Part shown: piece by piece, positions 1-64,000 of the stretch | Layout of the letters: each line of letters opens with the position of its first letter | How positions within the stretch are numbered: position 1 is the first letter of the stretch | NCBI GenBank assembly: GCA_051294905.1 | Contig: CM119372.1 | Span: 12,772,001 to 12,836,000 of the forward strand | Source of the DNA: Botryllus schlosseri | Lineage: Eukaryota | Reading direction: 5' to 3' | Length of the DNA: 64,000 nucleotides | The notes under the pieces: generated by a model | The model's database searches: none | What the model saw: the letters and a program-made list of their open reading frames with translations, nothing else | Told to the model about the DNA's origin: nothing | Made by a program: the position numbers and the translations under genes

Positions 1-194
1 ACATCAAGTTCAAGTTAAATCAAGTCATTTTAGGGGAGCATCATTTCAATTTCCTTTTAAAGATAGCGCGGACACGTGTCTAAAAGCCAAGAATTACTGC
101 GTATGCCAATTTTCAGTGTTTGCTTCGCAACAACAACCCCATAAAACATGGCCTGATCACGATCAGTACACACAGAGTAATCATTTTCTCATAC

Positions 195-651
195 TTTGAC
201 TTCTTTCTGTCTTCGTCCCTGTCTGGACTGTCCCGACGTCGCTTGTGCATACGGCGATAGGGCGAGACGTCCCTGGCAACAACAAGAAACATCAGAACTT
301 GGAAAGGAGTCATGCATAGCAAACAACAAACCTTCTCCTGTAACGCGAATAGCTTCCGTTTTCGTACGAAGGATTCTCCAATTTGTAAGCGCTCGGAACG
401 TTGGCGTCGTCGCGGCTGTACTTGCTGCGTCGCGAGTAACTGCCCCTGTCGAAATACGAAAACGCGTGACCGATCTTCTCAACTCACGACCCGGCACCGG
501 CACAAACCCAGATCCTAGTATTTTCCTGTGCGAGGATGGCACGTCCCTTTCGCGACTTCTGGATTTAGTCTGGCCCCTGTGGCGGGGTGAAGCGGTTCCG
601 GATCGTGACCTGCCCGGCGACCGCTCGACGGATTTGCTTGTTGCGCGGCGT
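195..651 (-). CDS. SFSWAP: SFSWAP RS-domain exons 508-651, 332-445, 195-272 (62- and 59-nt introns)
   Basis: [24 protein letters not shown]; [21 protein letters not shown]; [18 protein letters not shown]; two GTTTGT donors, cag acceptors; the final donor is uncertain. Confidence 0.7.
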
Positions 652-3600
652 CTGAACGAAAAATTACCATTCAATTATCACAGACACTTTTTCATCATTT
701 CCACATTGGTACGTGGGGCAGGTAATAAAAATGACAACGACTTTGGTGTTTCAAGAGTATCGAGAGCTTGTATTTTTCAGTATCCAAGACTTGCCGAATT
801 TACTTCAAATTTACGTAGGAGAGAGAGAGAGAGAGAGAGAGCTGAAATTAGTTTTCGCCTGCACTATCCAGATGCTTTGACGACGGGGATGCGATACGGC
901 CGTAAGGTACCCTAGTCTGCTCCATGCTATCCGTGGATGCTGAGCGCCTAGCAGGATAGCCACGGATACCAGTTTCCGAGTCTTTGGTCTGCCCCGGGTG
1001 GGAATCGAGCCACAACTTACCGATCAAGAAGCCGGACGCATCACCATTACACTATCTCGCTCGCTAGGAACTGAAGCTATGAAATGTAGTTTCAGAAAGT
1101 AGATTTGACGGATTGTCGCATAGTTTTGGCAGCTACTTTTGGATTCGCAAGATGCGTCTTCGCGACAAACATAAAACACTGATGCAAATCGATGCCGTTT
1201 TTGAAAATATATTCCGATAGCATGATACAAATGTTATTTTCTACTAATAGCAACGTTAAACAGTAGAATTCCGTCTAAACACCTGTCAAGTAGAGCGGAA
1301 GTGATCGAAAAACTAACACAGGATAGACTTGGGTAGCAACAAATATAGCGCTCAAGCTGAAAAAGGGGTATAAGGCCCTTGCCTTTTACTGTCTCCGCCT
1401 GGCGTGGTGGATCTCGAAGCTGCCACAATCAAATCTTTCAAAGTTCCGGCCGGCTTTGCCGACGACAGCGGCGGTGGAGACGGTTTTCGTTCAACCGACG
1501 GTGACCTCGGTTTCGGCGACTTTTCTTTTTTCAACACCTTTTCAACAGGCTCGATCATGATAACCTGCAGAAGAGAGAATGCAAAAAGGCTTCGCACGAG
1601 AGGATGTGCACTTTCTCTCGCCAGCCAAGACTTGGATACTGTCAGGACCGGCGCATTAGATTCGAGTATGTCTCCATGAGTGACGCACATGATAGGATGA
1701 TAATGGGCTAAACACCGTTTGATCTGGCCGATGCTGAATTACAAATCATCGCGGAAAAGGTGGAATAAGGTACAATTGTTTTGGCCCAGCATTGTATATG
1801 ATTATGCATAGAATTTTCCAGAAGTCTCATTCTAACCGCACCCACGCACATATCTTACAGAAATCGGTTCGATTTTTTCAGTGTCCGATTCTTCTTCTTC
1901 CGAACTGCCGAATATGTCTTCAGAAGCAGGGTTTTTTGTCTTCGATTCTGGCTCTTGCGGGACGGGTGGAGCAGCCTGAAGAACTCGCGAGATGAGAATA
2001 CAAAATAACAGTTTACACAACCTTTTCTAGTAGAGCAGTTTTGCTTCGATTTGAATTGGGAGTCTGCCCACGAATTCGTCCCATTAGACATTCTCCGTTT
2101 GGATGTCAACATGAAATTTCTAACAACTGTGTACCGTCGAGTAATGTCGAGCTTAAGAAAATGATAGCAAGCAGTCCAAGCATCAACGCTAACTATATTT
2201 GAGTATCATGGCAACACAACCCGTCCTGACAAGATTAAATCGAGATCTTGCATTGCTTCACCTATACATACATCCCAACAGCCTGACGGTAGAAACAAAG
2301 ACTGAAACCCTTGTAACAAGGGTGCTCATTACATTGATTGCTATTACTCCTTGGTAGATTTGGTAGACTCAAAGAAACAACGCCTTTTTCAAGTCAACAG
2401 ATACACGAGGTAGAAAAATTGTCGTCGGCAGACCTACATATCCGCAAGGTAGCTTGTGTGGTGATCAAGTGTGAGCACCCCTGCTTAACAGTAATCCAAA
2501 TCTCAAATTCTTACCTTCACATTCTCCAGAGCCAGCTGGGCGGCTTTCTGTCTCCTTTCCTGTTGTTTTTCACGAAATTCCGCAATCGACATGGTGTTGC
2601 CGTCCGGCGTGACGACGGTGAAGTTGGATATGGACGGTGTTGGGATCGGCGCCACAGCTGGTGGCGCGTCCGTGAATTTCCGTTTCGTCTGCTCCAAAAG
2701 TCTACGCTTGTCCTCCTCCGTCATCGAAATCGGCTGCCGAACTTCGGGCTCTTTTTCTGCGGCGAAACGTTGAAGGTATTTGCTTGGTCAATTTCCAACC
2801 ATCAATCTCTACTTATTTACAAAAAGTATCGATTTCCAAGCCAAGTCAGTAGTTTTTAAAAGATAGATGTGGTCACGGGGCAGCGTACTTTTAGCAATTA
2901 ATCGCAGGTTTCAAATTTGTCGCTAACACAAAATGACGAATGATAATAACACTATAAATAGGTGTAATTTTTGAAAATATCTATTCAGTCATGGTGATGC
3001 AGGTGCTATTTTGCTAATTTGTTTGGACCATTTCATTTCAAAATCTACTTCAGCACTTTGTGCTTGCGCAATCCGTAATTATGACATCACAATGACCGAC
3101 GGATTGAAAGATGAAATCTTCTTTCCCCATTACATATGAAACCCAACTAATGGAGATGGAACACAAGAAGAAGAAAAAGAAAACCGTGAAGATCGACGTA
3201 CAAGAGGAAGACAGCGAGAAGAAATCGTCGGAAATTGAACTGAAACACATTGAAAAACTTCTGGAGAGTAGGAATTATTCGGCTTACAGCAAAGGCAGAG
3301 AGGTATGTGCTACTGAGCAATAGTAAACATTGATATACCATACTGAACTTGACCATTATGTAACTGGGTGAACAAGTTGAACATACGCTGTCACTGATGA
3401 TATGGTTCAATTTCCGTGTACGGGAACCTTCTGTTGAATCACATATGGCATTGAAAAATAAAGCCGTGGAAAAAATTTGTGCCACACTACTTCGATGTCA
3501 TATCACATGCAACCAGATATGATAGGATGACTATTGGCCCCTTGACCTGCGAAGTTTGAGTACGGACAGGCACTTTTAAGACCTTGGACAACACAATCAC

Positions 3601-6600
3601 GATAACAAAACTTTATGAATAGACCGGTGGGTATCGTGGTTCGAAAATTGACAGTACAGATCTTTTTGGTGAGAAGTAGAATTTTAACCAAAATTTTTAA
3701 TATAGAACGGAGCGCATTCATCACTCTCCATATTGTCGTTGATATCAAACCCAAGTGCAATTTCAGTACCGATCAATAACGCCGTAGCCTACTGATCAAG
3801 GAGCTGTGTAACAGCAATAGATCCATTTCACTTAGGACCCAAGAGAACGATACGAGACTCCCAAAAGTGAGAGAGAATGGTGGAGAGTAACACTGAGAGA
3901 GACGCCGATACCGGGAACATACCGGAACAAAGATTTCCTCCAAGATGCCGCGACGAATCCGATCAAGGCTACGTACAATTTCGAAGGCAAGTGCCATCTG
4001 GGTGTTAGCAAGTTTCAAGCCGTTCAAGCTAATTGGCAAACACTGGCATATAAAGCAGATATGCTTGGATTAAAATGCAACAAATAGTGTATAGTATAGT
4101 ATAGTAGTATAGTATACAATAGTATATTGCATTTGTTTGCCAGTCGAAAATGAGAAGTTCCAATCTTTGGAACTGTTACGGAATACAACTGACTGCGTAC
4201 ATTCGACGAAACGCAGGGCAAGGCAGGCGTAGACAGAACAGGGTAGCGGGAGACGGCATTCATTTATTGCCGGGTGCGTATCGACACAAGAACTTCGCAG
4301 ACCTTTTGGCAAAGAAGAAAGTCAACAGCTCCTTCAAAAGTTCGGGAAGAGCGCGATCGCCGTGCGGATATCAAGCGAGTCCAATACATCAACGAGATTG
4401 AAAGACGCAAAATTTATCGCCTGTTACACATTTAGGATAAGGAATTGAACATTCCGCCGTGGCATTACAACGTCGTAGACAACCGCCCGTCGACAACGAT
4501 GTCTAGATTGAGCTCCTTCAAGAGTCAATCGTTGCGATTCACGAGCCACCATTTTCAACCCCGCGAGGGACCTTCGCCTGGCGAATACAATCCCTCAGTG
4601 CCATCGTACAGGTGAGAAATACTCGTCGTCGCGTCTGAGCATTTATGTCGCATCTTGCAACAATCCATTATTGGTTCGCTGCTGCTAACGATTTGATTAA
4701 CAATCCCACATTATAGAAATGATTGCTGGATTACAGGCAAGGAGTCTGAGTCGTGACGTTTTTAGTCACATAGAATTGTGATTGACACGGAGCAAAAACC
4801 AAGGGCAATAACATATTCTTGTTAGTGTCCTTTTTTGGTAAGATAAGAAAAAAGGTCATTACTTTGATCCAGTCCTAATCAAGGCCTCCGTGCCATAAAA
4901 AGACATCACCCCTCAAAATAATGTCAATTCTTAGAAATAAGGATGGTATGACAACCTTACATAGAGGAGTCGCAGTTTTTCACATAGTTGGAGTCAAGAG
5001 TCAGAGTTCTAATTAGATTGGAATTTGAAGATTTGAAAACATTTTCAAAGGGGTCCCATCAAAACGGCTGCAACATTTTGACGTATGAATTTCAGTAGTC
5101 GGCAATCAAAACAAGCCATGTCCTACTTTACAAATAGATAACATCTACACTCCATGGCAACGTGCATGCGATTCGCTCCGCGGCGAACCAAACGCAATAT
5201 TCAGCAACTGGTCCCGGGTCCCGGTCAAAGAAAAAACCGTGCCCGCGCTTTTTTTTCGCAGGTACAAAATGTCATCATGCTTCTGCTCCGCGACGCCGCG
5301 ATTTGCAAAAATAAAGAACAAAGACCCCGGCCCTGGGACGTACGAGCCCACGAGGTTTTCCTACCCGCAAAAGCCCACCCTGCGGAGAATGGCCAAAATG
5401 CACGGGCTGTTTTTCAGCCAAACGTTTCAAGTGTGACGACCGACGAAAGCACGAGAATAACACTAACTTGGTTTCACGCCCTCCACGACTGTGATTTCCA
5501 CAAATTTCCTTTTCGATTTATCTTTCGGTTTGGAAGAGTTCGCTGAAATAAAACGAACCGATAAAACTTTCTGGTCGCGTGATACGTTATCTTATTATTA
5601 AGATAATATTGATTGTTATCATCTTTACTTATGTGTTGGTAAATACACAAAGACCCGACTCATCGAGCAGCAGTCACACCAATTTCCAGTAAATATTTAC
5701 GATATTCCTTTTGTTTTAAGTGAAAATCAAGTTTTACTGGTTTGTGCCTTTAACTTCGTGCACCAGAATTCTATCTAGTGATGTATTAGATGCGTAAATG
5801 TGGTAGATTTCCGTTTATATGACTACGTGACTACCGAATGCTTGCAGATGAGCTTAAGGGCTAGCCAGGAGAGATAAGGTTACTATTAATAATATAATTA
5901 CCGTATCTTCTTATAAAGACAAGACAAGACGATACCTTTCGAGCCGTTTCCGGTGCTGTCTTGCTCATCGGAATTGGCGCTGGCGTCCGATTCTTTACCC
6001 TCACGATCTTCCTGGTCGCTTTCTTCCTCCAGCAGCTGAAGCCTTTTTGAAATCAGAGTGGTTTTCGGCACCGTTTCCTTTCCCTTTATCGAGAAGCTGA
6101 TCGGATTCGACTGCTTCTGTTGCTCTTCGGCCGCGGCCTGCTCCTGATTACAAGCGCGCGGTTAAAGATCAGAGGTCACGGCAGCGGCGATCATTAACGA
6201 CGTACTTCTACTTTTCCAGAGTGTTCGAGTAGGTTTTGTCTACTACGTTTTGAGATTAATTCTACTCAACAGTTTCTGATTCAAAGTAGGCTACCTATAA
6301 TTTATGCTTCGACATTCGTGAAATCCCAAGTATTTTATTAGATTGGTGTGTTTCACTTCTGTGAGCGAAATGACGGTAAAAATCGGATAAAACGGCAATG
6401 TATTGTGGTCCCAAGTATATAGTTTCGAAAACCGCTCGATTTGCAGTGTCACCAGACATTTTATGTCGTTAAGATTGATATCGCAATTTCAAATTCAGCC
6501 AACCGCCCGATTTGCTACTAAAAGTATGCGACGTCCCGAACAAATCGAACTTTTTAAGACAACTAGTACCAGTTTCTATACACTTAATTACCTTCCTCTA

Positions 6601-9600
6601 CTCTAACTAGTTTTGACGTGTCTTGAATTTGGTCACCTTTACTTGTTATTTAGCAGAAATTCATGGCGGAACTTTTATTTCTACTCGTGTAGCTGTCGCG
6701 GTGGTCAAAGTATAGTTTTCCAAGTAGAAATGAGGATTTTGGGTGCGAAAAGGCGCGACCGTTCGCTCACCTTTGCTTGCTGCAGCATGCGGTTCCTTGC
6801 TTTTATCTGCTCTCTGATGAAAGTCTTTCGGAAAGTATAGTAAGGATGAAGCTCGTGGGAAGGTTCCAAGAACGCGAGCAGGGCGTCCTTGCGTTCCCGC
6901 ATGCTTTGCTCAACACCGTCGCCTTCCTCAGCAATTTGTCTGCGACGGACATAGAATTGTCAGCGTCAGAGTAAAATACCACAAGAAAACGGCAATGTCA
7001 GGTCAGCAGTGAGATCGTGTCGGCAAACTGCAGGCGTCGATAAAATCGCGACAGCTTACTTCATCAACTCTGCTATGCTTAGACAACAGGCAGATACCGG
7101 CGACAAGAACAACTTGTCTACAAATCATAGGCATTGGAAGACATTTTTGGAGGTACGGGACTCCAGTATACAATTGAATAATTCATTTGTATTGAAATAA
7201 ACCTGTATATTATCGGCTGACACTCATCAGGGGTAGTCGTCAGCAACTAGGAGATACTTCAAAGGTATATCAACAATGGTATCACCAAATACGATGTCAC
7301 CCGCATGAAAATTCAAGTAATCACGGCGAACAGCCATCTGCTACACTTATATATACTAAATCATCTGTAACAGAGACATTAAACCATGTTATGAAGGGAC
7401 AATGAATTAGGTGTCTGCAAACATAAGGGACAATAGGACATGCAACATTTGAGCATGTGGGATAAAGTTGAATTAGGTTTACGGTTTATTTTGCGGTATG
7501 GGTTGTGGTTAGGGTTAGTGGGGGGCTACGAAGTCACATGCTAAACTGTCGATTTTCATTGCGTCGCATGCTCAAATGACAGGCGGCCAAAGTATGACCT
7601 ACAGTTGTTTCAAATTTATAAAGGAAATCAATTCGATCCAATTAATACGACTGCACAAGTCTCTGTCGCTAACGCATAAAAGCCAAACCACTAACTTCGC
7701 AACGCTGTCCACCATGGGTTGAATGTCTGGCGGCGGTGGCACGATCACCATCGCCGCTTCCTGTGGCGTAATGCTGGGGGGCAGCGCGTCCTGATCCCGC
7801 AAAGTCAACGGGCTTGATGAGGCACTCGAGTTTCGACTTGCGCTCTCCATGAATGCCGGTAGCGGTGGCGGCTCCAACGAATTTTCTTTGTCTAAACGCA
7901 CAGATGCGGCAAATACCAGAGATGAGCGCATTAAACATTTTCAAATCCAAATCCAGAATTTATCTTGTATCACGCTTAAATCTAAGTACATACACGGTAA
8001 TGACTTTAAAGTCGCTCGAAAATCGTAAATTGTCAAAAATTCCATGTCCCAGTCCACGTCTAAATCTAGCTCCAGAGAAATCATGAACCTCAAACCGATC
8101 TTAATCAGGTTTTCTCTACCAAATCATCTCTGGTGAAAAACAAAACAGGAAGTCACCCACCTGATGCGTGATTCTGCGTGGCTACTTTCATCAAGTTGTA
8201 CTGACGGAGGGCGTTCGCTTTTTTTCCTTTCTCGATCAGTTTCGCGAGCGGGTGATTGGGGTCGACTTTTTGAATGGCCTGTCACAAAAAGCGGGATGAG
8301 ATATTAATTTATTTCGTCAACCGACAAGGTAAAAAAGTAATGTCCAAATTTGCGGCACAAAACAACGCTCGATTGGTATCGGCTCATTGACTGGTACCGC
8401 TAATATGATCACGATTTTTGGGTCAACCAGAACCAGAGTAATTTCTTGTTCAAACTTTAAGTTAAAAAGAGATATTAGATCGTCATAGAACTTGCTGAAA
8501 ATATATGTAACACAGTGTTTTGTAAGAAAAGAGAAGTAAATTTTAATAAAAGAAAAAATAATATCAACTCAAACTACATTAATATGAATAAAATGTCATA
8601 CAGTCGTTGAGCAGTAATGATAAATACGAGGACGGAGAATACAAACACATCAATTAATGCACGTATGTTAGGGTTGTTCAGAATAGACCGACTTTCAAAA
8701 AGTCCAGGTTTTCAGTCCGATTCCCATGCCTTATACCTTGAAAACATATTCTGGCTACTTTTTTCTGTAACTCGTCCCCTGCATCCGTGTGCACATTGAG
8801 CTGGAAGAATAGCAGCTGAAAATAGGGGATTCCCCTAAAATCTGAGTGTCACGATTTTACCTAGCCTAGTTAAAGTGACATATAACATGGATTTATGCAG
8901 CTGTTGCGGTTTGGAGTGCTACAAAACCCCACTATATAAGGCATTCCTAGTTCAGGATATCATTTCCATGTCCTACACTGCCTTAGAACTGCTCAAAACT
9001 ACCTAAACCTGATAGTCATTTTGTTGGATCACATATCCTACACCCCTCAAACCTACCCGGCACTGTTCATCAATTTCCTGGATCCCCATGTGCAAGAATA
9101 CAACTGTAAATGTAACATCCACTCACAGCCACATAATAAACATCACAGGAAACGAAAAAATAAGGCAAAGAAAGAGATCAGCTTGGCGAAATATTACATA
9201 AATCAGGTGGATGAAATGGTTGATTTCGAGAAATCTGCATATCTGTTCCGGTGATCTTCCACAGCTTGTAGGAGGCTCGCTCGCTGTTTTTTTGTCATCA
9301 GTTATGAACGCAGCATAGTCGGTATTCAATTTTACCATACGCTCTGCTGCATAATAAAGTGCTACAGGAAAAGCACAGGCTGATGCATCATTTGAACTGC
9401 TTGAACTTTGAAATTTAACAAAATCTGTTAGAGCTCTTCTGTTTGACACAACATCCTCAAACACTGGTAAAAACAAAGGTGCGGTTCCGTTACTTGAAGA
9501 ATTGATTAACAGGAAAGTTTTCTACAATGCCTGTAGCCATCATATTTATGAACTGGTCATTGGAGAGGTTTGGAAGTGTTTGTTTGGATCGACAATCACA

Positions 9601-12600
9601 GGCCCTGAAAACACGGATTTTAATACCTTCAAGAAGAAGTGGAAATATATTGATAAATCAAGAAGCTATAAAACGCTGAAGTTTATTGAAGGCAGCTGGT
9701 TGGCGATGAAAGCTGATGAAGCAAAGCAAGAAATAATTCCACTGATGAAACCCAATGATGGAAAGCAGAAAGAAGTCTTGATAAGAGATGACTACAGAGA
9801 ATGTGCAACAGGCACCTTGGCGATTTTGGATGACAAATATGTTGATCATCGTTTTCGCAAGCCTGGTGCTACTCATAGCGCTAGATGGATGAGTCAAGTC
9901 CTGTACTGTCAAAAAATGTTCATGTGGAGTGAGCAAATGGACTATTCTGAAGAGTTCATTGAAAAGTTGGAACGAATCAATACATTCATTGCTTTGTTTT
10001 ATATTCCAGCTTGGTTGAAAACTGGTATTGCATGTGACGCACCTTGGAATGATCTCAAATTCCTTCATGACATGAAAAACTTTTCATTATGCGATCTCAC
10101 TGTTGCTGATGTGTCATACAAGAAATTGCCAAAACATCATTGGTATCTAACTGAGGAAATGGTGGTATTTACCACGTCCTCGGCTAATCCAAAGACTCCT
10201 GACAAACTGAAGGAAGCGATGGCTGCTAAATTGCTGAAAATGCCAATCCCTGAAAAATTTCGCAGAGGTATGCCTCTCAGTCTGATCTCTGACTCTGTCT
10301 CTGAGTCAATGAGTATGGTCGATTTGATTGCGCCAGAATCGTGGTTTCTATTTGATGCTATACATGTGGAACATGATTGGTTGAGTCTTCCAGTTTCGGA
10401 ATGGCATACTGATCCGGATTTCGTGACTGCTCAAGAATTTGTGAATACCGTTGAAGCAGAGCGTATGGTAAAATTGAATACCGAAAATGCTGCGTTCATA
10501 ACGGATGACAAAAAACAGCGAGCGAGCCTCCTACAAGCTGTGGAAGATCACCGGAACAGATATGCAGATTTCTCGAAATCAACCATTTCATCCACCTGAT
10601 TTATGTAATATTTTGCCAAGTTGATCTCTTTCTTTGCCTTATTTTTTCGTTTCCTGTGATGTTTATCATGTGGCTGTGAGTGGATGTTACATCTACAGTT
10701 GTATTCTTGCACATGGGGATCCAGGAAATTGATGAACAGTGCCGGGTAGGTTTGAGGGGTGTAGGATATGTGATCCAACAAAATGACTATCAGGTTTAGG
10801 TAGTTTTGAGCAGTTCTAAGGCAGTGTGGGACATGGAAATGATATCCTGAACCAGGAATGCCTTATATAGTGGGGTTTTGTAGCACTCCAAACCGCAACA
10901 GCTGCATAAATCCATGTTATATGTCACTTTAACTAGGCTAGGTAAAATCGTGACACTCAGATTTTAGGGGAATCCCCTATTTTCAGCTGCTATTCTTCCA
11001 GCTCAATGTGCACACGGATGCAGGGGACGAGTTACAAAAAAAAGTAGCCAGAATATGTTTTTAAGGTATAAGGCATGGGAATCGGACTGAAAACCTGGAC
11101 TTTTTGCAAGTCGGTCAATTCTGAACAACCCTAACGTATGTATACAAGGAATAAATATGAAATAAGGACAGAGTGCAAGCATTGAACAGCATTAGTATTT
11201 ACTTGATAGAAAGTCCAACACGCACGACTAGCGTAGAAGACGTCGACTCACCTTGAATTTTTCCTTTTTCTCCTCTTCCTCCCGCCTGTTTCTCTGAGCA
11301 TTGGCAAACAAGCTCGGATGCAGGTAGCCGCCCTCGTCGTCGCTGTCGGATTCCTGAAAATCACAGAATGAGCGAGCGCGTCAGGGACATCTCGCAAAGA
11401 AGCTAACCTCGTCTTCTTCCTCTTCCGGCACGTCGGTTTTTAGCGCCGGGGTGTGCTTGCCTTCCTTGATTCTTTTCAGCTGTATAACAATCGGAATATG
11501 AGTGAGCATGAGCAATTGAGCATGCAAACCAAATGCGGAAGAACTCCTGTATTCTTCGAGTTCTCGAGTTGGTTTTGCCTACTGACCCTACTTACTACAG
11601 TTTTTGAGGCAAAACTACAGGCGTTTTACAAGTTGGCGTTCGTTAAGTAGACTAAATGGAATATGTTTGTATCACTATTATGGGAGAAAGTGTCATCATA
11701 ACTGCAGGGCGAAATAGCCCCTGTATCAATATATATATATCGGCTTTCAATTAAATAAAAGGGCAAAAAGGGCCACTTCCCTGTATCAAGGCAACCGAGT
11801 GCATCAATTTGTACAGTTTTCAAGTCATTTTGGGTCAGTCACAAAAATCAGCCACCCCCCATTATATGCTCCCCGACCAAAACAACCTTTTTCAACTAGC
11901 CACTTCTGGCGCCTCCATTTTCTACTTTACTTAAATTAGTTTTGACAAGTCTCGGAAACCGTTACTTCCGCATGTAATTGATTACAAATTTACAGTGTTA
12001 CTTTTACCAAAAGACTGCGCACAGTTTGCGACTGAATGTTTTGGGGAAGAAAGAAGACCCGGGTAAGGCTTAGATAAAATCGCGTTGCGTAAAAATATCA
12101 AGATAAAGTTGAACATCATATGCAATACAATATTCTAGAGCAGTGTTTCGCAACGTTTTCGACTCATCGCCCTCTTACAAATCTCGACAAAAATTTCTGC
12201 CCCCCATATTTACGGACTCGAAAAAGAGGACATCGGGAAATAGATTCACCTAACTCTGATCGCAGGTGAATTTACTAAAAAAAGGTCATTTTCCGAGGTG
12301 GTAGGTGCTCGGAAAACCAGTTTCCGCGTCTACTTCCCATTGAGTAGACCTTTTTTCGCGTCATATGCAGAATAAGCCGTCTTCACCTGCATTTTTTTAC
12401 CGTGTTAATTAAATATATCTCACAAGACGATCTAACATTTCCTATCGCTCCTCTGGTATTTTCGTACCCTCGTTTCTCAAAATCGCCCACTGGGGAGCGA
12501 TACCGCCCACGCTTGGAATGGGAACCACCGTTCTAGAGTCAACATCGTTGTGTCTATATTCGTCAAACGCCAACCGTTTACTCACCACGTGCTTGTAGTA

Positions 12601-15210
12601 GGGGTTCAAGTAGTGATCGAAGTCCAAAAACAGAAATTGACTGTTGTTGGCCTGTTTCGCTTTCAGTATAATTTCCATTTGAACACCCTGCTTGCTTACG
12701 AACATCGCCGTCTTCTCAATGATAGCGTGCATCTTTTCCGTCGGAGGCTGGAAAAGCAGCATGCATGAGCGCCGGTTTAAACAGCCAGGACGGCATGTCC
12801 AGCTTATAGTGCTACACCTGACCACCATCTACAGAAGCAGTACAGCGTACATATTTGGAAATGAGCACAGATGAGATTTTTAAATCTTGCTCTATAAGGC
12901 CATTGAAATAGGACAAAGTTTCTCATAACATTCAATATTTTAATGTAAAGAATCATTAATCGGATTTGGGCATGATATGAATTGAACTTGCGATTAGTAT
13001 TTGCATATGTTACTGTTCATTTCAGGTAAACAGGCGTCGAGAGGATACAGTGGTAACTCACAATTTCCATTCGAGGGGGGATTGCAAGCGACTCTGGAGC
13101 CATAAATGGCCTTTCCTCCTCGTCATTTTTATCGCCGCCCTCTACTGGTTGATCGGTGGTGACCGGGTCTGTACTTTTCTGTTCGCCATTTGTAGTATCG
13201 TAGTTGAACGCGACCTGATTGAAGGAATCCCCGCCTTCGATCGACGCATGCAGCCTCTTCAATTCTTCCTCTGCGACAAGGACAGCTAAACTAACTTTCT
13301 ACTCTGACACCTCAGGCAAAAATTCTGATCATACACAAAGAAAATATGTTAGCATTCCTACACATTTTTATATATTATTTCCTCCGAATAGCTTTAGAAG
13401 CCAAAATTACGATGTCATGTTACAATTTATTTCAAGCAGTTTTAGAGAGCGAGATCGCTACAATCAAACTGTGGGTTATAGTTACCTTGCCGTATCACAA
13501 GTGGAGTACCGGCACCATATATATATGAGCTCACGATTTGAAACAGGTTGCCATTGTCAACATAGACAAATCACATTTCTACATTTCAAATTTGATTCAC
13601 CATTTTACTGACATTCACTACCTACGAAAGTCAGTTAAAAATCTTTAGGTGAATAAATCAACAGTATGTATCTATTGTTCCGTGTAATTTTGACAGCTAT
13701 GTTTAATTTTGCATCAATTCTTGTAATCCTCTACTTCCTTAAATCGCAACTCCCATTCATAACTTTTGAGAATTCTCTGGGACCATCGGGATAAACAGGT
13801 CGGCAACACATCTTCATCAAAATCAGAGCTAATACATCATATATTCCGCATTAATTTTAAAGGCACCACTGGCAGCCTCCCATGCATTATTTTACAAATA
13901 TATAACACCATCATCCATCGGCTGTCATATTTACACTCACCATGTCTGAGTTTTTCTTCCGCTATATCAGTGTACATGGCCATGTATCTCTCTTGATCAC
14001 ATAGTTGCTCTATCCTGGCTTCCTCTTCCGAGATCTATATAAACCAAGTAGGATGTCCGTTCTGCTACATCTATATATCATTTATGATAAGCATGAGCAA
14101 CTCACATCGTAATCAGTATTCCACGAGTCTCCTTCAAAATCAGACAGATCATGTAACGACGCCCGTGCATCATATCTTAAATATACAATCGAACAAAGTC
14201 AGGCAGGAGAAGCAACAAAGGTAAATCAGAAGCGTCCTATGAAATTCGAGTTTCCGCACTACAGTTAAAAAGCTCTTCACAGGATTGTTGCTCCTGCCAA
14301 TTGGTCTTACCTGCGTTACAAGGACTAGACCTAACACGAAATCGACATGGCACATATACTGGTGCAAAATTTGTGAATTCAAATAAGTTCTGTCGGACAC
14401 CTATTGCAAAGGAATCCGTAATTCAGCTGACGACAACATATTTAATCTGCAGTGTGTCGTGGTGGGGTACTTTGACTCTGAGGCAAAAATAAAAACACCG
14501 GCAATGTTAGACAAAATGCACTTGCACAAAGGACACTATACATTTGCAATAAGGAAGACATCAAGAGAGTGGAGATTTTCTTCAATTTATAGAAGGAGAA
14601 GCATCAAGAGGATAGTAACTGAGTGTAATCAGTAACCAGTTCATCAATTCAAATTGAACTTGACACCAGGACAGAACCGCTCGTTTATACTAACAATGAA
14701 GCTCAGAAGTTAGGTGAAGAATTTGCAACAAATACATATTAAAAAAACATGAATATTAAAAGGAATTCGAACTTATACAAATAGGTAAACACACCACTGT
14801 CTAGGGCTCATGGACCTGCATTGACTCCCGATAACCGTTCCATTTTCTTCAGTCCGCTTCATGCAACACCGAGGGACCTTATTGTGTAATTTGACCTACC
14901 TTTGATCTTTGTTAGGCGATGCTCACCCGCCTAAAGGCTTCCGGGAGAGCTGACATTTACCCAATCAAAGTGCTGAAATCGAACATTGTCGGGGTACAAA
15001 ACCGGGAGGCAGTAAGAGTCACCTGTCGATCATGAGCTGTAGTTTTTCGTCGCCGTTCCATGGTATTAAATGACGGCCTTTGAAAATATCGCGCGAATGA
15101 TCATCGGGCGGAAATAGCTTGCAGGCATAACCGAACATCAAGAGCTCTTCTTCATTTTTCTCGGGAACGTTTTTCTTGACGTGCTTTTTTTGAAACTGGT
15201 ATCTTGATGT
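195..15210 (-). CDS. SFSWAP: Splicing factor suppressor of white-apricot homolog (multi-exon; DRY_EERY domain, two SURP domains, RS-rich C-terminus); 5' and 3' ends incomplete
   Basis: Hand-spliced exons, all phase-compatible: 15023-15210, 14106-14175, 13941-14034, 13062-13270, 12586-12747, 11408-11479, 11252-11353, 8161-8278, 7696-7891, 6771-6939, 5936-6143, 2515-2756, 1859-1975, 1383-1564, 508-651, 332-445, 195-272. Diagnostic motifs: [120 protein letters not shown]. The last four exon boundaries are less certain. Confidence 0.95.
818..841. repeat. (AG)n microsatellite; others at about 18341-18361 (AG)n, 19175-19215 (TC)n and 4085-4125 (TAGTA)n
   Basis: Visible directly in the sequence. 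Confidence 0.9.
912..1050 (-). mobile_element. tRNA-derived SINE family 1, 3'-truncated copy
   Basis: Reverse complement has an A-box (TAGTGTAATGG), a degenerate B-box and the core CAGACCAAAGAC..CTGGTATCC..GGCGCTCAGCAT shared with the copy at 16294. Confidence 0.75.
1383..2756 (-). CDS. SFSWAP: SFSWAP exons 2515-2756, 1859-1975, 1383-1564
   Basis: ..[22 protein letters not shown]|[13 protein letters not shown]|[13 protein letters not shown]; the last donor is AG|GCAAGG (GC). Confidence 0.82.
3150..5436 (+). CDS. STPG4: STPG4-like (sperm-tail PG-rich repeat / gonad-specific) protein, about 270 aa, 5 exons, nested in an SFSWAP intron
   Basis: Exons 3150 (or 3111)-3302, 3836-3986, 4217-4374, 4436-4611, 5262-5436. 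Collinear with vertebrate STPG4/C2orf61 as remembered: [104 protein letters not shown] at 5547-5552. Confidence 0.87.
5936..6143 (-). CDS. SFSWAP: SFSWAP exon ([12 protein letters not shown], acidic tract)
   Basis: atcag|GAG acceptor, AAAG|gtatcg donor; frame open throughout. Confidence 0.88.
6771..8278 (-). CDS. SFSWAP: SFSWAP exons 8161-8278, 7696-7891, 6771-6939 (SURP2)
   Basis: [14 protein letters not shown]..; ..[18 protein letters not shown]|[38 protein letters not shown]; phases 1/2/0 match. Confidence 0.92.
8669..11133 (+). mobile_element. hAT-superfamily DNA transposon derivative (probably hATm-like lineage) with about 680-bp inverted arms
   Basis: Ends TAGGGTTG...CAACCCTA; 8-bp TSD ACGTATGT at 8661-8668 and 11134-11141; arms 8669-9348 and 10455-11133 nearly identical in inverted orientation. 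Confidence 0.92.
9358..10599 (+). pseudogene. 5'-truncated DDE transposase (central and C-terminal part)
   Basis: Frame reads [30 protein letters not shown] (TGA at a position that is usually W), CSHH (CxxH), [35 protein letters not shown]-terminal DNA-binding region and first catalytic Asp are absent. Confidence 0.85.
11252..11479 (-). CDS. SFSWAP: SFSWAP exons 11408-11479 and 11252-11353 (54-nt intron)
   Basis: [24 protein letters not shown]|[23 protein letters not shown]. Confidence 0.9.
12141..12530. mobile_element. hAT (Charlie-type) MITE
   Basis: CAGTGTTTCGCAAC...GGGAACCACCG ends; TSD TTCTAGAG at 12133-12140 and 12531-12538; internal segment shared with about 39950-40120. Confidence 0.85.
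12586..12747 (-). CDS. SFSWAP: SFSWAP SURP1 exon
   Basis: [54 protein letters not shown]; ccag acceptor, gtgagt donor. Confidence 0.95.
13062..13270 (-). CDS. SFSWAP: SFSWAP exon ([32 protein letters not shown])
   Basis: gcag|AG acceptor, ATT|gtgagt donor; matches the SFSWAP linker before SURP1. Confidence 0.92.
13941..14175 (-). CDS. SFSWAP: SFSWAP DRY_EERY exons 14106-14175 and 13941-14034 (71-nt intron)
   Basis: [23 protein letters not shown]|[31 protein letters not shown]; GTGAGT donors, AG acceptors. Confidence 0.92.
15023..15210 (-). CDS. SFSWAP: SFSWAP exon, start of DRY_EERY domain
   Basis: ctag|ACATCA...ATCGACAG|gtgact; encodes [48 protein letters not shown]. No in-frame ATG upstream of the domain start. 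Confidence 0.93.
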
Positions 15211-16293
15211 CTAGGGGTGGATTGCAAATAAATTTGTCAAATAATCACCCAGTATCAGTATCATCATCTCAAAACACCAAGACACTGTGATACAATGAAA
15301 AGATAGGAAGGCGTCGAAACGACTTGGAGTAGTCTTTGAAATCAGACACCCACCTGGGCCAAGGCGATGTAAAAAGGATGTATATAAACGGAATGAAAAG
15401 TAAAAGATCAAATAAAACAGTGGTTTTTAAACTTTCTATAACACAACCCGAATAGCCTCATACATCAAAATGATGTATTTCTAATATTATTATGCTACGT
15501 TTGTAAGGGCGTGTATGAAATAGTTAAGATGAATGAATTATGGCAATAACATGATCATCTTGCTTAAATTGCAATACTTTTTGCCCTCCCTTGGCCCACA
15601 CGATCAAATATATCAGTGGAGCTGATCTAGCATAGGAAATTTAGGGCACCTAATTATAAATCCGATTGGAGTCATGTTCATGCGTAACCACTTTTCTGTG
15701 TGCGTCGCTTATTAGCTGTAGTACCCTAGACGGTGCACTTGGACATATATAAAGTATAACCAAAAGAGATTTTGTGTTGCAATTCAGCAAATATCACTTA
15801 GCCTACATATCAAACGATTGGTCTGATGTCACTGGTGCCATATAAAATCACAAACGACAAAATGAGGTGACACAGGAGGCAAGATCCTAATGTCAGGTTC
15901 TGGTCCTGGTACTTTTAGGGTCGGCTGACTACCCCCTATGGAATCTCGGTTCATTTTTTGAAATAAATCCTGCGTGATGAGAGCTTTTCTGCATAGAATA
16001 ATCAAGTAATTAAACAGAAAGTTCTTGCGTGACGTTGCCACCAAATTCCACTCTGGGTGACTACTATTCATTGAATATAAATTAGTTGTATTTCGACCTG
16101 AATGTGGACATTCAAAGACGATACAGTATACCTACACAGTAGCCTACACATATATGGAATCAAAATTTGATATGATATACAATTTGATAATATAAAACGT
16201 ACTCTACGAGACTGGGCAACAGTAGAATGACACATTTTGTGTGATGAGCATTACACACATACTGGACTTCGCTAAAAATTCCTTCGAATTCAT

Positions 16294-16613
16294 CCGACAA
16301 GATAGCGTATTGGTTAAGCGTCCGGCTTCTTGATCGGTAGGTCGTGGGTTCGATTCCCGGCCGGGTCAGACCAAAGACCGGATTAGTAACACTGGTATCC
16401 ATGGCTTCCCTGCTTGGCGCTCATGCATTACTGGGATAGCATGAAGGGGTGGTGCATGACTTAGAAAGCCGTAAAGGCTATATCTGCACTTCCTTGTCCA
16501 GCGGCATATGCACATCATGCACTCATGGTATGCATATGCGCAGATCGTGTGTATGTGTATCATGAGTCGGTGTATATGCCGCAAAAACATCAAGGACAAA
16601 AATAAACTACGTC
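16294..16613 (+). mobile_element. tRNA-derived SINE family 1, near full length
   Basis: A-box TAGCGTATTGG, B-box GGTTCGATTCC, central GGTCAGACCAAAGAC..GCTTCCCTGCTTGGCGCTCA, ATGCAT-rich 3' part; homologous to 33803-34113 and 912-1050. Confidence 0.85.
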
Positions 16614-16800
16614 CTTTTTCCTTTCCTTCACGTTGTACCGTATTTAGTTCGTCTATCGCAATAGTGGCAGAGGGTAAATATATAGTGTATGGCCATATCG
16701 TTCAATGGACATGAATGCTATAGGTAACCTGATTCAATCACTATACAAGCCTCATTGCTAAACAAAAATCCACGGAGGTGAAATATAATCTTCACTTCAC

Positions 16801-17397
16801 CTTCTGTCGTAATATCCCTTTGGGAGGCTGTCTGAACTGTGATTCCCACGACATATTCGTAGGATTCAGGAGCCGGGTAAATCCTTGTATTTAAGGTTTT
16901 GAACCCGAAACGTTGGTGAACTGCAACAGCAATAGCATCGTGAAAACATCCCGAACCCGCAACCGACTTACGAGGCCAAACGATGTCCCATACATAACTC
17001 AAGGTCTCAAGCTAGCGTAATTTGTTCAGCCGGCTGATATCTCATCAAAACCTGCCTTTGCAGCAGTGACTCCTGCATCGACGAGAGGGACGCAAACACA
17101 ATCCACTCTTTTATACATTGAGGTGGAAATATATCTTATTTTGAATTTGAAGCCGTCGCCGGCTGAGGCTGCTACTATTGATGATTAGAGAAGAAACGAG
17201 CCAGCAATAGTGCAGCAATCCCAAGTTCCACGGATAAACAAATTACCATCATCACAGTTTATCATAAACAATCGAGCCACAGACGCGATTACATCATGAA
17301 CTGCGGCAACGCCGCCAAAGCCGCCTACGGTTACGACAAGTTGGTTGACTAGACTGACTGACTTCTTGTTCTTCTGTCTGCTCTTTCGTGAACTCAT
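16801..17397 (-). CDS. Unidentified putative coding exons upstream of SFSWAP (17247-17397, about 17056-17169, 16801-17011)
   Basis: ATG at 17397 (MSSRKSRQKNKK..), G|GTAATT donor at 17246, tandem NAG acceptors near 17170-17176, open frames ASAGDGFKFKIRYISTSMYKRVDCVCVP.. and LETLSYVWDIVWPRKSV..; the second junction needs a GC donor and a 44-50 nt intron. Confidence 0.4.
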
Positions 17398-17399
17398 AT

Positions 17400-17470
17400 C
17401 ACCAGACCATAGACGTCAATAAACTCCACACAGTACGTCACGGCCGTGAAATCGGAAATATATTTCATTT
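17400..17470 (-). promoter_or_regulatory. Candidate housekeeping-type proximal promoter
   Basis: Two TGACGT (CRE-like) sites and a CGGAAAT (ETS-like) site just upstream of the ATG at 17397; motif-level evidence only. Confidence 0.3.
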
Positions 17471-18005
17471 TCAAAATTGCTTAAAAGATTCAGTATAATT
17501 TAAAAAAATTATTCGATTCATTATATCACAGTAATTATGGTAAAGTGAAAAGAAAGAAATGGAGTCGAAATTGGCGGGGAGTTAGAGTAGTGATGACGAT
17601 AAGCGCAGCTGCTACCCTGGCGGCCCGGGATCGATTCCGCGTCGGAGGTTTATCTGGGCTCCCCCAGCGTCGCTGTTCTTACAGCGAAAAAATATCGCAG
17701 AAAAACGACCCGATGAACGAACGCACTCAGGGAATGGAAAGAGCAAGAAAGAGCCGCGGAATAGAGAGTAACATCGAAAAAGAACTGTGACATCGGGCAC
17801 TAGGTCGAGGTGGATGCCCGTTTAAGAGACCGCAACTGGTCGTTCGGCATCCTCCTATCTGTTCATTACATCATATTGTGTCTTATCGCATTGTGTGTGT
17901 CTTGATCAGATGAAAATACAATCAGACTATTATTATCTCTTGGTGTGAATCATAGCTAGGGCCCCAAAGGGGCCTGGCTGCCCATCCAATAAGTCGCTGC
18001 TGAAG

Positions 18006-18731
18006 AGATTCGGCGTCCTAAACATAGAAGATATGCGGAAACTAGAAATCGCCAAGTTTATGTATCAGTTTCACTGCGGTCGTTGCCCCGAATATTTCAA
18101 TGACTTCTTTACCTCTGAATCAAAAGCGCACAAGTACAACACACGCGCGTCCACGTCGTCCAAATATTATATGATCGACCGAAAAGATCATCGCTCCATC
18201 AAATATGCCGGACCTGATGTGTGGAACAGTATCCCGCCGGCCATCCGACAGTCGACGAGCATGTCCACATTCAAGTCGAAATACAAGCAATTACTATACT
18301 AAATAAATACAGTCCATCCTCAAGATTACCAGACCACGACTGAGAGAGAGAGAGAGAGAGATATTTATTGATTTGTCCAACCGTAAAGAAAACATCATTG
18401 GCACATGAAACAACAATAAATGAACTTAACGGTATAGGACAGGGTGTGACCGATATGACTCTGGGTAGGGTCAACTAGTCTGACCTATCGATCTCGCTTC
18501 CCATGACATGCCGCCCTATTTCTTGTCGCATTCTTTTTCTATACTATCTTCTTTACTTTCATTCAGTGTGCATGCCTCCTCTTTACATCGCCTAGGCCAA
18601 GGTGGGTGTCAGATTCCATAGACTACTCCTTGTCGCTTCGACATCTTCCTGTCTTTTCATTGTATCGCATTTTTGTGGTGTATTGAACTGATAAAATTGC
18701 TAATAAACCAATGATGATAATGATGATGAAA
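18006..18731 (+). mobile_element. CR1/L2-type LINE 3' end (ORF2 C-terminus, 3' UTR, ATG-repeat tail)
   Basis: FGVLNIEDMRKLEIAKFMYQFH..HKYNTR..SIKYAGPDVWNSIP..FKSKYK, typical of CR1/L2-group ORF2 ends; UTR motif GGCCAAGGTGGGTGTC; AATAAA followed by (ATG)n. Confidence 0.8.
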
Positions 18732-19175
18732 GCTACCAAATCTACGAACACTCGAACAGTTTCAACTGGAGCAATATTCTATCTATTCTATACTAGCGTG
18801 AGTATTGAGATTGCCGGATCGATCTTCGACGTTCTGACCTCGCCTATATCCCGTCCATGATATTTCGTAACATGATTTTTCGTCACTTGTCCCCTTTTTG
18901 ATAATTCAGATTGTTATTTCTCATTGAGTGTAGGCCTACAAGTGCAGTATATGTGCACGATGCACGTGCATTGTGCAAATGTGCATATGTGCATTTGTGC
19001 ATGCGTCCTTATAACTTTTTCCGTATTTGATGCTAAATTTATTGGAAGTTAAGAGTGACTTCATCAAGTATAGTTGCAACTATACTTCCTTCCTTGCTTT
19101 CTGTGGTATCTTGAATCGATGCAAGTGGAATAAAACGATACCGCTGGCATAGCAATTTACATGCTGCTGGTGATA

Positions 19176-19219
<44 letters not shown>

Positions 19220-19775
19220 TTGAATAATTCAACTATGTTCAACAACTACTTTCGTCACCAAAAATTTCAAAAGGAAATGCACTTTTTTTTAGAACTGTTG
19301 ACGTATAAGTCGAATTGGTAGGCCTAGCCTATATAATTATAATCGAAACCGACAAGCTCGCAAGACATATTCCATTCCGGAAGGCTATTTCCCGCAATAG
19401 CTGATATATAAGTAGGCTACTTCGTGATGACTGCTGACTAGACCAGTTATCACCTCTCAATATCAGAGGCTACTTATGTGGATATAGGTCTAGCTAGGCC
19501 TACCGTTGACGGAATTGAAAAAAACTTTATGTCTCCGTCACTTTTTATTAATTTATATCACCTCCAATCGCACAATTTTTACATATATAGCAGTGTTGAA
19601 ACCGTTTCATAAATAGTGTCAATCCAACACCACTCACCTTAAATCATCATTAAATACAAATGCTATATGTTGTTATATATCTAATCTCATGTATACCCAG
19701 GGTCGATGTTATATGTAATGCGAGTCGGAGTACCTGTGTTACCGCTGTACCAAAATCAGTCACGGTATGTCATCT

Positions 19776-20194
19776 TCACATATTGTTCATCAGATGTAAA
19801 TCTGGGATATCGTTATTGCGGTAGTTATTATTGGACGAGGAGACTTCTGGCTCCCCGGTGTCATCAACAGCAGATCCACTTCTCCGAAATAAAAACGGAA
19901 CTCCTCTTCGAAAGAGGGATGACATTACAGCACGGCGGTCTTCATCCTTGTACGAGTCTCCTTGACGCATCGGTGAGCCATTGTATTTCAACTGATGTCT
20001 GAGAAGACTGTTCTTTCGAAAAAGGCTGGGAATAGCTCGATGCGGGTACGCCTCGTACCTGGGACTTTCATGTCCAATACTTCTTGACGCCTGGTACGAT
20101 ACGGGATTTCCTCCGCGTGGAGAGTCAAGGAGAATATCAGACGGATATTCGGTTCGTACGTCTAGGGGAGCAGTGTCCACACCATAGATTTCAT
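19776..20194 (-). CDS. Terminal exon of a candidate neuropeptide precursor (LF-peptide type)
   Basis: ctaat..tttatag| acceptor (phase 1); 138-codon open frame with R-AIPSLF-RK, RR-AVMSSLF-RR, RR-GVPFLF-RR separated by acidic/Ser spacers. Signal-peptide exon not located; a candidate upstream phase 1-1 exon lies at 23135-23191. Confidence 0.65.
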
Positions 20195-20345
20195 CTATAA
20201 ACATACATTAGACCTCGTCGAGATGAGAAGACTCAACAAAAAAAACTCAACAAATTCAGAAGGTTACGATTGTTAATATCCATAGAAATAGATCATATGT
20301 GGGATGATAAATAGATACACGCCGACATCGTCACGGTGGAATCAA

Positions 20346-20547
20346 AGTAGATTATGTCCATTTTTGCAAATTTTAAGATTCATTTTTTAAATTGATAGAA
20401 AATCAAGATTTTGTAATATTTTCTTAATTTTTGGCTATATCTTGGTCATGTTTCAAAGTAAGTCATGGTTAAGATATGGCCGAAAGAAAATGAAAACTTT
20501 ACATAAACTTAATTCTCTCAAAATGTGTAAAATGGACATAAGCTACT
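20346..20547. mobile_element. Small AT-rich MITE-like element
   Basis: About 20-bp TIR AGTAGATTATGTCCATTTT / AAAATGGACATAAGCTACT; no clear TSD. Confidence 0.45.
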
Positions 20548-22857
20548 ATGATGATGACGATGTGCTGAAGCCATGGGATGTAAATCTAGGAATGGGCGTG
20601 AAAAGATAAATTTCAGCAATGCTGTGACATTGCAGGTACATTATGACTAACTCCGACAACCAACAAACAAAAACGTAACAACCTCAAAAGTACATTGAGC
20701 TCGTCATTCCATCATTTCCTGGGGATGTCAGAATTTTTGTGAATTGCTTCAACTGGCACGATATATTTCATCGTATAAATGAAAACAAAGTATAACCGAT
20801 TTTCTATTGCATTTGAAATGTTTTCAGACGCGATTTTCAAAAAGTCCCGACAGATTCGCATCTGTTACCGATCGCTATTGCGATTAGTAGGGGAGATGTG
20901 GTACCGATAGATCAAAAACCAGCATGCAATTGTAGAAAAATTCACGGAGTGTTGGCTAATCATGGGATTATCATAGAGATTTTTTCAAGTTTTTTCGGTC
21001 CCAGTGTCTCATCGGTACCACATACCCCTATTCTACACCTACAGCCTACAATCATTTTAGCGAAAAGAGTGTGTATTCACAACCAAAGGGCAGGAAAGGG
21101 TGGTACGCGAACAAGGAACCTAACTATAAGGTAATACGTCCATGATACAAGAAATGCCTAAAACGATGCGATTTCATTTACGAACCAGATTTACGACGGG
21201 GTGCTTTGTTGTGTAATCTTGATAAGTTATTGATAATTCTGTAATCCTCGGCAGTCTGTTCCTGGAATCAAAATAAAACGTTATCTAATCCAATATCCAA
21301 TTTCAAATAGATTATAGAAAATTCAAATCGTTCTTTCCTATCTTTGAGCGTGCTGTACCGTAATGTCGAAATCGATAACTCCAAACTGCTTAGCGTTTCG
21401 ATCGTGTCATTTTGATATCCTTGTTATGATATTTTGTAAAATTTACAAAAATATCCGACGTTCTTTTTACAAATCACATTTTTGCAAGTAGGTTACTTCG
21501 TGTTCAGGCGAGTACAGTCAGTGACATTTTATCCATATGATCATTGAAACGGACTCGTGGCGCACACAAAAATATATTACGTATACTTCTACATTATCAG
21601 AGTACTCAAAGTGCTGATTACGCTGGAAATTTCGCATTTATTCTGTTTATGATCCTTCTCGACTACTTTGTGAATTGGATTTTAGAATATACTGCCAAAT
21701 AATAACTATGTACAGAGTGTATGAATACACTTCTTTGATTTAGGCGGTGAAATTTTCAGATACAGTGCGCAATGTCCCAAACACAGAAAATGTATAGTGA
21801 CTGAAACGTACCTTAAAGTACCTGTTAGACATTCACAATAATCGCCATCTGTCAGGCGATACTCGAGAGTCGAATTTTACATAAGATGCAGCAGCTCAAC
21901 AGCAAGTGAGGATCAGCGCAACCCGCAAGCGTATTCACCATTGTTTTGCAGCCGATTGAACATTCACACTCTCATTCTCGCTGCGCACTTGCTCCTGAGC
22001 TGCGGCATCTTATTCCAGACGGCATTGTTGCGTCGCAATGGAAAACTCCGATGTAAAATTCTTGGCTGATTTTTGGGGTTCCAGGACCACGAGTAGAATA
22101 AAATTTATTTATTAGTAATCAGTACCGTGATTGCCAATTTTATCAAATTTTGAGGTCGGCAAACTTGTTTAAATACTGGCGTAAATTGCCTTTGGTCAAA
22201 CGGAAGGATGACGTACACCAACCGCAGTGAGCCGTGAAATTTGCTTGTGTCCCAACCACTTTAGGACACTATGATACATTGACCATCTCTGTAGTTCCCA
22301 GGAGAGACGGATTGATTAGAGAAGTAATAGACTTACTCAACATTCACCTATGAAGCACTCAATTATATTTAACGGTACTGCAAAACAATGATATAAATTA
22401 TATACACATTGTGTAAAACATATAACGAACCTGGTTAGGCAAGATTCTGTAGTCTGATTCGATTTCAAAGCCTTGTGTAACAACCAAGCAAACTGTAATT
22501 GTAGTAACAGGTTGGAAACGAAAATCTGATTAACAATATAGAAAGTCCTTGTTGAAATATTACCTGACAGAAATGCCAATGTATACAACCGCCCTGTTCC
22601 CTCTCGACTCATCGTTCGTAAGGATAATATGGCAAACGTGAAGTCCGTGTTTGGTCGATAAGCAGATTTTCACAGAGAAGAATGCAATGAGACCTCACAT
22701 TTGCGACTGCTTTATATCCATTCGTGGTTAGCGTTGGAAAAAAGGCAAATTGGCCGTGCATTACATAGTCTTGTGAGTGGGGTCATAGCCTACTACAATA
22801 TACCATTTGACATGGTGGCGAAATAAATGTATGATATGATGTATGAAATAAATGTAT

Positions 22858-23012
22858 GATCCACAGCTGCAACATCAATGGGTTGCGGGTCCGAGTCCGA
22901 CTCCAACCTGTATCTTACTGGTGCATGTTTAGCTAGGGGCCGCCTCGCCATCTGATCCGCGCGATCGGTGTTTAAAAAGCCTAGAAGTGGGTCGTGCTGC
23001 AAGTTGGCAGAT
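22858..23012 (+). mobile_element. tRNA-derived SINE family 2 copy
   Basis: CACAGCTGCAACA..GGGTCCGAGTCCGAC..GATCCGCG..AAAAAGCCTAGAAGTGGG shared with 55458, 57190 and 61318. Confidence 0.7.
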
Positions 23013-25686
23013 GCGTAATCATAATAAAGAATATCGGTCTGGTTTAAATGACCATTGGAGTCGGAGAACCTCTCGAATACCACAAACAACAGCAGGCATT
23101 TGACATGGACGTGCAGCCGTGGCTATATACATACCCGATGCAGAACCTTCTGGTTCAATCAGACCAGCATACTCGATCCGCAGGTATATTCCTGAGCACA
23201 CATAGAAACAAATTCCTATAATTAATCGATTTGAACCCGGCTTCGGTCAATTAGTAAAGGAGCGTGGGTACAAATTAACATGTTCATTGCTCATACCGGA
23301 GCTGCTGGAATTTTTGTCGACGAATGCCTCGTCTCAATTGCGAATTTGCGAAGTACTTTCATATTAGGATCATTTCTGTACATTATTTACCACCGTTTAC
23401 ACACGTAGGACATCCAATGATGCCCCGACGCCGTTATCATATTATGTGATATAACTTCGTCACGATTTTTTTCTGACAAGACTTCTCCTCGCCGCCGCGA
23501 AATACGATGATGCGAAGCGATGTGAAATTGTTTCGTTCGGGGTCACGGATAAGCATGTTTATTCTATTACTTGAGTTTCGAAATATCTCTCCCCCTCCAT
23601 TCTATCTGGGCTTCTACGAAGAGATGGGCCTAATAGAGCCACTTATTTTAAAACTTTATGTATTTGATTTTGTAGCAGATTAGGTTAGACTTGGTGCGTT
23701 TGTCATATTCACTGCTTTTATCATGAATATTGCATATGGCCTTGGGAAAACGGAACATTGTTCTCAAACACAATCAAATACGCAAACATAAAAGCGCAGT
23801 ACCGCGAACTTATGACAAACTATATGTAGTTCCGCGGGTGCCAATTTAGCTAATGTAGGCGTATATTCCCCACCTCCAACTATATTCATGGCATTTCTTA
23901 GTTCTTACACAGAAGGTATAAGTGCAAAACGAATCCTAGATCTGATTTTAATATTATGTACTTGTAAGGCAACATGATCACACTGCAAGATACTAGATCA
24001 AATATTTTCGGAGATAGTATTCACACTCGTCTGAATATGAGATTCATCCAAGAACGGCAGGTCAGTCCTGAGGGGATTAATTAAAATATTAACGGTCGTC
24101 TCCAGAATGACCTTCATACAACGAGAAATATTTGTCGATTAACTATATTTGTAATGTGATATAGTCAGGGTTGCCATACCGTCCTTATTTCTAAGATTTG
24201 TCCTTATTTTGAAGGGTCATGTCTTAGAAATCTCAACTGTCCTTATTTCTAAGAAATGTCCTTATTTTCGACTTGCGTCCTTATTTTGTCTTATTTTTAA
24301 CCACTACAGAACTCCGATCGTTTTCCTCTGATATCTGTGTTGCATATTATTCTAAAATTATGCTTTTGCGTGGAGATTTTATGACATCATAAATGAAAGG
24401 AACTCTCGTGTCGTACACATCACAAGATTTGACTTCTAAGTGGTGAGATAGCTAGGGCAGTGGGTGGTATAGCAGTTTCGTGAGTACCAAGCTACCGCAG
24501 CGGACGTCATGTTAGCAGTAAACAGCAGTACCAGGTTCCTGCTTTTTGGTCTACAGCAGAATAAGCTCAAGCTGTGGCCTGTGGGGAAGGCAGCATTTAT
24601 TGCTCAGTGCAAAAGGCGAAGGGCAGTCGACACATTGATTAAACAGTAGTAAAGCTATAAATCTTTGATATATTTATCTAAATTATACTGCACTTGCGCA
24701 TATAGTTTTAGCTACTAATAACGCTAAATCTGATTAGTTAAAATGAGCAGGCGTAAAAACGTTTTTCATGACGATTAGGAGAGAGAATTAAAAAATATCT
24801 AACGAGGCTTGAAGGCGAGTGTTTCGCACATTGCAATATCTGCCACTGCGACATTAACCTGGAGGCTATGGAAAAGACCGCTATTTCAACTCACATTGGT
24901 ACCCCAAAACACAAGAAGCGTGTCATAATAATTAATTTGAGCCAGTCCATGAATAATTTTTCCACTAGTCGATCAACACCAACGACCACAGACTACAAGG
25001 CAGCTGCTGCTGAGGGTAGCTGGGCATTCCATACTGTCAAACAGGGCTGTGGAGTCGGTAAATTTTACCACCGACTCCGGCTCCGACTCCGACTGCACAC
25101 ATTTTCAATATACCGACTCCGACTCCGACTCCGACTCCTGGGTTTTTAAACGTACCGACTCCGACTCCGACTCCCGACTCCGACTCCAGCATTATTATCA
25201 ATTTACTGCGAAAATTATATGCCACATTGTCGGCTGAATGACTATCATACAACCATTAAACATATGCAAACATATGATTAACTGTGGCATTGTGGCACAG
25301 CTCGAATTATCCACTATATGCAATTAACATGAAATAAAGATTTGCTAAATATCCTTCCTTATTCAAATTTTTATAACATGGACTCTCTAATATCCTGAAA
25401 TGTATGAATCATTCAAATATGGCAGATATCCAATCCTGTAAAATAAAAATGTAGATAAAAAATCCAAGTGCAGCTCTTGTGTATGACTCAGCAACTAATA
25501 AAGAAATTGAACTTACTAATTTTGTCATTGCACACTATCCTGATTACAAGCACAAACACTCTTACTACTAATAATAGACATTGGTCATAAATGGAATTTA
25601 GTTAAGTAGTCAAAGACCATAGCCTATGTCTTGTCTACATGTACTTAATCAAGTATTCAAGGATTGGGACTTGCAGTCTTTCTTAA

Positions 25687-26450
25687 AGGGGCACTGCACT
25701 CAAAAAATGATGTGGTCTCAAATTGAAGAGCAGAACGAAAAAAAAATTTTGGCCGCAGCCGTTTTCTTCAGAACGCCACCGTAATGGAGCTGCAATTTAT
25801 TGAAATTTCCAGAGTTGCAGCAGTCGCGGCTCCGGATAATCTCTTAACCCGTTACATGGCACGATGACTTCATCGTCGCACTTGCTCGACGCGATTACGC
25901 AGTCACGCAGAGGACGAGCTTCAGATAGTTGTCAGCCGATGTTCTGAAGCAAATATGTCTAACAAATATCATGTATCTGTATCTTCCGCAAGACCACTAC
26001 TCCAAAGGTTGTGCACTGTGCAGTCAATAATACATCTTGAAAATGACAGCTGTATCTGCATCAATATACAACTGTAACGGCATCTCAGTATCATTCAACT
26101 GGCAAATACTATAGAGTCGTGACAAGCTCCAGACACAAATCCTCCTGACCTAACACCGTACGTTGAGCGCCGCCTTGGTGTGCAAGACATGAGTCATTCA
26201 TAACATCGACTGACAACTATCTAAAGTTCGTCCTCTGCGTAATCGCGTCGAGCAAGTGCGACGATGAAGTCATCGTGCCATGTAACGGGTTAAGAGATTA
26301 TCCGGAGCCGCGACTGCTGCAACTCTGGAAATTTCAATAAATTGCAGCTCCATTACGGTGGCGTTCTGAAGAAAACGGCTGCGGCCAAAATTTTTTTTTC
26401 GTTCTGCTCTTCAATTTGAGACCACATCATTTTTTGAGTGCAGTGCCCCT
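25687..26450. mobile_element. Kolobok-like non-autonomous element with about 250-bp TIRs
   Basis: TTAA|AGGGGCACTG...CAGTGCCCCT|TTAA (RR..YY termini, TTAA TSD); arms about 25687-25943 and 26202-26450 nearly identical. Confidence 0.8.
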
Positions 26451-26710
26451 TTAATCATTTGTTTGACCCAAACAGCTAAGCTACACTACAAATATTTTTA
26501 ATTTTGTCAAGTGGGAAGCATCGTTTGGTCATATTTACATCATTTTTACAATTTTACAAAACCAGCCGATGCATTTTCTCTGTCACAGTATCATGGTATA
26601 ATTCCAAAAATTGTATCAATTTTTACTGCATCGCGAAAACGCATATTGCGATTTTCTTCCCCTGTGCAAATGAGTTGTAATTTGCAACTAATGTCTAATT
26701 TTATCTATAT

Positions 26711-27552
26711 CAGGAGTGGGCAACTTTTTCGGCGAAAGGGACACCTGAGATTTACGAACCATTGCGCGGGCAACTGGAATGTTGATAACCTTTTTTAGTC
26801 GTCGATAGGAGCGAACCGAATTCGGTAACATTACAAACAAGACTTATATTAATACGCTCTAAAATTGATAACAATATGTCATGCAAGTGTGCAGTGCGCC
26901 CCATCAGGCCCTGGTCGCGCGAAGCGCGAAATTTTTTTGCAAAATAACGACTGAATTAGGCTATAGCTATATCAAAAAATATGTCGCTAACATAAATTGG
27001 GGGTCGCATCTGTATACCACTGGGCTCATTTGAAAAGGACAGGATTATTCGACGTTTAGACATAGCATAATCGACGGTATCAATGAACATGCATCTATCA
27101 TTATGTGCAAATGTTTTGTCGACGATCTCACTGCGAATGCACAAGCGAAGCCGTATCTCCTAATTGCGAATATAGTTAAACTCAATTCTGTGCATAATAT
27201 GTATTTACAATTTTCAGAAGGGGGCTCAAATACTGAATGCAAGAAATCTAGTGACAATGAATCATACGAAGGACCGAGAAAAATTTCAAGTCAAATAAAT
27301 CTGCTGTGAAATATTCTACTTCATGGTCATATACGAAGATCTGGGATAAATGTGGCTGACCCCTGGATACGTCAATGCGTCAGAACTGTTGTTTTAGTCA
27401 TCATCAAATTTCGCGGTCATGCTAATCAAATTTTAGTTGGCCTTGCAATTGTACCTGCATGTCATAAATAATTTCGAGAATTACTTCGCAGGCCACACCT
27501 AACCTTCTCGTGTGCCAAATTTGGCCTGCGTGCCACGGGCTGGCCGCACCTG
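26711..27552. mobile_element. hAT (Charlie-type) derivative nested in 25042-27827
   Basis: CAGGAGTGGGCAAC...GGCCGCACCTG; TSD ATCTATAT/ATCTGTAT; minus-strand remnant RSSTKHLHIM..LIPSI resembles a hAT C-terminus. Confidence 0.7.
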
Positions 27553-30500
27553 ATCTGTATGGTTAATAATTACAGTGATTGGTGGTACATATAAATTTTA
27601 TTGAAAATTCTTTGAAAGAAAATGTTTTCATGATAGAGAAGTTGGAGTCGGAGTCGAAGTCATAGTCAATCTCACAAACTCCGACTCCGACTCCAGTCAG
27701 TATTTTCCCACCGACTCCGACTCCGACTCTGACTCCAGCTATTATAGTTTTCACGACTCCGACTCCGACTCCGACTCCATCAAGCGAAAATTACCCCGAC
27801 TCCGACTCCTCCGACTCCACAGCCCTGCTGTCAAACACCAGCAATCATTCCTCGCCAACGATTGCACGTCGCAATTGTTCAAAGCAATATTCCCCGATTC
27901 CAACATCGCAAACAAGATTTCTGCGGCCAGGACCAAGACTACAAGCATTGTCACTGGAATTCTTGCTCCACCAGCTCAAAAAATGATTTTGTCGTAACTT
28001 GGTGTAGATCATTTTTCCATCTTGGTTGACGCCTCTAATCACAACGAGATGAAGAAGTTTGGTTTATCACCCTATAGAGGGGGGCAAGACCAACGTTTTT
28101 TTTTGGGTGGGGTGGGGTGGGGCTGACGAAGTGGTGTTCCGGCCCTGAGTAAAGGTAAACCTAGACCTGAGCTGTCGTGAGATCCATGAAACACTTTCTA
28201 ATAACAAAGGAGTTGTTGGAGCAGATTGTTTCTGGCGAAAAGTATGGAATGTGATATCCCACGGCTCGTATAAATACGAAGTATGTGCAAAAACGCTTTT
28301 TTCATGCTAATCTAATTTTTTCGACTGTCCTTATTTTTGGGTCGATGTCGATGGCAACCCTGGATATAGTGCTGATAGCGCGTCTACGGGTCTCCTGATG
28401 CGACGCAATAAGTATTATAAACATGTCCTTTGCTATACAGAAACGTTTTCGGCAACAGAATATGACGACTTGAAGTTGAACAATGATCCATTGACTGAAG
28501 TCTGCATTCTGCAAATCGATATAGAAGCTCCTCGCAGTCGAATGTAATAAGATATTCAAAATGATGCGAGATTCTCAGGACATTGCCAGCAGAATCTCAC
28601 GGTATTTCGTCAATCGTCAATTACGACGAATGTGTTCCTTGGTTAATTTTAGTTCTGGTTGCCGCATCAGCGAAACGTCATGGGCGTAGCACTCTCTTCT
28701 GTGTTGGTCGCCTGGTCAGTGGTCATGCGCATGTGGTTGCACTGTGTTCCTGTATGTTCGAGTTTCGGCGTATGCCGTATCGTACAGATGTTTCACTGTG
28801 GAGTGTGCGGTACGGCTCGTGTTAGTGGGAGTCATGGATAGGTCTCGAATGACTGCATGGGATAAACGGGTATAATGGACGCCGGTGCCGTGTGAACCCC
28901 AGAAGAACACTGGAGGCTCATTACACAATCACGGATAATAATCAATGCCGTGTGTAGACTGTAGAGTCTTAATTCTGAATATCGAGGCCAATATGAGTTT
29001 ACATAATTCAAAATATCTGCTAGGTTAGCAGTAAAATATTGTCGATAAAACACTTAGAGGGAGGCTGTGTACTGTACGAGCGTACCATTCGCTTTATTTG
29101 CATTACGATACCTAGGCTACTCCGTACCCACACGGAGCTACATTTATAAACATATACACTTTCAATACGAACAACTTAGTAAAAAATACGATTAAAACAG
29201 TCGTTAGCATTTGGTGACATTACATCCGTTTATTTCTTAGAACCAATGTACAAAAACCTAATCCTGCTATGGTATCAAGTTGGTGGCCTGTCTTCGGTAC
29301 CATCTGATGTTATAATTTCGTGAACTATTTTGATCAGGGACTCTCGACATACATAGGATCAAGAAAATTACAGCAACTGCAGAGCAGTAGTTCTTATCCT
29401 TTCCTCTATGTCGCCCAGGTGCCCCCTTAAGTAAGCATGCTTTGCTTCAACCCCCAATTTAAATGAAGACTAGATGCGAACGTGGCTCCCGTGGATATCT
29501 TAATAACGCCTAACACTCTGATGGGATATTCAACACTGCTTCGTTTCCTTGCGACCAAATTCTTTATTTGCGATGAACAACTTAATAATCATTCAACTTC
29601 TTGTACTTAGTCTTAATATCAAGACTAGAAAGAAAATACCACTTTGCTGAGACACGGGATCCAGACAGAATATGGGTCCGAACAGCATGGTTTGGTGCAA
29701 ATTTATTTTTAGAAAATATTAATGACGTTATTTTGAGTCTCTGATGAACTTTCAAGCTTCTCATATTTCACCTATATACCGGCTGAATATTTGATAAACC
29801 AGTTCCTCAGTCATAGCTAGCTTCCTAATGCGTAACAGGCCGTTGAGGCGTTGAGGATTATTTCATCAGCACGGTACTATAATGTCACTGAATGATTAAG
29901 AATACTTGTTAAGATCGTGACATAGTTTTCACATGCAAGGATACTTGCGAGAATGCGAGCCCGATTGTTGAGTGAATTACGTTGAAGAACAAGCCAGGAT
30001 TCGTGTCCCCTGAAGATCGGTTTACGCCCCTAATCTAGTGGGCCCCGGTTCAGAAGCACTGCTGTTGTCTTCGTCAAAGTAACGTTTATTCAAATACCGG
30101 CGACGAGGTTTCCCATCTCAAATCTACGTAATTGTATGTATTGTATTATAGTCTCATAGGCGACATGATAAGTACCGACAAACAGAAAGCGTAACAAATC
30201 GTGTTGGCATAATATCGATCAACCTTCCACGGCCTGTAGCAAAAACAATTGTTCCGCTAATTTTAGTTTTAAATATTCAGCCCTGACAGCCGAATAATGT
30301 TCTATCATGTTGAAAGCTTCTCAGGACAGCTGATCCGGAAGCAAAACGATTCTGAGATCGATAACACCCGATTCATGGCTTAAAAACAAGTATAGAGAGT
30401 TAAAATAGCCCATTCCCTTTGACGACTTTGTCCAATGAGCATTGCTGACTGACGTAAACCGCGTAGTTGGGAGTAAAAATAGGATCATCAAAGAACGCAC

Positions 30501-31938
30501 GCAATCTTGTTATACACTTGGTAAAATATTCATAACGATACCTCCTTGAGATGTTTAACTAATTGGTAGAAAGGGATGGAATTGTAAAAGCAACTCTGGG
30601 ACTGGGACCCATGAACGGACTCGGAAAGTTGCAAATGCACAATGTCCTACTCTGTCGGTTTTAGCCGGACGATATAAGTGCGAATGAGTCACGATAATTC
30701 AATAGTAATTTACTAAAACAGTATCAGCGTGCTTAAAACTCCTTTGTTAAAAAGTCGATTTAAATTCGGGCATGGCGTATGAGTGCATGCTGATAATGGG
30801 CGAAAGTATGCGCAACCAGACGTCGAGATACATCCATTAATACACCCATCTGGTCATAAACCGTTAGGTTTAAACAATAAAATCGTATAATAAATCTGGT
30901 ATATCTCATTTCATCGAAACGTAACGGGTAATTAGTTGTCTGGCGTCGATTGAAAACACTTTCAGGTCCCGATACTGTCGTAATGGGAATACGCTGGCCA
31001 ATATGATTCAATCACACCGGTTTGGTAACACTCGTTTTATAGCGCAAGTCGATTCATTGATATTCATGATATAACCCCTTATGCAATACGCATGTCAAAA
31101 GGGTAGGGATATAACTATCTACTATGCATGTTATGATAGATAAATATATACAGTATGTGAGGCTTTTCATAGACACAGATCATTTCGTCGACGAGCTATT
31201 ATAAGTTCGCACCATTGAAATTTCAAGGAGTGCGTTAGGATTTTATGAGAATGAGGCGCATCACCTACTCTGACAACACTCTTGCTTGTATTGGCGGATT
31301 TGTGTTGTCATCGTTTCATTACTATATTTTAGAAGGTATGTATAAAAATTTCCATACCATACCGTATAATGGCACATTTCGATATTCCAAACCGATATTT
31401 CGTTCCATACCATACCATATCATACCTTACCCAGGCTGTCATCATATTGTTCATTCTGATAGACGATACACGTATTATAACCAAAACGGAAATAGTCAGC
31501 TTGTTTTTTACTGATAAAGTTACACAGCTGGTATAGATTGCGGCATATTTGAAAATACGCTAAGTTGAAAATGACAATGCTTTTATATCACGGAATTCGG
31601 GTCAGGTAAGTTATTTGGGTCTTCTTGGAGCAACAAATCCACATCACTGGTGTCAGGTCGAGCGGTGGCGTATGACGACGGTCGGTGCAGCCCTCCACCA
31701 AGCTAAAAACAGAAAACAGCAGAGTTGGTCCATGATCATTGATAGGTATCCTACTGTTTCTGAATACGGAAGTATATAGGCCTGAATTTGTAATTTGCAT
31801 GCATTATTGCACTGCTATAGCTATTCTCGATCAGTTTTTACATCAGACGACTGTCTCTTCAAGTCGAATTGTGCCTGAAGTCGATATAATTCTTTTCAAC
31901 TTGTCAAATTTCATTACAAAGAATGAGAGTGCTTATGG

Positions 31939-32416
31939 GAGTATAGTTTCCAAACTTTTTTGGCCGGTGGTACACTAGCAAAAAATTATAAAGTACTCGC
32001 GGAACACTTACAAGAAACTGTCTTTTCGCAAAAAAAAGCTACGTGGCAATGCGATAACCATGCCTATTGATACGAACATATATACGACCGAAACGAGGCT
32101 GCATTGCTGACAAACGTAACCAAGTTTTGTCGTCCATTATAAGCAGTCTCACTCACGTATGGCCTTTATTTTCAGTTAAAACAGAAAAGCTATGTTTACA
32201 TAGTAATGATGTAGATGCACAATGCACATGAGAATAAAGTCCCGATTGCTTTTGCACCCATGGTAAAGGATTTGGAAGGAGACAGCCATTGAGCTGTTTT
32301 TCTGCAGAATAATTGCTTGATTCACTGCTTCGAAAATTACCAAATATATTCGCGGCACACCTTAGAAAGTGCAGAGGCACACTAACGTGCCGCGGCACAC
32401 AGTTTCGGAATCACAG
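31939..32416. mobile_element. Degenerate hAT (Charlie-type) MITE
   Basis: ..TTTCCAAAC / GTTTCGGAATCACAG ends, TSD GCTTATGG/GCTTATGC, GCGGCACAC subterminal motifs, LCKHSFSVL remnant. Confidence 0.65.
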
Positions 32417-32734
32417 GCTTATGCACTCGGCTGCATCCGATCCCAAATTCACGAACGAAAGTCTGGCATGACAAGAGAGTATTTGCAAGAGGGTAAATTT
32501 TGTATTGAGACACGGACATTACCACGCTGTATAGGACCATAGCATACTTCTTCTAGGGTAGATACAGAGATGAAATTCGTCGTTTTCAGTCCGTGAGCCA
32601 CATTCGGAGGCTAGTACTAATACATGTAAATATTCCGCTGTCTGCTGTTTGCTCGTGGTATATAGCCTTTAGTGCGGGGCGGATCGACGAATTCTCTGGT
32701 CCGACTCCAATCAATCAATCAGGTTTATTAATAT

Positions 32735-32870
32735 TTTCATCGTTTCAAAACATCACAAGACTGCGATACAATGAAAAGATAGGAAGGTGTCGAAACAACT
32801 TGGAGTAGCCTTTAAGATCAGACACCCACCTTAGCCCAGGCAAAGTAAATAAGAGACATGCACAGATTGC
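32735..32870 (-). mobile_element. LINE 3' UTR fragment (further fragments at about 15290-15420 minus and 17830-17930 plus)
   Basis: Reverse complement matches the GGTGGGTGTC..GACTACTCC..TCGAC..CTTCCTATCTTTTCATTGTATC UTR of the copy at 18006. Confidence 0.7.
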
Positions 32871-33802
32871 ACACTGAATGAAACGTAATGCAGAGAATAT
32901 AAGACGCAAGGGGGACGGATTCTTGAAATGACCGAGATCCGATCCGAAAATCTCCCATAATACACACCGATCATTCGGTAGGCTACGGATCAAGATTTTA
33001 TATTGCATATTGCAACAAAAGAGACATGACAATAAAAACTGATAGCTATTGAACACGGGTATGTATTGGAGGTTACTGACATATGGCGAGTTTACATCAG
33101 TCATGCTCATCAATGGTAGCCTCCATAGCGATTCTGACCGTATAAAAAAGTACGAATCCGGCTCCAATCGCATCAAAAAAAAAATACGAATCTGGCTCGG
33201 GTCAAAAGTGAAAAAATTCAGCCGATATCCAGTCCATGTCCCGGTCTAAAATCCTTTACCTGACAGGAAAGACATTGGTTCCATTCGTACATGAGCAGCA
33301 GACCAAATATCGAACTGTCAATGAATGATTTTCAGTCGCCGATGTATTTCCGCGATGAAAGATGGTTCACAGAAGAGCTTTCTGAACTAATATAAGTCAG
33401 CTCATTGCATATTTATTCGCCCCGGAAGGTGGAAATTCTCGAACATTATTAACATTTTGCGACAGTCAGAAAGGATCCGGCGCACGTAGGCTATAGCTTG
33501 CAACATGGCGTGAGACACCGTACGTTCAGTATGTAAAGGTATGCCATATGCGCATGCGTAGTGTATTTCACCATCGCATGATACTCATAAACTTCTCGCA
33601 GTTGTACACCGCAGGAACTGGTAATGGGCAGGTACCGATCAAATCTACCTGTAATTATAGTTTATGATGTCTATTGGTGTTGAAGACAACATCACCTACG
33701 CGACGGTGCACGCCAAAATTAAACTATTTAACATTAAATCAAGTATCAGGATATCATCGACTTCGATAACGACACGCGTCGATTCTATTTGTCACAAGAA
33801 TG

Positions 33803-34113
33803 GGACGTTCTATGTTTTTGTCCTTGATGTTTTTGCGGCATATACACCGACTCATGAAATACAAATACACACGATCTGTGCATACTGCATAAGCATTCCA
33901 TGAATGCATGATGTGCACATGGCACTGGACAAGGAAGGTGCAGAAATAGCCTTGTAATGCTTTCTAAGTCTCGCACCACCCCTCCATATGCTATCCCGTT
34001 AATTCTGACCGCCAAGCCGGGAAGCCATAGATACGAGTGTTACTAATCAGGTCTTTGGTCTGACCAGGCCGGGAACCAAGAAGCCGGACGCTCCCCCATT
34101 ACACGATCTTGTC
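33803..34113 (-). mobile_element. tRNA-derived SINE family 1 copy (B-box region deleted)
   Basis: Collinear reverse complement of 16294-16613. Confidence 0.8.
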
Positions 34114-34307
34114 GGTCGGATATGCTGGGTATGGGTCTTGATTTTAACGGAGGACTTCGAAGTCTGGATACACTCCCGACCGGATGAATGATTACTACCG
34201 ACTGATTGAACACTATTATGGTCTCGAGATTACCAGACCACCATCTGACATATATATTTCGCCTGCCGACATGCACCGCTTCATTTTCATCGTTTATACT
34301 TGTAATG

Positions 34308-37300
34308 TTATCTTCCGTTGATTGAAATACTAATCAAAGGTATTTCGACTCTTCGACTCTTTTCATTTTATCACAATTTTGACGTCTTTTGAAATGATGA
34401 AGTTATCAATAAAAACTGAATTGAATTACCGGATAGGGACGCGGAGTCGGCGAATGGGAAGCTCAAATCCGTAACGGGACTTGAATGTAATATATCCGTA
34501 GATTCGATGTGACTGAGACGCAATTCAATAGAACTATAGCGTCGCAAGTGGTGCATTGTGACTGTGAGCAACAAAACTAGACTCGCTTATACAGACCTGG
34601 TCTGGTTCAGAACCGGGTAGCAATGCTTCAAACCAATCTGAATTTGCGTACGGCACCCCCCCCCCTCGCCGCGACCGGGACACTTCGGCGTATGCACTAA
34701 CGTCTCACCGCCACGTCCATAACGCGATCGCTTTTCAATTTGATTTCGATTGGATCGCCGAGGTCTGACAACATCTTGTTGGTTTCGGTCACGAGCTGCT
34801 TCCTGTGCTTTTCCTGCCGCAATCGTTCCTCTTCGGTGATAGTCATCATCCTGCGAACGGGTATACAGATTTCTCTGATAAAAAAACCGACCGTGTTCAC
34901 GTATGACCGTATGTCATACACTATTGGCGAAAAAAGTCCTAGTCAGTAATGAGGTATTCCTACATTTTAGAGTACTCGCGTACGTTTTGCCTACTTGTGC
35001 TACTGACTCAAGAAGTCACGTTTTAAGATTACCTCAACTTCCACTTAACAATTTCTAGGCAGAACGATACATCTTACACTTTTAATTTTGTAAAATAGAG
35101 AGCAGTTTTAGGGTACGTTTGCATCACTTTTACAATCGAAATTGTCATAACTGAGGCAGGTTTTTGTTGTAGTCAAATATGGGGCAAGTTGCACTTATGT
35201 TTGGCAAAAGTTGCACTAAAAAGGTTAGTTTATGGACAAGTTCTTTGAAAATATTAGGGTATGAGATACTAGAATCGATCCGTATGCAAGACACTGTAGC
35301 AAAACTAAGTGTTGGCGACTTCAACAAAATCAATAGCCTGAAAAAATTGACCCAGTGAAAATATAATTTTAGGCGGTTAAGCGTGAGTGTAGGTCAGATC
35401 AGAAAGGACCTCAAATTTAAACGATAGTGAAATAATCAAGCGATCTATATTTACATATAATGCCAAATATTTCCAGTAAAAACTGAGTTGCATAAAGAAT
35501 CGAAAAAACTTGCAAAAATTTGCATGAAAAATCGAAGAAGTTGCAATATAAGATTCCTCCAAACAGCTTAAAACACCATACTACATAACTTCTGAGTATT
35601 CAGGAAGCTGTCGGAAGTTGAAAAAAATTAGTTCCAGAAGTTGCAAAAACTTGCCCTAGTCATAACAATTGGACGTAACAGCCCCTATATCAAGGTAACT
35701 AAATTCATTTTCAAAAATTGCACATATTAAATGTATAGCGCCATTAGAGCAAGACGTTTTGCGTTAATCGCGAAGATTCACTTCGCAATAATCGAAATTA
35801 ATTGTCACCTTCGCCTGATTGCTAAAAGTCACCTGGATCAAATATACTTTTAGATTACTTCAGTATACTTTTCATGCCGTAACATTCCACTTCCAATTGA
35901 AATAGTTTTGATACGTCTTGAAAATCGCTACTTCTACTTGAACTATGAGTCGAAATTCACGGCGTTACTCTATACGTCTAGTTGAGTACTACGCTGACCA
36001 CTTTAACGACGAACTTGAGCATATAGTTCCGCAACAAATTCAGACGTAGTTGACACGAATGTTGTGGGATATTTCCTTCTACTATGACATACAGTGAACG
36101 AAGCTGAGCCCAAGAGACCTGGCGGTAAGCCATCTATTATAATTTAATCGTTTGATAATGTATCAGATCAAAGGAATCGAACTATATGTAAGAAACGGGA
36201 TTTTGCATCTCATTCGGTCTCATCCTGCATGAGCATGAGCATCTATGCGCCGAACGCTGTTGAAAATACAGTGCAATGACGCCGGGAATCATCGATAAAA
36301 TCAATTGCGAACGGAGATGAGACGCAATTCAAATGACACTGATCCTATGGATTATATTTGATAACATTCGACGAATTCCACAGTTCGTATTCACTTCAGA
36401 CGCGTGGGCGTGCGCATGTTGGGGCACGTACGAATAGAACGCTGGCGATAATCACCTTTCCCGGCGGGCATGGAGATCATTGACGACCTTCTTGGAACTC
36501 TGGATGACCTCCTGAAACGTCGGAGCCTGAGATGTACACGCAGAGACTCACCGTTAAGGAAATATACCCAAGAACGCACGAACTGAACGACTATTATAGC
36601 TATATATTTTACTATACGGAAAGGATATGGGTATTGTGAAATCTCTGTCCTTCGCATTCTCTGCCCGGTAATCGCATCGCCTTTTAGTTGTCGCATGTAA
36701 AGATACTGTGAGACCAGCGGGCTCCTGCCAGCAAGGTTGAACATGACCCGTTCGAAATCCGGTCCTGGTCCGGTTTGAGCTGATTCGGCTGTCACGGAAA
36801 TGCAAAGCATCGTGTATTAATGTATGAGTCGAATTTCAGCCTTACATACACGAACAATTTTCTAGCAGGGGCGAGGAGATATGATAAGGTCCTTGTCGTG
36901 AATTGAGTAAAGTAGCCTACACTGTTCGGCATTACGTGGACAATGGACATGTACTGACGTATAGGTAGAGAGTACAAACTGCACGTGGTCCTTCCGAATT
37001 GGGCGATAGATATGTGAGGGTAGCCCGCGTTCAAAATTGCGAGTGTCATGATAATGAGCCATTGAAAAGAACCGTAAAGTTACATTTAACCCTAACAACA
37101 AGTTAACCTTAGGTAATAACCTCTACCCAAACCGTAACACAATAACCTGACATAACGTGACCCTGCCTAAACCCAACCCGATATAACTCAACCTTCCGCT
37201 ATAGGAATCTCACATATCTTTGGCAGCGACTTTGTGATCTACCAGGATCTGATACAACAATGTTGGTAGAACGACGCTACGTGATATAGCATGAAACATA

Positions 37301-38366
37301 AAATTCAGGACAAAAAGTCAAATTTCAAAATTGAAAGCCCGATATCAAATGATAAAACATATTTCTCAGAAACCACAAATCTAGGGTTAATACATGTACG
37401 GCCAGGACTCAGGAGCATAAGAGTAACTCACTATATACGGCCACGCATACGTTAATACAGATTGAAGGCACAAGACGAGAGTACAAGATATCGCAATCAT
37501 CAGACCCTGTTCTGAGGTAGGAAAAGCGGTCCTTGAAGTTGCAGGTGTAAAATTAGTGAGGTCCGAGGCAGGTTGGAGTTATTTGAAGTATAGAAAGCGA
37601 AAGAATGAAATATGTTTCCCAGTAACTCAAAATATAGCACAGCTTCCCTCAGACGAATGCCGTTTGACTGATACGGTGCTAAAAAAACAGGCGCGATTTC
37701 GGAACTGTTCTGTGGACGTGATACTTGGGAAGAGGGTATACTTCCTTGCCATAGCGACGATATAACTTGTGAGTAAAATGATGTTAGTCCTTACGAAATC
37801 ATTTCCTACACCACATAATTCTAAAATCGGGAAGTCGGCGATTAGGCATTAAAAGTGTGTACGTAAAAGTGTAAGGAATGGTCATCTTCGCTGTGACACA
37901 TGCATTGCTACGTCACAAGGGATCAGAGACATCATTGCAAGAAAAATTCTGCACATCTCCTCCCAAATTTTGATAGTGGAGACGCTTATGGTTAGGACTA
38001 TAAAAATTATTTGCCTATCAAGAAAAAGTGGTAGAATCAACACATAGATGTTACACACCTGCCAAGAATCCTAGGTTTGGTTGCATCACGGAGGAATCAG
38101 CAGCAGTTGACAAACGCGCACTTTTCAATGACATATGGGTACTTTCTTTACCCATTTTCGGGCCGCGTTTGGATTCGACCGCCCCGAGACTGGTAAAGCA
38201 GGAAAATGGAAAAGGTTAATCTGTGACATACTGACTGTAGCGTGAAAACTGTACGTTTTCTTATCTACGTTGATTGGCGGAAGGGACGTGTTGTCGGTTG
38301 TTGGCTCACAGACGGCGGTCGAATCGTAGTTCGGTGGAGGTACGGCTGCGTCGAGTTGCGATTGGA
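34308..38366 (-). CDS. Uncharacterized multi-exon protein-coding gene (partly coiled-coil)
   Basis: Phase-linked exons 36456-36526, 34709-34850, 34430-34512, 34308-34329 give APTFQEVIQSSKKVVNDLHARRERMMTITEEERLRQEKHRKQLVTETNKMLSDLGDPIEIKLKSDRVMDVASHRIYGYITFKSRYGFELPIRRLRVPIRISINGR*. An upstream pair 38255-38366 and 38059-38189 (65-nt intron) is also phase-linked. Exons between 36530 and 37820 are unresolved. Confidence 0.6.
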
Positions 38367-38659
38367 CTGCAAACAAGAAATCAGTGAATAACTCATTACC
38401 AACGTTTTGTTACAAAATGATGTCACTGTGATGATTTAAGTGGAATTGAACAGATGTATCGATCGGCAGCTTATACAAATGCTAACGTACACGTGAACCT
38501 CATTTGCATTGAATGTTGTTGCTTGCAACTAACGTCAATCAAATGTAAACAAATCTGAAATTGCGTATAGGCCTATGCTGTCGGGACACAGTAGGCCTAC
38601 ATGTAAAGGTTGTTCAGCTTTTTATTTGTTCCAGTATTCCACCAAACGCAAGGCATTGA

Positions 38660-39225
38660 CTGTGAATACATGAGGAAGCTAGAAATTGCCAGGTTTATGT
38701 ATCAGTTCCACGTTCAACGACTACTTTACCTCGCAACCAAAAGCGCACAACTACTACACACGCGCGTCCTCGAAGAACAACTGCAATATGATCACGACGG
38801 AATACAAGAAAACGCAGTGCTCTATCAAGTATGCGCCCAGACCTGTAGTGTGGAACAGCATCTCGTCGGCTATTTATCCTACATAGTCGTCGAGCAAGTC
38901 CACATTCAAATCGAACTACAAGCAATTTCTACTGAATCACTTCTAGTCTGCCCACAAGATTGCCGGACCACAATCTGACATATCCACCTCGCGTATACTG
39001 ACACATGCAGCATTTATTTTAGTCGCTTACTTTTATGTTATCCTTTCTCTTATCCACTGTGCATGCCTCTTATGAGATGTGAGCCTCTTATTTACATGCT
39101 GTAGGCCAAGGTGGGTGTCTGACTAAGAGACTACTCCTAGTCGTTTCGGCACCCTCCAATCTTTTCATTATATCGTAATCGTGTGGTGTCTTGTGTGGTG
39201 TATAAAAATGAGGATTATGATGATG
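38660..39225 (+). mobile_element. Second, frameshifted copy of the same LINE 3' end
   Basis: MRKLEIARFMYQFH / HNYYTRASS / CSIKYAP..WNSI split across frames; same UTR motif at about 39100-39120. Confidence 0.8.
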
Positions 39226-39483
39226 AAACAGTATCTCGTCGGATATCCGACAGTCGAAGAGCAATAGAGCATGTCAACATTCACATCGAAACATAAGCAG
39301 GGTCTATTGATTAAATACTTGTCAGAGGTTGAGTTTACCGGATCACGATCTGATGTATCGACCTCACCTTCCGTCACATGCCACCTCATGTTATCGTTTT
39401 GCATTTCTATGTTATCTTCTATTACTTTTCATTTAGTGTACATGTACATGCTGCCTTTTTAATTCGCCAAGGGCCCTTTAGAC

Positions 39484-41080
39484 CAGTGGTTCCCAACCTT
39501 TTTCGACTCATCGCCCTCTTATCAAGCTCGTCACAAATTTTCGCCCCCAATATGTTGCGGATTTTGCGGAGCATGGACCGGAGCCGGATTGGATATCTGG
39601 CCGGATTTTTTCAATTTTTGCCGAAGCGGATCGGAGCCGGATCAGTACTTTTTCGATACGGCCAGAATCTTTATGGATAAGCATAACTTTTGTAACTAAA
39701 TAACTACCAACCAACCACACGCTACTAACCACCAAGCCAGTGCGAAAAGAAACGAGCCATATTCATAAATTCACGGAACCATAGTACCATGTAGGGTCGG
39801 ATTTTCGGCCGGATCCGGATCGGAGCCGGATCAGTACTTTTTCCTGTTGCGGTCGGAGCCGGACCAGAGAATTGAAAAACCGGATCGGAGTCGGACCAGA
39901 GAATTTGTCGATCCGCTCCGCTCTATAATATATATACGGGAAATTTATTCAATTACCTCTGATCACTGGTGAATTGACTAAAAAGATGTCATTTATCCGA
40001 GTAGGTGCTCGGAAAACCGGTTTCCGCGTCTACTTTCCATTGTGTTTACCTTTTTTTTTGTCAACTTTCGCGCCATATGCAGAATAAGCAGTCTTCACGT
40101 GCATTTTTGCCCGTGGTAATTAAATGGGGAAGAGGTGTTCCGATGAGACACTGGGACCAAAAATACTTGAAAAATTGTCTATGATAATCCCATGATGACA
40201 CTCCGTGAATTTTTCTACAATTGCATGCTGGCGGAATCTTTCCCCACAGGCAAAGAACTTCGACCTGTATGAGTTATGGGGTCTCTGACAGATGTTTTTT
40301 TTTTTGGGGGGGGGGGGGGGGGGTTGTAAAATATATTTCGATCGATGCATTCACTTTTCTTTGTAACATTCAGCACGAACAAACCTAACAATAAATTTTA
40401 TTTCGAAGTGTAAGGCTTGTACCATGCTATATAACGGCACATATTTTTTATTCAATACCATCCTTGCGAGGCCAATGATACCATAATTCAGGCAAAATAG
40501 TTGGACTAACTAGTCATGTCACAACAGAAACACGCCTGTACACATTGGCGCTGTATTTAATAATTACCTGCGTAATGTTTTATCTCTATAATGAGCTATT
40601 TGGAAGTCAAAATATCGATTTACGGGCAATGTGTATGTACCCTCAAATTTGTAAGTTTGCGCTTAAATCGAAACCTAATTTTATGGCAACATTTGAGGTA
40701 TTATTTATTCTATTTACTCGACGGTTGCGACCAAACATTCATTTTTGGCTTGCTGTAGCTTTTTAGATTATTTAACACAGCAAGAAAAGTTGAAACATTC
40801 GTGTTTTTGAGCGTATGTCTCATAGGTTCTCAGGTTGTGTTCCTTGCTACCCACCGGGTGGGGATCGATGATACGTTCGAGCAACAAATTTTGAGCGTTC
40901 ATAAATATTTTTTCAATTGGTGGATATTCATATCCGGTAAGTATAGCTTGTATCTACGTGTTGAGCCAGCAAAAGATCTGTTGTTATCGGCTGAAGATTT
41001 GGTGGTAAGAGATAATTTTGCAATTCTTGATCCATCGGTACCACATCTCCCCCCGATATCGCCCACGTTGGGAACCACTG
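39484..41080. mobile_element. hAT (Charlie-type) non-autonomous element with a nested GGATC/CCGGA-rich insert (about 39565-39925)
   Basis: CAGTGGTTCCCAAC...GTTGGGAACCACTG; TSD CTTTAGAC on both sides; YPQICKFALK..FMATFE remnant of the dimerization region; insert related to about 33120-33250. Confidence 0.85.
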
Positions 41081-41848
41081 CTTTAGACCAAGGTGAGCGT
41101 CTGATTTAAAGACTAAAGACAACTCCAGGTCGATTCGGTACCTTCCTATCTTTTCATTGTATCTTGTGGTTGGATAGAAATTTACTAATAAACTTGACTG
41201 AAATAATACAGAACATTATTTACATAATAAAATTGCAAAATATACGACGTATGCATTTTCTATTAGGTAAACTTCATATCTCGTCGGTAGAGCGTGATAT
41301 AGATCTAATTGGGTACAGTATAATTGGAGAAGTAGCGTCAGCAAAAAACAGCATCTGACTTTGGAGTGTATTTCTAATGTATAGAATTACTTTATTCGTA
41401 GCTTAGCTATACAGAAGGATATTTTGCTGTGTAGGTGAATATGTGGAAATGCCTCGTAATTTATTCGGTAGTGATATCGGTATGCCCTGTCAGCATTCGC
41501 AAATATGATGGCGTCGAAACTGACTGATGATGATGTCAAAAATGACATGAAAAGAAATGCTTAGATTCTGCGGTATCTATTGTTCGTAAGAATATAAATA
41601 CGCTTTGTATATGACCAATGACCATTGACCAACCACCAATTTGTCTGAGAAACGGCAGTGTTACCAAAGAACCTATATATAGTTGTGTCGTGCACGGATT
41701 CGATTTTGTGAGAGGGTATATATGTTGGGTCCCTTCCTGTAGGCACAAGCCTTCATATCCCTGTATATTGAATGACACATAGCCCGAAAGGAAAGTTATG
41801 CTTAGAGATACAGCGGTCAACGCTCCAACTGGTGAAGTACATTTAGCC

Positions 41849-42183
41849 TAGGGTTACCATACGTCCTCCTTTCTGAGGTTTTTGAAAATGTCTCCCGAGG
41901 ACGCCGAAATGTCCTCCTGTTTGAGATTTTGTCCTCTTTTTTGAGAATTTTGGTGAAATATAGGGCCAAATTCGACTGAGATACAGCAAATCATCACTCA
42001 AGTAACGCTCCGGCGGCTATTTCGGGAGCTGAGCCGGGAAATTGACTTATTTTTAGTGAGCCGACCACGTAGTGGGGAAAATTTACCATGTTTTCAAGAT
42101 TTTCCTCAGGTATTAGAAGTTTGAAAGTTTGAAAATTTTGAAAAAGTGTCCTCCTTTCCCGATTCCAAAATATGGTAACCCTA
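41849..42183. mobile_element. hAT MITE (TAGGGTTACCATA family)
   Basis: TIR TAGGGTTACCATA/TATGGTAACCCTA; TSD ATTTAGCC. Confidence 0.9.
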
Positions 42184-44349
42184 ATTTAGCCCCAAAACGT
42201 ATAGTCACATATATCCAGGTTGTATTGTGTATAATAAAACTTCAGAGAGTGAATAGGGCCTAATTGTTAGCAATACACGGTCGGGCATAAGGCGCAAATA
42301 GAAATAACCTATGACCGAGTATAGGCGAATCTCAAATTACGCATGCACGGCCCTGTGGTGCAATAATAATCTAATCCGATATAATATGGCACCATCGACA
42401 CTTTAGAAATACCTTGGGATTCTCTCCGTTGTATGACCCGGGATCAACGGTGGTCTAATTATTTCGACATCCCTATTCAAACCTATCAGAAAAAATGCTT
42501 TAAACTGCAAACCCGACAGACCGTAATGTTATTATTATGGGTTTCATCCAAAGATGAACATTCAAAATACCGAAAAGCTGTAAACGCCAAATCTAGTAGG
42601 TAAATTATTGTTTGCTCAGTTCCGCTTAATTTTCCTGCTGTCCTTGGGTCTACCGACCTTGCCTTTCACCCCACTTCTGCAACGCTACAAGGGTTTACAA
42701 GATTTCTGCACTAACCAGACAGGCTCTCAAGCTTTTTCGGAATGGTGCACCATGTTTAACATTTGCACAAGGTTTAGGCACCCCAGTACTGTGGTACTGC
42801 TCAACGGTGCAGTCTGAATGGGAATCGGATGAATAAGAAACGGCATATCACCACCTCATTATCAGTTACAAGTTACAGTGGGTCCTGGTCGCAGTATTCT
42901 TCACACTTCATGGAAGTGGTACAGCCTTGAAAAATGAGGGTGCATCCTTTGGCGCATCATACACCCGGTGAAAAGGCAATGAGGATTAGCATTGAGACCG
43001 GGAGACCCGGAACCAATCTCGGTGGATTTCGGCCAAATGTTGCTAAACCGATGACAGGAGCTGTTGGCACGCGTTTAGCGCCCGGTACGGGTGGAATTGC
43101 GGCGGCGTGGATTGCCACGAACCACGCAAATATGTTGGAACATACCACGGCATTTCTAGAAAAATGAAAATTTCGACTCCAGACATTGGTCGAATTTCAC
43201 TTGAAATGAATCAGAGTTATGCTTATGCCGCAATTTCGTCTTCTTGACTTTATTTCGGAGAAGATCACGCGTTGAACTTCAATGAACTTTAGAAGTCACT
43301 TACGGGAATGCGACAGGAACTGATTATATATCAGACGGTCTTCAATACGTAAATCATCTGATCTGCATATGGACAGTGTCATTCCTCAAATTCCGAATTC
43401 CTGACATGATGACGTCATTTCTACTAGGAAAATAGCAATATAATCTTGACATTACCGCATCGTTAAACATTTGGTCTCTTAATATCCTAATATGGCTCTC
43501 GATAGTCGATACACATACACAGCAGGATGACTATTGGCGATCGCGTCAATGGGAAGGAGCAATGTAAAAGATTTGCGCAAAGCCAGACGCTCGCTGTTTT
43601 CAACTCGTGGACTTTTCGTTTCGTAATGAGTAACAAGATAAACGCCATACATGTGGTATATTGTTAAAGTATTTTATCGCAATCGAAGATAGTGATTCAT
43701 TTAATTTTGGCTGGCACGACGGGTTATCATTGTCGCAAAAAAATCAGCTTTAAGATTCAGCGTCCACCGCACGGACAGGAGCAATGTTGATCATGATCAA
43801 TGATCATGCATGCATTGCATTGATAAGAAATGAAAGATTGTTGTCGCATTAGCATACCAAGATGGATATCGACTGCTCAGATTGCACAACGTGAGAAACA
43901 GCACAAACGCACTTAACACGAAGAGCACCGTGAACGCGGTTATTTTGTTGTTGCCTGCATACAAAATTTAAATGCAGTATTGATATTCTTTAGGACCTAT
44001 TGACCTTCCGTGGACTAGTTTCAAGGTATCCATGAAAGGACAATAAAAATCGTAGGGAAGGGCTACAAAGCCGAATAATTTAATCCTGATTAACGGCATA
44101 TCATTTGATTAATCAATCCATTGACTACGAAATATATGATCCTTGGGCCTAAAAGTAGTAACAATTGATTTATCTATAGTCTATACAATAGAATATATAT
44201 CGATTACGATCGCGTTTTTTCTAAATATTACGATTACTTGAAAATGCTGTGACCGTCGTAACTGATTGGGATCACAAATCACGACCGACCCATGTATGCT
44301 AGGGAATAGTTTCGAAAGGAAAAGTAAAGTACGATACGCGTACTAATAC

Positions 44350-44391
44350 TATAGATAACTAAGGTAAACCGGTTTACCTTAGTTATCTATA
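44350..44391. repeat. Perfect 42-bp spacerless palindrome
   Basis: TATAGATAACTAAGGTAAACC|GGTTTACCTTAGTTATCTATA; direct repeat TACTAATAC at 44341-44349 and 44390-44398. Confidence 0.95.
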
Positions 44392-45645
44392 CTAATACGC
44401 TACAATGACTTTGAAATACAGCGCCACCAAGCGAATAACACCTACTCCCGTATCGTGCGAATGAAAACCTCGCCGAGTTACCACACAAGTAGGAGATCGC
44501 CGCGCCAGATAAGACGACCTTGATCACACAATAGAGCGCGAAGAAAAAATAACAATATAAAACGCGACTTTGATGTGTCATAGCGCAGTAAGCGCAGCTC
44601 ACCCAAGAGCCGATAATGGGGTAACGTGGGTGACACAATCTAACGGAGTGTGGAAAATTGACTAACCCTGTCACGTGGAAGGGATTTGAGCATTGGGAGA
44701 CATGCTTTACGGTCGAGTCATGCATTGCAGATGCGATTTGTCCAACTTTCCCACGATTGTCTTATTTTTAGGCAAGCGTTCGCTGCCGAACGAAAATGGA
44801 TTATGAGTATCTATAATGAGTCGGTAACTATGGTCGCCAGCGGAAAACCTCACATAACCTCTTTACCGCAATGACGGACTACGAATATAGCAGACGTTTG
44901 AAAAGAATAGACCGCACGACGTCACATCTAATCATTACCTGCACACGACCTGTTAATTAGGGAATTAATCCGTCCACTAGCTACTGCGCTGATTACAAAG
45001 ACTTGAAGTAGAAGGAGCGGCGCGATTTGATCAGGGATTTTCTGCAAGGCGACAGAATATATTCGGAGGGATTATCATGATCAGTGTCGGCTGAGTTGGC
45101 TGTAAGCCATGATCTCGTGTTGGGAGCAACTGAATTTCTATATGTCATGTCATTTCACACCAGATAAATTAACAAATTATACGCGTCTTTAAATTAAATC
45201 TATTCATCTTCCCGCTTGAAAAGACGCAAATTTAATTCTGCAGACAGTTTCCCTATTATGGTCACCGCGATTAAGATTTAAAATTTGGAGAGGCCAGTTA
45301 GAGCGTGTTTCACCATTCGGTGAAGGCCTATACTCGATGCTTTTCACGTTTATATCAGCGATTGACAACACTCGCTAGCTAAGACGCCCCTTGCTATAGT
45401 TAAGACGCCCCTAGGAATTATCTGCGGTTGACCCGTTGTCCTTGAACATATCCAATTACTATCGAAACCAAGTTCCTAAATATGATGTTGCAACAGCAAA
45501 CAACGATTACGTACTCATTTACGTATAATATCTTTTTTCCTATTTTTTTGTGTTGAGTGCAATGACTAATTGTGCGCTTCAGCTCCAGAACATGCACAAC
45601 TGAACATGGCATCAACGTAGCGCGAATCTCTCAATCTCGAAGTAG

Positions 45646-45893
45646 GTCTATGTTGTACTGAGTCAGCTGGAGGATTTATTGCACAGAAAATGGGTTTCAA
45701 ATTTTCCATTTCGGAGTCGGAAATAGACTACGCTAAATCCGAATTTTATGGAAAAGATACAGGCGGAAAAATTCAATTGGAGTATACAGTGTTTGTATGC
45801 AAATTGAAATACCCCGATGAGATCACAAAAATGCACGCCTTCCGCACACTTTCACACGTATACAGATCACCAATGCGCAATGACATCATATTG
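45646..45893 (+). CDS. Candidate exon encoding a death-fold (DD/DED-like) domain
   Basis: gtag|GT..TTG|gtatat; IAQKMGF..SESEIDYAKSEF..KYPDEITKMHAFRTLSHV..RNDII resembles the death-domain helix pattern but lacks both usual Trp residues; partner exons not found. Confidence 0.4.
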
Positions 45894-48800
45894 GTATATT
45901 TATCGCTAGAGCATGAACGTCACAAGGGGCTAATGATGGCCTTATCTCCTGGTTTGGATGGAAGAAGAGCGACAAAATCGCTTAGTTACGTAACAACACA
46001 TGGGCATCTTTGCACTTTGACCGCTTACATTTACGCATATACTAGGATATTCTGTGTTATTTCAAGCGTTGTCAATCATGTAATCAAACATTAAATCTCA
46101 AACGATAAGTCACTGGGTTGGGTACACCAATGATCCTTCGAGCGACCCATGCAGTCCATATACTGCGGTACCGGTCTGGGCGATGTCTGGGGTGCATTTG
46201 TAGAATTTTTGGCATTCAGTTTCATGAGCACTCTACTATAAAGTCAGATACTTCCCACCACCAGAACCAATGTCAAGAGAATCAAACAATTGTCAATCAA
46301 GTAAACGCTACGAATGCATCTACGCATATGCGTTAGCCCGAAATGTAAATATAGCTCTGTGAAGTTCGTCTGACATCTTAGCATCGCGTAGCTGTAATTC
46401 CTATCCTGCTCTTCGAGGTCATAATACTCAAAACAATGAGAGATTTTATACGCTCTCAAAACAGCCTGGACATATTATATAACACAGGATTACATGAAAA
46501 AGGACATAATACTTCTATATAAAGTTTCAAAATAAATAAAAATTATGGTAAGATTATCTTTGAATCATTACAGCGCGTTTTGATAGCGTACTTGATGCTA
46601 CGAACTTATGTAAGAGATATAAGAAGAAAAAGTAGAGGTGTTTATTAATTACGAGGGTCAAGTGCACAAATCTTTCTCGCACCATCTCTATCGAGAGGCC
46701 AGCGAATGCGTATCTTTTTGATCGAGAAGCGTTCTAATGCGTATACAGCCCACCCTGCTTCGGATGCTGTTTATTTCTCAAGAAAGCCCCTTTACTTTCT
46801 TTAAAAAATTCCAGCTGATGGCCACTCCTTATAAAGCAAAATGCTGCAGTGGATTACACGCGAATAGCGCTTGCACGAAAATACCGCAGAGATTGTTTCA
46901 AAAATATGCTTGAAACGACATGAAGTATAAAAATAGACCGAAGCGGGGTTAATCTGACCATATATGCGAGGATACATAATATCATTGATGTCCGTCCCGA
47001 CCTACGCGCAACTACGGCCAGTAAGTGTGGCTTGCGAGTTGAAAATGTTTGAAGGGACGCCAAGTGCAATATATTCGCACGCTAAAATCCTTGCTGCATT
47101 CAGCCATATTAACCCCGCGCCTACAGAAATTAGCCGTGTTTTGTTGACAAAATCTTTTTTCCTCTTTATTCAGCGGAGTTGAGCTATTATACCTTTTGCT
47201 AAGTACACAACACGGGAGCATGGTTACTTTTATAGCAATACCGAAAGGTGTGGGGGTTCGGGATTATAAAACCTGTTCATGGGAAAATTTCCTCTCGCCA
47301 AGGATCGTTAGTGCTAAAGCAGCCGAGAAGTGGTGATAGGATTATTAGTCAATCTATATCGGCATACGTTCAAATTTATGTTTAGCATAATAACGGTGTG
47401 TTTACTCGTCAGCTAGGCGATCGTGAACGCTGATGATAAAAAGCGGGGCGTGCAAAAGGGTGTAGCGCATTATGTTTACTCCGTGCTATAAAATTGCGTC
47501 TCGTCCAGTACGTTTTGATCCTTGGTGAGGGGTTTCAAGCCAAATCTACTCCAGAACTGCGTCTACGGTGACCCGGCCTCTATATATTTTATGGACGATC
47601 TAGATTGAATCAGTCGATATCGCCACACAAAGCTAGCGTCACTCATATACTTTCTTGTTCAGCCTGATCCGGAATTGGTTAAGCCTGGATTTCGTGTATG
47701 AATGTGTGTGTGTGTTTGTGTGCGTCCGCAGATGAGCAAATATACGATACGCAAAAGGAAATGCACGATATTAGAAGTGCATCACACCTACACGTATCGC
47801 GGGGAAGCGAGAGCTATGTGGGTAATATAATAACGGCTGGGATAGGGTAGATGGTTATGTAATCATAAGAAGGTGTATACGAGATGGGGACTTTTCAACT
47901 GTGATGAATATGAGAAATGTACTTCTCTTGAAGAGGAGTGTTCTGGCGCAACAGCCCCATAAATGCCGGGAAATGGGCTCTACGGTACAAAAGAACTTGT
48001 CGGATGGATACTGACATCAAAATAAGACGAAAAAACAGCGTGCAATCGCTTTTGAGGCGATCGAAAAATCTCAAATAAACGTGTATGCCAATGAGCTCCC
48101 TGAATGACATCGGCAATGTAAACGCGCCAAATAGATATTGCGGGCGACAAGCCTGTCATGGCGTGTTAATTGTGAATGTCCAAAACGTCCCATGATCGAC
48201 ACATTCTAACTGTTAACTGTCTGGTGACGTCAGACATCGCTTCGCGTATCATACGCGTTCAATCGACCGTCGTTAAATCGCATGTAAAGGACGGATGAAA
48301 TTTGAATTCGATAGAGTGGTTTAACAAGGAACATTCCAAACGTTTAGGATAGGCAAGACACCTGGCTGGATCTGTTTTGCGGATGATATTGTCGGAGTAG
48401 GATCTTTTGAATTTATTATCATTTTTATGCAATGACACTATAACAAAGTCGGGATAAGTGACAAACCTCGCACGTGGTGCGATTCTAAAACCATAATCAG
48501 CGTTCGCCATCACGGTGGTGTGCGACCGAGGTGAATCCACGCAAAGGTCACGTGTGGACAGCCGCTTCTCCGACGAGGCAGCAATAAATCACATATCAAA
48601 ACAACAACGCTTTTACAATTTAGCGCAAAGTAAACAAGGATCGACCAAAATTGTGTTGCGGAATTCTTACGAAAATAAAAAGACCTAAAACTTTTAGAAG
48701 GAGATAATGATTTTCACACCTAAATTAAGCCCCGCTACTTTGCGCACAAGTAAGGAGGCCCTAAAATATAAATTACCGGGAGATCTACGTCAGCGCTGTT

Positions 48801-51800
48801 AAATAGATCCGTGAAGAGGTCAAAAAGCAAGATTGACGACTCAAGTTCGGTCAGACGAACTCAAATCCTAGACGCCTATCCATCGGAATCGGCGTTTACT
48901 TATTTAATCGATATTTACAGCAAGCATGCGCGCATCACATGTCTTGTTTATTTACCACACACCGAAAGCCACGTTTGTTTTACGAGATATTCTACCACAT
49001 CGATATACACCCGCCGCGCACCGCGCAGGCACATTATCCGGACCGATATAGAAGCGGCGAAAGCGACACCGTTTCAATACTCGATTGAAACTTCGAGCCC
49101 TCCAAGTCCCACCGGATCGAATTCCAGACGCCGCTTGTTGCGGACACAAGCCCACAATGGTGATTAAACTGATTACGCGCCGTGTGCCGATTTTCTGGCT
49201 ACAACTTGAGCGCGGTTTGTGATTACTACCAACTGCGGCAGAGATGTCTAAACTAGATAATCCCTTGTGGCGGAGCGTTTGCTGGGACAAACAAAGCGTC
49301 TCTGACGACGATGCGCGTGTTTAGTTCGGGATTTACGCCACAAAATAATGACAAACGGCCAACGCCGGCATTTACGGAATTGCTGTGCAACACTATATAG
49401 GTTCGGGCGAGAATGCGTTGTCGAGGCGTTGCTTAATTTGGTATTTTGCGGTTGCAAACGGGACGGACGGGGCGAAAAACAAGATCAACCCGACCCTGCG
49501 AACTGACTATCTTGTAACAGAGAAGCACAAAAACAAAATGCTTCTGAAAACGAGCAATTATCCTCACGAAGAACGAATATATATAGATGACCGCCGAGGC
49601 GATAAGCTAAACAATTTACTAGAAAGGCGGTTACTGTTTTTGCGGTGTCGGGGTGAAAAGGTTTCACGAATTTTGTTATAGGAGAACGCTCGTCATTTTC
49701 AACGAAAGCAAATAAAGCCACGCCGCAGATATTGGGCGCAGTGTGCTTACCCGCACGTGCCGACCGACCGGTACATGTACAACAGGTACACTGTACAGTA
49801 CATTCCTCTCCACCACTGGCGAAACTGAAGCGCACATGGAAACTTTTGACGGAGGCTTTCACAGTAGATGCCGCGAGTGAGTGTAAGCGAAAGACGTGAC
49901 AACGGGGTAACAAACACACATAACCAACTTAAGGCAACGGCTTTCCGATATCTTTAACACTGTCTCGGTTGTCTGACAACTATAACATAAAACGGAAACG
50001 CAGCTTAAGTATTGGCATTGCATCGGCAACAAAAATCCACAACACAATTCCGGCAAAAACTTTTACACTGATTAATTATTTTCTTTAGAATTGAAACGAA
50101 AAGACCTTTTTGTGACGTGATGGTTTTGGTAGTATCAGTCAGCCAAGAACTTTTTCAAACTGTGCTATGTGCAAATATAAATACATTGTACGTGTCGACT
50201 CGAGTCTTCCAGCTGACTGAATGTAAAGATCTTTTGTCGGTACCCTATACTGAAAATCTATAATGTTTATCAGGAACTACAATCCGTTATAATCGTTAGG
50301 CAATTACGTACGAAATGCTTAATGTCAACGTGACTTATATTAAAGATATATTCCTTATCAGCAAGCCACTGGACAAACAGATGGGCGAACCTGAAAACGG
50401 CACGATTCAGTGCCTAGAGTGCATCTAAATCACAAGCATTGCAGCAAACTCTTCGCAGCAAACGAAGCATGCATAGGAAACCCAGGGTCTACGACAGTAA
50501 ATTAGAGGCTCGGTTGCATTTAATCAACTCGCATCAACGTAACACCATCAAGTGTCACGATTTATAAATGCCAAGGCGGCGACTCATGAAATTGAATCAT
50601 CAGCACCCGCGACACATCGATGCAGGTATCTGTATTTCGGTTTGCTCATCATTCTTCGGCTCATCGTAATTTCCAGCCTAATCTCATTCCCATCTGCCTG
50701 TTCAAGCTCGTTATGCGTCGGTAGGGAGAAAATCGAATAATCACTTAACCCATCGTCGAATAAGAAATTCGATGCTCTATCAATGTATGTGTGTACTGTA
50801 TATATGCAAGCAGAAGAAAAGGTATAAGACTGGCCTCACTAGGAAAATAACATTTTTACGTTCACTGGATCAACATTTTTTTATTATCATATCACATAAT
50901 TATTTCGCAAATTCAAACAGTGACACGACTGCGACATAAATGTCTAAGGATTCAACTCAATAGTAATCGAACTACTGACAGGATCGCCATCACGCGGCTA
51001 GTCGGAATATACAACAAGAGGTTTTTCCCCGACCAAAGTTGTGATTGCGAATGTAACAATGTGATTTTTACGATTTTGGTGGACCATTAAACAAGGTAAT
51101 CTCGAAAGGGAGGAATATATTTCCAGTTCCTAACGGGAGTCGGAAAAATCAACAACGGGAGTCATAAAAATCAACAAACCCACTGCTATTGGCTATAGAA
51201 ATAACCACCGCGGACACAGCTCTGTCTGTTATTTCGGCAATCGTAAAACGACAGGGCGTAAAAAGGAGTGTGTACTCATCATGCAAATCCTCGCTGATAT
51301 TTCACGATGAACCACCATCAAGAGGGACCCGTCAAAATCAAATCACATGTGTATTAACAAATGGTCTGTCCTCCATGCCTATGAAAATGCACGGATCGAC
51401 GGATGTGCGTCAAGATTCCATTGATAATTCCGGGTCTTTGACGAGCCTCGCCAAGCAAACGCAGTCACGCAAACAGAAAGTGCGTGCACGGCAACGAAAG
51501 CGAACATGCATCGGAATTTCTAACCATCTTCAGACGGTGGGCCGTGCTTGTTGGTCGCGGAAAGTTTTTAACATTGCGATGTCAAACACCTGAACACGAT
51601 CACCAAATGTCCTCACAGAGGTAATCGACGCCAAACGGCAGGCGTAATATATTTGCCATCTCCATTTCGTAGTTAAATAAACAACAAAGAACGTTGCAAC
51701 CTGTAGTGAAAGCAAATGTCAGAGATCGCGAATGAACATGGGTGGGTACGAAATACTACCCGCTAATCACCCGACCTCCGAGTCTTGGGTCACAGGCAAC

Positions 51801-54800
51801 GTAGAAAAAGTTGATCTGCGATACAACACAGGTGCGTGTCGAGTGGGTCTCTCGTAACACAAGGCGTTTTTCCATCAGTTTCGGAGGGTTGCATATCTTG
51901 CAACCAAAAAATTAGGTGGGTAAGCAATACAGCATATGTGCTGGCCGCTGGCGCGTTAGAAGTCGATTTTTGTACCATTGCAGCACCGTATGCTCTATCT
52001 CGTACTTGTCAAGTACATATCCTTACGGATGTAAAGGTCGCCCGGAGTTCCCCTCGCATATAGGCCGTAAGGGCGTGAAAATGCCGTAGCGCCTAATTTC
52101 TCATTATGCATGTCAATTAAAATTCAAGCCGATCCTATGATTCCTATCTACCTGGAACGCCATGTGGTATTATAAATCCATCAACAAATGCCGATACGTT
52201 TCACAAAATGGCGCGCGTCCGTACACGAAAAATTCCTGTAACGAGCGGCAGACTATCTCACTTCGTCGTGTTCAAACACTCACAAAATTCGCGAAGAGTA
52301 TAGATGAGAGGACAGAATTAGTATCCAATTATGTGAAAAATAAATTTAAAATCGTTCACATACGTTAAGCGGGAGAGCTTTAATTCGCGATTGGGCCAGT
52401 GAAAATCTTGTAACGAAATTTGCAGAATCAGCATGTGTCGATCCGTGCCGGAAAATGATATAACACTATAACTTATGCGCACAAAAGTTGATTTCAGGTT
52501 CTGCGACAAAATGCTGCCAACAGCCTAGAAACATACGAAGCGATCAAAGAGTGAAAACGCTGTATTTATCGTAATTTAGCAACGGATCAATTATTTCGAA
52601 GAAAAAGGTGCTTCATAATTGGATTATTAGCGCAACCCAGTATTAAAAATCACATTTTCGAGCCGAGAAGTAGGTTATTGATTGATACATCATAATCATC
52701 GGGCCTCCCAGAGAAACATAAAGAATAAAACGCAAGGCTGTAATTATACATCCTATTACTGTTGAAGGGCAAGACCGGTATAATTACACCGCAAGCTACT
52801 GTGAACTAATCAAAGTTCTATTTAAGCATAACTTTAACTATAGCTGGTCATAAACGATAGGGCACTTCCAAAGAACGGCCCAGAATAGAAATTTGCTTGT
52901 GACTCATGGGTAACAATCAAGGGCAACATTGCGTGCTTTTAGTAGCTGGTTCACACCGCCTGCAAAGATAATGAATGTATACCGCGTTGAGTCAGAGATA
53001 TATGGATACCATTTAACGCATTCAAAGAATATTACGGCATCCGACGAGGAAAATCCTTCATTATGGAACAGTACGGGTATTGATGACACAACCTGGATTA
53101 GGGTCGTCGGACTAGGGCAAACTAATTGCGAAATAAGTAAAAAAAAATACACCCCAAACACCGTACGTGCAGACACTAGAGTCTTGCGGTAAGACGGGAA
53201 ACACTGATGAACTCAGTTCGGCTTCCAGAGTAATTTTGTAAACGCCATTACGGGACACTATGATAGTCCGATGGGGGTGGTGGGTTGTTCGATTCCAAAT
53301 CCAAACGATTAGGTATGATACTCGTTTCATTTGACAGTGCGTTTTCCGTAAATCCCCTACACTTACGGTGTGAAGGACGCAATCAGTTATCGCAACTTAA
53401 GTTCAATCGAACGGGTGATAGGTTAATCGTCGATACCGAGCCTTTGATGAAATGCGGTTGGTACTTAATACGACTGGCACACTTCATTAGGAATTGTACC
53501 CACCGCAAGACACTTTCCACCATATGACAGGCGTCATGACTGCAATTATAGTTAATGTGGCAATTCGGAGACAATGCGTCGACAAGGTCGTACTTTGGAG
53601 ATTACTTTGAACAATGAAAACTTAAAAGCATAGATTTGTCAGTTTAAAGACCTCAAAGATTTACTGGCAGCGGTGCCGCGCGGGCCCTAGGCAGTAAGTG
53701 TGGTTGGTAAGTAATTCGAGCGCGAAATTTCGAAAAATAATCGCTGACACGTTGTTATTGCCAGAATGGCGAGAATGAAAAAGGCACGATCGACGGGGTT
53801 TGTAGGGCAGGGGCGTAATCTTTTTGTCAAGAAGACGTGAAATCGACAAAATTTCGAGCTGTTTCGATACACTTGTTGGAGTTAGTACAGAAATGTCCAC
53901 GAAACTACGGCATTTCCGGCATCTGCGTTTTGCCGTGAATCTACGAACTAAATGTAGCAAACTCAATAGCAACAATTCCGTGGGCTTATGACAGAATCAA
54001 TTGCCACTTCTGAGATCAACAGCTTCCAATTCACACATTTGAAGAGCGATGTTACATAAATACCGCGCTAATCCACTTTTGACGAACCGATTGGTTCAAT
54101 CTGAGAGATAACTGTATGTATGCTTGGTATCCTTGACAGCATATCTCAAAGTTTTCGTCACGTGATACAACACGTGATCTTGTTGTGCTGCAAAGACGCG
54201 CCAAGCAATCCAAGCCCAGAAGTGGTGAACAGCGTGTTGGTGTCGACTATGACGAAGAAACGTAAATTGTTGTTTCTGCGTTGACCGTAATTCTATGTGT
54301 ATTTGGAAACCCGCTTATTCCACGGCTGCAGTGGCATCTTTAGTCGGTCGTTTGGAAGAGTTACGGGATCAGATCCCGTGGCGAATTTACCACTATCGAT
54401 AAGATCTCGAGGTTATAGACGGGAATCGCGTTAAGCGAATAGTCCAAATGAGAGGTGCTGCGAGATATATTTACGATTTAAATCGATCATCCTTTGTCCG
54501 CATCATCGACAATCCCATCGAGTTCGGCCGTATCGCGGCAATTTCGGCCAATTTCTGCGATACATAAATCTCAGTAATTCCAAACTCTGTGACAGATAGC
54601 CACATACCCAATTTCCATGGTGTGAATAATTTCAGTGAAATCGAAACAACTGGCGCCTATCGCGACCAGGGATAGCGATTATACAACGGGTTCACAATGC
54701 TATCAGATGCAATATCTTCTAAACGTGAAAATTCCGTCACTTTGCAAAAGCAAATCTTTGCACATTTACAGAAAACAAGTGCAGTGAACTTTCGGCTATG

Positions 54801-55457
54801 GGTATATCATATTATGCGCGAAGGAAAAATCGCGAAGCTTCGCGACTACGGTTTGGCCAGTTTTTTCCTTGTGGGTGTCGTCGTAATTGGACAATTTCAG
54901 TTGCGTGAATGGAGCCGGTTATTTGTCGTCAAGCACAGTTAACCGGCCTTGTGCAGCGATTTGTCATCGGCGATTTTAAGATCACTTGCTATCTTGCGTT
55001 ACAGCTAATAAGTCATTTGGTATTGCGGGATACTTAACTATTGGAGCACTGTTTTCACAACTGATGTAAATAGACGTGAATCTGTTTATCGCGTGAATTG
55101 ATTCCGTTACCGCCGGATCTTCGTTGCGTGCAGAATAAAGAACTTGCTACAGCGAATTCGATCGAAAACTCAACTTTATGGTTTCTATATCCGTTCAGGC
55201 TCCTCCTGTGGTAATAGAACGCCGAAGGGATCTTACGCAAAGCGTATGCTATAATTAGCCATTTTTCGAACCATTACGATGCCCCACAATGCATTTAAAA
55301 TTCAATTCTGTATTCTCTCATTTTAAGTACAGTATTAGTCAGCACTGAATAATAATAATTATTAATATTGTCTGATGTACCATTTACTATCTCTCTAATT
55401 AGTGCCTCCAACTTCATATTGCTCTGGCTAATATATGCCATAGCTACTGTTATTGAG

Positions 55458-55620
55458 CTGCAACACCGATGGGTTGCGGGTTCGAGTCCGACCGAGGCCG
55501 ACTCCAGAATTCCTATACCTACGTGTTGGAGGTTTATCTAGGCTCCCCCTCGCCCTCTAATCCGCGTAAGCGGTGTCCTATAAAAAGCCTAGACGTGGGC
55601 CGTGCTACAAGTCGGCAGCT
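55458..55620 (+). mobile_element. tRNA-derived SINE family 2 copy
   Basis: B-box GGTTCGAGTCC followed by the family body. Confidence 0.75.
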
Positions 55621-57189
55621 ACGGAGTAAAAAATGAAGAAAATTGGCCTGGTGTAAATTACCAATGACCATAGTAGTCGACAAACACCATGAATACCGCA
55701 CACAGAAACACGGCAGAGCAGCCATCGGTGTCGTGAAGATGGCGCTTAGCACACTGCGCTAGTCGCTTCCCCAATGGGCGTGGGGTAATGAAGCCCGAAA
55801 TCCACAACATCCGAATATAGCGTAGATAATAACCGGGCTAAAACCTTTTGCAATAGCCAACATAGCCCACGTCATGACATCAATATCTGTTTACCACGAA
55901 CCACAACGCAGTCGACAATTTAATTGTCAAGTACGCCATCCACGACAGGGTTTCATAAGTTCCATAAAATGTTTGACATAATAATGTTATCGTTGCGCAT
56001 CGTACATGACTTGAGATTAAAGCAACTGCTTGAGATGAAAGGGATCTTTCGAACGCAGGCGCCGCCTCCAAACTGTAATGAAGTTTGCAATAAACAACGC
56101 AAAACTGCATTAGGTCCCGAATCATGGATCACTTCATGGGAAAATACGAGCCGACCACCAGTTTATCGAATGTGACCGCGGACTGCGCGCATATCCATTA
56201 CGAAAGCGAAAATATTGCAACGCAAACAGAGCCACCCATTTCGACGCTCGGCAACGTTGCTTGAAGTATATATATTCAACCGTATGTGTTGTGATCAAGA
56301 TCGAATGGAGGCTTCGCGGAGCAAACGGCAAGCTCGCGCTGACGTGAGGTGTGGAAGTGGGATGGTCTGGGTGGGAAGGTGATGCCGTGAATTGGTTTGA
56401 TTGATAAAATTGGCAGACGTCGCTGTTACATTAATTATATACGAATTCTTGAACGATACACTCGATGCGGCAGATTTAAAACGAGGTAACATCTTAAGAT
56501 TTTATTGATTCAGTATGAAATAAACCACAATAACAATTGCATGTGAACGGGCTGCAAACCAGACAATTTCATATTCAACAGCATTCAACTCGGTTTCTGG
56601 CGAATATTCGTACTTTGTCGTCTAAATGCATCCAATATAAATCATCGGATTCGACAGTATATTACTGATTCATAGGCAAATACTCAATGCCGCAGTCATC
56701 GAAGAAATGCCAAATATAGATTATCGCTGTCGCTTCCGCGCGAAAAGGTCCCACGGTTAATCAAGGCGAATTTCGCTGTCCACGCGCGCTCTCAGTACAT
56801 TGTCGGATTGAATTCAGCAATCATCGAAATGTAACACCAATCAACACTTAACAGTTACGTTATCGAGCTGATCTCTATGAGCGCGAATGTAGCGCCTTTC
56901 TGCAAAATGCAAAAATTGCTAAAATAGTTACAAGCGATAAGACAAATTGCCGAACAATGCCTACTCAGGAAAAAAATCTCCCACGAAAAAGAACAACTAT
57001 TTGCATCCGCCTGAACTTCAAGCAGCATGCGTAGCGAGATATTCGTGACGATCACCGTTTCCATTTAGTTCATTGTGGTCCACCGCGGTTCTTTGTGTAG
57101 TCAGATCAACCCGAATGCATTTTCAATACTAATGGCGTTTCGAATACGTTGCTCATTTTACACCATGGCGATATTCAGTATTATGAATC

Positions 57190-57362
57190 ATGGGCCGCCG
57201 ACTTTTAGCACTGCCCACTTTTTCTAGGTTTTTATACGACACCGCTTACGCGAATAGGACGGCGAGGGGGAACCGAGATAAACTTCCAACAATTAGAGGA
57301 CCTCAGTCCGACTCGAACCAGCAACCTATTGGTGTTGTAGCTGTGGAATGTACCACTTCACA
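57190..57362 (-). mobile_element. tRNA-derived SINE family 2 copy
   Basis: Reverse complement carries the B-box and family body. Confidence 0.7.
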
Positions 57363-60300
57363 CCATATCTCACCGAATTGCAATACTTTTATTAATAAAT
57401 GACTGGTCTGAACGACACCAATATTACCAGCATTCTATAAGAAAATAATAGGTTTAAAGAAAGAAGGCCAAACGGCGATAACAACAACATCATCAACATG
57501 CTGCTATGTGAATATACTCTCGGCTCTTTATTGAAGAGGCGCGCCTTCAGGGATTGTGGGTGTGTGAGGGACAAATTACATTTAATATCTACCAATTATA
57601 TCTTTTGATATTCAAATGTCTACGTGGCCCAAGTCAGGAGCTCCAAACCCCACATGTGCGTGCGCTATTACTCTCACATGGGATGTGTAATCCTTGTTAC
57701 TAAAATATCAGTGATGCGAATGCGCAAGTGGGCATTAGTATAGCCGGAATAACATATTATGTGTAGTTCCAAGGAAAGGGACACTCCCCGCGAAAGGCTG
57801 TCGAGACACTGAGGTCTGCGCGTTTGGAATCAATTGGCGTTTTGAATTATTATAGCCGCCATAATGGGTCGGTAATTTGCCTCCAACACAATGCAGAAAA
57901 TCGGTACGCACCCGCGCCGGCCATACTTATACATTCCTATGGGTTCTACCGTGTCCATTCTACCGCAAATAAACGTGCAGACGTTGTGCACGATTCCTAG
58001 GATCTGTATACGGGCTGTGAGCATCGGTCAGCAGAATGTGCAAGTGGCAAGATTCAGGTATATATACCTGCACTACATCTGAAGAGTATTCCCTTTCTTG
58101 CATTTCAACATGCCGTAAATATAACCGAAGAATTAAACGGACAGACGCTGCTGATAGGCTACTTTAAAGACCCGGCTCGAAAATACACCGAAACCCATTT
58201 TTTCTATACTCCAACGTGCCGCCAATACCGTTTATTTTACTTGAAGCAAGTAGGACCAAACTATTTTCATCAGAATAAGATAAGAGCGTAGGAGAGGCTT
58301 CCCTATTTTTATGTCGAATACCCCACTTACAAATACCTACCAAGCACCAATAGAATATCGAAAAGATTCGACAGCAACTGTCCAAGATCACCATATAGCT
58401 GCATGACAGAAAATTGAATACGTTGACACCGTGATGCATTTCGATCAGTTATAGTTAATTCAGTTTCGTATGACAAAACATGCGCTACCCGTACTGTTCT
58501 CAGAAATCAATCACACAACTATTTATAATTATAATTTCGTGTTATCAACTATTTCCTTTTGTTCCGAGTGACGATGGCTGCTAATTTTGCATAAATTATC
58601 CCGTCTGGTCGGACCGCAAATGACGTGAAGCGGGACGACAAGCATCCGCAGCGAACCGGTATTCAACGATAAAAATATGCGCCGGCGATGTGTGTGAGGG
58701 GTCGCGAGGCAACCGATGTAAGCCGGCCTCAATTCGCGACGAGTCACGAGACGCTTGGAAGCGAAGTTTTCTTTTGGAAGCGTACGAAAAGTTGTAAGAG
58801 CGAAAGTGCAATTATACGATATAGAAGAGGTTCGGTTATGATTGTAGCGAAAAGTGGTTATCCCCCTGGTCCGAAGCGCTGTCTGCGAAGGATTGCGTGA
58901 GAAGATACCAGGTTTTATGATTTGTAATAAAAGTCAAATGGGATTGATAATGATCGTACATCTTCAATCATTGCAGGGAAGATCGTGCAGAAGCGGCATT
59001 ATCGTGACGACCTTTGCCATCGGCTTAACCGCACACGTCGCGCTTACAAATACAGAGCTATCACAGCAAATTCGCCACAAATTCGCCATTGGTCAGAATC
59101 GATGGATTCCTGGGAATCCGTGAAGCCCAAGACACCTACCTATACGCGCGTCGCAGTCATGCGATAGCTGGGTTACTTTTCAAGTCAAGCGGTGTTGTCT
59201 GTTCAAGATAGACAACATATTCAGGCCCGTGATGGGCGGAGTATCCCGGGTCCGATGAAATGTTAGGCTTAACAAATTGCAGTTTGTACGTTTTGTATCG
59301 GTTTACGGTCTTCGCTTGAAGTGGTGGGGTGTTGAGGCCCAAAAATTCGTCAAAATTCAAATCTATCCGTTTAGGTGCCGAATTAGGTCTTTAATTCGGG
59401 GAGATTATTAAAATTATATAATATGAACTGTATACGCCGTGAATATATTTTCTATACTAGTTCTCGGATATTGCCACAGTTATCCAAACGTGCAGGCTGA
59501 AGACTTCAGCGGCATCGGCAATGATTTGCATTGGTTTTCTGTATCGTCATTTAAAGCATAGTATAGGAATGATGTTAGATGGTAGATATGCAATGGAACA
59601 ATAAAACCGCGAGTATTTTTAGCATTTTGAAGTTATTAGTTGTTCGCTACAAATGTATTATTCCGTCGGCGATAAGTACACCTGTCACAAAAACCTGGAA
59701 TTCCAGACATATCGTCTCAAGTTACTCAGATCATGCTGTCAGTCATCGACACTTACGCAAGTTTACGATGCCAGTATCTCATTTTAATGGCTTCATCGGA
59801 GGCAAGTTAAAGTTTGTTCATAATGACAACGGGATTAAATAATACAAGGAAGTTCAGTTACCCTGATTAGGGGCAAAACTGCATTTCCGAGTTTCGAGAT
59901 GAACTCGGCGTACAGTTTAAGCGATGGTATTGCCCGCATATACCGACACATATAGGTCTTATTTACTAATAATTTAGCAACGAGTGTCATCCTTATTCCG
60001 TGCGATATCACCATAATGATTTGTCTACAAAAAATTATCCCAAATAAATGTTCTCCCTTGCGTGGCTACGTCAATACAGACCTATAGCGGCCAGCACGGC
60101 AGCTCTGCTAGTCTGTTTCGTACTAGATTATTCTACGCGACCCCTTGGTGGCTATTTAATTATGCGTGTTGTCGCAGAACCAAGTCAAGCGAATGCTGCA
60201 TGTCAATCGTATTTATAGCGAGGGTTAATCTATGCGGCAAGTTGCCGAAGATGTTGTTATCTGATATGGTTCATCTCATTTAGATGCGCACCAAATACAA

Positions 60301-60950
60301 TCCCGGATATGTTACATAACGGCTACTTAGCGTCGCGCTCGTGTTTCACCTGCCCGGCGCGATGCAGAGCCGTATACTGTGTATAATTTCGCTCACAAAT
60401 ACATGCTTAATCCACCATCCTTGACCGACTGGCCGAAGGTAAGTTTGCGATGTGTGCAGATTCCCTTTCCGAAGAAGCGGAATGTAATCAGGATTCACCA
60501 ACTTCGACATAGGAGGTTGATCCTCTCGGGATGGGATTCCACGATTGCCGGAATGATTATACAGGGCTATACGCCAAAACTTTCGGAATATGTTTGTCAA
60601 ACTTCAGTGGTGTAAATCGGACCACGCTATGGAAAATATTGCGTGCTTAAATCGGGACAAATGACCAATAACATAAAAAGTGTATTAGTTTTCAGGCTGA
60701 AATATGGTTTCAGTCAGGCTGTAATCAACGCGAGGATTCATAATACAGCCTGATATTAAACGACCAGTGTTGTTGAAACGTGATGATCACTGTAAACAAC
60801 TGTTAGATTCCGGCTCAAACCTATCGGGCGTGGGCCGGATTCGGGCCCAATGAACTCAATTCAATTCCAACTCTGTTGTTGTTGTCGTTTGATATTTAAT
60901 GGTGTTTCGACTACATTGGTCATATTTCACCATGCCGATATTCTTTATTA

Positions 60951-61296
60951 TAGGGTTACCATACGTCCTTTTTTAAGAGAATTTGTTCTCTTTTTTGACT
61001 TTTTGAAAGTGTCGTCGGAGGACGCTAAAATATCCTCTTTTTTGAGATTTTATCCTCTTTTTAGAGAATTTTGGTTAAATATAGGGCAAAATTCGACTGA
61101 GATGCAGTAAATCAACACTAAAGTAACGCTTCGAATGTTATTTCGGGAGCTGAGTCGGAAAGGTGACTTTTTTTTAGTCAACCGACCACGAAGTGCAAAA
61201 AATTTACGATTATTTCAGGATTTTTCTCCGGTATTGCGAGTCTGAAAATTTTGAAAAAGTGTCCTCTTTTCAGACTTCCAAATTATGGTAACCCTA
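60951..61296. mobile_element. hAT MITE, second copy of the TAGGGTTACCATA family
   Basis: Same TIR and collinear interior as 41849-42183; TSD CTTTATTA. Confidence 0.9.
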
Positions 61297-61317
61297 CTTT
61301 ATTATAATTACGTGTTT

Positions 61318-61490
61318 ACCGACTTGTAGTACGGCCCATGACTTCTAGGCTTTTTAAGATACCGCTTACGCGGATCACGTGGCGAGGAGGAGCCTACAAC
61401 ACTTAGGTAGGAATTCTGGAGTCGGCCTTGGTCGGACTCGAACCAGCAAACCATTGGTGTCGCAGCTGTGGAACGTACCACTACGCCCTC
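61318..61490 (-). mobile_element. tRNA-derived SINE family 2 copy (best-preserved head)
   Basis: Reverse complement: GGCGTAGTGG A-box, GGTTCGAGTCC B-box, family body. Confidence 0.78.
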
Positions 61491-64000
61491 ACGTCACTTT
61501 CCAGCTCTGTCGTGCTGTGCCTTGCGTGGATTAAAAATCAGGGCCTCAAATTCTGAAACTTATCCGGCATTCAGCGGTAGTTCTAAAATAACGATGACGT
61601 TGATCACAGAATATGATACATCTGCTAGGAAAATAACACGCAGAATTATAGGTTTAATAAATCTTCCAACTCTGTTGCCCGAATAGCTACCGACCTCTTT
61701 CCAATGCGCATCTTGTCGACAGAAATTTACAGCAGAATACTTTTGTTAAATCGGCTATCGCTGTGCTGCAGAATCCAAGTAAACACCGGGTACTTGCGAA
61801 GCACGCGATGCGACAAACGAATTCCGGTTAAAGGTCGAATGACTGCTTTGGGTGAAACATGCATTTCCCGATCCTTCGTGAGTCATTGCAACCATTATAC
61901 GTATCAGTGACGTACTAGTTGCAGACAGACAATATACAATATAAGAGCTTGTCTTGTATTTCAAACGTGTTTGGTTTGATTCTCTTCGTGGAATTATGGA
62001 GTAAAATTTTGCAATCCATATTAACATGTTTATAAGCCCAATATTGCTCGTGAATTGACTTTCTCCCAAAATAAAACCGAAAAGATTATTCAGATGATGG
62101 ATGTATGTACCGTGTACCCGTACCGTTCAACAAAACTTGATCAATATTAGCCTAGCAGCAGATGTACGTAATCGAAAGTCGCCGTTTAAATGTGTAATAT
62201 GGATAACTTTCGGGGTATCACAAAACAGACTATTTTCAGAACGTACGCATATTATTAAGTGTGTGGAAATTTGACGGTTATTTCGAAAACACTAATTTGC
62301 CAATCCACCCCTAGCTGAATTACAGTTAATTTCAGATATTACGAGTTACGACGCTTGTATACGCTATACGTAGTATCGTTGATAATATTATACAATAACT
62401 TATGTAAGAACTGGTTTCTGCTTGAATGAAATAAGAGTTATACGAAGGTTTGTGAAGCATCATGATCACATTTTGGGAGGTTAGTAACGGCTGGTAACAA
62501 TGATCGTATAGAAACGTTGGATCACATTTAGTCATTAGTTTCGAGACAAACTTCATGTTTTTGAGCGACGGAATGACAGGCAGTTTGAAAATATTTTGGA
62601 AACGCCAAGTTCTTACAATCACAAGCAATCGAGGTGTCAAAAGACGCATGGCGCGATGCACGTAAAGAAGAAACTGAAATTGCTTACAATGTTTAACGAA
62701 GGGATCCGGAACAATTTCGCCGATATTAAAACCGCCCGGCGAAATTGCATGGCGGACAGTCATCACCAAGAAAATTTAAGATTAATTAGCAGCTTTGGTG
62801 GCAATCGATCATTGGTATTATTTTTACTGTTTTTGAACTGCGCCTTCGTCATATCATGTTCCCACGTATAGTCTATAATTGGGACAGAGAAGCTGGAGTT
62901 TATATTGCGTTTGGAGCGCAAAACGAAGTTCCCTATATATTGACGAAGAATTGAAGGAATTAACAACTATATTTATAAATGATGCGCTACCCAGCTTCAC
63001 CTGAGGGTCGCAGGATATGTTCCGTTTCAACCTAACACGATTTCTTAAAGTCGAAAACTTCAGATCGCTGATATTTAAATAAATTTATTGGGGGAATTGT
63101 CCGATGAATAAATGAAATAAAAGGTGTGAGCATTATCGATTTGCGAATCCTGTGCGAATCCGTTTTTAATCAAAAACAAATTCACGAAATACCTACATAT
63201 GATCGGGATGATCTACGGCCTACGCGGATGCCACCAATACGCCTGCTATATATTTCAAGTTCCATGGTACCATAAATGAGTTTAACTGATTGGAAGTGAG
63301 TAAACTAAAGATTCATCCGGTGTATTGCCATACCGCATCACCATGTTGTTGAGTAAGTATTTGTGACAGTTGAAATGTTATTTTCATGGCTGATTTTGAA
63401 GTGTGACCGTGATATACTGCGAGTGATGATGAGGCCATTTTCGATGAGGAAAGCAAGGAGATTCTGTGATCACGTGATATCTTATGCTGGACCTGAGTTT
63501 CTGTTCTGGTCTTGTTTAGTATCGCTATTCACCAATGCTTCAGTAATATTTGACCAGAGATAACTGGAGAAGATCCGGGGATAAGAGCCGGAGTGGATTC
63601 TTATGTGCTGGTAATCAGTCCTAATTGTACTAGACTAGAGTTTTGCGAAGACAGTAAAGCATTTTGTCGTTGGCGGGGTGATACGTCAGTATCGAGTCTA
63701 CAAGAGAAATTATCACACAAAATCTGCACTCTTCAAGAAGATGGAAATCGTTCTGTCCCTCATAAAAGCGTGATTAACTGATTAAAATACCACACATTGC
63801 TAATAAATTTGTTTCAAGTCCATGATTTTGGGATAGTTCATGGGTATGCATATACAGTATGGCAAGGACAAACAAGCACGGCGTTATAATACGAATTTGG
63901 CAATTAGTGTATAAATGATCCATAGTTGGAATAAAATAGTTGGGGATTACATTCCCTGACGTTGAGATCGCATGAAAACGCTCCCAATTTCACGGAACTC

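Follow-up and report, generated by a model that had tools for sequence, protein, structure and literature searches.

Probable inward growth of long TIRs in a decaying hAT element of Botryllus schlosseri

How does a DNA transposon come to carry the end of its own transposase gene at both termini? The question is raised by an element in the 64-kb window, our name for the whole 64,000-nucleotide stretch of Botryllus schlosseri DNA analysed here. The original prediction read this element as a hAT transposon built from two right ends and mobilised as a unit, and took it to mean that a transposase whose superfamily has non-equivalent ends can use two right ends. The physical description in that prediction has held up in every detail; its reading of the ends has not. 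We consider it probable that the element is a decaying, non-autonomous derivative of a clade of long-TIR hAT elements, in which the native TIR was extended inward.

Structure of the element

The element occupies positions 8669–11133 (2465 bp) and is bracketed by an 8-bp direct repeat, ACGTATGT, at 8661–8668 and 11134–11141. The chance of such a match at a fixed position is approximately 1.5e-5, and the single intact TSD around the whole structure was correctly recognised in the original prediction. The tip sequence TAGGGTTGTTCAGA is common to both ends of the element.

Within the TSD lie two inverted arms of 683 nt each, at 8669–9351 (minus strand) and 10452–11133 (plus strand), which are 97.8% identical and differ by 14 substitutions and one 1-bp indel (T7 vs T6). 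The right arm begins within the V/EAER codons of the transposase and continues past the stop codon (10600–10602); it holds the last 49 transposase codons and the stop, 531 bp of 3′ non-coding DNA and the TIR. The left arm carries the same content inverted, i.e., TIR, 3′ non-coding DNA and last 49 codons, with a frameshift caused by a 1-bp insertion. The predicted inverted termini of about 680 bp with a transposase tail were therefore found as described, the left arm being an inverted copy of right-end sequence, coding DNA included. The scattered differences reported between the arms are also all present: the ORF tail reads TDY in the left arm (reverse complement) and TEN in the right, and, besides the indel, positions 17 and 27 from the tip differ, both of them inside the first 30 nt. 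Five of the 15 differences lie in the inner 70 nt, a clustering that we set aside as too weak (post hoc p roughly 0.01–0.05).

A subterminal palindrome is located 157–167 nt from each tip, as GGGGATTCCCC at 8825–8835 in the left arm and as GGGGAATCCCC at 10967–10977 in the right. There are exactly two matches to this palindrome in the 64-kb window, where 0.01 would be expected. Analysis with TRF detected no tandem array in the arms.

The left arm is joined to the truncated ORF by a 6-nt filler, TAATAA (9352–9357, plus strand). Homology to L005, an 84% identical copy in another assembly, begins directly after this filler at 9358, and the transposase coding sequence of L005 is uninterrupted across the breakpoint of the window element. 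The junction itself has no clean microhomology. A CTCTG motif common to L005 and the arm was rejected as the junction source, as it does not yield the observed junction, and the junction 9-mer CATAATAAA, which recurs 218 nt further upstream within the left arm, was likewise discounted, such matches not being significant.

Beyond the filler, a 5′-truncated transposase pseudogene extends over 9358–10602 (plus strand). Its coding portion (9358–10599) represents the C-terminal ~410 residues of the transposase, with an in-frame stop at 9409–9411 and open reading from 9412. Relatives of this protein are 740–820 aa in length, and the core corresponds approximately to residues 330–740 of the full-length ones (352–736 of P0033 in the alignment). 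It lacks ~350 N-terminal residues, the region of the first catalytic Asp included, which bears out the earlier call of a 5′-truncated transposase between the arms.

The transposase and the native ends of its relatives

The conserved motifs of the clade are HWDGK, FDTTxxNxG, CRHH, ARWM and AER, which may correspond to D180/D248/E572, CxxH and W319 of Hermes, an assignment made by motif order rather than by residue-level superposition. The first, HWDGK, is deleted from the core, which retains the others and, of 56 highly conserved positions, 49. Close to where the right arm ends on its inner side, within ~12 nt, the invariant VVND motif and five codons have been lost.

Membership of the hAT superfamily, as originally proposed, is supported by the 8-bp TSD, the TAGGG tips and the transposase fold. 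The hAT terminal motif is defined as (T/C)A(G/A)NG, to which the TAGGG at either end of the window element conforms. The fold was assessed with an AlphaFold (AF2) model of P0033 (pLDDT 86.3), a full-length relative to which the core is 45% identical (E 1.6e-92). Against the PDB, ranks 1–11 for this model were all Hermes (E 1e-7 to 5e-4), with the P element and RAG1 following at E 4e-3 or worse; Hermes thus lies far above the P element transposase, contrary to what would be expected of a P-superfamily (THAP) protein. The best matches among Swiss-Prot models were KIAA1586, Ac, DAYSLEEPER and ZBEDs. TM-scores for the fold matches were 0.3–0.5, and therefore indicate a shared fold with a divergent domain arrangement. 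On the basis of this predicted structure, the transposase family is hAT by fold, with an RNase H-like core, a large helical insertion and Hermes and Ac as its nearest neighbours. Pfam returned no significant match for the core fragment and ten relatives, giving chance-level hits far below the gathering cut-offs, and neither the hAT C-terminal dimerisation domain nor a BED finger was found by Pfam in these sequences. A sequence search of the PDB also gave no match, even with 15- and 45-sequence profiles. The label hATm, which had been suggested for the lineage, appears in the literature in annotation tables only.

Hermes (PDB 2BW3, 4D1Q, 8EDG, 8SJD; PMC10368747) comes closest in structure to the transposase family and shares the 8-bp TSD, but has no detectable sequence similarity to that family. 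Moreover, Hermes has a BED finger and 17-bp TIRs whose subterminal repeats are asymmetric, whereas the clade has TIRs of 150–430 bp and no BED or hATC match in Pfam. Ac, with its 11-bp TIRs and asymmetric subterminal regions, is also unlike the window element. In place of the short TIRs of hAT elements (about 10–25 bp, with non-identical subterminal regions), the inverted ends measure 151–433 bp in the relatives and 683 bp in the window.

Six relatives that are complete or nearly so, drawn from four other assemblies, were found to have long inverted ends, measuring 151–433 bp where fully assembled and with 85–99% identity. In L001, L002, L012 and L013 they span 300–433 bp at 94–99% identity and are accompanied by 8-bp TSDs, while in L003 they span 151 bp at 85% identity and the flanks form no TSD; in L008–L010 they are at least 56 bp, the contigs ending inside the repeat. 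The TSDs of the relatives are GTGTATAC, ACGTTTGA, CCGTACAC and CTGCTCT(T/C). TAGGG tips are found at both ends of the window element and in L001, L002, L003 and L013, with L012 having TA(A/G)AC. Over its outer ~180 nt, the window arm can be aligned to the TIRs of the relatives, in which the palindrome ~160 nt from the tip occupies the same position. In all six relatives, the inner edge of the TIR lies 245–600 bp from the stop codon.

Judging from these sequences, the assumption of different left and right ends does not hold for this clade, and with it falls the claim that the element joins two non-equivalent termini. Because the ends of the relatives are long, near-identical TIRs, “two right ends” relaxes no rule in the clade; the special capability originally ascribed to the transposase reduces to ends that are natively alike, and which the outer part of the window arm fits. 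The native TIR length of the window’s own family is extrapolated from relatives with at most 48% amino acid identity.

The searches recovered no autonomous or second copy of that family. The best identity for the 389-aa fragment among 5.8 billion proteins was 48%, and a search of 1.84 billion cluster representatives gave 46% for the top full-length match, along with one 74% fragment (L005). The clade comprises 3,545 clusters at 50% identity, making it a very large clade of animal transposases. There was no second copy of any part of the element in the 64-kb window, no match to the 117-aa minus-strand ORF across the junction in the protein search, and none by protein or by tip pattern in JGI metagenome contigs. 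Similarly, no right-right or extended-TIR derivatives were found among the relatives: L014 and L015, both N-truncated and from the P0001 cluster, proved to be plain 5′-truncated copies, and a 232-nt palindrome adjoining L015 was rejected as unrelated DNA. The databases searched beyond the window exclude the Botryllus schlosseri assembly itself.

Origin of the inverted arms

The structure is best read as inward lengthening of a native TIR, through repair synthesis or inter-TIR recombination, with 6 nt of filler left where the pieces were joined. A normal left-right element would have broken in its left half, either through excision and gap repair or through a replication break, and been repaired from the wrong template. 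A 3′ end with left-TIR sequence could have paired with the identical right TIR of the same or a sister copy, been extended inward, out of the TIR and through the 3′ UTR into the ORF tail, and then been released and joined via TAATAA to the other broken end, mid-ORF. Such a single event would both remove the 5′ UTR with ~350 codons and lengthen the TIR. Subsequent decay would then have produced the 2.2% divergence between the arms, the stop in the ORF and the loss of conserved residues, a pattern consistent with neutral decay. A single-junction model would not predict the loss of VVND and five codons beside the right arm, which may hint at two junctions or at a core taken from another copy than the arms. 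There is precedent for the main step in Galileo, in which one TIR is proposed to have served as template for mending the other, the stretch copied exceeding the TIR in length (PMC3573991), and in which 69 to >500 bp of the ORF end have been recruited into both TIRs (PMC4168063).

As the ends in this clade are alike over all likely transposase-binding DNA, transposase supplied in trans should still be able to act on the product of inward extension. The odds that this copy itself has moved since its rearrangement appear to us about even. The TSD does not show mobilisation, because the duplication of the parent insertion would also be retained in a derivative that arose through intra-element conversion or gap repair.

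A variant of the same explanation, which commands slightly under half of our confidence, concerns timing: the element may have been rearranged at this locus after insertion, the right-right form never having transposed. Post-excision gap repair and intra-element conversion would both take place where the element already sits and leave its TSD intact, an argument underlain by the established SDSA models for P and Ac. The single copy recovered would also agree with birth in place; however, since the databases searched do not contain this genome, the absence of further copies carries no weight, and the extended-TIR copies of Galileo are multi-copy (PMC3573991).

We think it rather unlikely that TIRs of at least 683 bp, ORF tail included, are native to the family and that this copy is an ordinary internal deletion that starts inside the left TIR and reaches mid-ORF. 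In that case the arm would end, on its inner side, at the deletion breakpoint, with no coincidence needed, and near-complete Galileo copies do have the ORF end in both TIRs (PMC4168063). Against this, the TIRs of the six relatives all end short of the stop codon by the distances given above, and none includes the ORF. Native TIRs of about 680 bp beside a complete ORF, which the original prediction had named as the outcome contrary to its own, were not seen among them.

The original reading, i.e., that a parent with non-equivalent ends gave rise to a right-right chimera that was transposed as a unit by a transposase working on two right ends, is itself unlikely. The presence of right-specific coding DNA in the left arm fits it, as do the intact TSD around the whole structure and the differing left and right ends of Hermes (PMC10368747), but a derivative born in place would retain the TSD equally, the relatives with readable ends all share left and right sequence over 150–433 bp, and the window arm has the same TIR architecture. 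Lastly, an assembly fold-back artefact or a pair of independent adjacent insertions is very improbable: chimeric long reads are known to arise from long inverted repeats, but 15 sites distinguish the arms, the flanking sequences are unique and unlike each other, and the outer tips are bracketed by an exact 8-bp TSD (chance ~1.5e-5) that two independent insertions would not share.

Comparison with known elements and significance

The “2RT” extended-TIR copies of Galileo, a P-superfamily element of Drosophila, resemble the window element in having natively long TIRs and cut-and-paste transposition (PMC3573991, PMC4168063). In both, DNA next to one TIR, the last part of the transposase ORF among it, is found again in opposite orientation at the other end, and the longest-TIR copies of Galileo are non-autonomous, like the window element. 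Galileo differs in its THAP/P-type transposase and 7-bp TSD, as opposed to a hAT fold and 8-bp TSD, and the window arms are without tandem sub-repeats. The Galileo-like arrangement of long TIRs that exclude the ORF is seen only in the relatives (L001, L002, L012, L013, L003, L008–10).

Internal-deletion derivatives of Ac/Ds, hobo and P arise via abortive gap repair with filler DNA. Like these, the window element is non-autonomous, has lost the 5′ part of its transposase, contains a short junction filler and has kept its TSD. However, Ds-del (for the Ds classes, see PMC3260210) keeps its native left end, whereas in the window an inverted right-end copy replaces the deleted left interior. Drosophila Foldback (FB) and palindromic MITEs share with the window element long inverted arms that make up most of the element. 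FB arms consist of tandem sub-repeats with unrelated end chemistry, whereas the window arms, with their stretch of coding DNA, are unique sequence, and the loop between them is a 1.1-kb transposase remnant.

The element sits in an intron of a SURP-domain (SFSWAP-like) host gene, 110 nt in from the preceding exon (11252–11353, minus strand; 34 codons, TTTTCAG acceptor, GTGAGT donor). A bolder proposal, which we find doubtful, is that TAGGG long-TIR hATs here repeatedly become mobile 3′-3′ palindromes, the right end alone sufficing for the transposase. If true, such copies would be seeds for foldback-like MITE families and would place near-perfect hairpins of several hundred bp in host introns; the 683-bp hairpin 110 nt from the SFSWAP-like 5′ splice site could feed dsRNA pathways or disturb splicing.

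The known view of hAT end requirements is not overturned by this element, and the proposed “route to foldback elements” already has a precedent, as TIR extension recruiting the ORF end has been published for Galileo (PMC3573991, PMC4168063). With its type of rearrangement already described there, the element is only mildly unusual. As a by-product, the analysis provides a sketch of a clade with a Hermes/Ac fold that is unrecognised by Pfam, with long TIRs and a conserved kappaB-like palindrome, GGGGAWTCCCC, ~160 nt from each tip. The element would offer a clean hAT case of inward TIR growth capturing the end of the transposase ORF, so far documented for Galileo, and such growth would be one simple path from cut-and-paste elements towards foldback-like, hairpin-forming derivatives.

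Structure and intronic setting of the element

The element (8669-11133, 2465 bp) lies between two copies of ACGTATGT (8661-8668 and 11134-11141), an exact 8-bp target-site duplication (TSD). Its inverted arms of 683 nt (left, 8669-9351; right, 10452-11133) are 97.8% identical, differing by 14 substitutions and one 1-bp indel, with two differences inside the first 30 nt, and TAGGGTTGTTCAGA is found at both tips. The right arm begins within codons V|EAER and passes the stop codon at 10600-10602; each arm comprises 49 codons and 531 bp of 3' non-coding DNA. In reverse reading, the left arm gives a peptide different from that of the right arm, and because the left version, DY, is common to relatives such as transposase P0001, the right arm has been altered after the duplication. 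The sequence agrees throughout with the span, the inverted arms carrying the transposase tail, the TSD and the truncated core described in the original prediction. The 15 sites at which the arms differ, the unique flanks and the exact 8-bp duplication around the whole make it very unlikely that the structure arose from two elements inserting independently or from a fold-back error in assembly. It is a genuine hAT derivative, non-autonomous and decayed, whose long terminal inverted repeats (TIRs) are extended inward.

No further sequence resembling it was found elsewhere within the 64-kb window. A separate foldback element at 25683-26454 has arms that are fully complementary over 220 nt and 81% complementary over a further 64 nt, around a loop of ~220-330 nt; its ends read AGGGGCACTG, TTAA lies at both flanks, and it resembles a piggyBac- or Kolobok-type MITE. 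A short repeat carrying a tRNA-like B box (GGTTCGAGTCC) is present in inverted copies (55456-55515/61408-61467, also 32658-32712/39883-39937) that are probably SINEs.

The element is intronic, within a minus-strand SURP-domain SFSWAP-like gene (Surp module, 12445-12828) to which the transposase remnant is antisense; the GTGAGT donor of the host exon at 11252-11353 is 110 nt away. Within the host pre-mRNA the two arms would fold into a hairpin of 683 bp, for which the duplex energy was computed as -1283 kcal/mol; any influence of it on dsRNA pathways or on splicing is speculation.

Transposase fragment, breakpoints and predicted fold

Read in frame from 9352, the core opens with two stop codons (TAATAA), followed by transposase homology from 9358, one more stop at 9409-9411 and an open frame at 9412-10599. 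Since the fragment aligns only to residues 352-736 of P0033, a full-length relative, and such relatives have 740-820 aa, ~350 N-terminal residues are absent, among them the conserved HWDGK block, which we take to be the site of the first catalytic Asp. A decayed copy in an unrelated ENA assembly (L005) is 84.5% identical in DNA to 9358-10382, and because its coding sequence runs on upstream of the matching stretch, the breakpoint is fixed at 9351/9358, TAATAA being the filler.

Of 56 highly conserved positions, 49 are retained in the fragment. It is anomalous at 10440-10452, where the invariant VVND motif ahead of AER is absent and the ORF is five codons short although spacing is fixed in 43 of 45 relatives; both defects lie at most ~12 nt from the right arm's inner boundary. 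This proximity could be chance (roughly 2-3%), or the anomaly could mark a second junction, produced by two template switches or by arms and core from different copies.

Neither the fragment nor any of ten relatives gave a significant Pfam match, and profile searches of PDB sequences gave no match to the family. The family, represented by P0033 and P0002, comprises 3,545 clusters at 50% identity (E <= 1e-3). It is a very large animal transposase family, usually of 740-820 aa at full length, in which NCBI names include hypothetical proteins of Artemia franciscana and Macrosiphum euphorbiae and 'Cc8K15.2-like'. P0033 was modelled with AlphaFold2 from a 45-sequence alignment (pLDDT 86.3). Against the PDB, the best 11 matches of the model were all Hermes transposase (E 1e-7 to 5e-4), with P element transposase and RAG1 far behind; among Swiss-Prot models the best were KIAA1586, Ac, DAYSLEEPER, RICESLEEPER and ZBED proteins. 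The fold, predicted with confidence, is Hermes/Ac-like, and these model matches, with the 8-bp TSD and TAGGG tips, assign the element by fold to the hAT superfamily.

Ends of related elements

Among autonomous relatives, in assembly ERZ25067590, locus L001 (tip TAGGGGTGTTCAGA, TSD GTGTATAC) has TIRs of 323 bp at 99% identity and L002 (tip TAGGGGTGTTCATA, TSD ACGTTTGA) TIRs of 300 bp at 97%, with 600 and 585 bp, respectively, from stop codon to inner TIR edge. In ERZ21736675, the corresponding values are ~330 bp, 97% and 267 bp for L012 (tip TA(A/G)ACCTGTCC, TSD CCGTACAC) and ~433 bp, 94-96% and 503 bp for L013 (tip TAGGGTTGTTCAAA, TSD CTGCTCT(T/C)). L003/L004 (ERZ24794434/Logan ERR13292149; tip TAGGGGTGTCCAGA) have 151-bp TIRs at 85%, ~300 bp from the stop codon, and differing flanks with no TSD. 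The Logan short-read contigs L008-L010 reach neither tip nor TSD and end in a 56-nt inverted repeat, ~245 bp from the stop codon, as expected if assembly broke within a long TIR. From these ends, long near-identical TIRs that end well outside the ORF are the norm of the clade. At L015, a tight palindrome (2147-2626; 232-nt arms, 16-nt spacer) adjoins the 5' truncation point of the relative's copy; it has no sequence in common with the hAT element.

These TIRs align with the outermost ~180 nt of the window arm, and the aligned stretch contains an 11-nt palindrome, GGGGAWTCCCC, at 157-173 nt from the tip. The window has only two occurrences of it, one per arm (8825-8835 and 10967-10977; 0.01 expected), and it recurs at the same tip-relative position in L001 (5307-5317 and 8657-8667), L002 (4311-4321 and 8072-8082), L012 (3451-3461 and 6510-6520), L013 (6719-6729) and L015 (5930-5940). 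Kept in TIRs of elements whose transposases share only ~45% identity, it is probably a conserved binding site for transposase or a host factor. The motif is identical to a classical kappaB-type site, and several CRE-like palindromes (TGACGTCA) are also present in the L001 and L002 TIRs.

In this clade, left and right ends thus share one sequence for hundreds of bp. The premise of the original prediction that hAT ends are non-equivalent, as documented in Hermes (PMC10368747), holds there but lacks footing here.

Origin of the rearrangement

The TSD had been read as a sign that the structure was mobilised as a unit. Gap repair after excision, or intra-element conversion, leaves its product at the parent locus; because such derivatives inherit the parent TSD, the duplication records no more than the insertion of some ancestor at this site. 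No second copy was found in the collections searched, which lack this genome, and we put the chances that the element was mobile after rearrangement at about even.

The unusual feature of the window copy is a repeat that, compared with relatives, reaches ~250-530 bp farther inward and takes in 3' UTR and ORF tail; the junction where it stops also marks the loss of the left interior. This is most simply explained by a single repair event, in which a broken left half would have primed from the identical right TIR, copying would have continued beyond the TIR, and the copied end would have been joined to a mid-ORF break with 6 nt of filler between. Both this outcome and this mechanism have already been published for Galileo, a Drosophila P-superfamily transposon. 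For its extended or recombinant-TIR copies it was proposed that one TIR had served to repair the other and that the tract copied was over-long (PMC3573991), and the recruitment of 69 to >500 bp of the ORF end into both TIRs was termed so far unique to Galileo (PMC4168063). In the hAT superfamily, the element in the window is their counterpart. The original interpretation is partly supported: the hAT derivative is real, but the rearrangement is of a known kind and provides no evidence for relaxed end requirements, the ends of the clade being natively alike.

What the first reader, a model, noticed from the sequence alone, without database searches (positions are those of the whole stretch)
19776..20194. 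Candidate neuropeptide precursor with three non-amidated LF peptides
Seen: AIPSLF (20019-20036), AVMSSLF (19911-19931) and GVPFLF (19887-19904) each follow R or RR, are followed by RK or RR, and end in LF with no amidation Gly, within an acidic/Ser-rich spacer context. Established: convertase cleavage at basic sites; Ciona has an LF-peptide family with free C-terminal -LF. Inference: a divergent LF-family or new precursor. The two tandem peptides AVMSSLF-RR-GVPFLF do not match the Ciona LF sequences I recall. A clean phase 1-1 exon at 23135-23191 (IYLRIEYAGLIEPEGSAS) could splice directly to it; the signal-peptide exon was not found.
Basis: partly seen in the sequence, partly recalled or inferred. 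Interest (0 to 1): 0.72.

Follow-up and report, generated by a model that had tools for sequence, protein, structure and literature searches.

The report
Sea-squirt LF-peptide precursor gene
The flagged stretch is the last exon of a real, spliced, single-copy sea-squirt gene for a small secreted protein. That protein looks built to be cut into three short peptides ending in Leu-Phe, a peptide type so far reported only in the sea squirt Ciona.

Summary
On the minus strand, 19776-20194 is an open exon encoding HR-AIPSLF-RK and RR-AVMSSLF-RR-GVPFLF-RR at the stated coordinates.

RNA data show it is the terminal exon of a four-exon mRNA. All three introns are GT..AG. The exons are:
- 22685-22564
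- 22492-22431
- 21261-21186
- 20194 to about 19525

The spliced ORF is 201 aa. It starts at ATG 22612, below an in-frame stop.

Three LF+dibasic motifs never arose in 200,000 composition-matched shuffles. SNPs among individuals give pN/pS of about 0.3 with no stops, and the peptide cores are nearly untouched.

No homologue, paralogue or Pfam domain was found. The genome is an ascidian, probably Botryllus schlosseri (inferred).

The best reading is a prepropeptide of the Ciona CiLF type, and a candidate ligand gene for the "presumable LF receptors" reported in Botryllus. Three things remain untested: neural expression, the mature peptides, and orthology to Ciona cilf.

The parts
22711..22716 (-). 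TATAAA box, 31 nt upstream of the apparent transcript start
   Evidence: Sequence read. Reads stop matching at 22685 (table 7).
22564..22685 (-). Exon 1: 5'UTR 22685-22613 with an in-frame stop, then ATG at 22612 (A at -3) and codons 1-16 plus one base. Followed by a GT donor.
   Evidence: joint 22492|22564 (one X1 contig, 8 X20 reads), and X1 contig record 5 reaching 22672. for sequence and frame. The loose letters beyond 22685 are heterogeneous and absent from the genome, so this is taken as the 5' end.
22493..22563 (-). Intron 1, 71 nt, GT..AG, phase 1; it splits the signal peptide
   Evidence: table 5 (skips 71, CT..AC on the + strand).
22431..22492 (-). Exon 2, 62 nt: end of the signal peptide (to 22470, Gly24) and start of the propeptide
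   Evidence: joints 22492|22564 and 21260|22430 (cut +1 gives GT..AG).
21262..22430 (-). Intron 2, 1169 nt, GT..AG, phase 0
   Evidence: table 5 (X1 and X4 contigs, 2 X20 reads).
21186..21261 (-). Exon 3, 76 nt: codons 38-62 plus one base; ends in the basic cluster RRK (residues 59-61)
   Evidence: joints 21260|22430 and 20194|21186.
20195..21185 (-). Intron 3, 991 nt, GT..AG, phase 1; contains a dispersed repeat of about 115 bp
   Evidence: table 5 (X1 and X4 contigs; X20 loose ends at 21209 read across the same junction on another allele).
19525..20194 (-). Exon 4 (terminal): CDS 20194-19779, stop 19778-19776, 3'UTR of about 250 nt. The 3' end is approximate.
   Evidence: depth: 7-10x in X20 over 19800-20199, against 0.5x in the next intron bin. 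The X4 421-nt contig covers 19767-20187 without gaps..
20019..20036 (-). Predicted peptide AIPSLF (residues 116-121), after HR and before RK
   Evidence: no SNP listed inside it (table 3).
19911..19931 (-). Predicted peptide AVMSSLF (residues 151-157), between RR and RR
   Evidence: SNPs: one synonymous change, and A151S in one haplotype.
19887..19904 (-). Predicted peptide GVPFLF (residues 160-165), between RR and RR
   Evidence: no SNP listed.
19544..19549 (-). AATAAA polyadenylation signal
   Evidence: sequence. X20 depth falls to about 0.5 in the 19200-19599 bins.

Best explanation
This is a single-copy, TATA-driven, four-exon gene on the minus strand (about 22685 to 19525). It encodes a 201-aa prepropeptide. 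Shown: the exon structure, the open frame across all junctions, and transcription in three independent studies. Inferred: residues 1-24 act as a signal peptide, cut after Thr-Gln-Gly. The Cys-free, hydrophilic proprotein then enters the regulated secretory pathway. Subtilisin-like prohormone convertases cut at RRK(59-61), R115, RK(122-123), RR(149-150), RR(158-159) and RR(166-167). A carboxypeptidase E-type enzyme trims the basic residues. This releases AIPSLF, AVMSSLF and GVPFLF with free C-terminal Leu-Phe, because no Gly amide donor is present. These would act as secreted signalling peptides in the way of the Ciona CiLF neuropeptides, most likely on class A GPCRs of the tunicate LF-receptor clade.
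For: Transcript: one search gives three GT..AG joints. One error-free 383-nt X1 contig spans all four exons. Support comes from studies P1 (X1), P2 (X4) and P9 (X20 raw RNA-seq). Exon depth exceeds intron depth. The exon is single copy in the genome, so this is not a retrocopy.

Coding: a 606-nt ORF stays open across three junctions, with an in-frame stop upstream of the ATG. There are 26 listed SNPs, 13 synonymous and 13 non-synonymous, and none is nonsense. pN/pS is 0.29-0.38, P = 0.002-0.012. A 3.8%-divergent haplotype has no indel across 421 nt.

Secretion: the only hydrophobic stretch is residues 9-21 (mean Kyte-Doolittle 2.47, against at most 0.76 elsewhere). It follows a charged n-region and precedes T-Q-G. 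The mature part has no Cys.

Processing design: LF[KR][KR] three times occurred in 0 of 200,000 shuffles. All basic clusters but one flank LF peptides. The 29 codons of peptides plus flanking basic residues carry only two synonymous changes and one conservative change (A151S).

Precedent: the CiLF peptides FQSLF, GNLHSLF, SPGMLGLF and others are 5-9 aa with free -LF and come from one precursor (PMC12441681 Table S1). Presumable LF receptors exist in Botryllus schlosseri (PMC6475428).
Against: No homologue was found anywhere, so conservation of the motifs across species is untested. Descent from Ciona cilf is unshown.

There are only three LF copies, against eight in Ciona.

The N-terminus of AIPSLF needs cleavage at a single Arg.

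The signal peptide was judged by rule and hydropathy. SignalP was not available.

Neural expression, co-expression with PC2/CPE and the mature peptides were not examined. One RNA run (X24) shows no reads on the gene.

Constraint on the protein as a whole is only moderate.
Confidence: 0.6

Rival explanations
1. It is a real secreted small protein or bioactive-peptide precursor, but not a neuropeptide. Examples would be a blood-cell, tunic or immune product, such as ascidian antimicrobial pre-propeptides, or a disordered secreted protein that is not cut at the LF sites.
For: The gene, ORF and signal-like N-terminus are shown, but the tissue of expression is not. Ascidians make pre-propeptides in blood cells (botryllin abstract, PMC9966394, listed). 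Depth in a bulk RNA run is fairly high for a gene expressed in few neurons.
Against: After trimming, the predicted products are 6-7 residue neutral hydrophobic peptides. They are not the cationic amphipathic peptides of 20 or more residues typical of antimicrobials. The threefold LF+dibasic design is far beyond chance and matches a known neuropeptide family of a related animal.
Confidence: 0.27
2. It is a spliced non-coding or young transcript whose long ORF and LF motifs have no protein function.
For: There is no homologue in 1.84 billion representative proteins, no Pfam domain and no Atlas neighbour. ORFs of this length occur by chance in the window.
Against: The frame stays open across three junctions and starts at the first ATG after an in-frame stop, followed by a signal-like segment. 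pN/pS is about 0.3, and divergent haplotypes carry no stop or frameshift. The motif enrichment is P < 1e-5.
Confidence: 0.08
3. The exon is the disordered C-terminal tail of a larger multi-domain protein. This was my starting guess.
For: It is a phase-1 acceptor terminal exon with low-complexity, Ser/Arg/Asn-rich sequence.
Against: RNA shows only three short upstream exons. There is a transcript start at about 22685 below a TATA box, and an in-frame stop before the ATG. The whole protein is 201 aa.
Confidence: 0.03

Closest known systems
Ciona CiLF (Ci-LF) neuropeptide precursor, gene cilf KY.Chr10.936 (PMC12441681, PMC6475428)
   Same: A single small precursor carries several short peptides (5-9 aa in Ciona, 6-7 aa here). 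They end in a free, non-amidated Leu-Phe and are bounded by basic cleavage sites. Two peptides here end in -SLF, like CiLF-1 (FQSLF) and CiLF-8 (GNLHSLF). Both animals are ascidians.
   Different: There are three peptides here, not eight. The peptide sequences differ apart from the C-terminal motif. No sequence similarity was detectable by search, although the Ciona precursor itself could not be retrieved for a direct alignment. Neural expression, mass-spectrometric detection and receptor activation are all shown for Ciona and none here.
Other Ciona 'species-specific' non-amidated peptide precursors (CiNTLP, CiYFV/L)
   Same: Short peptides with hydrophobic free C-termini (-IL, -IV, -FV, -FL) released from multi-copy precursors at basic sites.
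   Different: The C-terminal motifs differ. None ends in -LF.
Generic metazoan multi-copy neuropeptide prohormones (for example FMRFamide/LFRFamide-type or enkephalin-type precursors; from general knowledge)
   Same: A signal peptide, acidic or Ser-rich spacers, repeated peptides bounded by dibasic sites, and no folded domain.
   Different: There is no amidation Gly, and no sequence motif is shared with those families.

Membership tests
Ciona-type LF neuropeptide family (CiLF) | Several short peptides with a free C-terminal Leu-Phe encoded in one precursor | tested here: met
   AIPSLF, AVMSSLF and GVPFLF lie in one 201-aa ORF.
Ciona-type LF neuropeptide family (CiLF) | Peptides bounded by mono- or dibasic convertase sites, with no Gly amide donor | tested here: met
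   HR|..|RK, RR|..|RR|..|RR. 0 of 200,000 shuffles reproduce the pattern.
Ciona-type LF neuropeptide family (CiLF) | N-terminal signal peptide on the precursor | tested here: met
   Residues 1-24 have a charged n-region, a 13-residue h-region (KD 2.47) and T-Q-G before the predicted cut. This was judged by rule and hydropathy; no SignalP run was possible.
Ciona-type LF neuropeptide family (CiLF) | Sequence homology or orthology to cilf (KY.Chr10.936) | tested here: inconclusive
   An exhaustive phmmer search and a word-based search found nothing at all. Whether the Ciona precursor is in those libraries is unknown. Neither it nor the Ciona locus could be fetched for alignment or synteny.
Ciona-type LF neuropeptide family (CiLF) | Expression in peptidergic neurons of the cerebral ganglion | not tested
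   Transcription is shown in bulk RNA.
Ciona-type LF neuropeptide family (CiLF) | Mature peptides detected by mass spectrometry | not testable with these tools
   Predicted [M+H]+ values are 647.376, 754.380 and 679.381.
Ciona-type LF neuropeptide family (CiLF) | Activation of LF-receptor clade GPCRs | not testable with these tools
   PMC6475428 reports presumable LF-R sequences in Botryllus schlosseri.
Neuropeptide / peptide-hormone prepropeptide (generic) | A small secreted protein without a folded domain, whose constraint is concentrated on the peptides and cleavage sites | tested here: inconclusive
   No Pfam domain and no Cys in the mature part. The 29 peptide and cleavage-site codons carry 2 synonymous and 1 conservative SNP. 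The other 172 codons carry 11 synonymous and 12 non-synonymous SNPs. The direction is right, but the numbers are too small to be significant on their own.

The most novel reading that the evidence does not exclude
The LF neuropeptide system has been described as Ciona-specific. On this reading it is instead ancestral to ascidians, and this gene is its first ligand precursor outside Ciona. Its three peptides would be the natural agonists of the orphan 'presumable LF receptors' of Botryllus. That would give a ligand-receptor pair whose co-evolution can be followed across the two major ascidian lineages.
Probability: 0.35. Interest if true: 0.6.

Novelty: new member of a known kind. Interest (0 to 1): 0.5.

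Why it matters
[quoted passage not shown] Their receptors nevertheless have presumed counterparts in Botryllus and Oikopleura.

A transcribed LF-type precursor in a distant ascidian would do three things:
- supply the missing ligand side;
- make receptor deorphanisation in a colonial model tunicate directly testable with three cheap synthetic peptides;
- show how fast such precursors drift beyond the reach of sequence searches.

The protein searches run here returned no protein containing this exon.

Tried and rejected
- Homology. phmmer of the terminal exon against 1.84 billion representatives gave 0 hits. The word-based search at E up to 10 gave 0. Pfam gave 0. The ESM Atlas had no usable neighbour.
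- Paralogues in the own genome. The whole exon and the 31-aa peptide core each matched only themselves.
- Genome-wide pattern for two tandem LF-dibasic motifs. It gave 402 matches against 954 for the reversed control. That is no excess, and only about 100 were listed, so other LF genes cannot be excluded.
- Literature. The three peptide strings appear in no held paper. No LF peptides outside Ciona were found, nor any Botryllus neuropeptide catalogue. The original 2011 Ciona peptidomics paper is not held.
- A further 5' exon or spliced leader at 22685. The loose-end consensus is heterogeneous (agreement 0.6) and absent from the window and the genome. No AG precedes 22685.
- Rfam and tRNA scans of the window found nothing.
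- The whole 201-aa spliced protein has no stored reference, so it was not sent to the fold or search tools. Only the contiguous terminal exon was.

Full report
**1. What is in the sequence**

On the minus strand, 19776-20204 is a 142-codon open frame.

The three peptides sit exactly where stated:
- HR-AIPSLF-RK at 20019-20036
- RR-AVMSSLF-RR at 19911-19931
- GVPFLF-RR at 19887-19904

None has a Gly before its basic pair.

ORF length alone means little. The window holds nine ORFs of 139 aa or more and 55 stop-to-stop frames of 100 aa or more.

The motif is not chance:
- Shuffling the mature protein's own residues 200,000 times never gave three LF[KR][KR].
- Any dipeptide repeated three times before a dibasic pair appeared 6 times in 200,000.
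- No other long ORF in the window shows the pattern.

**2. It is a gene**

I laid two transcriptome-contig runs and two raw RNA-seq runs on 19000-24999. This gave three joints, each CT..AC on the plus strand, which is GT..AG on the minus strand:
- 20194|21186
- 21260|22430, which is canonical with the cut shifted by one, giving exons 22431-22492 and 21186-21261
- 22492|22564

One error-free 383-nt contig of X1 crosses all three joints. X4 (a second study) and X20 (raw reads, a third study) support them too. X20 reads at 21209 also carry the exon 4/exon 3 junction on a divergent allele.

In X20, depth is 7-10x over the terminal exon. It is 0.5x in the first 200-base intron bin and zero in the next four.

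The exon is single copy in the 495.5-Mb assembly, so the joined form is not a retrocopy.

No joint touches it, and both raw-read RNA runs are at zero depth from 23000 to 24000.

**3. Anatomy of the gene**

- A TATAAA box lies at 22716-22711, 31 nt upstream of 22685.
- Reads stop matching at 22685. The overhanging letters are heterogeneous, occur nowhere in the genome, and are not preceded by an AG. I take 22685 as the transcript start.
- The 5'UTR contains an in-frame stop.
- The ATG at 22612 has A at -3.
- The introns are 71, 1169 and 991 nt, in phases 1, 0 and 1.
- The stop codon is 19778-19776.
- AATAAA lies at 19549-19544, and depth fades below about 19500.

The mRNA is about 0.93 kb and the CDS is 606 nt, or 201 codons.

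**4. The protein**

Residues 1-24 read MSREGTGRLYTLAFLSVCLVVTQG. They consist of a charged n-region, a 13-residue hydrophobic core (mean Kyte-Doolittle 2.47) and small or neutral residues at -3 and -1.

Nothing else in the protein exceeds 0.76 on a 9-residue window. The only Cys is inside this segment. I could not run SignalP, so this step rests on rule and hydropathy.

The rest is hydrophilic and rich in Ser, Arg, Asp, Asn and Pro, with no Pfam domain.

The basic clusters are RRK 59-61, RK 122-123, RR 149-150, RR 158-159 and RR 166-167. All but the first abut an LF peptide.

**5. Selection**

The runs come from other individuals and differ from the reference by up to 3.8% (16 differences in a 421-nt contig, with no gaps). 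Of the 26 best-supported coding SNPs:
- 13 are synonymous and 13 are not;
- none is nonsense;
- pN/pS is 0.29-0.38;
- the binomial P is 0.002-0.012, depending on the assumed transition bias.

The 29 codons of peptides plus flanking basic residues carry two synonymous changes and A151S. The spacers carry 12 amino-acid changes. One is L127R, common in all three runs, which creates an extra RR. Another is R59S in the first basic cluster (read from the loose ends).

The pattern is what a peptide precursor predicts. The counts are too small to prove that constraint is concentrated on the peptides.

**6. What organism**

I tested this in two ways.
- GH6-like domains, which in animals are a tunicate hallmark as part of the cellulose synthase acquired by gene transfer (from general knowledge), are present on contig C9.
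- The assembly has 495.5 Mb, about 41% G+C, 3-4% haplotype divergence and matches on sixteen numbered large contigs. This fits the haplotype assemblies of Botryllus schlosseri (496 and 494 Mb, 3.63% heterozygosity, 40.5% GC, 16 chromosomes; PMC12448946).

The species name remains an inference.

**7. Comparison with what is known**

Ciona makes CiLF-1 to -8 from a single precursor. Examples are FQSLF, YPGFQGLF, HNPFLPDLF, SPGMLGLF, SDARLQGLF, YPNFQGLF and GNLHSLF. They have free C-terminal LF and were detected in the cerebral ganglion by mass-spectrometry imaging (PMC12441681). Six of them have cognate class A GPCRs (PMC6475428).

[quoted passage not shown] It also finds a urochordate LF-R clade with presumable receptors in Botryllus schlosseri and Oikopleura.

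The gene here has the same architecture and the same C-terminal motif. Two of its three peptides end in -SLF, like CiLF-1 and CiLF-8. It works like a CiLF precursor.

Membership by descent is not shown. Neither the exhaustive nor the word-based protein search returned any hit. I could not retrieve the Ciona precursor or its locus for alignment or synteny.

No held paper contains the three peptide strings or reports LF peptides outside Ciona.

**8. Verdict**

The most likely mechanism has four steps:
1. The signal peptide is removed.
2. Convertases cut at the basic sites, including one monobasic site for AIPSLF.
3. A carboxypeptidase trims the basic residues.
4. Three non-amidated LF peptides are secreted and act on LF-receptor-clade GPCRs.

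Shown: the transcript, splicing, open frame, purifying selection and motif enrichment. Inferred: secretion, processing, neural expression, receptor and homology to cilf.

The main rival is a secreted peptide or protein with a non-neural role. A non-coding reading is unlikely, and the "tail of a large protein" reading is excluded.

I rate it a new member of a known kind, of moderate interest.

Noticed in passing
window 24160-24330: A dispersed repeat of about 170 bp. The genome holds at least 1000 candidate copies, at 94-97% identity on many chromosomes. It is very abundant in all four RNA runs, with many different loose ends, which suggests a young SINE- or MITE-like element. It has no Rfam or tRNA match.
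   Followed up: partly
window 20919-21035 (inside intron 3 of the gene): A dispersed repeat of about 115 bp with more than 1700 candidate copies at 85-90% identity. A 29-nt stretch of the query just outside it (window 20886-20914) also matches the opposite strand at the far end of several copies, so the element is MITE-like with inverted ends. It explains the high contig depth at 20800-20999.
   Followed up: partly
window 20002, and about 21198: Polymorphisms that alter basic sites. L127R is the common allele in all three runs and creates an extra RR in the spacer after AIPSLF. R59S, on one allele, changes RRK to SRK. The number of cleavage sites therefore varies among individuals.
   Followed up: partly
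window 20185-20194: In run X20, one allele differs from the reference in the first codons of the terminal exon. Its loose-end consensus ends ...CCCGTTTCAT where the reference has ...CCATAGATTTCAT. This could be a small in-frame indel, but it was not resolved.
   Followed up: no
window 1-15000, minus strand: The downstream neighbour is an SFSWAP-type splicing-factor gene. It has a Surp module at 12442-12828 (Pfam E = 1.9e-16) and an RS-rich ORF at 189-674. An ORF of a dead hAT transposon lies at 9502-10599 (earlier scan note).
   Followed up: partly
window 19170-19224: A (GA)n microsatellite lies downstream of the gene's 3' end. The read tool skipped it as a repeat.
   Followed up: no
G000:C9:15025585-15068854: Two GH6-like (PF01341) matches about 43 kb apart, in open frames of 531 and 545 aa. 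They are consistent with tandem tunicate cellulose-synthase-type genes.
   Followed up: no
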